A stretch of DNA of 32,000 nucleotides from Crocosphaera subtropica ATCC 51142 (lineage in GTDB: Bacteria > Cyanobacteriota > Cyanobacteriia > Cyanobacteriales > Microcystaceae). Numbering within the stretch: position 1 is the stretch's first letter; every line of letters begins with the position of its first letter. The DNA lies in contig NC_010546.1 in the NCBI RefSeq assembly GCF_000017845.1, forward strand, positions 2,190,001 through 2,222,000, in the 5' to 3' direction. Below the pieces are notes generated by a model. That model was not told where the DNA came from. It made no database searches and was given only the letters and a program-made list of their open reading frames with translations. This document shows positions 1 to 32,000 of this stretch, piece by piece. The position numbers and the translations under genes are program-made.

Positions 1-501
1 ATTGATTCTTTATCTAATATTTTACCGAAATGGTATAACTGGGCTAAAACAGCAAGTTCTTTACCAATTTTGAAAGAAGCAAGTTATCCCTTTCCTGATG
101 TGACTTTAAAGTTTTTAGGCATTATTGTTCAGAATTTTAGAATTATTCGTGGTAAAGAAACCGTTGCTTTTGAAAAGTGGATTATTAAAATTCAAGAAGA
201 TGTTTATAATAAATTAGTTCCTATTTTACAAAAACATAATATGATGTTTCCCGAAACTATTTATCATGAGCAAGGAATGAATGATAGTTATTGCTTAACT
301 AAAATTGCTAATTTCAACAGCTTAATTGCTCTATCTCAAGAGCATAGAACGCCAATTTACGATTTAACTTCACAACAATTAGGACAAGGAGGTGTAGTAT
401 TACAAAAAAGTCAACAAAAACAAGAAGAATTTAGAGAAACTTTTTCAGAATTAGCGGATAAAATAATTAATTTAACGTCAGCTTATGCAGTCAGCCATTG
501 A
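1..501 (+). CDS. hypothetical protein, 5'-truncated by window edge; upstream partner of the HEPN gene
   Basis: Frame 1 is open from nt 1 (IDSLSNILPKWYNWAKTASSLPI...) into the listed 70..501 ORF, so the TTG at 70 is probably internal. TGA at 499-501. The next gene's ATG (485) overlaps by 17 nt, suggesting translational coupling. No family recognised. Confidence 0.5.
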   Translation: MDSLSNILPKWYNWAKTASSLPILKEASYPFPDVTLKFLGIIVQNFRIIRGKETVAFEKWIIKIQEDVYNKLVPILQKHNMMFPETIYHEQGMNDSYCLTKIANFNSLIALSQEHRTPIYDLTSQQLGQGGVVLQKSQQKQEEFRETFSELADKIINLTSAYAVSH

Positions 502-1234
502 TCAATTTAGAATTAGTATCCAAAGGGTTAGGGATCTAATTTCACTGCATAATTCGATTAAAGTTCAATCAACCTCTGCGCTGGATTTATCGGATATATT
601 AAGAGCAGCTTTAGTATTAACAGTAAGTGCATTAGATTACTATATTCATGAAGTGGTTGTATTGGGAATGTTAGAAATTTATCGAGGACAACGGAGTGAA
701 CCTAACCCCTCTCGTAATACCTCTAAATCAGCTTTTTCTCGCTTCAAAGTGTCTTTAGGTGGAGCAAGTCAAGAGAGACAAATAGCTTTAGATATTGCCA
801 ACTGGTTAGAAACGGAAATTCAAAAAAACTATGGCTCTGAATTTCTCCAACAATCTTATAATCTTTCTCAGTTATTACCTATGATATCTAATAGTATGAT
901 TAATAGACTGAATAATACCAGTTGGTTAGAAGCTGAAATTAGAGAAACGTTAAGCTATCAAAGTTTTCAGCAACCTGATAAAATTGCTGATGCGATTCGA
1001 TTAATTTCTGATAAAAAGTTATGGGACGAAGTAGGAAATAATATGAATAAACCAGCAAAAGATATTAAACAACAACTCACTTTAATTGTTGATCGTAGAA
1101 ATAAAATTGCTCATGAAGCAGATATTGATCCAACTTATAATATAGGAAATCGTTGGCCCATTGATGAAATTTTAGTCAGTGAAACCGTTGATTTTATCGA
1201 GGAAGTGGTTGAAAATATCCATCAAATTTTATAA
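485..1234 (+). CDS. HEPN-domain protein (putative RNase; resembles the MAE_28990/MAE_18760-type HEPN family)
   Basis: 249-aa ORF with the canonical HEPN motif R-N-x3-H (DRRNKIAHE, RNKIAH = nt 1097-1114) near the C-terminus. Family assignment is from memory only. Followed by a perfect hairpin at 1240-1259. Confidence 0.65.
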   Translation: MQSAIDQFRISIQRVRDLISLHNSIKVQSTSALDLSDILRAALVLTVSALDYYIHEVVVLGMLEIYRGQRSEPNPSRNTSKSAFSRFKVSLGGASQERQIALDIANWLETEIQKNYGSEFLQQSYNLSQLLPMISNSMINRLNNTSWLEAEIRETLSYQSFQQPDKIADAIRLISDKKLWDEVGNNMNKPAKDIKQQLTLIVDRRNKIAHEADIDPTYNIGNRWPIDEILVSETVDFIEEVVENIHQIL

Positions 1235-1239
1235 ATAAA

Positions 1240-1259
1240 GGGTCAACAACCGTTGACCC
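1240..1259. terminator. bidirectional hairpin between convergent HEPN gene and eno
   Basis: GGGTCAAC-aacc-GTTGACCC: perfect 8-bp stem with a 4-nt loop, placed between the two stop codons (1234 and 1271). No long T-run on either side. Confidence 0.45.
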
Positions 1260-1270
1260 CTACATGAAAA

Positions 1271-2563
<1,293 letters not shown>

Positions 2564-2592
2564 TTAATTAACTCCAAGTGAGAGAAATTTGT

Positions 2593-3363
2593 CTATTCTG
2601 CGAGATTGATGCCGACAATACGACGGTTATCATCAAATATGAAAAAAAACTTTCTAATTCCTTTCTGGAATTTAGCTTCCACCACCACCAAATCAACAGC
2701 ATTAACCCCAGACCCCGGACGGACTTCTATGCTTTCTATGCGTTCAAACAGTCCGTTTTCCCGTTGAATATTCTGCCAAGCGGTTTGGAGTCGGTTGGGC
2801 AAAATTTCACTTTTTAGGGAAGGATGTAAATAGCCTCTGGCCCTTGCGAAGTCATTAACTGCTACGGAATTAACCATTATTTGGGCGATTTCTTCAATGG
2901 AGGCTACATTAGGAAAGTCAACGCCGACAATTTCCCCTTGTTGGTTAAAGGTAATAACAAAATCGTCGGTTTTATCCTCAAAGGCAGTTTCCACTACAAC
3001 AATATTAGCGTTAACACTAGGGATGACACGATAACTAACAATTTCTTTAACTGGTCCTGTTACCTCAATTAAATTACTCCAAATTTCCCCAATTTGATCG
3101 CTGGTTAATTGAACCGCTAAGTCACGGTTTAATAGGGTTCTGGCTTGATTGTAATCCTCTTGGGTTAAGAGTTGCATCATCTGGGCGGCTTTTTCTTTTA
3201 ACCCTTCTTCATCCACTTGTTTAGAAGATTGAACCAACTTGACAGGGGGAGGAGGGGTTAACTTGACTTGTGCGATCACTGGTAATTGACCAATACCGGT
3301 GACTAGAGTGACGACTAATAGGGGTAGTCCGTTCTGTTTTAGGGATGTTAAAGACCAGTTCAT
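2593..3363 (-). CDS. secreted protein with two tandem DUF3887-like modules
   Basis: 256-aa ORF with an N-terminal hydrophobic signal-like segment (LPLLVVTLVTGIGQLPVIAQ). Two similar ~95-aa modules follow (DYNQARTLLNRDLAVQLTSDQIGEIWSNL... and DFARARGYLHPSLKSEILPNRLQTAWQNI...). The DUF3887 label is from memory. Its stop lies 32 nt upstream of the eno start, so co-transcription is possible. Confidence 0.7.
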   Translation of the reverse strand: MNWSLTSLKQNGLPLLVVTLVTGIGQLPVIAQVKLTPPPPVKLVQSSKQVDEEGLKEKAAQMMQLLTQEDYNQARTLLNRDLAVQLTSDQIGEIWSNLIEVTGPVKEIVSYRVIPSVNANIVVVETAFEDKTDDFVITFNQQGEIVGVDFPNVASIEEIAQIMVNSVAVNDFARARGYLHPSLKSEILPNRLQTAWQNIQRENGLFERIESIEVRPGSGVNAVDLVVVEAKFQKGIRKFFFIFDDNRRIVGINLAE

Positions 3364-3534
3364 GTAGCTTGTTTACTCCTCAACCATTCAGTTTGATATT
3401 TGCTGGCGTGGAAACCCCCTGTCTATTTTACGGGGAATTGTCCTTAAGTTCTAGAACGAAAACTACTTTATCTAGGTTCCTTAACAAACATCAATTTGAT
3501 CCGAAAATCTTAATCTTCCCTTGGTTTGGGTTTA

Positions 3535-3634
3535 AACTGCATAAGCTTTTTTTTTTGCCACTATCACTAAACAACCAGTTCAATAAAAAAACAACTGCAT
3601 AAGCTTTTAGAACTGACCACTATCACTAAACAAC
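3535..3634 (+). repeat. two-copy imperfect direct repeat (41-42 nt, 58-nt period) upstream of the Q/N-rich gene
   Basis: Copy 1 is 3535-3575 and copy 2 is 3593-3634. They share AACTGCATAAGCTTTT (16/16) and CCACTATCACTAAACAAC (18/18), separated by different cores (TTTTTTG vs AGAACTGA). Copy 2 ends 24 nt before the ATG at 3659. Confidence 0.8.
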
Positions 3635-3658
3635 AATCAACAAACGAGGTAATTTACC

Positions 3659-4117
3659 ATGTCTTTCATCAAAAAATCTGCTGCTGCTACCGTTGTTATT
3701 CTTTCTTCTTTAATGACTTTTTCTCCTGCTGTTAAGGCTGATAATACCGCTATCAATGGACAGTATAGTGAACAAACTGGGGCTGCTGTTGGTATTGGTA
3801 ACCGTGTTAATAATACCATGCGTCAAAGCTCTTTTCAAGGACAACGGAGTTCTTTTGGTTCTGGTAATAATGCAGCTTCTTCTACTATGTTTGGTTCTCA
3901 AACTGGGGTGGCTGATGGTATTGGTAATCGTGTCGGAAATCGCATGGGTCAATATAATAATCAACAACAAAATACCCGTTTTGGTTCTGGTAATAATGTT
4001 GGGATTTCTGAAATAGGAAGCGGTCAAACTGGGGCTGCGATCGGTGGTTTCAACTCAGTGGGTAACTCAGGGTTTCAATACAACAATCAACGTCAAGGTA
4101 ACACTTTCGGATTCTAA
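3659..4117 (+). CDS. secreted G/N/Q-rich repeat protein (curlin-like / amyloid-like repeats)
   Basis: 152-aa ORF with a signal peptide (AAATVVILSSLMTFSPAVKA|D). The mature part has three repeats of the pattern QTGxAxGIGNRVxNxMxQ...FGSGNN, plus segments GQYNNQQQN and FQYNNQRQGN. GAGG lies 10 nt upstream of the ATG. A strong terminator follows. Confidence 0.78.
   Translation: MSFIKKSAAATVVILSSLMTFSPAVKADNTAINGQYSEQTGAAVGIGNRVNNTMRQSSFQGQRSSFGSGNNAASSTMFGSQTGVADGIGNRVGNRMGQYNNQQQNTRFGSGNNVGISEIGSGQTGAAIGGFNSVGNSGFQYNNQRQGNTFGF
3773..4114 (+). repeat. three in-frame 126-nt (42-aa) coding repeats, the last truncated
   Basis: CAAACTGGGG(C/T)(T/G)GC... restarts at 3773, 3899 and 4025, an exact 126-nt period. 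It encodes QTGAAVGIGNRV / QTGVADGIGNRV / QTGAAIGGFNSV. Confidence 0.85.
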
Positions 4118-4124
4118 TTTCCTA

Positions 4125-4167
4125 AGCAGGGATCTGAGCCATACTGTTATAAGTCCCTGCTTTTTTT
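4125..4167 (+). terminator. rho-independent terminator of the Q/N-rich gene
   Basis: AGCAGGGA (4125-4132) pairs with TCCCTGCT (4154-4161), and the right arm runs into a T7 tract (4161-4167). Located 8 nt after the stop codon. Confidence 0.8.
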
Positions 4168-4199
4168 CTCATTTTAGTTCATTTTAGAAAGTTAAAATC

Positions 4200-4607
4200 A
4201 TGAAATCTATTCCATTCTTATTTCTATCTTTTGCTGTTTTCTTAATTCCTCTATCTATCAATCATCAACCTGCTGATGCAAGTTGTGCCATGACAGATGT
4301 TTCTTTTCAAGTAGCTATTAGAGGATCATCTACAGCAGCACAACAAAGCAATAATGTGGGAATGACAACCACAGGAGACTGTTGGGGAAATGCGACTACA
4401 AACACATCTACCCAAGTTTATACTGGTTCAGGAACGGTTCAACAAGATCGTAATAGTTCTCATTTTGTAGGGGGAAGTCAACCTTTCCCCTACGGAGTAA
4501 CTGGCCCAGTTGTCGGTACACAAATTACTGTTCCAGTTGATATTTATAGTCCAGCACATGACTCTACTTTTATGAATCATACTATGGGATCTGGCGTTTC
4601 TTTTTAA
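4200..4607 (+). CDS. small secreted S/T/Q/N/G-rich protein, unknown function
   Basis: 135-aa ORF with a clear signal peptide (IPFLFLSFAVFLIPLSINHQPADA|S) and 2 Cys in the mature part. A hairpin TAGGGTTT...AAACCCTA (4633-4659) lies downstream. No family recognised. Confidence 0.6.
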   Translation: MKSIPFLFLSFAVFLIPLSINHQPADASCAMTDVSFQVAIRGSSTAAQQSNNVGMTTTGDCWGNATTNTSTQVYTGSGTVQQDRNSSHFVGGSQPFPYGVTGPVVGTQITVPVDIYSPAHDSTFMNHTMGSGVSF

Positions 4608-4719
4608 AAGAACATTGAACGACAACAATTTTTAGGGTTTGCCTTAGTGTTAAACCCTAGATAATTCAAAACAATTTCTGTCTAATTTCATCTTTTTTAT
4701 CGTTAGTGAGAATAATTTT

Positions 4720-5127
4720 ATGTCTTTTCTTCGTTCATCTTTTATCTCTTTAACTTGTCTCGTTTCTTTGAGCAGTTATCACCCCATCATGGCACAAGAA
4801 TATGAATCATGGGTCGGTAATTTTGAGCCTGAGAAACATTGTAATGTTTATGAAGTTCATAATCAAAGACACGGAGCAGAATATGATAATCGGGCAACGG
4901 TTAATGATACAATAATTACTGAGTCTGAACATAGCAATAATCAAGTATCAGGAGCAAATACGGGTTCTCAATCTCAATCCGTTGATTTAGTTCGACAGCA
5001 AGATTGTTCTACGGTAATTCAATCAGAAGCGCATCGTTATGGAATCTATCACCAAACCCAAACAACTCGTTATATTCATGATACTCAAACTAGGCAAAAT
5101 TTCTTAGGGAATCTCTTAGCTTGGTAA
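4720..5127 (+). CDS. small secreted Q/T/H-rich protein, unknown function
   Basis: 135-aa ORF with an N-terminal hydrophobic segment (FISLTCLVSLSSYHPIMA|QE). It is the same size as the preceding gene and is followed by a hairpin at 5163-5194. No family recognised. Confidence 0.5.
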   Translation: MSFLRSSFISLTCLVSLSSYHPIMAQEYESWVGNFEPEKHCNVYEVHNQRHGAEYDNRATVNDTIITESEHSNNQVSGANTGSQSQSVDLVRQQDCSTVIQSEAHRYGIYHQTQTTRYIHDTQTRQNFLGNLLAW

Positions 5128-5162
5128 GGATAATATTCAGGCTAAAATTGTTTATTGATTGT

Positions 5163-5194
5163 AGGATTAAGGCATTAATATTTATCTTAATCCT
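5163..5194 (+). terminator. hairpin terminator candidate after 4720..5127
   Basis: AGGATTAAG (5163-5171) pairs with CTTAATCCT (5186-5194): a 9-bp stem and 14-nt loop, followed by T-rich sequence (tcccttctatttattc). Confidence 0.5.
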
Positions 5195-5260
5195 TCCCTT
5201 CTATTTATTCTCATTTTAGTTTTGAATTGAATTATATTACAACAGCAAACTATTAATACT

Positions 5261-6676
5261 ATGGATCAATTAACATCTTATTGGCAACTTTATCAGGTTC
5301 GATCCAATGGTACAGAATACAAGAAGAAGATAGAAGCAGCAGAAAAATGGCTGAAAGATAGTTATGATTTAACTCAGTGGACTCAAGAAAAAATACTCAA
5401 TAATTTACTTAATATTTTCAAGAATACTGCATTAGATAACTTATTAGATAACTTAATCGAAAAGGGTAAATCCGGACTTTGTTTAAGATGTTATATTTCT
5501 GAATATATTGTAACAGCTTGTAAAAAAAGAGCTAGTTTATTTAGTAGTAGTCAAGGGGTGACTTATCAAGCTTTACTACCCTTTGTATTAGATGATGATG
5601 GTAAGTCTTTAATTATTATTGATCAAGAAGATAAACAGCAACTAGAAATAACAGATAATGGAAAATTCTTACCTAAATCTAATAATTTGTTTACTGTTGA
5701 AGTGATCAATAGTTATAAAAATAGTTCTGACAATCAAACAAAACTTAGTTTAAGGAATTGGACTTATTTAAAAACAAAACAAAATAAAAAGATTGTTGAT
5801 TTTTTAGCAGAGTTTGGCTTTAGTAATGTAACAGATTGGTCTTTACTAAATCGAGTTAAAAAATATGAATTACAACAATTAACTGAACAAGAACAGTCAA
5901 TTATTAAAGTGTATGCAGAGGTGTATAAACGTGATCGCCGTCAAAATCAATACATATTACGCAGTAAATGTCAACCTCCTTCCGTTGAACAATTACAAGA
6001 AATGATCAATAAATTGAACGTTGAAAAAATCCAAAAACCTCATACTTTACTGAATGAATTAAAACGTATTGCTAAACAACTACGCCGAGTTGTAGTCTCT
6101 TTAGATAGTAGTCTAATGGATAAAGAAGGAGAGACTACAACCTTAGAAGTTCCCTATCATGATGTACCCATCGAAGAGAAAGAAAAATTAGAAATTTTCA
6201 ATCAAATTCAAGATAATTTAATGCACTGTTTTCAAACGAATATAGGCAAAGTAGTGCAAAATACGATACAAAAATTACAAAAGAGTAAGAGTTATTCTCT
6301 CTATGCTTCTCAGTATATATATGTCCTGAAAAGCTTTTATCAAGAAGGAAAAAGTATCAGTAATATTGCTAAAGAGATAGGAATTGAACAGTATAAAGCA
6401 AGTCGAATATTTAGCCCAAAAAACTTATTAAAAGAAGTTCGTAAACAAACCGTAGATGATTTAATAAACGCTATTCTAAAATTAATAAAAGAGAGAAAAC
6501 TTATCACTGAACCTTTTGATCATAATTACTTAACCCTATTAACAGAAACCGTTGAACAATATGCAGATAAAGAAATTTTCGCCGAAGCTTCAGCGCAAAT
6601 TATGACCAGTACCAACAACAATTATGAAAATTTATACACTCAAACCCTAATAGAATACTTAACCCAAAATAGCTAA
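5261..6676 (+). CDS. sigma-70-like / HTH protein of the type found next to DUF1822 genes
   Basis: 471-aa ORF. Segments LCLRCYISEYIVTACKKRASLF and NVTDWSLLNRVKK match motifs I recall from cyanobacterial 'sigma-70 family' proteins encoded upstream of DUF1822. The C-terminus has a region-4-like HTH (QEGKSISNIAKEIGIEQYKASRIF). Assignment is by memory, not by search. Confidence 0.7.
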   Translation: MDQLTSYWQLYQVRSNGTEYKKKIEAAEKWLKDSYDLTQWTQEKILNNLLNIFKNTALDNLLDNLIEKGKSGLCLRCYISEYIVTACKKRASLFSSSQGVTYQALLPFVLDDDGKSLIIIDQEDKQQLEITDNGKFLPKSNNLFTVEVINSYKNSSDNQTKLSLRNWTYLKTKQNKKIVDFLAEFGFSNVTDWSLLNRVKKYELQQLTEQEQSIIKVYAEVYKRDRRQNQYILRSKCQPPSVEQLQEMINKLNVEKIQKPHTLLNELKRIAKQLRRVVVSLDSSLMDKEGETTTLEVPYHDVPIEEKEKLEIFNQIQDNLMHCFQTNIGKVVQNTIQKLQKSKSYSLYASQYIYVLKSFYQEGKSISNIAKEIGIEQYKASRIFSPKNLLKEVRKQTVDDLINAILKLIKERKLITEPFDHNYLTLLTETVEQYADKEIFAEASAQIMTSTNNNYENLYTQTLIEYLTQNS

Positions 6677-6707
6677 TATAATTAACTTAATTTAGTGGAG
6701 AAATATC

Positions 6708-7733
6708 ATGACAAATAGACTTATGGAAACCAGTGACTTTCGTTTATTAATACCCGAAGAAATTTGGCTAGAACAAGAAGATTATGATCTTGCCAAACAA
6801 TTAAGTGAAATTGAAGGAACGGAAGACAAAAAATGGCAAGCGTATATCAATTTATTAGGGATGTTTGCTTTAGAAAAATGGCTAAAAGAAAATATTTATA
6901 CTCAAGACATACAGCGCATAATTGATAGGATTGATACTTACGGATATCTACAACGAAAAGGGTTTAAATTTTGTCTTATAACTCAAGAAGATTTTTTACA
7001 AGAAGGAATGATTGTTCCTAGAGAATTAATTTATAACTCTGATCATACTGCTCATTTTTATGTGGCAATGGAGGTGTTAGAAGAGGAAGAAATAGCGATT
7101 ATTAGGGGATTTATTTCTTATGATAAACTATCTCAATTATCATTACCAACGATTGAAGATAATAATTATTGGTTATTTTTGGATTATTTAGATCCCGAAC
7201 CTAATCATCTCTTAATGACGTACAAATATCTTGAACCCAGTACCATTATCTTACCTCAAAATATAGTTAATCAAGTGCAAGAAAATGTACAAGAAGCAAT
7301 TATAAATTTAAGTAATTGGTTAGAGGGTATGTTAGAGGAAAGTTGGCAAAATTTAGAACAATTAATAAATACGGATGCAGGTTTAAATTTTGCTACTCGT
7401 AGTCTATCAGAAGAAAAGAAAGTCGGTAAATTTATCCGATTACAAATGGAATTCGACGAACAAATTTTTGTTTTATTATTAACCATTTCTCCCACAGCAG
7501 AAGATAAACTAAGAATTCAAGTTCAATTGTATCCAACCAATAACCAAACCTATTTATCTTCTGAAATTAAGTTAAGAATGTACTCAAAATCAGGAAAATT
7601 AGTTAAAGAAGTCATAGCGGGAAAACAGGATAATTATATTCAGTTACCTCCTTTTTCTGCATCCAAAGATAGACAATTTAAAATTGAAGTTAATCTCAAC
7701 AATGCTTCTATTACTGAGACATTTCGAGTGTAA
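6708..7733 (+). CDS. DUF1822 family protein
   Basis: 341-aa ORF. The N-terminus has WQAYINLLGMFALEKWLKE. The C-terminal ~100 aa end in QDNYIQLPPFSASKDRQFKIEVNLNNASITETFRV, matching my recollection of DUF1822. A GGAG SD lies at 6697-6700, 7 nt before the ATG, and the gap to the upstream gene is 31 nt. Confidence 0.78.
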   Translation: MTNRLMETSDFRLLIPEEIWLEQEDYDLAKQLSEIEGTEDKKWQAYINLLGMFALEKWLKENIYTQDIQRIIDRIDTYGYLQRKGFKFCLITQEDFLQEGMIVPRELIYNSDHTAHFYVAMEVLEEEEIAIIRGFISYDKLSQLSLPTIEDNNYWLFLDYLDPEPNHLLMTYKYLEPSTIILPQNIVNQVQENVQEAIINLSNWLEGMLEESWQNLEQLINTDAGLNFATRSLSEEKKVGKFIRLQMEFDEQIFVLLLTISPTAEDKLRIQVQLYPTNNQTYLSSEIKLRMYSKSGKLVKEVIAGKQDNYIQLPPFSASKDRQFKIEVNLNNASITETFRV

Positions 7734-7737
7734 AAAG

Positions 7738-10700
7738 ATGATTTTAATAATTAATTTTGGAAAAGGAAATTTAGAAGAAGGATTTTCTTATATTACCCTT
7801 CAATTATGGTCAGATTATAGCCCTTTTCCCCAACAGTTTACCAGTTGTTTACCTGCTAACCTAGAATTAAAAAATAGTTGTAATCAATGGCGACTACAAT
7901 ATGATCAATATCATCAAAGAAATAGTTTTGATTCTAGAAACAATCTAGATGACAATGAGGATGAATTTGATTTTGAGGACAGTGTTACTAATTTTTCAGA
8001 AGTTGATTTTATCTCTTTTTCTAATAACTTACTTGAAACATTTAATCAGTGGCTAAATAGTGATAATTTTTCTAATATTCTGGAAAAAATAGCAGCAAAA
8101 TTGAATCCTAATGAAGCAATTAGATTGATTTTAAATACGGATAATGATACCTTAAAACGACTTCCTTGGAGTGATTGGGAATTTTTGAATGCTTATCCTA
8201 AATCAGAAATTTCCCTGAGTCGTTCCCATTATATTCGTGAAGAAATTAATATCAAACTTCGCAATAAAGTGAGAATTTTGGCTATTATTGGTAACACACA
8301 AGGAATTAATGTGAACCAAGAAAAACAATGGTTAAATCAATTACCAGATGCAGAAGTTTATTTTTTAGAAAAACCGTGTAAAGATGATATTAAAACCATT
8401 TTGTCTGATACTAAAGGATGGGATATTTTATTTTTTGCTGGTCATAGTAATACAAAAGAAAATACAGGAATATTATCAATAAATGATAGTAATGAAAGAG
8501 ATGTCACCATTAATGAATTAAGATGTCATTTAAAAGAAGCAATCAAAAATGGGTTACAAGTTGCTATTTTTAATTCCTGTGACGGTTTAGGTATTGGTGA
8601 CGGGTTAGCTAGTTTGTATATTCCCATTACAATTATTATGCGAGAACCCGTTCCTAATAAAGTAGCACAAGTTTTTTTTCATCAATTTTTAGAGAGTTAT
8701 GCTAACCAAAAATTATCTCTTTATATAGCAGTAAAAAATGCTAGAAAAAAGTTAGAAACCCTGGACAATGATTATCTTACTGCTTCTTGGTTGCCGATGA
8801 TATTTCAAAACCCTTCATTTTCTCCTCCTAGTTGGGTAGAGTTGGGTGGGTTTTCTCCTTGTCCCTATTTAGGATTAAATGCTTTTCAAGAAAGCAATGC
8901 TGATCTATTTTTTGGACGAGAAACGTTAATAAATGAGTTAGAAGATTTAGTTAAGCAAAATTATTTTATTCCTTTAGTTGGTGCATCAGGAAGCGGTAAA
9001 TCTTCCCTTATTTTTGCAGGTTTAATTCCTAAATTACGTCAAGATATTAATCAAAATTGGCGAATTAGTTGGTTTCGTCCGAATAATAATCCTTTTGAGG
9101 GATTCGTTAAAGCTATTTCTCAATTTACTAATAATTCTTATGATCGTTTTCAAGAATTACAATTAGAACTTGATTTAGAAAATGATAGGACTGCTATTAG
9201 TAATTGTTTTAACCAAATTATTCAAAACTTCAACTATTCTAGTAACTTATTATTAATAATTGATCAGTTTGAAGAACTGTTTACTTTATGCAATAAGTCT
9301 CAGCGTGAAGCATTTTTAAAAAGTGTACTAACTGCTATTAATACTGTTTATAAACTTACAGTTATTATTACCTTACGGGCTGATTTTTTAAGTTATTTAT
9401 TAAATTCTGTAGAATGGGGACAATTATTAAAACAATATTCTCCTCAATATATTACTTCAATGAATCGAGAAGAATTAAAATCAGCCATTGTTAAGCCGGC
9501 TGCTTTTCATGGGGTTAAATTAAAAGATAAATTAGTAGATCAATTAATTGATGATGTCTATCAAGAAGCAGGATATTTACCCTTATTACAGTTTACCTTA
9601 ACTGAACTTTGGAAACAGCAAAAAAAAGGATGGTTAACTTATCAAGATTATGAAACAATAGGAGGAGTTAGAACTGCATTAGCTAACTATGCAGAGTCAG
9701 TTTATCAAAAATTTTATCAAGAAGAACAAGAAAAAATAAAAAAAATATTTCTGCAACTGGTTACTCTGAAAGAAAATAATCAACCAACTAAAAAATTAGT
9801 GACAAAAGACAATAACTTCGTTAGAGAAAATTGGCAGTTAATCACTCGTTTAGCGTCCAGTCATCTCTTGATTACAAACTCATTAGAAAAAGAAATAACC
9901 GTTGAAATTGCTCACGAAAAATTGATTACTGCTTGGCCAAGATATTATCAATGGATACAAGAACATCAAGATTTTCTACGCTGGCGATCGCAATTATCTA
10001 ATAATATTAATCAATGGAGAAATTGTCTTCAAATAAAACAAGATCAACCGTTACAATTGAGACTATTTTTATCGAAGAAAATTGAAATTTGGAAGAATTA
10101 TCAACAACAAAAAGGTTATTTATTAAAAGATAGTCCATTAATTAATGCAAGAATTTGGTATAAGAAACGATTACATGAATTAGCAGAAGAAGAAAAAGAA
10201 TTTATTGAAAAAAGTTTAAAACTTCGTCGTAATCAAAAAATCACGATTAGTTTAATCAGCATTTCTGTCTTAGGCACTATTTCATTAGTTAGTATATTTG
10301 CTTGGGTACAATCAAAAGAAAGACAACTAGAACAATTAATTCGTTATGCTTCTTCTCAGGTAATTACTTCAGAAAATCTAAAGACCATCATCGATGTTTT
10401 ACCTAACTATTTAAACAGCGCAAATCAAAGAGAAAAAAGTAACCAAATAAAGCAAGCTATGGATGATTATCGTCAAATTTTACGAGTCGCTAATAACACT
10501 TACGAAAAAATAGAAAAAGATCCTCACATTTTCCAAAATGTATCAAATGTTCAAGATAAAATCACAAATATTTCTCAACAAGCTGAGTCCTCTTTAGCTG
10601 AAATGATTTCTAAATATAGATTACCGAAGTTAGAACAACAACTCACGAATAAACAGTTTGGCGAAAGAAAAATAAGTCAAATGATTAACCCCGATGCTGA

Positions 10701-11034
10701 TACTATAGAATATGATTATACTCAAACCATTTATACAGACGCATTAAAAACAACCCATGATATTATTATGAGTGATATAGGAGCAAAAACTGATCAAAAT
10801 AGTAATGATATAATCGATGAAGGAGAAGAAAAAATGATTCCGTGTCAAACCTTAATACAAATAGAAAAACTATGGAGAAAAGCAACTAATAATCAGTGTG
10901 GATGGTATGGAGAAGATAACGTTTGGCAATCAAACTGTCAACCATTTAAAGGAAATACCCTTACTAATATGTTGATGTATCCCAGTGATGTTCCTTTACT
11001 AGAAAATCGTTTACATCAGTGTCAAATATTGTAA
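7738..11034 (+). CDS. CHAT (caspase-fold) protease fused to STAND-type P-loop NTPase, one TM helix and a Cys-containing C-terminal domain
   Basis: I take the ATG at 7738 (MILIINFGKGN...), 4 nt after the DUF1822 stop, as the start rather than 7684, which overlaps the upstream gene. CHAT dyad: FFAGHS (His 8443-8445) and IFNSCDG (Cys 8578-8580). NTPase: PYLGLNAFQESNADLFFGRE then Walker A GASGSGKSS (8980-9006) and Walker B-like LLLIIDQFEE (Asp 9262-9264). TM helix ITISLISISVLGTISLVSIFAWV (10240-10308). Confidence 0.88.
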   Translation: MILIINFGKGNLEEGFSYITLQLWSDYSPFPQQFTSCLPANLELKNSCNQWRLQYDQYHQRNSFDSRNNLDDNEDEFDFEDSVTNFSEVDFISFSNNLLETFNQWLNSDNFSNILEKIAAKLNPNEAIRLILNTDNDTLKRLPWSDWEFLNAYPKSEISLSRSHYIREEINIKLRNKVRILAIIGNTQGINVNQEKQWLNQLPDAEVYFLEKPCKDDIKTILSDTKGWDILFFAGHSNTKENTGILSINDSNERDVTINELRCHLKEAIKNGLQVAIFNSCDGLGIGDGLASLYIPITIIMREPVPNKVAQVFFHQFLESYANQKLSLYIAVKNARKKLETLDNDYLTASWLPMIFQNPSFSPPSWVELGGFSPCPYLGLNAFQESNADLFFGRETLINELEDLVKQNYFIPLVGASGSGKSSLIFAGLIPKLRQDINQNWRISWFRPNNNPFEGFVKAISQFTNNSYDRFQELQLELDLENDRTAISNCFNQIIQNFNYSSNLLLIIDQFEELFTLCNKSQREAFLKSVLTAINTVYKLTVIITLRADFLSYLLNSVEWGQLLKQYSPQYITSMNREELKSAIVKPAAFHGVKLKDKLVDQLIDDVYQEAGYLPLLQFTLTELWKQQKKGWLTYQDYETIGGVRTALANYAESVYQKFYQEEQEKIKKIFLQLVTLKENNQPTKKLVTKDNNFVRENWQLITRLASSHLLITNSLEKEITVEIAHEKLITAWPRYYQWIQEHQDFLRWRSQLSNNINQWRNCLQIKQDQPLQLRLFLSKKIEIWKNYQQQKGYLLKDSPLINARIWYKKRLHELAEEEKEFIEKSLKLRRNQKITISLISISVLGTISLVSIFAWVQSKERQLEQLIRYASSQVITSENLKTIIDVLPNYLNSANQREKSNQIKQAMDDYRQILRVANNTYEKIEKDPHIFQNVSNVQDKITNISQQAESSLAEMISKYRLPKLEQQLTNKQFGERKISQMINPDADTIEYDYTQTIYTDALKTTHDIIMSDIGAKTDQNSNDIIDEGEEKMIPCQTLIQIEKLWRKATNNQCGWYGEDNVWQSNCQPFKGNTLTNMLMYPSDVPLLENRLHQCQIL

Positions 11035-11086
11035 TGGTTTTTATACTTTTAGAAATTAACCATGAATGTCATTAAAAATTATATAA

Positions 11087-11112
11087 AGATTTAGAAAAAA
11101 ATCTGTTTTTTT
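11087..11112 (+). terminator. weak terminator candidate after the CHAT-STAND gene
   Basis: AGATTT-agaaaa-AAATCT (6-bp AT-rich stem), then G plus T7 (11105-11112), about 50 nt after the stop. The stem is weak. Confidence 0.3.
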
Positions 11113-11160
11113 GCCAAATTTACACTATTCTTTAAATAGAAGTATTATATTATTTTTAGT

Positions 11161-11622
11161 ATGAAGCCAGCAGTCAAGAGACACACTTTAATTGGATTTT
11201 GGGCGAGTCTTGTTGGTTGGATTGGAGCAATGGGTTTTGCACACACCTATGGTTCCGCTCAAGTAGGAGCAAAACTTAGTCTCCTCACCTATCTGCTGAT
11301 GATACCTGTTTATGTTGTTGTTATTTCATTGGCTAATGGTATCGGTTGTATTATTGGTACTGGAATGTTTGGGGGTAAAGCACGAGCGTTTGAAGCTGTG
11401 TTTTGTTTTGCTTGTTCTGTGGCCATCGTGGGGTTGACTTTAGAATTTTTCTTAGAGATTTTTTACACTAAAAACTCAGGTTTTCTAGCTCATCTCTTGA
11501 CGTTTGGTGAAATTGCCTTACTCCAAGGAATTCTTATTGCTTTTAGTACCGGAGTTATCATTAGGTTGGCTGATATATTTCCTGATCTGAAAATAGGAGA
11601 AAAAAACTCAGAGGATTTTTAA
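11161..11622 (+). CDS. small integral membrane protein (about 4 TM helices), unknown function
   Basis: 153-aa ORF made largely of hydrophobic helices (LIGFWASLVGWIGAMGF, LLMIPVYVVVISLANGIGCIIG, FCFACSVAIVGLTLEFFLEIF, LLQGILIAFSTGVIIRL). No family recognised. Confidence 0.6.
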   Translation: MKPAVKRHTLIGFWASLVGWIGAMGFAHTYGSAQVGAKLSLLTYLLMIPVYVVVISLANGIGCIIGTGMFGGKARAFEAVFCFACSVAIVGLTLEFFLEIFYTKNSGFLAHLLTFGEIALLQGILIAFSTGVIIRLADIFPDLKIGEKNSEDF

Positions 11623-11740
11623 GAATGCTTACTTACAAACTTGATCCTATCTTATCAATTTTTACATCAAACAAAATTGAAAAAATGCCTATTCTAGAGC
11701 CAGCTATAATAAGTTTACTAACTTATCAATTAACAAAAAA

Positions 11741-13108
11741 ATGAATAACAAAATCATAATAATTGTCATTACTTTAGTAATACCAATTTCTGCTTTTTCC
11801 CCAATCATTAAAAGTGAAGCCGTTATCCCTCAGTCAGCTAAAGTAACACAAATTACAGGAAGAAATACCATGACCCTTCGTCGAAAAGGTGGTCAGATAG
11901 GACCAGTTTCATTGCAAAGTGTGATGAGATTATGGGATAAATTGATTATGAATCCTGATAATAATAATCCTAAGCTTTTTACTAAATTAGAATTTTATGA
12001 TCATCAAGATAACCCTCTTAATTTGAAACTCTTAGCAGGGATTGAAAATAATCTCAGGACTAACTATTATTTACCCTGCCACGTTGATAGTCCAGATAAT
12101 TTTATTATTTCCTGGGAAAACCCCAAAACTAGAAGAGTAGGGTGTAAAAAAGGGATAAAAGTTAAGTCAGGAAATAAAAGCATTAGTCATCATAATACTG
12201 CTGAGATAATAGCATCTATTAACCCCTTAATTGCCCAAGAAAAAATTTATCAATGGCGATATTGTTCTATAGTAGATGAAACTGGAAAAGGATGGTTAGG
12301 ATTACAGTCCACACGCACAAATCCTTGTACTGAACCCCTCAAACAATGTGAAGAAGAAGGACAAGGCACCTGTACAGAATTAACCACAGATGACTGGAAC
12401 ACTGCTAATTCTAATCTAGTTGCTTCTATTGAATGCGATAATAATCAAGATTTTGTAACCACGGGAACAGGGGAAGATATTAAAGAAAAAGCAGAAAACT
12501 TATGGGAAGAAGTATCTAAAAGTGGAGCAATTTTTTGTGGATTTCATGTGTTTAGTGAAGATGAAATTATCGTCACCCCTAACCCCAGCGATGATCAAGC
12601 TATTGTCCAAGTAGGAGAAGCTGAGACTTGTTTGACGTTCCAAGTTAGTTCTGGAGAAATTACCCTTAATTCTTATAAAGATCCTCAAGGATTTACTTTA
12701 CAAACTGGTAATCAATATAATTATTGTCTTGATAATCAACCTAACTCCCTTTCTAACTTTGATTTGAGTAATGAATCCATTGCTATGCAGATTTTTAAGG
12801 CAAAAGAACGGGGTTATCAATTTTGTAATGAACTACAAGAAAGTGGAGGACAAGAAGGTAGTAAAAGAACCATTCAATTAACAGCAAATCAAGGAATTCT
12901 TAAACTTGATTATCAAATGTATCAAGTTCCTGATACCGTGGTTCTTACCTACGAAGGGAAGGAATTAGTTAGACAAGAAAATGTTTCAGGTTCAGATAGT
13001 TTATCCATTCCTTTTGAGGGAAAATCAGGTCAAGTTACAGTAGAAATTATCGGCAATCAAGATATTAGTACAACTCAATGGGACTATAAGTTACAATGTC
13101 CCCAATAA
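11741..13108 (+). CDS. secreted Cys-rich protein, unknown function
   Basis: 455-aa ORF with a signal peptide (IIIIVITLVIPISAFSPIIKSEA) and many Cys spread through the mature chain. The beta-rich-looking C-terminal module ends in TTQWDYKLQCPQ. No family recognised. Confidence 0.68.
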   Translation: MNNKIIIIVITLVIPISAFSPIIKSEAVIPQSAKVTQITGRNTMTLRRKGGQIGPVSLQSVMRLWDKLIMNPDNNNPKLFTKLEFYDHQDNPLNLKLLAGIENNLRTNYYLPCHVDSPDNFIISWENPKTRRVGCKKGIKVKSGNKSISHHNTAEIIASINPLIAQEKIYQWRYCSIVDETGKGWLGLQSTRTNPCTEPLKQCEEEGQGTCTELTTDDWNTANSNLVASIECDNNQDFVTTGTGEDIKEKAENLWEEVSKSGAIFCGFHVFSEDEIIVTPNPSDDQAIVQVGEAETCLTFQVSSGEITLNSYKDPQGFTLQTGNQYNYCLDNQPNSLSNFDLSNESIAMQIFKAKERGYQFCNELQESGGQEGSKRTIQLTANQGILKLDYQMYQVPDTVVLTYEGKELVRQENVSGSDSLSIPFEGKSGQVTVEIIGNQDISTTQWDYKLQCPQ

Positions 13109-13154
13109 TCTAAGGTTTAGGTAGAGATTATTCATAAATAATCCCTAAATTCAT

Positions 13155-14645
13155 TTAAAAATTTCTCAATCTTTCTTTGATTTCTTGATGTCTTTTGATA
13201 CCCATATAACGATAGGGATCATAACCATTATCAACTACCAATTTTTCTAAATAGCTTACCCTATCAACAGGGGCCGGATGGGTGGATAAATAGCTAGTGG
13301 ATTCGTCTCCATACTCTTCTTGTAAGATAGCCATAAAGTCCCGTAAACCGTCTGCAGCATAACCCGCAGAGGCTAAAACTCTGGTTCCTAAAATATCAGC
13401 TTGAGTTTCCGCTTCTCGACTATAAGCAAGGTTAATTAAAGTTGACATTCTGGTAATAAAAGGAACCCCTTGTTGTAATTCTTGAACACTGCCTACAACT
13501 TGTCCTGAACTGTTGAGAAAATTCGCCTTTGCTACCTTTAAAAATCCGTGAGACAGAACAGCATGGGAAATTTCGTGACCTAATAATCCAGCAATTTCGG
13601 ACTCAGAATTAGCAGCTATAATAGCTCCAGAATTAACCACAATTTTACCACCCGGTAACGCAAAAGCGTTAATATTGGGGTCTTTAACCACATAATATTC
13701 ATAGTCAAAATCTCGACCCATATAGGGGGTCATTTTTCCTGCAATTCCCTTGATATAATTAATCACTTCCTCATCTTCAACTAGCTGATTTCTTGCTCGT
13801 TTATCATTAACAAAGGCAGAAATCGCTGTTTCTCCTAAACTTGATTCTCCCTGTAACATTAAACCAATCATTTGTAGGCCAGAAATTGCTTGATACGGAT
13901 CATCTCTTAAAAAGGCTGACCCCCCACTTAAAAGGGTAGTAAAAACCGTTTGAGAGATTAATTCTCCTTGAATTTTTCCTTCAAATTGACCTAAATAATC
14001 ATCCGCTAATTGACCAAATTCTTCAGCTTCAGGATAGTCATCATTAATAATAGAAAACTGTCTAGCAGCAATAGACGCTTCTAAAAATTTACCCTCTTCA
14101 GCTAATAGTTCGATTCTAGTTTTTAATAAGTCAGGATCACTCGGATACAACTGAGAAACTCTTGAAATGACTTCACTGGCTGTTTTTGGTTGCTCTTGTT
14201 TAGCACTGTTTTCACAAAATTCTGCCTCTTTTTTACAAAATTCTGCTAACTTAATATGAGCCGGAATAAACTCAGGATAACGAGAGGTCATGAGTTGAAG
14301 ATAGACAAACGCTTTACTTTTTTGATTCTCATTTTCTAACCCCTCCAGTGCCTGATTCCAAAACCGTTCACCTCCTTCTAATTCCTCAATCTCATATACA
14401 GGTTCAGGAATATCGGTTATGGTCTTTTCTTCACGGTTGAAATGGGGTTTACATTGACGATATAAAGGGGTAGCTTCTTCTATGTTTCCTTGTTGATACC
14501 ATTCATCGGCTTGTAGTAGGGTTTCGTAGCATTCTTTATTTTGGATTATGTCTGCACTATGAACCTCAAAAATATTAAAAATAATCAATCCACTGGCAAC
14601 CAGGAAACTAATGACTATCCATTTTAATTGTTTATGTTTTTTCAT
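13155..14645 (-). CDS. M48-family zinc metalloprotease with N-terminal TM/signal and TPR-like region
   Basis: 496-aa ORF with the HExxH motif in GHEISHAVLSH. NAFALPGGKIVVNSG lies upstream of it and EAETQADILG downstream, as is typical of M48 peptidases. The N-terminal part is helical and repeat-like. Confidence 0.85.
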   Translation of the reverse strand: MKKHKQLKWIVISFLVASGLIIFNIFEVHSADIIQNKECYETLLQADEWYQQGNIEEATPLYRQCKPHFNREEKTITDIPEPVYEIEELEGGERFWNQALEGLENENQKSKAFVYLQLMTSRYPEFIPAHIKLAEFCKKEAEFCENSAKQEQPKTASEVISRVSQLYPSDPDLLKTRIELLAEEGKFLEASIAARQFSIINDDYPEAEEFGQLADDYLGQFEGKIQGELISQTVFTTLLSGGSAFLRDDPYQAISGLQMIGLMLQGESSLGETAISAFVNDKRARNQLVEDEEVINYIKGIAGKMTPYMGRDFDYEYYVVKDPNINAFALPGGKIVVNSGAIIAANSESEIAGLLGHEISHAVLSHGFLKVAKANFLNSSGQVVGSVQELQQGVPFITRMSTLINLAYSREAETQADILGTRVLASAGYAADGLRDFMAILQEEYGDESTSYLSTHPAPVDRVSYLEKLVVDNGYDPYRYMGIKRHQEIKERLRNF

Positions 14646-14775
14646 CGCAAATTAAGTTTAATTGTGAAAGTGACTTTAACAGATTAGATGAGGAAATTAC
14701 GGAACTATCTATTTAATCAAATTGTGGTAAGTTATCCCTTAAAATAACAACCCTTTTACACTTTGCCAAGGTCAC

Positions 14776-15432
14776 TTAACGAGAGGTTAATTCAATAGAA
14801 GATTGTAACTGTAAAAGATGGACACGGCCTGCACTAATTTCAACAATTCTGATATTATCAGGACTACTCATCCCTTTAAGAATGCCAAAAGCAGCACCCC
14901 CAAAACCTCCCCGTTGCATATCAGGAATAGCAGCCCCCACTGCACCCCCAATAGAGGTGGCTAAGTTACCATATACCTTACTACCTTGTCGGGCCATGTC
15001 TTCGGCGGTTCGTCTGGTAATCGTTCTTCCGGGTAACATAGAACTGTGAGCAGTAATCGGAATCATTTGACCATTAACAATAATCGATTCAGCTACTAAT
15101 AATGCCCCATCTTCATAAGGTTGTACTTTTACACTAATAGGGGTATTCGCCGGAATAACAATATCCCCCGATGGCGACTTAATATCCTGCATTAAGGGTA
15201 AAATAATTGGAGCAGAGTCTCCTTGACCCACATCAACAATAATATTGTCTGGAAAGGTCACTAATAAAGCAGTCGACTGAGGTAAAATAATGCCCTGATT
15301 AGCAACAGTTTCCTGGGGAACTGAAGCATTAATAATAATATCAGGGTAGGGTGTGGCTGTAACAGGGATAGTTAGGGTAGCCAGGGAAACAAGACCGAGA
15401 GAAACTTGAGTAATAACCTTAGATAATGTCAT
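14776..15432 (-). CDS. secreted hypothetical protein
   Basis: The ORF is open to 15474, but the ATG at 15432 is preceded by AAGGA 8 nt upstream. It gives a clean signal peptide, MTLSKVITQVSLGLVSLATLTIPVTA|TP. The C-terminus is Gly-rich (GGAVGAAIPDMQRGGFGGAAFG). 15474 remains an alternative start. Confidence 0.62.
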   Translation of the reverse strand: MTLSKVITQVSLGLVSLATLTIPVTATPYPDIIINASVPQETVANQGIILPQSTALLVTFPDNIIVDVGQGDSAPIILPLMQDIKSPSGDIVIPANTPISVKVQPYEDGALLVAESIIVNGQMIPITAHSSMLPGRTITRRTAEDMARQGSKVYGNLATSIGGAVGAAIPDMQRGGFGGAAFGILKGMSSPDNIRIVEISAGRVHLLQLQSSIELTSR

Positions 15433-15656
15433 GATACAATTCCTTAAATTTTGTGTTTGTTTTTTTACACTCATTAAGTCGTTGTCATGATCGATCGCTT
15501 ATGCACTCCGAATTGGAATCTTAATCAATTTTTAACCAGCTAAACATTTCTAGAACGGATAATTGCCAATCTTGAATACTTGCCAGTACGGGTAAAATGT
15601 CTTGTCCTGACTTAATTTCTGGTAATTGATTCGGTTGGAATATGACGACAGACTCT

Positions 15657-16415
15657 CTATACTTCAGAGGAAATTTTTTCTGGTTCTTTATTCATTGGAG
15701 TGTCCATAGATTCGACAGGAATTTCAACCTCATCTTCGGTGTCTGGATTACGCTTAGAAAAACCCCAAATAAAGATTACAGCGATCGCCCCAATCATTAA
15801 CCATTCTGGGGGAACCCATTCAGGATTGATCACTCGGACCAATAGGCGTAATCCCACAAAACCAACGGTGATAAATCCTGCATCTTCGAGATAGGTATAT
15901 TCTTTTAACCAACGAATAAATAATTCTGCCAAAAATCGTAGGGTAATCACACCAATGGTTCCCCCGGCTAAAATTAACCAAATTTCATCCGCTAAGGCGA
16001 TCGCTGTGGTCACACTATCTAAAGAAAAGGCCAAATCTGTCACAGCAATTAAAGGGATCGCTTGCCAAAGAGAAGCAAACTCTGGACCATGATGATGATC
16101 TTGTTCATTCTCTTCGGAGGTAAAATAATTAAACACTAACCACAAGAGATAGGTTGCCCCCAATAGTTCAAATTGCCAAAATTGAACCACCCAGGTTGCG
16201 GTCAAAATCAAAGACATCCGTAGGACATAAGCCACCACTAACCCAACATTCAGGGCTGATCGTTGTAATTGGGGACTTTTCAATCCTTGGGCAATAGCAG
16301 CCAAAGCGATGGCATTATCAGCCGATAACACCGCTTCTAAAACAATTAAAATGATCAGTAAGATAGGAGTTTTGAGACTAAGAGCGAGAGAAGAGTCAAG
16401 AATCTGGTCTAACAT
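15657..16415 (-). CDS. TerC-family integral membrane protein
   Basis: 252-aa polytopic ORF with the TerC-type signature LEAVLSADNAIALAAIA and a second half containing DLAFSLDSVTTAIA. Confidence 0.85.
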   Translation of the reverse strand: MLDQILDSSLALSLKTPILLIILIVLEAVLSADNAIALAAIAQGLKSPQLQRSALNVGLVVAYVLRMSLILTATWVVQFWQFELLGATYLLWLVFNYFTSEENEQDHHHGPEFASLWQAIPLIAVTDLAFSLDSVTTAIALADEIWLILAGGTIGVITLRFLAELFIRWLKEYTYLEDAGFITVGFVGLRLLVRVINPEWVPPEWLMIGAIAVIFIWGFSKRNPDTEDEVEIPVESMDTPMNKEPEKISSEV

Positions 16416-16564
16416 TCAAAAATTAGGGATGAATAAGTGCAAGCAACAAAATAACGACCGTTAAAATGTCGTCACTGTTTTATAATCTGATGATTCCTTA
16501 AATTAATGATAATGTATTTCACAAAATCTCGTCAGATTTCTTATTTTTCTTCTCATCAAAACAG

Positions 16565-18736
16565 TTAAATAGAGTCTTTGACCGCTTGTAACGCCATCTC
16601 CCTAAAGGTTGCTTGAGAACTTTGTTGATGATCTTTGCTTTGAGGTTGACGTTGAATATAGCTACCATCGCTTTGTAATTCCCAGGCATGACGATTATCA
16701 GATAACATCACCCCTAAAATTTCTTGTAATTCTTGAGCAATTTTTGCATCTTCTACAGGGGTAACGGCTTCCACACGACGAGAAAGATTACGAGTCATCC
16801 AATCTGCACTGCCAATATAAATCTCTTCTTGTCCTCCATTATGGAAGTAAAAAATCCGTGAATGTTCCAAGAAACGACCCACAATACTAATGACATGAAT
16901 GTTATCACTAACCCCTTCAATACCTGGTTTTAAACAGCAAATTCCCCGAACAATTAAATCGATTTTTACTCCTGCTTGAGACGCTTTATAAAGGGTTTCA
17001 ATGATTTGAGAATCCACTAAAGAATTCATTTTAGCCACAATCCGACCACTGCCTCCATTGCGACAATGTTCTGCTTCTCGATTAATCATAGACACCATGC
17101 GATCACGCATATTCACAGGGGCAACTAATAGTTTGCGGTAGGATTTTTGACGGGAATAACCGGTTAAAAAGTTAAATAAATCCGTTAAGTCCGCCCCTAA
17201 TTTTTCTCGACAACTAAATAGTCCTAAATCGGTGTACAGTTTTGCTGTTTTAGGATTATAATTTCCTGTTCCAATATGAACATAACGACGGATTTGTTTA
17301 GCTTCTTGGCGAACAATTAAAATAATTTTGGTATGGGTTTTTAATCCCACCAACCCATAGACCACATGAACCCCTGATTGTTCTAAACGGCGGGCCCAAA
17401 TAATATTATTTTCTTCATCAAATCTCGCTTTTAATTCTACTAAAGCAGCCACTTGTTTTCCGTTAGCAGCAGCCGCAATTAAAGCGTTAACAATGGGGGA
17501 ATCTCCTGAAGTTCGATACAAGGTCATTTTTATCGTTAAGACATCCGGATCATAAGCTGCTTGGGTAATAAATTGTTGTACGGAAGAACTAAAAGAATGA
17601 TAAGGATGATGAACTAAAATATCTCCTTGACGAATAATAGAAAAAATGTCTTCTCCTTCCTGTTGAACTTTCCCTTCGTCGTTATCATCCACTACTTTTT
17701 TAACCCGTTGTAAAGCAGGGGGAATCACCGCACTCCAAGGTTCATCTTTCAAGTCTGGACAAGGAAGGGACATAAAGTAAAAGAGGTCTTTTAATCCTAA
17801 TAATCCCTCAATATCATAGACATCAATTTCTTCTAATTCTAAATCTTTTATCAGTTGATTTCTAATTGGTTCGGGGGTAGCTGCATGGATTTCTAAGCGT
17901 ACGGCAGACTTACCAATATGTCGTTTTCTTAACTCTTGTTCAATGGCTAACAGTAAATCATCTGCTTCGTCTTCTTCGACGGATAAATCGGCATTTCTTG
18001 TCACTCGAAACGGATGACATTCTTGAACAATCATACCCGGAAAGAGTGCCTCTAAATTATGGGCAATCACTTGTTCTAAAGGAACCCCCGTCCAAATCGC
18101 TGTTTGATCGTCCTCTTGATGTCTCAATTCTGGGGGAAGTGGTACAAAACGAGGTAACACACCAGGGACTTTGACCCGTGCAAAATGTTCTTCCTCTGTG
18201 TCCGGATCACGCACCACTACCCCTAAGTTTAAACTTAGATTAGAAATATAAGGGAACGGATGAGACGGATCAACTGCTAAAGGGGTTAACACAGGAAAAA
18301 TATTCTCGTCGAAATACTTGTGTAAATAAGTACGTTGTTCTTGATCGAGGTCTACATAATTAATGAGATAAATTCCTTGATTAATTAATAAATTTCTCAG
18401 GGTATATTCAAAAAGCTGATCTTGTTCTTTCACTAAAGGACGTAAACGTTCACTAATCACCGTTAATTGTTCTAAAGGGGTACGACCATCAGAGGTTAAT
18501 TTAGTTACTCCTGCTTGTACTTGTTGTTTTAACCCTGCTACCCTAACCATAAAAAATTCATCTAAATTTGCGCTAAAAATAGCAGTAAATTTGAGTCTTT
18601 CTAATAAAGGAGTCCGAGAGTCTAGGGCTTCATTCAAAACCCGATAATTAAATTCTAACCAACTCAATTCCCGATTAAAGTAATATTGGGGATCTTTAAG
18701 ATTAATCTCTGTTTCTTTTGTTTTTGTCTGTGCCAT
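16565..18736 (-). CDS. ppk: polyphosphate kinase 1
   Basis: 723-aa ORF with PPK1 hallmarks: YFNRELSWLEFNYRVLNEA at the N-terminus, LKTHTKIILIVR (phospho-His region) and FLEHSRIFYFHNGG. Confidence 0.97.
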   Translation of the reverse strand: MAQTKTKETEINLKDPQYYFNRELSWLEFNYRVLNEALDSRTPLLERLKFTAIFSANLDEFFMVRVAGLKQQVQAGVTKLTSDGRTPLEQLTVISERLRPLVKEQDQLFEYTLRNLLINQGIYLINYVDLDQEQRTYLHKYFDENIFPVLTPLAVDPSHPFPYISNLSLNLGVVVRDPDTEEEHFARVKVPGVLPRFVPLPPELRHQEDDQTAIWTGVPLEQVIAHNLEALFPGMIVQECHPFRVTRNADLSVEEDEADDLLLAIEQELRKRHIGKSAVRLEIHAATPEPIRNQLIKDLELEEIDVYDIEGLLGLKDLFYFMSLPCPDLKDEPWSAVIPPALQRVKKVVDDNDEGKVQQEGEDIFSIIRQGDILVHHPYHSFSSSVQQFITQAAYDPDVLTIKMTLYRTSGDSPIVNALIAAAANGKQVAALVELKARFDEENNIIWARRLEQSGVHVVYGLVGLKTHTKIILIVRQEAKQIRRYVHIGTGNYNPKTAKLYTDLGLFSCREKLGADLTDLFNFLTGYSRQKSYRKLLVAPVNMRDRMVSMINREAEHCRNGGSGRIVAKMNSLVDSQIIETLYKASQAGVKIDLIVRGICCLKPGIEGVSDNIHVISIVGRFLEHSRIFYFHNGGQEEIYIGSADWMTRNLSRRVEAVTPVEDAKIAQELQEILGVMLSDNRHAWELQSDGSYIQRQPQSKDHQQSSQATFREMALQAVKDSI

Positions 18737-18941
18737 AGTTTTAGCTATTAATTAACTTAAGTTCTGTCTATAAAATTTGTCTTAGAGTAGGAGATACTTT
18801 AATGTCTTCTCTGGTTTCTATTGCTTAAAAACAGAAAATTTTACACCTCACAAATAGAAAAATTATTATAAAAGTAATTGCTCTCGATTTTAGCTTAATT
18901 TATCATCGAGAGCGTTATTATTGGGTTAAGAAAAAGAATCG

Positions 18942-19673
18942 CTATTGCTTCAGATTTTCTAACCCAGAAACCACTTTAGCTGAGTCAATGCGATCGCCTT
19001 GTTTGATCCCATCAACCACATCCATTCCCTCAGTAACTTTCCCAAATACGGCATAGTCTCCATTGAGAAATTCTAAATCCGATAGGGCAAAATAGAATTG
19101 AGAAGAAGCTGAATCAGGCATTCCTGAACGGGCCATGGCCACAGCCCCTCGTTCATGGTCAAGCACAACCGGTTGAGACATCGCAGTACGATTGCCCTGT
19201 TGCCCCAATGCCTTACTATAGGTGGGTTTTTCGTCTCCTTCTAACTTAATTTCCAGAGGAATCCGTCGTTCTTGTTTGGTTTCTGGGTCAACAAAGCCCC
19301 CCATTCCTGTTCCTTGGGGATCACCCCCTTGGGCTACAAAAGGTTGAGGATCTTTGACCACACGATGGAAGGTCAACCCATTATAAAAACCCCTCTCGAC
19401 TAGATCGACAAAATTGCCGGCGGTAATCGGGGCATCGTCTCCTTTGACTTCGATGGTAACAGGAGAACCATTAATGGTCATTTCAACCACAGCATTACCC
19501 TCTAATCTGGGAACATAATTATCCATATTTAATTGACTCACTTGTTGATTTTCATTAGGATTTACCGCAGTCTCGGAGTTGTTAGAGGCGTTAGAACAGC
19601 CAGTTATCATCAACCCAGAGACTAGGATAAGACAGGCTAAAGTTGTTAACCAGCGTTTTTTCAGGTTTCTCAT
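18942..19673 (-). CDS. cyclophilin-type peptidyl-prolyl cis-trans isomerase, lipoprotein
   Basis: 243-aa ORF with a lipobox LMITGC after a signal peptide. Cyclophilin core: [25 protein letters not shown] ... SQFYFAL ... [12 protein letters not shown]. Confidence 0.93.
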
Positions 19674-19811
19674 AGCTATCTTGAAGGTTAATATTTGTTA
19701 GAGTCTTTTTGATCTCCTTATCCCTCCCAATATTACTGGATCAGGTGATGGAGTAACGAGGAGAGGATATATCGATCATTTTGCTCAGTCTCCCAAGTTT
19801 CCCAGTCCCTA

Positions 19812-20363
19812 TTACAACCCTTCCAAGGGAACCCCTAAGAAACTGGCTAATTCTGCCCCTTCGTTTTCTAATTCCGATAGGGATAGGGGTTGTCCGACCC
19901 GAGTTAGAGGGACATTCCGCTTTTGTTTAACCCGTAAATAAAGTTTCCGTTTGGTGTTTAATCCTTCTTGAATTTCGGCTTTAACTGCTTGGACATCTTC
20001 TAGGGGACAGGTGAATTCAACTTGGCGATTTTTCCCAGGAAATCCCCAACGGAAAATCTTGACTTGGTTGGTTTGCTTATTGAATTCGTTGTACCCACCC
20101 CCCACATTTAAGATAATCATCAACCATTGATAAGATGCCAACAGAGAACCCGCTATCCCATAAAATAGTAACGCAACTCCTTGGGGGATAAATTGAAGGG
20201 AAGAGGTATCACTAACAATGAGTAGATTGGTGTGTAAATAGCTCGAAAGTCCTGCTAAAAGAAAGCCAATACCGCCAATGGACGAAACGACAGCCCACCA
20301 GTAATTACTGAGGCGACGAGAACCGATTACGTCTTGACGAAAAATGAGGCGATCGCTTGTCAT
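19812..20363 (-). CDS. ycf4: photosystem I assembly protein Ycf4
   Basis: From the ATG at 20363 (MTSDRLIFRQDVIGSRRLSNYWWA...) the protein is 184 aa, the typical Ycf4 length. It has two N-terminal TM helices and ends in IFRWGFPGKNRQ ... LTRVGQPLSLSELENEGAELASFLGVPLEGL. The 26-codon upstream extension to 20441 looks spurious. Confidence 0.9.
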   Translation of the reverse strand: MTSDRLIFRQDVIGSRRLSNYWWAVVSSIGGIGFLLAGLSSYLHTNLLIVSDTSSLQFIPQGVALLFYGIAGSLLASYQWLMIILNVGGGYNEFNKQTNQVKIFRWGFPGKNRQVEFTCPLEDVQAVKAEIQEGLNTKRKLYLRVKQKRNVPLTRVGQPLSLSELENEGAELASFLGVPLEGL

Positions 20364-20516
20364 AGCCGTTGCCTTTGTCCGATTTTGCTTACAGATGATC
20401 GATCGCATTTTATCATTTTCGTTGCCCCATAGGATTGACACTCATAACAGTTTTCATTGGGAAGGCAGGAGGCAGGAGTTCGATTTCTAGATTTTCCACT
20501 CCATTGAAAATCTCTG

Positions 20517-21920
20517 TTAAAAGGGATTTCCCACAAGAGAAAACCCACTCCAATAATAAGGGTGAGATAAATCTAATCCTTCTACCCTCATCGCTTCTGA
20601 CGTTAAAGAAATATCTTCTCTAGGGGTTTCTAACTGTCCTTCTCGCCAACGAACATTTCCCTGAATCATCGCCATTTGCGCCCGTCTCAGAGCTTCAGCT
20701 TTCAAGGAAGTTTCCTTCAGTTGCCAGTAAAATTCGCTCATCATCCCCAATGTACCAAGATCACTCGCTCGCCACAAACTCCCTACTGCTGAATTAACCC
20801 CTGATTGAAGGGCTAAACCCACAAAACCCAATTCCGCATCAATATCTCCTAAAGCAGTATTACAAGCACTAAGCACCAATAAATCCACTGGGGGTTGACT
20901 CCAGTTAAGGTCTTCCATTTCCTTAAGATTAAGTCGAGTATCAGAAAATTGAATATAAGAATGACTAGGATTTCCAGGATTAAATTGAGCGTGGGTAGCT
21001 AGATGAATAATAGAGTAAGGATTCCTTTGTCGATGTTCTTTTAAATTCCCTAACGTAAACGCTTCATTTAACAATGTTACTCCTTCCCACAATCCGGGCG
21101 TAATGGTGGATAATTCCGCTGCTACCCCCGGTAAAGGCTGATCATTGGGAAATTCTGAGGCTCCCATAGCCAAAATTTGAGCATCCTCTAAGGTTTCGTA
21201 GTCCCAGTTAGTGAGGTTAAAGCCAGGAATTCGGGTAATGCCATAATTTTCAATTAAAAAATTTTCCCCATCGTGTAATGCAGCAAAGGGAAAAGAACGT
21301 AACATTGGACCCACACACAAAATCAGCGTATCAATATTTTGGCTGCGTAAATGATATTCTATTGGTAAAATCATCAACTTATATAAATCCTGTGCGGGTT
21401 TTAAATAAGCAGAAGACTGAGGGGACTGAAGTTGTTGGTGAAATTGTTTAATAGCGTTAAACAGTGCGTCTTGATTGCCCTCCGGAACTCTAATACCCAT
21501 CGGTTGTTTTCCGGGAGTGATAATATACAACGCCAAATAATCAGGAGTCGAAGTCATCCAGACAACCGCCGGTCTTTTCCCCGTTTGTTGACTCAACTGA
21601 GTGAGTTTGTCAGCGATTTGATCAGGGGTTAGAGATAAACTAGAAAAATTGTTATCAAAGTATTTTTCATAAAGACCTTCCCACTGCTTTTCAAGGGCAA
21701 AGACTTGCTCAGACCAATAGCCTTCGACTTCATCGGGGTTACGGGTTCCCCCTGGAATCGATTCCCCCCCAGGGGTTCCCGTATCAGGAGATTGAGGTAA
21801 GTGATCATTGTTTCGTTGTTCTCTTGGTTTTTCAGCCCATAACGCTGGAAAATAAAGAAAACTTCCCGTGGTTAAAACGATGGGAGTGACAAGAGTGATT
21901 AGCAAAATTAATTTTTTCAT
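20517..21920 (-). CDS. exported CHAT-domain (caspase-fold) protease
   Basis: I prefer the ATG at 21920 (MKKLILLITLVTPIVLTTGSFLYFPALWA|EKP, signal-like) over the TTG at 21941. CHAT dyad: IIHLATHAQF and LLVLSACNTALG. The C-terminus HPYYWSGFSLVGNPF is typical of CHAT. It starts 42 nt after the kinase stop. Confidence 0.85.
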   Translation of the reverse strand: MKKLILLITLVTPIVLTTGSFLYFPALWAEKPREQRNNDHLPQSPDTGTPGGESIPGGTRNPDEVEGYWSEQVFALEKQWEGLYEKYFDNNFSSLSLTPDQIADKLTQLSQQTGKRPAVVWMTSTPDYLALYIITPGKQPMGIRVPEGNQDALFNAIKQFHQQLQSPQSSAYLKPAQDLYKLMILPIEYHLRSQNIDTLILCVGPMLRSFPFAALHDGENFLIENYGITRIPGFNLTNWDYETLEDAQILAMGASEFPNDQPLPGVAAELSTITPGLWEGVTLLNEAFTLGNLKEHRQRNPYSIIHLATHAQFNPGNPSHSYIQFSDTRLNLKEMEDLNWSQPPVDLLVLSACNTALGDIDAELGFVGLALQSGVNSAVGSLWRASDLGTLGMMSEFYWQLKETSLKAEALRRAQMAMIQGNVRWREGQLETPREDISLTSEAMRVEGLDLSHPYYWSGFSLVGNPF

Positions 21921-21962
21921 GGTTACTAAGTACCTAGACAAAAATAAACGTTACGGTTGAAG

Positions 21963-24137
21963 CTAATTCCAAAAATCGACCTCCTGCCTCCTTTGACGGG
22001 AATGGGACTCGATCAAACCTCGCCAAATTTTAATAGTCGGCTGACGACTACTACTAATCATCTCTCCTGACGGGCCAGTTGCCACGGACAACACCCAATC
22101 TCTGTGGTCTGTTAACGTATCCAACAGCCTTTGATTTTGCCAGTCCCAGACTTGAAGCGTCTCATCAATACTACCACTGACTAACCTTTGACCATCACGG
22201 CTAAAAGTAACCGCCACAATGCGATCGCTATGTTCAGAAAAAGTAGATAGCACCTTTCCCGTGGCCATCTCCCAAACTTTGACCGTGCCATCCCAACTGC
22301 CACTAGCTAAGTAGTTTCCATCAGGGGAAAAGGCGACAGAACGAACGGCATCTTGATGATCAGATAAAGTTTGTAACATTTGACCGGTTTGAACATCCCA
22401 AAGCTTCACCGTGCCATCTTTACCACCACTGGCCAACCGTTTGCCATCAGGACTAAAGGTTGCACTAAACACCCAACCTGAATGACCCCTTAAAGTACGA
22501 ATTACCTCTGCTGTGGCCATATTCCAAAGTTTAATCGTTTCATCCGCACTAGCACTGGCTATGATTTGTTGATCAGGACTTATTTCTACTGACCACAAAG
22601 AATCCTGATGAGCGGTCAAAGTCCGAATTAATTCACCCGTTGCTGTGTTCCAGAGTTTAATCGTTTGATCCGCACTAGCACTAGCGATTACATTTCCATC
22701 GTGACTAACCGTTACTGAACGCACACCATCCCCATGACCGGAGAAAGTTTGCAAAAGGCTTCCTGTCTCTGTATTCCAAACCCTAACGGTTTTATCCTCG
22801 CCACCACTGACAGCCAGTTTCCCATTGGAACTCAGGACAACAGACCACACCCCATTGCGATGACCAGTCAGGGTTGTTGTTGGGTGAAGGGCGTTGATTT
22901 CTTCCTCTTTTTCCTCAGTGAGAGAAGGGGTGATAGGAGTACGGACAAATCTTGCCATCCCAATTCCGAGTATCAAAGTCACCAAAGTAAAGAGCAAACA
23001 TTGTCCCCATTTAATAGCAAAGCCAGAAGAACGAGTCAGATTAGATGTTTTGCGTTGAGTGGCTTGTGAGTTGTTAGCCATAGAAACCGTCTCTTGGTCT
23101 AAGGCGATAGAAGGGTTAGGGAGTGGTTTGTTATGATTGCCTTGGGGTAATTGTTTGGCGGGATCAAGAGAAATAGCCGAAGATAACGCTTCACTCAATT
23201 CCCGAACAGAACTAAACCGATCATCAGGAGACTTGTTTAGGCAGCCCATGACCACCGCTTCAAGGGTTTCGGATAAGTGGTCACAGTTAGGCTGCGATCG
23301 CAAAGGGAGAGGGGTTTTAGACGCATGAGCAAATAGCCAAGATTCTACACTAACTCGATTTTCTCGAAAGTTAAAGCCAAAGGGATCAACCCCTGTCAAC
23401 ATCTCATACAACATTAACCCTAAACTATAAATATCTGCCCGTGCATCTAAGTTTTGTGATCCTTCTAATTGTTCAGGGGCTGCATAATGACAAGTTCCTA
23501 AAAACATATTCGTCAGACTGGTATGTTCTGCTTGAAGGTTGCGAATTTTAGCAATACCAAAGTCAATAACTTTTACTAAGTCTCCTAATGCAGTGGGAAC
23601 CAGAAAGATGTTTTGCGGTTTCAAGTCTCGATGAACCACTTTAATAGTTTGGGTTTCTCCTGTTGCCTCATCCACTAACGTAACACCGTCATGGGCTAAT
23701 TCTAATCCTGCACAAACTTGAGAGATAATTAAACAAGTTTCTTCAGGAGACAAACGAGGGGTATATTTTAAGCGTTGAGCTAGGGTTTCGCCTTCTAGAT
23801 ATTCCATTATATAGAAAGGATAACCCCCCTCAGTAATTCCATAATCACTGACTTGGACAATATGTTCACTTTTAAGAGAAGCACAAATCTTTAATTCCCA
23901 ATCAAACCGAATTCGCATCGAGCGATCATCAGCTAAAGATTCTCTGAGTAGTTTAAAAGCGACAGGTTTATTGAGACGTTTATCTGTCGCTAAGAAAACA
24001 TGACCCATTCCTCCTTCTCCTAGTTGTTGTTCTAAGCGATAACGGTTTTCTTCTCCAATGCACAAAGAACCGCTAGGGGAAGATTGAGCAGAAGGAATAC
24101 TATGGAAATTGTAGGGAGAAGATTTGATAGGAAACAT
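21963..24137 (-). CDS. Ser/Thr protein kinase - TM helix - 7-bladed WD40 propeller
   Basis: Hanks kinase motifs: GEGGMGHVFLA, VAFKLL, HRDLKPQNIFL, DFGIAK, APEQ. One TM helix (CLLFTLVTLILGIGMARFV). Seven WD40 repeats lie at about 21995-22880, with a 126-nt period. Blades at 22522 and 22648 are about 35/40 identical at the DNA level. Confidence 0.92.
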   Translation of the reverse strand: MFPIKSSPYNFHSIPSAQSSPSGSLCIGEENRYRLEQQLGEGGMGHVFLATDKRLNKPVAFKLLRESLADDRSMRIRFDWELKICASLKSEHIVQVSDYGITEGGYPFYIMEYLEGETLAQRLKYTPRLSPEETCLIISQVCAGLELAHDGVTLVDEATGETQTIKVVHRDLKPQNIFLVPTALGDLVKVIDFGIAKIRNLQAEHTSLTNMFLGTCHYAAPEQLEGSQNLDARADIYSLGLMLYEMLTGVDPFGFNFRENRVSVESWLFAHASKTPLPLRSQPNCDHLSETLEAVVMGCLNKSPDDRFSSVRELSEALSSAISLDPAKQLPQGNHNKPLPNPSIALDQETVSMANNSQATQRKTSNLTRSSGFAIKWGQCLLFTLVTLILGIGMARFVRTPITPSLTEEKEEEINALHPTTTLTGHRNGVWSVVLSSNGKLAVSGGEDKTVRVWNTETGSLLQTFSGHGDGVRSVTVSHDGNVIASASADQTIKLWNTATGELIRTLTAHQDSLWSVEISPDQQIIASASADETIKLWNMATAEVIRTLRGHSGWVFSATFSPDGKRLASGGKDGTVKLWDVQTGQMLQTLSDHQDAVRSVAFSPDGNYLASGSWDGTVKVWEMATGKVLSTFSEHSDRIVAVTFSRDGQRLVSGSIDETLQVWDWQNQRLLDTLTDHRDWVLSVATGPSGEMISSSRQPTIKIWRGLIESHSRQRRQEVDFWN

Positions 24138-24154
24138 GATAAGTTCCTCGTTTT

Positions 24155-24189
24155 GAAGTCAGAAGTCAGAAGTCAGAAGTTAGAAGTTA
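24155..24189. repeat. heptanucleotide tandem repeat, 5 copies
   Basis: GAAGTCA x3 then GAAGTTA x2 (24155-24189). It starts 18 nt upstream of the kinase start codon (24137, minus strand) and directly abuts its GAGGA SD. Confidence 0.9.
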
Positions 24190-24191
24190 GT

Positions 24192-24240
24192 GAAACCCAA
24201 CAAAAGGTTATGGGTGTTGGGTTTCGTTCCTCAACCCAAC
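24192..24240. repeat. AACCCAAC palindromic element with two mutually exclusive hairpins
   Basis: GAAACCCAACA (24192-24202) pairs perfectly with TGTTGGGTTTC (24215-24225): an 11-bp stem with a 12-nt loop. The same right arm (GTTGGGT, 24216-24222) can instead pair with ACCCAAC (24234-24240). No U-tract on either strand, so not a canonical terminator. Confidence 0.7.
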
Positions 24241-24288
24241 CTACTTTAAACTGAAATTTTGATACACTCAATTGAAAACTGCTATTAT

Positions 24289-25764
24289 CTACGCCTCAAT
24301 TTCGATTTCATCCACAGCATAGGCAATACAAGGTAAAATAAACCCTTCTTCTTGTTCCTGTTGATCCAGTCCATCGGGTTCCCCTTCATAGCGAATGTTT
24401 CCCTTGCGTTTACGCTTCTTACACGCACCACAAACCCCTTGCATACAACCACTACGAATATTAATTCCTTCTTGTTGAGCCACTTCTAGAATAGACTCTT
24501 GACCGTCACAAGTAACAGTTTTACCTGACTCAATAAATGCGATCGCTGGTTTGGAAGAAGGTTTTTCAATTTTCTCCCCCTCTCCCTGCTCACCACTCCC
24601 TTGCAGTTTTACAGGAGATGTCACTTTAGCCTGTTTTTTCCCCACACCAAAACTCTCTTCATGATAGTTTTCTGGAGGAAGTCCCATGTTTCCTAACAGG
24701 GTTTTGACTCCTTTCATAAACCCATCGGGGCCACAAACATAAACAGACCGTTCTCTAAAATCAGATACCATCGTCGATAACATTTGTTCGCTAAGTCTTC
24801 CCCGATATCCCAGCCAAGGTTGTCCAGGGTCTGGTTGTGTTAGGGAAATAGCGAGATGAAAATGAGGGTTTCTCGCTGCCATTAATTGCAATTCTTGCGC
24901 CATAATAATGTCACTGCAACGACGACCACAGTAAACAAAGACCACATCTTGTTTTCCTGCGGTATCATAAAGCCAACGAGCCATAGAAATCATCGGGGTT
25001 ACACCACTTCCAGCAGAAATTAATAATAGTTTTGGGTTAGAATCCTTTGCACAGGTAAATTTTCCCATTGGCCCCCCTGATAACTGGATCTGATCTCCGA
25101 CTTTTAGGCGATCGTGCAGCCAGTTAGACACTAAACCAGGGGGAACATGAGGGGCATTAGGGGGTGACGGAACCCGTTTAACGGTAATCTCTAGAAGATG
25201 GGGACGGGTCGGGGTTGAAGAAATAGAATAAGCCCGTTTAACTGGTTTACCGTCGATGTTGAGGTTTAAGGTAACAAACTGACCGGGTTGATACGCAAAG
25301 GAAATAGCCGGTTCCGCTACAAAAGAAAAGGTTTTCACATCTTCGGTTTCTTCAATAATACGAATACATTTAACCGTTAAGTCTTCTTGTGTCCAACTTG
25401 CGACATTGGTTTCTAGAATTTTATGGTTAGAGATGGTGGTTTCAAGGTTCTTTTCCATCCCTTGAACCGCTAAAACAAAGTCACCAATGCGGATAATATC
25501 ATCGGGTTTCAGTGCATACCTTTGGTTAACCATTGCTGTTTCATGATTAACACGGGAACCATCGGTACTCCCTAAGTCACTGAAATAATATTGTCCTTGA
25601 TCGTAGCCAATTCTACCGTGAACTCGACTGACTTCTGGTGTTGCCAAGACAAGATCGCAAGTTGTGGCGCGTCCAATGATCCATTCTCGTTTAATTTGAT
25701 CGGGGGTTAAGGTTTTGTCTTGGAATTCACCAATTGTATAGTTGAACACCTTTAAATTCAGCAT
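24289..25764 (-). CDS. FHA domain - ferredoxin-reductase-type FAD/NAD(P) oxidoreductase - 2Fe-2S ferredoxin fusion
   Basis: 491-aa ORF. N-terminal FHA (GRATTCDLVLATPEVSRVHGRI ... GSTDGSRVNHE). FAD-binding RAYSISS, NAD-binding LLLISAGSGVTPMISM, then plant-type 2Fe-2S cysteines (SGCMQGVCGACKK ... ILPCIAY). Confidence 0.9.
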   Translation of the reverse strand: MLNLKVFNYTIGEFQDKTLTPDQIKREWIIGRATTCDLVLATPEVSRVHGRIGYDQGQYYFSDLGSTDGSRVNHETAMVNQRYALKPDDIIRIGDFVLAVQGMEKNLETTISNHKILETNVASWTQEDLTVKCIRIIEETEDVKTFSFVAEPAISFAYQPGQFVTLNLNIDGKPVKRAYSISSTPTRPHLLEITVKRVPSPPNAPHVPPGLVSNWLHDRLKVGDQIQLSGGPMGKFTCAKDSNPKLLLISAGSGVTPMISMARWLYDTAGKQDVVFVYCGRRCSDIIMAQELQLMAARNPHFHLAISLTQPDPGQPWLGYRGRLSEQMLSTMVSDFRERSVYVCGPDGFMKGVKTLLGNMGLPPENYHEESFGVGKKQAKVTSPVKLQGSGEQGEGEKIEKPSSKPAIAFIESGKTVTCDGQESILEVAQQEGINIRSGCMQGVCGACKKRKRKGNIRYEGEPDGLDQQEQEEGFILPCIAYAVDEIEIEA

Positions 25765-25925
25765 GGTTTGGAGTCTCCTACAAAAGCAATGAATTAACTC
25801 ACTTATTCATAGGTGACGGTTTGAAAAATTATGCAGCTTTCACGACGGAGACAATAGCGATCTGTCACTAGATTTTAGTTTCACTGTTGTATGAAGTGTA
25901 GTTAAAATAGATAAATCACTCAAAC

Positions 25926-25953
25926 TTGACAAATACAAATATTTGTGTATTTT
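25926..25953 (+). promoter_or_regulatory. candidate sigma-70 promoter with a near-palindrome in the spacer
   Basis: Consensus -35 TTGACA (25926-25931), a 16-nt spacer, then -10-like TATTTT (25948-25953), 30 nt before the ATG at 25983. The spacer holds the imperfect palindrome AAATACAAAT/ATTTGTGTATTT. Confidence 0.35.
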
Positions 25954-25982
25954 TAAGTAAGTAATTAGTTCAAGTAAAGTCT

Positions 25983-26654
25983 ATGAATAAATATTGTTTA
26001 TTGGGGATTTTTGGCTTTTTATCTAACTTATTGGTAATTTCTTCTGCTCAAGGTGCAATAGTTAGTTACACAAGTCAAAGTGATTTTTTAACCGATACAA
26101 ATGCAAATCCTACATTGCCTTTACCAGATACAGGAGGAGTAGTAAATTCTTTGATTGTTAATGGATTAGAATTTACCACTCCAAGTCCAAGTTTTGCTTC
26201 TGGAGATTTTTCAAATCGTCTTTCTGGAAATGTAATTTCAGTAAGTGGTTTGGAAGATTTGAATATAGCTTTAACATCTTCATCTCCTATTTATTCATTT
26301 GGTTTTGATTTTCATGAACCTGAATTTGATCCAAATCGTTTTGGTACTTTTGTTGATTCAGTATTCACGGTAGAACTTTTATTAAATACAACTTTAGTTG
26401 GGTCTTTTTCCTTTAATTCTCCTAATGATACCGCAGCATTTAATGGTGTTTGGTCAGATTCAGCTTTTAATAAAGTGGAAATTCAGGAAACTACTGGCGG
26501 TATTGAAAACGAATTTTTTGGACAATTTTATATAGGAACTGATCAAATGACAATACAAACAGTTCTTGAACCATTAACTATCCTTGGAGCAGGAACAGCG
26601 ATCGCTTTTGGAACAGGTTTCAAACGTAAATTAGCTAAAGCCAAGAAGAAATAG
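25983..26654 (+). CDS. PEP-CTERM-type sorting-signal protein (putative exosortase substrate)
   Basis: 223-aa ORF with a signal peptide (LLGIFGFLSNLLVISSAQG|A). The C-terminus has the tripartite sorting signal: LEPLT motif, hydrophobic ILGAGTAIAFGTGF, and basic KRKLAKAKKK. Confidence 0.78.
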   Translation: MNKYCLLGIFGFLSNLLVISSAQGAIVSYTSQSDFLTDTNANPTLPLPDTGGVVNSLIVNGLEFTTPSPSFASGDFSNRLSGNVISVSGLEDLNIALTSSSPIYSFGFDFHEPEFDPNRFGTFVDSVFTVELLLNTTLVGSFSFNSPNDTAAFNGVWSDSAFNKVEIQETTGGIENEFFGQFYIGTDQMTIQTVLEPLTILGAGTAIAFGTGFKRKLAKAKKK

Positions 26655-26681
26655 AATTTAATACCAAAGCTGTTTTTAATT

Positions 26682-26707
26682 CCTCTGCTAGATGTAGGGG
26701 ATTTTTT
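26682..26707 (+). terminator. weak terminator candidate after the PEP-CTERM gene
   Basis: CCTCT (26682-26686) pairs with AGGGG (26696-26700), including one G-U pair, then A plus T6 (26702-26707). Confidence 0.3.
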
Positions 26708-26867
26708 ATATTTTCTAGGATCGCATAACTCAAATTATCCGACTCCTCTATCAACTATGCGATCGCTCTATCTTCAGAACTCTTACTGTAGCGCAATAGT
26801 AAAAAAGGCGATGGTTCAGGAGTGATCCTCTTTTCAATAACAATGATCGCATTTATAGAATTATCAG

Positions 26868-27080
26868 TTACCGAAGTTGATTAAATTCTTCTTCTGTAAT
26901 TCCCATTTGCTTGAGTATTTCCTGAAATAACCAGCTACCAATTTCTGCTTGACCATGAATGGGAATAGTAGTCGCTCTCCCGTCAGGATGCTTCCAGCGT
27001 GCATGAGAGCCTTTTTGTCTAGCTTTTTTAAATCCAAGTTTTTTTGCTACTTTTTCTAGTTCCTTTGCTTTAGCTGGCAT
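26868..27080 (-). CDS. hicA: type II toxin HicA
   Basis: ELEKVAKKLGFKKARQKGSHARWKHPDGRATTIPIHG is the HicA dsRBD-like signature. I prefer the ATG at 27080 over the TTG at 27089. It overlaps the hicB stop (27070-27072). Confidence 0.9.
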   Translation of the reverse strand: MPAKAKELEKVAKKLGFKKARQKGSHARWKHPDGRATTIPIHGQAEIGSWLFQEILKQMGITEEEFNQLR

Positions 27081-27291
27081 TGGCAACAAGTAATTCTACA
27101 TCTTGAGGAAAAGAACGGTTCATTTCTTGATATTCTTCTAATATCATGGCAAAAACATTATCTAATTCTGCTCTTGCTGCTTCTGAAGTTTCACCCCAAG
27201 CATGACAGCCTTCAATAGCAGGAACATAAGCAACATAAGTATTATTGTCATCGGGACGAATAACAATTGTGTAATCTTTCAGGGACTTCAT
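27070..27291 (-). CDS. hicB: type II antitoxin HicB (short, no DNA-binding extension)
   Basis: YTIVIRPDDNNTYVAYVPAIEGCHAWGETSEAARAELDNVFAMILEEY is the HicB N-terminal RNase-H-like fold signature. It overlaps hicA. Confidence 0.88.
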   Translation of the reverse strand: MKSLKDYTIVIRPDDNNTYVAYVPAIEGCHAWGETSEAARAELDNVFAMILEEYQEMNRSFPQDVELLVANAS

Positions 27292-27410
27292 TGGTTAGTT
27301 AATTTGTTCAAATATATTTTTTATTATAGACAATAAATTGGCGATCGCTCTATCTAGGTTAAAATATGCTAGTGTAAAACAAAGTAAATTATAATTTTTA
27401 TTCAATTAAA

Positions 27411-27710
27411 ATGGTTGACAAAATAAATATTGTGATTGCTAAAAACTCAGATGGATATTCAGTTAATTTTCCTGAGTTAGATTACATTGATTACCAAAAT
27501 AGTTCTTTAGATGAGGTTTTGAATAAACTTAAGGAGACTTTAGCAACTCATCTGAGTCAAGATGACCTTGGGAAAGAAACAACAGGAGAATCAATTTTAA
27601 ACATAGTTAATAAGTATGATTTGACAGAAGAAGAACTTAATAGTCTTCCTATTGATGGGGCAGAAGAACATGATCATTATCTTTATGGAACTCCCAAGAA
27701 AAGTCAATGA
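27411..27710 (+). CDS. antitoxin-like protein (HicB-like N-terminus, VapB-type C-terminal tail)
   Basis: The 99-aa ORF starts INIVIAKNSDGYSVNFPELD, which is HicB-like. The tail EEHDHYLYGTPKK is a motif I recall from cyanobacterial partners of PIN toxins. An ATGA start/stop overlap links it to the downstream PIN remnant. Confidence 0.65.
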   Translation: MVDKINIVIAKNSDGYSVNFPELDYIDYQNSSLDEVLNKLKETLATHLSQDDLGKETTGESILNIVNKYDLTEEELNSLPIDGAEEHDHYLYGTPKKSQ

Positions 27711-27892
27711 AACAAATTTTTGCAGATACGTTTTATTGGGTAGCTTTAATTAATAAAAAAGATAATTGGCATCAACGAGTCATAGAAATTACATCTACTT
27801 TGAACAAGAAGGTTTTATTATTTTATTTTGATAAAGTAGCGCAACAGTTAAAATATTGTAGGGGTGAACAAGTCGTCACTGGTGTCAACTGA
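27707..27892 (+). pseudogene. truncated PIN-domain (VapC-like) toxin remnant
   Basis: MKQIFADTFYWVALINKKDNWHQRV matches the N-terminus of cyanobacterial PIN toxins, with the first acidic residue in FADT. Similarity is lost after about 40 aa and the ORF ends at 61 aa, versus about 130 expected. A MITE-like element starts 14 nt downstream. Confidence 0.55.
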
Positions 27893-27905
27893 ACAGTGAA
27901 TCGTT

Positions 27906-28067
27906 TGTCATTGCGAGGGGATGAACCACTATTATAGCTTGATTTATTGTCATTATCCCCCCGAAGCAATCTATCAAACACCGAACCAAAAAATAGAGAT
28001 TGCTTCGGAAGCACAATAAAGTCTCACAGCTTTCCTTCAGTAAAGGTTTTGCTTCCTCGCAATGACA
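27906..28067. mobile_element. MITE-like element (162 bp) with 13-bp terminal inverted repeats and an internal hairpin
   Basis: TGTCATTGCGAGG (27906-27918) is the exact reverse complement of CCTCGCAATGACA (28055-28067). Internally, CCGAAGCAATCT (27961-27972) pairs with AGATTGCTTCGG (27997-28008). There is no credible ORF inside. It lies between the decayed vapC and the stop of the 28080 gene. Confidence 0.55.
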
Positions 28068-28079
28068 GTTTCTTTACCC

Positions 28080-29846
28080 TTATTGTTTCTTTGAAAACGG
28101 CCTTTGAATCGTTTTTGCTTCATCTCTTGAACCTTTGGGCAACTGTTTTCTATTCCCTTTGCCTAAAAGAGATAAACTTTGACTATTTTTAGCATCTAAA
28201 GGCCGTTGCATGGTTAACTCAGGATTAGAAAACGTCTCTTTAATAGGACGACGAATGGTTAATTCAGCATCAGAAATTTGACCTAAATGGGGAACAAATA
28301 ATTCAGGATAATCTTGACACAGTTGGTCTAAACTTTTCCAATGTTCGTCTTCATTAATTCCTAATTCTTGGCGTAAAGTTTGGAATACTTTGAGGCTACC
28401 GTTAGGACTAATACGACGTTGGGCGATCGCTTCTTTGAGGGTTCCTGTATACACTTGTAAACGAGATTGATGGGTGAAACCAGGCAACACTTTAGCTAAA
28501 GCATACAATTCATCGGCGTTTAAATCATCTAAACTTCGACCTTCAAGAAACGCTGAACAATCTATAGACATTTTCGCCAGTTGACGACGCAATAAATGAC
28601 TATCCCGTTCTTTTATATATTGTTCATAGCGACGTTGCCACGCTTTAACTAACCATAACCCACTCATTAAAATAGCAGCCCAAGTGATTACATTCTGTCC
28701 ATTGAACGGTATCCATCCTAACGTGGGACGTACCCCTAAGAAGAATAAACAATTAAAGGAAACAAAGGTAAACAGGGTAAATAAACGATGATGAACTTGT
28801 TCTAAAGATAACGGTCTTTTAAAACGCTTATTGTAACGTTTATAAGCTTTTTCTAACCGCATTCCTATAACATAAGTTGCTCCTGAAAAGAACAGTAACG
28901 TTAAAGGAACTGCTACAATTTTAGGAATAGGAATAGCATAACCTGAAATATAAAAACCTGGAGAAAATAGAGTGGCTAATTGATTCGTTTCGTTCCAAAC
29001 CCCTCCAGACAGAAACTGCCAGTTACCCGAATATAGACCAAAATAAACATAAAACCCAACAGCTAAACCCAGATAACCGTAATAGAGTAATTTGCGATCG
29101 CTTTGATTAATTTTACTCCAATAGGCATTTTCGGCATCAATATCCATACAAGGAGACTGACAAGCGACACAAGCACTTTTTTCTTGTCCCTGACTATCCA
29201 CTTTACGACACATGGACTGGGTAATGGACATGGGGGGTGCGGTATGCGCTTCGGAGGTTAGAAGTCCACTGGGTTCACTATAAATCATTTGGACTGGGGC
29301 CATGGGACAAAAATAATGACACCAACTTTTTCCCCCGTACAAAAAGCCAACGGTGACGGCGGATAAGATGGTAACTGTAAGGAAAATTCCCAATAATAGG
29401 CGATCGGAATTCACCAACAGTAAACGCAGATTTAACCCTACAAATAACAAACCCCATTGCAAGTATAGATGATTGCGAGATAACCAAGAATTCTCCTTGA
29501 CCAACTTTTTACGCTGCCATCCCAAGGCACGGGGAATTTGAGAAAAGAACGATAAAGGGCAGATACGTCGCCATGCTTCATGTCCGAACAAAACTAAAAT
29601 AATAATGGCCGCAGGAACCACCATCCCCCAAAATATTCTAGGCCCCAAGGGATAGGGAGTTAAAGGCAGACATTGCCCTTGAAACTTATAACAACTATTT
29701 GCAGTTTTCGGTCCCAAAAATTGATAGGGTTCGGTTAAAAAGGCGGAAACGGGGTCATAAAACAGAGACAAAATGAGCATTAACCAACCAATGGCTAACC
29801 CCCAACGTATCCAGTGCATTTTTGTTTCAGGAATTTTGGCAAACAT
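28080..29846 (-). CDS. polytopic membrane 4Fe-4S-binding protein (NapH/MauN-like) with a soluble C-terminal extension
   Basis: 588-aa ORF with multiple TM helices and Cys motifs: RRICPLSFF, SWCHYFCPMAP, ACVACQSPCMDID. The last ~190 aa are hydrophilic and helical (LDDLNADELYALAKVL...). Confidence 0.8.
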   Translation of the reverse strand: MFAKIPETKMHWIRWGLAIGWLMLILSLFYDPVSAFLTEPYQFLGPKTANSCYKFQGQCLPLTPYPLGPRIFWGMVVPAAIIILVLFGHEAWRRICPLSFFSQIPRALGWQRKKLVKENSWLSRNHLYLQWGLLFVGLNLRLLLVNSDRLLLGIFLTVTILSAVTVGFLYGGKSWCHYFCPMAPVQMIYSEPSGLLTSEAHTAPPMSITQSMCRKVDSQGQEKSACVACQSPCMDIDAENAYWSKINQSDRKLLYYGYLGLAVGFYVYFGLYSGNWQFLSGGVWNETNQLATLFSPGFYISGYAIPIPKIVAVPLTLLFFSGATYVIGMRLEKAYKRYNKRFKRPLSLEQVHHRLFTLFTFVSFNCLFFLGVRPTLGWIPFNGQNVITWAAILMSGLWLVKAWQRRYEQYIKERDSHLLRRQLAKMSIDCSAFLEGRSLDDLNADELYALAKVLPGFTHQSRLQVYTGTLKEAIAQRRISPNGSLKVFQTLRQELGINEDEHWKSLDQLCQDYPELFVPHLGQISDAELTIRRPIKETFSNPELTMQRPLDAKNSQSLSLLGKGNRKQLPKGSRDEAKTIQRPFSKKQ

Positions 29847-30057
29847 GAATAATCGTCTCCTTAATCACTTCTTTTATTGCGTAGGATGAAAGAGACAATT
29901 TTATGCACTGATAAGATGAAACCTATTTCAAGGATTAGATGTTATGGTTCAGACAAATTAACGTCATCTCCTCAACGGTATCAATTAATCAGTTTTCCGT
30001 AGTTACGTCATATTTGACTATATTTCTATTAACGATTAGGCTGATTCTAATGGCATT

Positions 30058-30975
30058 TTAAGCAACGATTTCAAACTGACCATAGAAGATATGCCAGTTA
30101 TTTTTACCGTTTAACTGTTTCCATATTTCTTCTAAATGCTTTGCTTTCCATTGTAGAGCTAGTTCATCTGGTTTAGCATTCAGTCGGGACAACTCTAAGG
30201 GACTATCGGTAACAATTCCGATATATTCTTCTTTCCCTTCTGCATCAAATTGAATATCCCCACAAACAGCATTTGGCTGAGGGATTAAGACACTTTTTTC
30301 AATTAGTTGATAATTGGGAGCAAAAGCTTGAGACGGCGTAATTAAATTTTGGGTAATATTTCCTTGTTTATCTTTCCCACGATTGAATAATATTAGATAA
30401 TTTCCTGAACAATTTAACTCAATCTTTAAACATAAAGGAGTCAAAATAGAAAGTTTTTTGGTAGGTTCACCCTTTGGAATTTTCATTCCTTTTGCTCCGA
30501 TTTCTTGAAATTGCATCCAATTTGTGTTGGATTGTGCTTCTTGTTTCCAAGTTTCCCAAATATAATCTTGTACCCAGTCAAAGTAGGGTCCATTCCATAA
30601 CCAGTCATAAATAATTTGCCAAGGACTAGATTCAGATGCTTTTTTTCGTCCTGGTTTTCCTTTTTTATCTCCTAAACCAAGCTGAGTTTCAGTAATACCA
30701 TCAGCCATTAGTTGTTCTCGAAAAACACTATTTATTTTTTTGATAATTTCTTTAATATTTTGTTGTAATCCATTTTCATATTTGCCAGGTTCATTTTCCC
30801 TTTGAGACAATATCCTAGCAATTTCCGTATGACTCAGTGGATAATTATTAGGAGTGAAGCAATTATTAGGAGTGAAGCGTTCTATAAATAGGTGATACTG
30901 AATTTCAGAACGAGTGTTGCCAGGAAAAATTTTTTTAGCAACGTATTCTAAGAATTGTTTGTCTAGATAAACCAT
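30058..30975 (-). CDS. HTH (LuxR/sigma-region-4-like) protein with C-terminal DUF4384-like beta domain
   Basis: 305-aa ORF. N-terminal PLSHTEIARILSQ...GLQQNIKEIIKKI resembles a region-4/LuxR HTH. C-terminal CSGNYLILFNRGKDKQGNITQNLITPSQAFAP matches my recollection of DUF4384, a caspase-associated domain. Assignments are from memory. Confidence 0.65.
   Translation of the reverse strand: MVYLDKQFLEYVAKKIFPGNTRSEIQYHLFIERFTPNNCFTPNNYPLSHTEIARILSQRENEPGKYENGLQQNIKEIIKKINSVFREQLMADGITETQLGLGDKKGKPGRKKASESSPWQIIYDWLWNGPYFDWVQDYIWETWKQEAQSNTNWMQFQEIGAKGMKIPKGEPTKKLSILTPLCLKIELNCSGNYLILFNRGKDKQGNITQNLITPSQAFAPNYQLIEKSVLIPQPNAVCGDIQFDAEGKEEYIGIVTDSPLELSRLNAKPDELALQWKAKHLEEIWKQLNGKNNWHIFYGQFEIVA
30843..30878 (-). 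repeat. perfect 18-nt tandem duplication inside the CDS
   Basis: AATTATTAGGAGTGAAGC occurs at 30843-30860 and again at 30861-30878. It is in frame and encodes FTPNNCFTPNNY on the minus strand. Confidence 0.95.
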
Positions 30976-31212
30976 CTTGAGTTATTTTGAAGTAGTTTGA
31001 TCATTTTCAACCATAGCAAAAGTTTACTTAAAAAGAAAGAGCTTTTTATTTTAATTGATCTTTCTTTATTTTATTTAAAAATTTCTTCTGGACATTGATT
31101 ATCGTTGATTTCAATTTATTTTTGAATTAGGTATCGTAAACAAAGAAGCTTTTATGGCATTGACTTAAACAAGCAGTCTACTCACTTAATTTATAATTCA
31201 GGCAACGTTATC

Positions 31213-31530
31213 ATGTTATCAGTTTTACCATTGCGTCAGTTAGAAATTGTTGGACAAGAATATCTACTAAGTATTATTCCTCAAGCAAATATTGCACCCA
31301 ATACTTGGCAGTTTGAATTACGCAATAAGAGAAAATCAGGATTGATTCCTGGTGGATTTAAGTTAAGGTTACTCACAGAAGCAGGGGAGTCGTTTCCTAA
31401 TAATGAAGCTATCGCTACTGAAGCAGTGGAGAGTCTTTATCTAACTTTGAGCATCAAACCTAAAACCATTTTAATGTTAGAAATAGAACCAATCCCTGAA
31501 AATTATCATCGAGAAATATTAATTTTTTAG
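31213..31530 (+). CDS. small protein resembling the C-terminal module of DUF1822
   Basis: The 105-aa ORF aligns by eye, block for block, with the last ~100 aa of the DUF1822 protein at 6708..7733. YLLSIIPQ matches VLLLTISP, and FKLRLLTEAGESF matches IKLRMYSKSGKLV. LYLTLSIKPKTILMLEIEP matches YIQLPPFSASKDRQFKIEVNL, and the C-terminal REILIF matches TETFRV. Confidence 0.55.
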   Translation: MLSVLPLRQLEIVGQEYLLSIIPQANIAPNTWQFELRNKRKSGLIPGGFKLRLLTEAGESFPNNEAIATEAVESLYLTLSIKPKTILMLEIEPIPENYHREILIF

Positions 31531-31594
31531 ACATTAATTTGCTTCTTAGTTTCTTTTCTGGTAAATAGTTTATTTAAGGATTAGAGAATTGAAA

Positions 31595-32000
31595 ATGTCA
31601 GCGATCGCAACAACAGCACAAAGATTAGAAATCGGTACAGCTAAACTCTGGATAGTTTTAGTGGGAGTGAATCAGTATGAGGATCGAAATCTTCGTAATC
31701 TGAAATATTGTGCTAATGACTGTCAAGAGTTAGCTGAAGTATTAGAGATCGCTACTCGACAATTTCAAGAGACAGAAATAATTGCCCTTTATGATGGAGG
31801 AGAGAAAATCCCTAATTTATCAGAAATTCATACCAGTATTGAGGCGTTTCAGTCAGCAAAACCAGAAGATACAGTATTATTTTATTTTTCAGGACATGGT
31901 TATTTAGATACGAATAATCAACCTATTTTATGTGTAGCAGATACCCAATTAGAAGATTTAGCAGGGACAGGATTAAAGTTAGATAGGTTGTTAAATCTAT
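31595..32000 (+). CDS. caspase-family (peptidase C14, orthocaspase-like) protein, 3'-truncated by window edge
   Basis: Not in the ORF track because it has no stop. From the ATG at 31595 it encodes MSAIATTAQRLEIGTAKLWIVLVGVNQYEDRNLRNLKYCANDCQELAEVL ... PEDTVLFYFSGHGY, the p20 region with the catalytic His in SGHG. It is open to nt 32000 and lies 64 nt downstream of the 105-aa gene. Confidence 0.85.
   Translation, partial: MSAIATTAQRLEIGTAKLWIVLVGVNQYEDRNLRNLKYCANDCQELAEVLEIATRQFQETEIIALYDGGEKIPNLSEIHTSIEAFQSAKPEDTVLFYFSGHGYLDTNNQPILCVADTQLEDLAGTGLKLDRLLNL

What the first reader, a model, noticed from the sequence alone, without database searches (positions are those of the whole stretch)
5261..11034. 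Tightly coupled sigma-like / DUF1822 / CHAT-protease-STAND-NTPase cassette: candidate uncharacterised caspase-type conflict or cell-fate system
Three co-directional genes are packed like one operon. The first gap is 31 nt with a GGAG SD at 6697-6700, and the second is 4 nt (7734-7737). Gene 1 has sigma-70-like N-terminal motifs and a region-4-like HTH. Gene 2 is DUF1822, a largely cyanobacterial family with no assigned function as far as I know. Gene 3 fuses a caspase-fold CHAT protease (His 8443-8445, Cys 8578-8580) to a STAND-type P-loop NTPase (Walker A 8980-9006). STAND NTPase plus caspase-like effector is the logic of apoptosome-like and anti-phage death switches. A dedicated sigma-like factor and DUF1822 partner could act as regulator, decoy or substrate. 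I recall sigma-like and DUF1822 genes co-occurring in cyanobacteria, but I know of no mechanism described for the trio.
Basis: partly seen in the sequence, partly recalled or inferred. Interest (0 to 1): 0.85.

Follow-up and report, generated by a model that had tools for sequence, protein, structure and literature searches.

The report
Caspase-type sensor with regulator gene pair
Three packed genes in a Crocosphaera genome encode a membrane-anchored caspase-like protease/ATPase sensor, an HTH regulator resembling the DNA-binding end of a sigma factor, and its constant acidic partner (DUF1822); the gene set is real and conserved across cyanobacteria, was predicted by computer analysis in 2021, and in the paper library searched here has never been tested experimentally.

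Summary
The window is Crocosphaera subtropica ATCC 51142 (g1 = cce_2161, g2 = cce_2162).

- **g2** is a full-length DUF1822 protein.
- **g3** has a conserved ~190-aa N-terminal module, a CHAT domain with an invariant His/Cys dyad, and an nSTAND1 NTPase. These are followed by one TM helix and a Cys-rich, weakly GUN4-like C-terminal domain.
- **g1** shows only a sigma region-4-like HTH. No sigma region 2 was detectable.

Two censuses support the linkage:
- DUF1822 follows g1 in 73/76 loci.
- g1 precedes DUF1822 in 58/61 loci.
- A caspase-fold protease gene with varying sensor domains lies just downstream in 58-70% of loci.

This matches the "EACC2-caspase + ECF sigma + DUF1822" neighbourhoods described in silico by Kaur et al. 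(eLife 2021). It is therefore a new member of a known, untested kind.

New observations:
- A fixed bipartite motif (AACTGCATAAGyT-N16-CAtCTATaTAt) lies ~80 nt upstream of most g1 genes. It also precedes g2, protease genes and nearby ORFs. In the window, two copies lie at 3535 and 3593.
- The DUF1822 model is alpha/beta plus beta-sandwich, not TPR.

Best reading: a protease-gated transcription switch analogous to Craspase-Csx30-RpoE.

The parts
3535..3575 (+). Copy 1 of the family-wide promoter-like motif (AACTGCATAAGCT-N-CCACTATCACTAAAC). It is a tandem duplicate relative to the orthologous locus L001.
   Evidence: Read. The duplication is inferred from overlapping blastn blocks against L001/L002. 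This copy did not reach 6 bits in the PWM scan of the window and is called by eye from its exact AACTGCATAAGCT and CCACTATCACTAAAC matches to copy 2.
3593..3635 (+). Copy 2 of the motif, 66 nt upstream of ORF 3659-4117. It is the only PWM hit on the + strand of the window.
   Evidence: PWM score is 17.5 bits; shuffles give 0.05 hits >=12 bits per strand of the window. The ortholog L001 has the same hit before its 152-aa ORF.
3659..5127 (+). Three small ORFs with signal-peptide-like N-termini (3659-4117, 4200-4607, 4720-5127), co-directional with and directly upstream of g1. They are candidate members of the same transcription unit or regulon (tentative).
   Evidence: ORFs; no Pfam family. The motif lies in front of the first ORF. 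The arrangement is conserved in L001/L002.
5164..5195 (+). 9-bp inverted repeat (AGGATTAAG ... CTTAATCCT) in the 133-nt gap before g1. Its significance is unclear.
   Evidence: Sequence. The RNA fold of the gap is not better than shuffles (z = -0.82). It is partly conserved in L001/L002.
5261..6676 (+). g1 (cce_2161), 471 aa. It is a basic protein with a sigma region-4-like HTH (about aa 330-395), a disordered linker (aa 278-304), and an N-terminal ~280-aa domain with no detectable relatives outside the family.
6697..6700 (+). GGAG Shine-Dalgarno-like sequence 7 nt before the g2 ATG.
6708..7733 (+). g2 (cce_2162), 341 aa, DUF1822. It is acidic (pI 4.6). It has an N-terminal alpha/beta domain (aa 17-175), a flexible linker (aa ~181-236) containing the 96%-conserved Arg231, and a C-terminal Ig/FN3-like beta-sandwich (aa 237-340).
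   Evidence: Pfam E=4.8e-51; AF2 model with pLDDT 82.6; Foldseek; charge and conservation.
7738..8307 (+). g3 aa 1-190: the constant N-terminal module that precedes the caspase domain (EACC2 in the sense of Kaur et al. 2021).
   Evidence: This region is conserved in 46 GTDB loci and 36 metagenome loci in proteins with different C-termini. Conserved residues are listed.
8320..8772 (+). g3 aa 195-345: CHAT (caspase-fold) protease domain, with His236 (8443-8445) and Cys281 (8578-8580).
   Evidence: Pfam CHAT E=1.7e-9. The dyad codons were read and are invariant in 31/31 homologs.
8863..10023 (+). g3 aa 376-762: nSTAND1 NTPase, with Walker A GASGSGKSS at 8980-9006.
   Evidence: Pfam nSTAND1 E=1.4e-109.
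10240..10308 (+). g3 aa ~835-857: the single predicted transmembrane helix.
   Evidence: Kyte-Doolittle maximum is 2.2 over 19 aa. The hydrophobic segment is conserved in 4 orthologs.
10309..11034 (+). g3 aa 858-1098 plus stop: C-terminal domain with several invariant Cys (four in the last ~70 aa) and a weakly GUN4-like core (aa ~997-1066). It is the presumed sensor, probably on the far side of the membrane.
   Evidence: Sub-threshold GUN4 hits in all four orthologs (E from 9.4e-5 to 9.2e-3, below the gathering score). Alignment.

Best explanation
The cassette is a sensor-protease plus regulator-pair signalling module. It belongs to the 'EACC2-caspase / ECF-like sigma / DUF1822' class predicted in silico in 2021.

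Proposed mechanism:
1. g1 (basic, sigma-4-like HTH) and g2 (acidic DUF1822) form an obligate regulator/partner pair. DUF1822 holds g1 inactive, in the manner of an anti-sigma factor.
2. g3 is the input device. A signal is perceived by its membrane-anchored, Cys-rich, GUN4-like C-terminal domain and drives NTP-dependent switching or oligomerisation of the nSTAND1 module.
3. That switch activates the adjacent CHAT protease, possibly through autoprocessing as Kaur et al. propose.
4. The protease then cuts the pair. The most likely target is DUF1822, in its flexible inter-domain linker around the conserved Arg231. The alternative target is g1's disordered linker at aa 278-304.
5. Freed g1 directs transcription from promoters carrying AACTGCATAAGyT-N16-CAtCTATaTAt. 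These precede g1 itself, g2, the protease genes and nearby, often secreted, proteins. In this window they precede the three small secreted-protein ORFs at 3659-5127.

What is shown: gene linkage, domain content, the catalytic residues, and the motif with its positions.

What is inferred: the g1-g2 complex, the cleavage and its site, g1 binding to the motif, the nature of the signal, and the membrane topology.
For: **Domain assignments:**

**g1-g2 is the invariant core**
- DUF1822 lies downstream of g1 in 73/76 GTDB loci, with a median gap of 27 nt.
- g1 lies upstream of DUF1822 in 58/61 metagenome loci.
- Their pairwise distance matrices correlate at r=0.90; 0 of 500 Mantel permutations reach this value.
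- Their charges are opposite: family median pI is 4.9 for g2 and 8.5 for g1.

**A caspase-fold protease gene usually follows g2**
- It lies on the same strand within 2.5 kb downstream in 46/66 GTDB loci, and within about 3.5 kb in 29/50 metagenome loci.
- The architectures are interchangeable: EACC2-CHAT fused to nSTAND1-WD40, CHASE2 or AAA_35; TPR-CHAT of ~900 aa; stand-alone CHAT followed by nSTAND1-WD40; and Peptidase_C14 followed by a STAND protein.
- This is the pattern expected of swappable input modules acting on a constant target.

**g1 has a sigma-4-type HTH:**

**The motif**
- CTGCATAA occurs upstream of 35 of 77 g1 genes; 0.3 are expected.
- Its position is fixed at about -80.
- It was confirmed on the second locus set, partly independent (metagenome contigs, some apparently from the same assemblies as the GTDB MAGs), in 48/60 g1 genes.
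- It also precedes 34 g2 genes, 9 protease genes and 43 other ORFs.
- Hit density falls from 2.98/kb next to g1 to 0.03-0.05/kb beyond 2 kb on the upstream side (0.05-0.17/kb downstream); the shuffle expectation is ~0.003/kb.

**DUF1822 model:** two domains joined by a low-confidence linker containing a 96%-conserved Arg.

**Experimental precedent for the logic:** in type III-E CRISPR systems the TPR-CHAT protease Csx29 cleaves Csx30 in a loop between two domains. Csx30-NTD binds the sigma factor RpoE with Kd ~0.2 uM, and RpoE itself is not cleaved (PMC9825189).

**Prior prediction:** Kaur et al. 2021 independently predicted caspase activation followed by a sigma-mediated transcriptional step.
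Against: - No direct evidence exists for any protein-protein contact or cleavage.
- DUF1822 has no detectable similarity to Csx30, Csx31 or any anti-sigma factor. The PDB profile search found nothing, and Foldseek returned only generic beta-sandwich hits at E >= 5e-3.
- g1 lacks a detectable sigma region 2. It may be an ordinary HTH regulator rather than a sigma factor, and the motif could be an operator rather than a promoter.
- 21-24% of loci with enough sequence show no caspase-fold gene within the flanks fetched (6-8 kb), so the pair can apparently work with other or distant inputs.
- In this window the motif is not directly upstream of g1. It lies 1.7 kb away in front of other ORFs.
- The GUN4 assignment is below Pfam's threshold.
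- Topology rests on a hydropathy plot only.
Confidence: 0.5

Rival explanations
1. Abortive-infection or programmed-death switch. The STAND NTPase senses a phage or stress ligand and oligomerises like an apoptosome. The CHAT protease is then the killing effector, degrading many cellular proteins. g1 and g2 only set the expression level of the system or act as decoys.
For: - STAND plus caspase-like effector architecture.
- The sensor domains vary strongly between related genomes, which is typical of conflict systems.
- The cassette has 29-30% GC against 37-45% in the flanks.
Against: - No PADLOC family matches any of the three proteins.
- No DUF1822 relative was found in IMG/VR contigs.
- The locus sits in the same chromosomal context in three strains at 85-92% nucleotide identity, not in a visibly mobile island.
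- The sensor parts are membrane or extracytoplasmic types (TM plus Cys-rich domain here, CHASE2 elsewhere), not the cytoplasmic repeat sensors alone.
- The part that never varies is the HTH/DUF1822 pair with its own conserved promoter-like motif. That is hard to explain if the pair were accessory.
Confidence: 0.2
2. The g1/DUF1822 pair is a transcription regulator and co-regulator that controls expression of the neighbouring protease genes and a few secreted proteins. The information flow is regulator to protease, not protease to regulator. The protease acts on unrelated, for example envelope or developmental, substrates.
For: - The motif lies in front of protease genes in 9 loci and in front of g2 in 34 loci, so the proteases are at least sometimes under motif control.
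- The pair occurs without a nearby protease in 21-24% of loci.
- g1 shows only an HTH.
Against: - It does not explain why so many different caspase-fold architectures, and almost only those, are recruited next to the pair.
- It does not explain why g3 is translationally coupled to g2 by a 4-nt gap.
- The distance matrices of g1, g2 and the EACC2-CHAT module co-vary (r=0.83-0.86), as expected for interacting parts. Shared inheritance would give the same result.
Confidence: 0.2
3. The three genes are adjacent by chance or share only an operon, without functional coupling.
For: None beyond the absence of experiments.
Against: Reciprocal linkage is 96% and 95% across about 140 loci from many cyanobacterial genera. 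The gaps are short or overlapping.
Confidence: 0.02

Closest known systems
EACC2-caspase neighbourhoods with 'ECF sigma factor' and 'TPR protein (Pfam DUF1822)' (Kaur, Iyer, Burroughs, Aravind, eLife 2021, PMC8195603; in silico only)
   Same: - The same three gene families occur in the same order.
- The protease has a constant N-terminal module plus caspase, followed by a variable C-terminus. STAND NTPase, CHASE2 and GUN4 are all listed by the authors and all seen here.
[quoted passage not shown]
   Different: - This exact variant (nSTAND1 - TM - Cys-rich GUN4-like tail) and this genome's genes are not mentioned. Searching the supplements for 'cce_2163' and '51142' gave only one hit, the strain name in a list of organisms.
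- The AF2 model of DUF1822 has no TPR.
- Sigma region 2 was not detectable.
- The promoter-like motif and the near-obligate g1-g2 pairing were not seen in the passages of that paper and its supplements read here; the whole paper was not read.
Type III-E CRISPR Craspase module: Cas7-11 + Csx29 (TPR-CHAT) + Csx30 + Csx31 + RpoE
   Same: - A CHAT protease is activated by a fused or bound sensor.
- It is encoded beside a sigma-type regulator and a two-domain partner protein that binds the sigma factor and is cut in the inter-domain loop (PMC9825189).
- TPR-CHAT proteins of Csx29-like domain composition sit directly after g2 in at least 5 sister loci (Pfam) and in 13 of the 78 loci by the profile search.
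   Different: - The window has no CRISPR array and no match to any Rfam family, CRISPR repeat families included.
- The sensor is a STAND NTPase with a membrane domain, not an RNA-guided effector.
- DUF1822 shows no sequence or fold match to any PDB chain other than generic beta-sandwich domains, so no similarity to Csx30 or Csx31 was found.
- g1 is 471 aa and lacks a recognisable sigma-2 domain.
ECF sigma / anti-sigma pairs controlled by regulated proteolysis (e.g. RpoE-RseA with DegS/RseP; the CRISPR-linked CalpL-CalpT-CalpS is named from my own knowledge and was not checked here)
   Same: - A regulator and its partner are co-transcribed.
- There is a conserved, probably autoregulatory, promoter-like motif in front of the regulator gene.
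- A membrane-linked protease serves as the input.
   Different: - The partner is cytoplasmic and acidic, with no TM helix and no anti-sigma domain hit.
- The protease is caspase-fold rather than a serine or metallo site-1/site-2 protease.
- The motif does not resemble the usual ECF -35 'AAC' / -10 'CGT' pattern (my own knowledge).
STAND/NLR-like anti-phage sensors with protease effectors (Avs-type; named from my own knowledge)
   Same: A P-loop STAND NTPase is fused to an N-terminal effector-like protease, and the sensor ends are variable.
   Different: There is no PADLOC match, and the system is always accompanied by an HTH/DUF1822 pair. This member is membrane-anchored.

Membership tests
EACC2-caspase system with ECF-like sigma and DUF1822 (Kaur et al. 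2021) | A constant N-terminal domain (EACC2) lies immediately before a caspase-fold domain | tested here: met
   aa 1-190 of g3 is conserved together with the CHAT domain in 46 of 78 GTDB loci and 36 of 80 metagenome loci, with many >=90% conserved residues. The alpha+beta fold itself was not modelled.
EACC2-caspase system with ECF-like sigma and DUF1822 (Kaur et al. 2021) | The caspase/CHAT domain has a catalytic His-Cys dyad | tested here: met
   Pfam CHAT E=1.7e-9. His236 and Cys281 are invariant in 31/31 homologs.
EACC2-caspase system with ECF-like sigma and DUF1822 (Kaur et al. 2021) | The C-terminal region varies strongly between homologs | tested here: met
   C-termini seen: nSTAND1+WD40, WD40, CHASE2, AAA_35, none, and nSTAND1+TM+GUN4-like.
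EACC2-caspase system with ECF-like sigma and DUF1822 (Kaur et al. 2021) | Neighbouring genes encode a sigma-like HTH protein and a DUF1822 protein | tested here: met
   g2 is DUF1822 at E=4.8e-51. The g1 family has a Sigma70_r4-like HTH. Linkage is 73/76 and 58/61.
Sigma-70 / ECF sigma factor family (for g1) | Region 4 HTH (-35 recognition) | tested here: met
   11 of 42 family members hit Pfam Sigma70_r4, best E=1.5e-5. hhalign against 10 ECF sigmas gives probability 78%, E=1.9e-5, over 38 columns. TIGR02937 E=0.0076, below its cutoff. The window protein itself has no Pfam hit.
Sigma-70 / ECF sigma factor family (for g1) | Region 2 (core binding, -10 recognition and melting) | tested here: not met
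   No Sigma70_r2 hit in any of 42 members. hhalign of the N-terminal 290 aa against the ECF region 2 profile gives probability 0.7%. Foldseek of the whole model found ECF SigL only at E=1.2. A very divergent sigma-2 cannot be excluded, because no domain-level structure search was possible.
STAND NTPase, nSTAND1 clade | The nSTAND1 profile is matched, with Walker A and Walker B motifs | tested here: met
   Pfam PF20703 E=1.4e-109 over aa 376-762. GASGSGKSS is at aa 415-423. An LLLIIDQFEE Walker-B-like motif is visible in the translation.
Type III-E Craspase / Csx30 / RpoE module | Association with Cas7-11 and a CRISPR array | tested here: not met
   There is no CRISPR-like repeat array and no Rfam match. 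Of the neighbouring ORFs that were scanned, none gave a Cas-related Pfam hit; not every ORF in the window was scanned.
Type III-E Craspase / Csx30 / RpoE module | The partner protein is homologous to Csx30 or Csx31 | tested here: not met
   The DUF1822 profile finds no PDB chain at E<0.02. The top 50 Foldseek hits are generic beta-sandwiches.
Known anti-phage defence systems (PADLOC-DB v2) | Any component matches a PADLOC model | tested here: not met
   0 families for all three proteins at E<=0.1.
TRADD-N domain proteins (for g2; some NCBI 'DUF1822' entries are labelled TRADD-N+TPRs in the 2021 supplement) | An RRM-like beta-alpha-beta-beta-alpha-beta domain with a conserved tiny-residue-Ser motif in the beta2-beta3 turn | tested here: inconclusive
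   The secondary-structure order of the AF2 model does not read as a simple RRM-like unit. No bacterial TRADD-N alignment was available.
GUN4 domain (for the g3 C-terminus) | Match to Pfam PF05419 above the gathering score (29.2 bits) | tested here: inconclusive
   All four orthologs give 16.6-23.0 bits, E from 9.4e-5 to 9.2e-3, on the same stretch. The hits are consistent but sub-threshold.

The most novel reading that the evidence does not exclude
The sigma-4-HTH/DUF1822 pair is a cyanobacteria-wide, proteolytically gated transcription switch. It would be a CRISPR-independent counterpart of Craspase-Csx30-RpoE. Interchangeable caspase-fold sensor proteases (STAND, CHASE2, TPR and C14 types) would cut DUF1822 at its conserved linker Arg. 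That would release an atypical sigma-like factor lacking a canonical region 2. The factor would then read its own promoter class (AACTGCATAAGyT-N16-CAtCTATaTAt) and switch on a small local regulon of mostly secreted proteins.
Probability: 0.3. Interest if true: 0.75.

Novelty: new member of a known kind. Interest (0 to 1): 0.5.

Why it matters
If the proposed mechanism holds, caspase-like proteases in cyanobacteria would act mainly as signal transducers that license a dedicated transcription factor. The same logic was recently shown for CRISPR-linked Craspase.

Several features make this directly testable in a tractable unicellular strain:
- a 1:1 regulator/partner pair;
- a defined catalytic dyad and a Walker A lysine;
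- a candidate cleavage linker;
- a candidate DNA target.

It would also give a first function to DUF1822 and to a family of ~470-aa 'hypothetical' proteins. That family has 292 relatives in the GTDB species genomes.

The gain over the 2021 in silico description is incremental rather than conceptual.

Tried and rejected
- **Foldseek, whole g1 model against the PDB:** no hit below E=0.4; sigma factors appear only at E=1.2 and 3.3. Uninformative for a multi-domain model with pTM 0.51.
- **PDB sequence-profile search with the g1 family:** only short HTH matches, to the DeoR/SorC type and YlxM.
- found one true ECF sigma and one g1 homolog at E=0.012. Too weak to use.
- **hhalign of the g1 N-terminus against sigma region 2:** negative.
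- **Test of the idea that DUF1822 is related to Csx30/Csx31 or an anti-sigma factor:** no support.
- **hhalign of DUF1822 against human TRADD-N:** negative.
- **PADLOC:** no hits.
- **NCBIfam:** only sub-threshold hits.
- **DUF1822 in viral contigs:** none.
- **Literature search for cce_2161, cce_2162 and cce_2163:** nothing.
- **RNA structure in the g1 leader:** not better than shuffles.
- **Motif-associated 'other' ORFs:** they do not form one family, so no single conserved output gene could be named.
- **First search for related loci attempt with the 42-sequence alignment:** failed for lack of a conserved stretch. It succeeded with a 24-sequence alignment.
- **Two tool calls failed on a frame error of mine** and were repeated.

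Full report
**1. What is in the sequence**

The window is Crocosphaera subtropica ATCC 51142 (formerly Cyanothece). g1 is identical to cce_2161 and g2 to cce_2162.

Three + strand ORFs are present:
- g1, 5261-6676, 471 aa.
- g2, 6708-7733, 341 aa.
- g3, 7738-11034, 1098 aa from the ATG. The mechanical ORF starts at a TTG at 7684, but residues conserved in 31 homologs begin at aa 8 of the ATG-started protein.

Every coordinate in the finding was read and is correct. This covers the stop and start codons, the 31-nt and 4-nt gaps, GGAG at 6697-6700, His236 at 8443-8445, Cys281 at 8578-8580 and Walker A GASGSGKSS at 8980-9006.

No terminator-like site separates the genes on the + strand. The block from 5 to 11 kb has 29-30% GC against 37-45% on either side.

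**2. The proteins**

*g2.* It is a full-length DUF1822 protein (Pfam E=4.8e-51).

An AlphaFold2 model built on 81 homologs (pLDDT 82.6) shows three parts:
- an N-terminal alpha/beta domain (aa 17-175);
- a low-confidence linker;
- a C-terminal beta-sandwich (aa 237-340).

Foldseek finds only generic Ig/FN3-like sandwiches for the latter, at E >= 5e-3. A sequence profile finds nothing in the PDB. The model contains no TPR, contrary to the label used in the literature.

The family is acidic: median pI 4.9 and net charge -16. The window protein's N-domain carries -18. Arg231 in the flexible linker is 96% conserved.

*g3.* It has CHAT (E=1.7e-9, aa 195-345) and nSTAND1 (E=1.4e-109, aa 376-762). 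The His/Cys dyad is invariant in 31/31 homologs.

- a single strongly hydrophobic helix at aa ~835-857;
- a 240-aa C-terminal domain, conserved in four orthologs, with several invariant cysteines (four in the last ~70 aa) and consistent but sub-threshold GUN4 hits (E from 9.4e-5 to 9.2e-3).

If the NTPase and protease are cytoplasmic, this tail should lie outside the cytoplasm. That is inference from a hydropathy plot only.

*g1.* It has no Pfam hit of its own. Its family of ~470-aa cyanobacterial 'hypothetical proteins' shows a sigma region-4-type HTH:
- 11 of 42 members hit Sigma70_r4, best E=1.5e-5.
- A profile-profile comparison was run with ten genuine ECF sigmas that I collected from plasmids and one locus. 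It aligns g1 aa 330-376 to region 4.2 at probability 78%, E=1.9e-5.

The N-terminal 290 aa show no similarity to sigma region 2 (probability 0.7%). No member hits Sigma70_r2.

The AF2 model (pLDDT 84) has a disordered linker at aa 278-304. As a whole it gives no significant PDB match; ECF SigL appears at E=1.2.

So 'sigma-like' holds for the DNA-binding end only. The family is basic (median pI 8.5).

**3. Gene-neighbourhood census**

*Anchored on g1.* 292 relatives were found among GTDB species genomes, essentially all cyanobacteria, and 78 loci were fetched.
- A DUF1822 gene follows on the same strand in 73 of 76 loci with room, and in 69 within 800 bp. The median gap is 27 nt.
- A gene with the g3-type N-terminal module plus CHAT follows g2 directly in 30 of 66 loci.

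The genes downstream in the remaining loci were then checked with Pfam. Many are other caspase-fold proteases:
- TPR-CHAT of ~900 aa (CHAT E~1e-60);
- stand-alone CHAT followed by an nSTAND1-WD40 protein;
- Peptidase_C14 followed by a STAND protein.

Counting all of these, a caspase-fold gene lies within 2.5 kb downstream on the same strand in 46 of 66 loci. It lies elsewhere in the locus in 6 more.

*Anchored on DUF1822.* 80 metagenome loci were fetched.
- A g1 homolog lies upstream in 58 of 61 loci, and in 57 it is adjacent.
- A caspase-fold gene lies downstream in 29 of 50 loci and elsewhere in 9.

*Architectures and co-inheritance.* The EACC2-CHAT proteins carry nSTAND1+WD40, WD40, CHASE2, AAA_35 or nothing at their C-termini.

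Pairwise distance matrices of g1 and g2 correlate at r=0.90, with 0 of 500 permutations reaching this value. Each correlates at 0.83 with the EACC2-CHAT module. This fits inheritance as a unit but does not by itself prove physical interaction.

No DUF1822 relative was found in IMG/VR viral contigs.

The window's flanks are collinear with two related strains at 85-92% nucleotide identity.

**4. A conserved upstream motif (new here)**

K-mer enrichment in the 300 nt upstream of 77 non-redundant g1 genes found CTGCAT in 48 (4.0 expected) and CTGCATAA in 35 (0.3 expected). The motif starts 76-90 nt before the g1 ATG in most loci.

The 51-site consensus is AA.CTGCATAAgTT..Aa.tGct.aCAtCTATaTAt. It is directional and bipartite, and the second half looks like a -10 region with one nearly invariant A.

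A PWM scan of 1.14 Mb gave 170 hits:
- 66 before g1;
- 34 before g2, about 56 nt from its ATG, in loci where the g1-g2 gap is long;
- 9 before protease genes;
- 43 before other ORFs;
- 17 before no ORF that could be called.

On the DUF1822-anchored metagenome set, which was not used to build the PWM, 48 of 60 g1 genes have a hit 70-95 nt upstream. Some of those metagenome contigs appear to be the same assemblies as GTDB MAGs in the first set, so the two sets are only partly independent.

Hit density falls with distance from g1:
- 2.98 per kb in the 300 nt before g1;
- 0.19 per kb out to 2 kb upstream;
- 0.03-0.05 per kb further upstream (0.05-0.17 per kb on the downstream side);
- about 0.003 per kb expected from shuffles.

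The other motif-bearing ORFs are heterogeneous, and several have signal peptides.

In the window there is no copy directly before g1. Two tandem copies (AACTGCATAAGCT at 3535 and 3595) precede three small co-directional ORFs with signal-peptide-like N-termini (3659-4117, 4200-4607, 4720-5127) that run up to g1. The ortholog L001 has one copy at the same place.

The functional unit may therefore start near 3535 rather than at 5261.

**5. What is already known**

Only one paper in the searchable library links these genes: Kaur, Iyer, Burroughs and Aravind, eLife 2021 (PMC8195603).
- It defines EACC2 as a constant alpha+beta domain preceding a caspase domain, in proteins with highly variable C-termini (CHASE2, PDZ, kinase, STAND NTPase and others).
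- It proposes stimulus-induced caspase autoprocessing followed by a step involving the sigma factor.
[quoted passage not shown] No experimental work and no mention of cce_2161, cce_2162 or cce_2163 were found.

The window's cassette meets every defining feature of this class that I could test (see the membership table).

**6. Mechanism**

The best-supported reading is a protease-gated transcription switch.
- The constant elements are the basic HTH protein and its acidic two-domain partner.
- The variable elements are caspase-fold proteases with different sensor domains.
- The likely output is transcription from the conserved motif.

The only experimentally worked-out system with the same parts list is the type III-E CRISPR Craspase. 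There TPR-CHAT (Csx29) cleaves Csx30 between its two domains. Csx30-NTD binds the sigma factor RpoE with Kd ~0.2 uM, and RpoE is not cleaved (PMC9825189).

By analogy I propose that DUF1822 is the substrate and inhibitor of g1, with the conserved linker Arg231 as a candidate cleavage region. This step is inference. DUF1822 is not detectably related to Csx30, so the cassette works like that module at most and is not a member of it.

Rivals:
- a death or abortive-infection effector role for the protease (about 0.2);
- a one-way 'regulator controls protease' arrangement (about 0.2).

The evidence for and against each is given in the rival entries.

**7. Verdict**

The system is a new member, with an unusual membrane-anchored nSTAND1/GUN4-like sensor, of a kind already described in silico and not yet tested.

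Added value from this analysis:
- the near-obligate g1-DUF1822 pairing, shown in both directions;
- the breadth of caspase-fold partners, including Csx29-like TPR-CHAT;
- a non-TPR model for DUF1822;
- the absence of a detectable sigma-2 in g1;
- a conserved promoter-like motif that gives an immediate experimental handle.

Noticed in passing
window 3535-3635; loci L001-L078 about 80 nt upstream of g1 homologs; L088-L167: A conserved directional bipartite motif, AACTGCATAAGyT-N16-CAtCTATaTAt, lies at a fixed distance before g1. It also precedes g2, protease genes and neighbouring ORFs. It was not seen in the passages of the 2021 paper that were read.
   Followed up: yes
window 3534-3644 versus L001 2207-2260: The motif region is tandemly duplicated (~58-nt unit) in the window relative to the orthologous locus of Cyanothece sp. 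BG0011, giving two promoter-like copies in a row.
   Followed up: partly
window 3659-4117: This 152-aa ORF has a signal peptide and three G/N/Q-rich repeats (QTGxAxGIGNRVxN...Q). To me they resemble curlin-type amyloid repeats. There is no Pfam hit at E<=0.001.
   Followed up: no
window 5001-12000: GC content is 29-32% across the cassette and the ORF after it, against 37-45% in the flanks. Even so, the locus is collinear with two related strains, so any acquisition predates their split.
   Followed up: partly
window 11025-11735 versus L002 13766-13790: The 153-aa multi-TM ORF at 11161-11622, just after g3, is absent from the otherwise collinear locus of 'Unicellular cyanobacterium SU3'.
   Followed up: partly
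window 11741-13108: This 455-aa ORF has an N-terminal hydrophobic segment, many Cys residues and no Pfam family. It is co-directional with and downstream of the cassette, and conserved in L001/L002.
   Followed up: no
L031 10582-13329, L041 10571-13285, L058 10654-13320, L013 11978-14737, L005 6007-8769: TPR-CHAT proteins of ~900 aa, with the same domain composition as the Craspase protease Csx29, sit directly downstream of the g1-DUF1822 pair in several Scytonema, Calothrix and Nostocales loci.
   Followed up: partly
L015 7986-17256 (Calothrix sp. PCC 7716): Two divergently arranged g1-DUF1822 pairs flank one EACC2-CHAT-WD40 gene. One protease may serve two regulator pairs.
   Followed up: no
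L014 (contig labelled MAG: Sphingobacterium thalpophilum): The closest non-Crocosphaera ortholog of the whole cassette, with the same nSTAND1-TM-Cys-rich tail, lies on a contig assigned to a Bacteroidota MAG. All other hits are cyanobacterial, so mis-binning seems likely.
   Followed up: no
PMC8195603 main text and supplementary file 17, versus model m799639e4d301: The paper calls DUF1822 a 'TPR protein', and some NCBI DUF1822 entries are labelled 'TRADD-N+TPRs'. The AF2 model of g2 (pLDDT 82.6) has an alpha/beta domain and a beta-sandwich and no TPR.
   Followed up: partly
window 21963-24137 (- strand): A Ser/Thr protein kinase fused to WD40 repeats (724 aa), with an internal 126-nt tandem repeat at 22522-22748. 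This is another large signalling protein typical of cyanobacteria and has no visible link to the cassette.
   Followed up: no

Follow-up and report, generated by a model that had tools for sequence, protein, structure and literature searches.

The 32,000-nucleotide window of Crocosphaera subtropica ATCC 51142 DNA analysed here (NC_010546.1, positions 2,190,001 to 2,222,000) ends in a group of three genes. The first, encoding a 305-residue protein (p305), is separated by an intergenic spacer from a divergent pair comprising a short reading frame related to the C-terminus of DUF1822 (mini-DUF1822) and, 64 nt 3' of it, a caspase gene whose reading frame exceeds the window end (Table 1). The sequence and its reading frames place all three genes where an earlier note on this DNA had put them. 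That note also likened the group to another within the window, here termed the first cassette.

Table 1. Coordinates of the features discussed, in window positions.
Feature	Position	Strand	Description or evidence
First cassette	5261-11034		471-aa protein, full-length DUF1822 (E=4.8e-51), CHAT+nSTAND1 protein
p305	30058-30975	minus	ORF, 305 aa
Divergent spacer p305 / mini-DUF1822	30976-31212		237 nt, A+T-rich by eye
Conserved 17-nt element TTGATTTCAATTTATTT	31105-31121	+	Cross-locus alignment of spacers
mini-DUF1822	31213-31530	+	ORF, 105 aa; Pfam PF08852 E=1.5e-15
Caspase gene, 5' end (135 codons)	31595-32000	+	ATG at 31595; Peptidase_C14 E=2e-10; FYFSGHG

The caspase gene was followed past nucleotide 32,000, as the earlier note had advised, on contig L001, which extends the locus and is identical over the shared genes. 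Its product there is at least 1471 aa long and comprises the caspase domain, a degenerate second caspase-like region (~260-523), an nSTAND1 domain (524-954; E=5e-103) and then WD40 repeats (E=2e-66), the last two lying outside the window. The second caspase-like region was apparent from cross-matches between the caspase domain and the middle of the protein. The Peptidase_C14 match (PF00656) improved from E=2e-10 for the window part to 3.7e-18 on L001, and the catalytic dyad is intact, with His101 in FYFSGHG and Cys151 in IDACQ. The identification of the right-edge gene as a caspase is thus borne out, and the predicted architecture of the whole protein is NLR-like.

The mini-DUF1822 protein scored 57.6 bits against Pfam DUF1822 (PF08852; gathering cut-off 25), with the match restricted to profile positions 275-370 of 370, in agreement with the proposal that it represents the C-terminal module of the family. 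A full-length DUF1822 architecture (~370 positions, with the N-terminal/TPR-like part) was not found; there is no in-frame upstream start, and the 237-nt spacer leaves no space for a longer DUF1822. Neither NCBIfam nor PADLOC models matched the protein. Its homologues (n=31, most of 82-149 aa) all carry a precomputed PF08852 match (31/31), and their alignment contains 25 invariant columns and a C-terminus fixed as ...EILIF. With dN/dS ratios of 0.14-0.30, unsaturated pairs included, the gene is under purifying selection. Mini-DUF1822 is a stand-alone DUF1822 C-terminal domain, probably all-beta to judge from its sequence pattern.

Several candidate relationships of this protein were rejected. 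Pairwise similarity to the full-length DUF1822 protein of the first cassette was not significant (BLASTP E=0.54; hhalign E=0.067, over the right region), and the two are linked via the Pfam profile only. Kinship to the p305 C-domain was likewise dismissed (hhalign probability 0.1%). In Stanieria, the small ORFs that precede the mini gene proved to be unrelated rather than broken DUF1822 pieces, and their N-termini resemble signal peptides.

Full-length homologues of p305, 44 in number and cyanobacterial, were aligned (alignment A1). In the AF2 model, residues 1-150 (pLDDT 83) fold into a Trp-rich helical domain, and residues ~133-305 constitute a DUF4384-like beta-sandwich module. A linker at ~98-117 (GLGDKKGKPGRKKASESS; GLGDKKGKPGRKK) is basic and conserved in A1, with G109 invariant, and is of low pLDDT in the AF2 models. 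The DUF4384-like character of the C-terminus, proposed in the earlier note, was recovered transitively but not through a Pfam match of p305 itself, which has no direct PF14326 match at E<=1; in the p305 family only 2/26 members match (E=0.065). Among the distant relatives retrieved with the A1 profile, however, 34/48 match PF14326 (best E=2.9e-17). The protein P0208 exceeds the PF14326 gathering score (29.9 vs 27) and aligns with p305 residues 133-305 at an hhalign probability of 97.3% (E=1.9e-11). By transitive homology only, the p305 C-terminus falls within the DUF4384 superfamily.

The same C-domain occurs fused to CHAT (P0108, P0184), to trypsin plus VMAP-M7 (P0168), to STAND (P0166), to TPR (P0131, P0138) and to an XRE-HTH (P0208). 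The fusions to proteases are Rosetta-stone links for the p305 C-domain and, together with the DUF4384 C-terminal domains of one Csx30 group, substantiate the statement that DUF4384 is found fused to or adjoining caspases. No PDB sequence was matched by the p305 family profile, and p305 had neither an NCBIfam nor a PADLOC model match. A Foldseek search of the full-length model against the PDB returned weak Ig-like/FetP-like beta-sandwich matches only (best E=0.03), which permit no functional assignment. For the N-domain model (1-150) there were 33 Foldseek matches, the best at E=1.8, and on these grounds the ideas of an HTH/sigma-4 fold and of a Csx30-NTD were dropped. In Foldseek and profile searches this Trp-rich helical domain had no PDB analogue, nor could an effector or DNA-binding fold be recognised in it.

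Comparison with other genomes revealed a recurrent gene order. The mini gene always lies between the p305 and caspase genes, and the full triad is present in 8/8 independent contexts, placing the adjacency far beyond chance. Close p305 homologues adjoin a caspase/middle-region/nSTAND1 gene in 13/13 cases, 11 of them divergent and 2 co-oriented; the divergence seen in this lineage is also compatible with a regulator role. Tandem paralogues occur at L047, L049 and L054, and probably at L013 and L014. The ten distant homologues tested are each followed directly by a TPR...CHAT gene (10/10), and on an annotated plasmid a distant homologue is flanked by a giant WD40 protein on one side and a giant TPR protein on the other. 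In all, p305 stands beside a caspase-fold protease in 23/23 relatives examined, with two protease architectures, so that the suggestion of a modular system, syntenic elsewhere, is upheld. The wider neighbourhoods include a Stanieria plasmid, Tn7-like genes, ParAB and Abi_2/PIN/integrase genes, with HicAB in the window's own contig; such surroundings are characteristic of mobile or defence DNA.

The mini-DUF1822 gene was not found in the Nostocales and Oscillatoriales versions of the module, and is therefore dispensable for the core pairing of p305 and caspase; a single 40-aa relic of it persists in Scytonema. This relic might be taken as a sign that the genes came together by chance, the 105-aa ORF being a decaying DUF1822 remnant and p305 an unrelated neighbour, and some database matches of the mini-protein are indeed pieces of split full-length DUF1822 genes, as is genuinely the case at L050. 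Such an origin is nevertheless contradicted by the preservation of the triad in every independent context, the constant pairing of p305 with a caspase-fold protease, the low dN/dS ratios, and the invariant columns and fixed terminus of the mini-protein. The synteny and selection data already refute it, and we regard it as scarcely credible.

Consensus promoter and terminator scans of the divergent spacer remained at background level, and a strong inverted repeat was not found. Cross-locus alignment alone revealed the conserved 17-nt element. Placed 91 nt 5' of the mini-DUF1822 ATG, it includes TTGA-N2-TCAA. The equivalent spacers of L013, L049 and L051 share the exact motif TTGATTTYAATTTATTT, which occurs once in the window against an expectation of 0.01. 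The element may be a -35 region or an operator, and the spacer presumably carries the promoters of both sides.

An operator at this position would suit a p305 acting as a transcription factor, whose helical N-domain binds the spacer and controls the mini-DUF1822/caspase operon while the DUF4384-like domain serves in sensing or oligomerisation. Consistent with such a role are the divergent gene arrangement, the partly palindromic nature of the conserved element, the presence in P0208 of a genuine XRE-type HTH joined to this kind of C-terminal module, and a loose resemblance, by eye, of residues 17-90 to the sigma region-4 pattern (FPGN..R...Q..F..RF......TEIA..L). On the basis of the sequence, the earlier note had assigned p305 a region-4/LuxR-like HTH. 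However, none of 26 p305 family members matched an HTH or sigma Pfam family at E<=10, the PDB profile search was empty, and the Foldseek matches to the N-domain model, the best of them at E=1.8, included no sigma-4, LuxR or winged-helix protein. Additionally, a loop of ~10 residues separates the would-be HTH helices, and comparison of p305 with the 471-aa protein of the first cassette, itself weakly sigma-4-like, showed no kinship (hhalign probability 0.5%). The genes of distant p305 homologues are co-directional with, and directly upstream of, TPR-CHAT genes, which points to an operon partner and not a divergent regulator. The HTH assignment, without backing from Pfam, NCBIfam, PDB profiles or Foldseek, was abandoned, and we consider a p305 regulator distinctly improbable.

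Our preferred reading, to which we assign a probability of roughly 55%, is that the three genes form a conflict module (defence or programmed death) of baeocystous/unicellular-type cyanobacteria, in which the NLR-like caspase cleaves p305 as a Csx30-like partner. Cleavage of p305, the position of the cut, the signalling direction and the function in the cell are inferred along the following lines. The WD40 propeller would detect a trigger, upon which the STAND NTPase would oligomerise and bring the caspase domains together, leading to their activation. The activated protease would then cut p305, most likely in the linker at ~98-117, parting the Trp-rich helical N-domain (the putative output) from the DUF4384-like C-domain (a putative protease-docking or autoinhibitory element). 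Such a cycle would share its logic with type III-E CRISPR, where Csx30 is paired with Csx29, a TPR-CHAT protease. Mini-DUF1822 may be an accessory beta-domain protein that took the place of the full-length DUF1822 accompanying the CHAT-nSTAND1 gene of the first cassette, and is likely an adaptor, regulator or second substrate.

The choice of cleavage site draws on orthocaspases, which cut after basic residues (PMC6426788); a linker that is basic, conserved and of low pLDDT is thus a candidate site. The specificities of TPR-CHAT and C14 proteases probably differ, however, so a single linker motif may not suit both. Alternatively, p305, mini-DUF1822 or both could be cofactors that are not cleaved, their beta-sandwiches binding an invader ligand or clamping the protease (as inhibitor or immunity protein) and the proteins acting as adaptors or co-sensors. 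The strict pairing would fit this, as would the finding that the C-domain is fused not only to proteases but also to sensors (TPR, STAND). Furthermore, DUF4384 and the putative DUF1822 C-domain resemble beta-sandwich binding modules, the p305 fold being supported by the weak Ig-like/FetP-like Foldseek matches and that of the mini-protein being read from sequence, and Kaur et al. (2021; PMC8195603) place the DUF1822 protein in a sensory or regulatory layer. Against this, the conserved, basic and disordered linker of p305 and the precedent of Csx30 favour cleavage, and the mini gene has been lost in many lineages, which speaks against its product being an essential sensor. We therefore hold cofactors that escape cleavage to be unlikely, and retain cleavage of p305 as the preferred reading.

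A broader and more tentative proposition is that the p305 family may represent a CRISPR-independent class of Csx30-like, protease-gated proteins, interchangeable between NLR-like caspase-STAND-WD40 and TPR-CHAT partners throughout the cyanobacteria. The N-domain might then be a new effector or signalling domain freed at the basic linker, with DUF4384 serving caspase-fold proteases in general as a docking or latch domain. Multicellular and otherwise complex bacteria are rich in caspase/CHAT-STAND systems, which are viewed as precursors of apoptosis in eukaryotes and of NLR immunity; to our knowledge, almost none of these systems has a known substrate. Accompanied by one of two caspase-fold protease architectures in every case examined, and sharing its C-terminal domain type with one Csx30 group, p305 is a concrete and cloneable candidate substrate. 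It renders testable the targets of bacterial caspases and the roles of DUF4384 and DUF1822.

A close parallel is Csx30, which the TPR-CHAT protease Csx29 cleaves in the type III-E CRISPR 'Craspase' (Kato 2022; Strecker 2022; Hu 2022) and of which one group of C-terminal domains is DUF4384 (Kato et al. 2022). Like Csx30, p305 is small and two-domained with a flexible inter-domain linker, and its gene adjoins that of a caspase-fold protease; the distant homologues are encoded directly upstream of TPR-CHAT genes. Conversely, neither sequence nor fold comparison detected similarity of p305 to solved Csx30, whose chains were absent from the PDB profile matches at E<=10, from the 33 Foldseek matches of the N-domain and from the 50 full-length Foldseek matches listed. 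CRISPR genes, RpoE and Csx31 were not found at this locus, and the part of Cas7-11 as sensor is taken by a STAND-WD40 (or TPR) protein. Moreover, Csx30 is a cleaved substrate, whereas p305 is a candidate substrate known from sequence.

As in cyanobacterial orthocaspases, the protease has a C14 p20 domain with a His-Cys dyad. Three reviews (PMC7475262, PMC8283722, PMC6426788) give WD40, AAA/NACHT and DUF4384 as recurrent accessory domains of these enzymes. Unlike in the fused orthocaspases, the DUF4384-like module resides here on a separate, conserved partner protein, and the caspase domain is followed by a degenerate second caspase-like region. The combination of STAND NTPase, repeat sensor and protease is shared with NLR-like Avs/bNACHT proteins and with the protease-effector modules, fused to STAND and other sensors, of Evans et al. 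2025 (PMC12642450), where proteolysis-gated effectors are shown to be a dominant defence logic and a latent partner is freed by site-specific proteolysis. The modules named in the available text of that paper are MBL, alpha/beta-hydrolase, Pepco, EACC1, PCaspase and Csx30; p305 and DUF4384 are not among them.

The type of system to which the locus belongs has already been described by Kaur et al. 2021 (eLife, PMC8195603), in a computational account of neighbourhoods of EACC2-caspase, ECF sigma and DUF1822 genes, in which auto-activation of the caspase is proposed, with sigma and DUF1822 partners. The first cassette matches this description. The earlier note had regarded the present locus as a mirror of that cassette, which applies to the DUF1822 module and the caspase-fold/nSTAND1 protein, but not to the HTH or sigma-like part ascribed to p305. 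In common with the Kaur system, the locus has a neighbouring DUF1822 gene and a cyanobacterial caspase-fold protease of the kind whose variable C-terminus includes STAND NTPases. In contrast to it, the caspase domain starts at residue ~17-20, leaving no space for an N-terminal EACC2 domain, and the DUF1822 protein is cut down to its last ~100 residues. No neighbouring ECF-sigma gene was found, since p305, unlike the 471-aa protein, gave no sigma or HTH signal in Pfam or NCBIfam; the place of the sigma-like gene is taken by the unrelated, DUF4384-like p305. The proposed logic is nonetheless alike, running from sensing through caspase activation to action on partner proteins.

Three genes lie at the right edge of the window (Table), and the ORFs, the 237-nt spacer between the first two (A+T-rich by eye) and the FYFSGHG motif were all present in the sequence exactly as an earlier note had placed them. 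The truncated third ORF, called there as a caspase, matched Peptidase_C14 in Pfam (E=2e-10). The gene for mini-DUF1822, the 105-aa product, occurs on three public contigs whose shared genes are identical. Extension beyond nt 32000 on the longest of these, L001, followed the caspase gene for at least 1471 codons through nSTAND1 into WD40, in the order Peptidase_C14 (residues 20-236), a middle region (~260-523), an nSTAND1 NTPase (524-954, E=5e-103) and WD40 repeats. The catalytic dyad is intact, with H101 in FYFSGHG and C151 in IDACQ. This domain order identifies the product as an NLR-like caspase-STAND-WD40 protein. In several orthologues phmmer linked the middle region to the caspase domain by cross-hits, and by eye the region retains strands of the caspase type in which other residues replace the catalytic His and Cys (LLLYLTGT, VIADLFD). 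It probably represents a second, degenerate caspase-like domain, in which case the protein would hold an intramolecular caspase/pseudo-caspase pair. A second paralogous caspase-nSTAND1-WD40 copy follows the first in the loci L047, L049 and L054; in L013 and L014 the second paralogue runs into the locus end and its caspase part alone is visible.

Table. Positions of the features discussed (window coordinates unless a locus or contig handle is given).
Feature	Position	Strand	Remarks
p305 gene	30058-30975	minus	ORF, 305 aa
17-nt spacer element	31105-31121
mini-DUF1822 gene	31213-31530	plus	ORF, 105 aa
Caspase gene	ATG at 31595, frame open at window end		64 nt past mini-DUF1822; contains FYFSGHG
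Middle region, caspase gene	L001 7536-8324
471-aa protein gene, cassette 1	5261-6676
Membrane protein gene	28080-29846	minus	588 aa
HicA/HicB pair	~26868-27291 (L001 2029-2452)	minus
Third caspase-fold locus	20517-25764	minus
HEPN and 143-aa ORFs	70-1234	plus	left edge
Scytonema 40-aa fragment	L010 7665-7784	minus
J06643_13 triad	L049 2859-8076
Extra small ORFs	L047 9127-10888; L052 6013-7907; L056 6628-6954; L051/L054 ~7473-7734

The suggestion that the 105-aa ORF represents the C-terminal module of DUF1822 was confirmed by a Pfam match that exceeds the curated threshold (57.6 bits, E=1.5e-15) and is limited to model positions 275-370 of 370, the final quarter. A precomputed DUF1822 match was present in all 31 homologues, mostly of 82-149 aa, whose alignment is invariant at 25 columns and ends in a fixed C-terminal ...EILIF. 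No pairwise similarity to the window's own full-length DUF1822 was detected; the two are tied through the family profile. Pairwise dN/dS values of 0.14-0.30, unsaturated pairs (dS 0.38 and 0.53) included, rule out a decaying remnant and indicate a real gene. Some database matches are fragments from the C-terminal end of full-length DUF1822 genes that have been split (locus L050), which reveals the origin of the mini form. The gene is restricted to one sub-lineage (Pleurocapsa, Stanieria and related metagenome bins) and is absent from the Nostocales and Oscillatoriales versions of the locus. In Scytonema sp. PCC 10023, a 40-aa match to the C-terminal third of mini-DUF1822 (E=1.3e-6) sits between the caspase and p305 genes and is a relic of mini-gene loss in Nostocales.

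The 305-aa protein, p305, has 44 full-length homologues of ~300 aa, all cyanobacterial, for which the only precomputed Pfam domain was PF13478 on one short (215-aa) match. Its AlphaFold2 model (pLDDT 71) comprises a helical N-terminal half (six helices, residues 1-147), a basic loop and a beta-rich C-terminal half. The loop (~98-117), of low confidence, falls between helices 4 and 5; the linker GLGDKKGKPGRKK is disordered and basic, with G109 invariant. Exhaustive profile searching recovered 205 relatives, many matching over the C-terminal module alone (profile ~128-300), fused to a CHAT protease, a trypsin-like protease with VMAP-M7, a STAND NTPase, TPR arrays or an XRE-type HTH. The proposed resemblance of this module to DUF4384 holds transitively only, because p305 itself falls below detection and has no Pfam match, whereas 34 of 48 distant C-module relatives match DUF4384 (best E=2.9e-17). 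One relative from the profile search, P0208, clears the Pfam DUF4384 cut-off and aligns to p305 residues 133-305 with an hhalign probability of 97.3%.

The region-4/LuxR-like HTH that the earlier note had assigned to p305 found no support. HTH or sigma families were absent from all 26 family members scanned with Pfam, even at E<=10, NCBIfam and PDB sequence searches were empty, and residues 1-150, modelled on their own with good confidence (pLDDT 83), had no PDB neighbour by Foldseek (best E=1.8). Across the spacer, an exact 17-nt element, TTGATTTYAATTTATTT, is kept in four related loci and is a plausible candidate promoter or operator. This conserved motif, the divergent gene arrangement and the XRE-HTH relative of the C-terminal module are what favour p305 as a novel DNA-binding regulator, a reading that we regard as improbable. 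On comparison, p305 proved unrelated to the 471-aa protein of cassette 1, the gene that precedes a full-length DUF1822 (E=4.8e-51) and a CHAT+nSTAND1 protein. The 471-aa protein has no Pfam match and a faint sigma-70 region-4/DeoR-type HTH near residues 351-396, a weak similarity on which the label 'ECF sigma' for this component rests; its family is cyanobacterial, annotated hypothetical almost throughout, and has several invariant Cys.

Surveying one genome per species gave 43 loci encoding p305 relatives, cyanobacterial in every record naming a taxon. Close homologues (>=44% identity) adjoin a caspase/middle-region/nSTAND1 gene in 13 of 13 loci, divergently in 11 and on the same strand in two. 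Distant homologues (23-34% identity) are followed immediately by a giant same-strand gene, a TPR array ending in a CHAT protease domain in 10/10 scanned; on an annotated Calothrix plasmid, one lies between giant WD40 and giant TPR proteins. A caspase-fold protease thus partners p305 in all 23 relatives examined. In all eight independent contexts of mini-DUF1822 the order is p305 on the minus strand, the spacer, up to two small ORFs, mini-DUF1822, at most one small ORF and caspase-nSTAND1-WD40, bearing out the idea of a modular arrangement syntenic elsewhere; chance adjacency or a pseudogene is excluded. Computationally, cassette 2 is well supported as a module.

Several p305-type loci lie on plasmids or beside mobility or defence genes. 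In J06643_13 (Cyanobacteria bacterium), the triad directly adjoins a set of Tn7-like genes (TnsA-like, rve/Mu transposase, TniB and TniQ) as well as integrase and RES toxin genes, and may be cargo of a transposon. Stanieria-type operons contain extra conserved small ORFs among the three genes (105-111, 152-153 and 136-162 aa, N-termini signal-peptide-like); in another subgroup the extra ORF encodes a protein of 84 aa that has hydrophobic segments resembling TM helices. The window has none of these ORFs. The gene directly downstream of p305 in the window encodes a multi-pass membrane protein that matches a 4Fe-4S (Fer4_5) signature weakly; it was found on contigs of the same genome only and lies outside the conserved module. 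Past it, ~2.8 kb from p305, is a HicA/HicB pair, assigned from gene calls on the identical contig L001. At the third caspase-fold locus of the window, Ser/Thr-kinase-WD40 (724 aa) and FHA-ferredoxin-reductase-like (491 aa) genes are directly followed by one for a stand-alone CHAT protein of 474 aa (E=1.6e-59). At the left edge, a 143-aa ORF is overlapped at its end by the gene for a 249-aa HEPN (RiboL-PSP type) protein, with which it may form a small toxin or defence pair.

In STAND NTPases, ligand binding to a repeat sensor drives oligomerisation, and the fused effectors are activated by proximity. Orthocaspases are described as cleaving after basic residues (PMC6426788), and Csx29, the TPR-CHAT protease of type III-E CRISPR, cuts the two-domain Csx30 in a flexible linker; in one group of Csx30 proteins the C-terminal domain is DUF4384 (Kato et al. 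2022). Like Csx30, p305 combines a proposed output domain, a disordered basic linker and a DUF4384-type domain. This layout, with the protease pairing in 23/23 relatives, points to p305 as a dedicated substrate or latch on which the neighbouring caspase-fold protease would act, in our analysis the best explanation. Mini-DUF1822 could act as an accessory adaptor or as another substrate. These substrate, latch and adaptor roles, like all that goes past domain identities and the association itself, are inferred. That p305, mini-DUF1822 or both serve instead as a non-cleaved cofactor or inhibitor seems to us rather unlikely. Evans et al. 2025 (PMC12642450) describe proteolysis-gated partners as a dominant defence logic.

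A literature search, in which two papers mentioned DUF1822 and seven DUF4384, found no published description of the p305 family or mini-DUF1822, and neither protein is covered by a PADLOC model. Kaur et al. 2021 (PMC8195603) reported caspase proteins encoded beside an ECF sigma and a DUF1822 protein, with C-termini that vary and can be STAND NTPases. That description fits cassette 1. Cassette 2 differs in three defining features: its caspase protein lacks the space for an EACC2 domain at the N-terminus, its DUF1822 is cut down to the C-terminal domain, and the unrelated, DUF4384-like p305 takes the place of the sigma-like gene. Judged from sequence, cassette 2 therefore appears to be a variation on the already described caspase/STAND/DUF1822 type, with a putative function.
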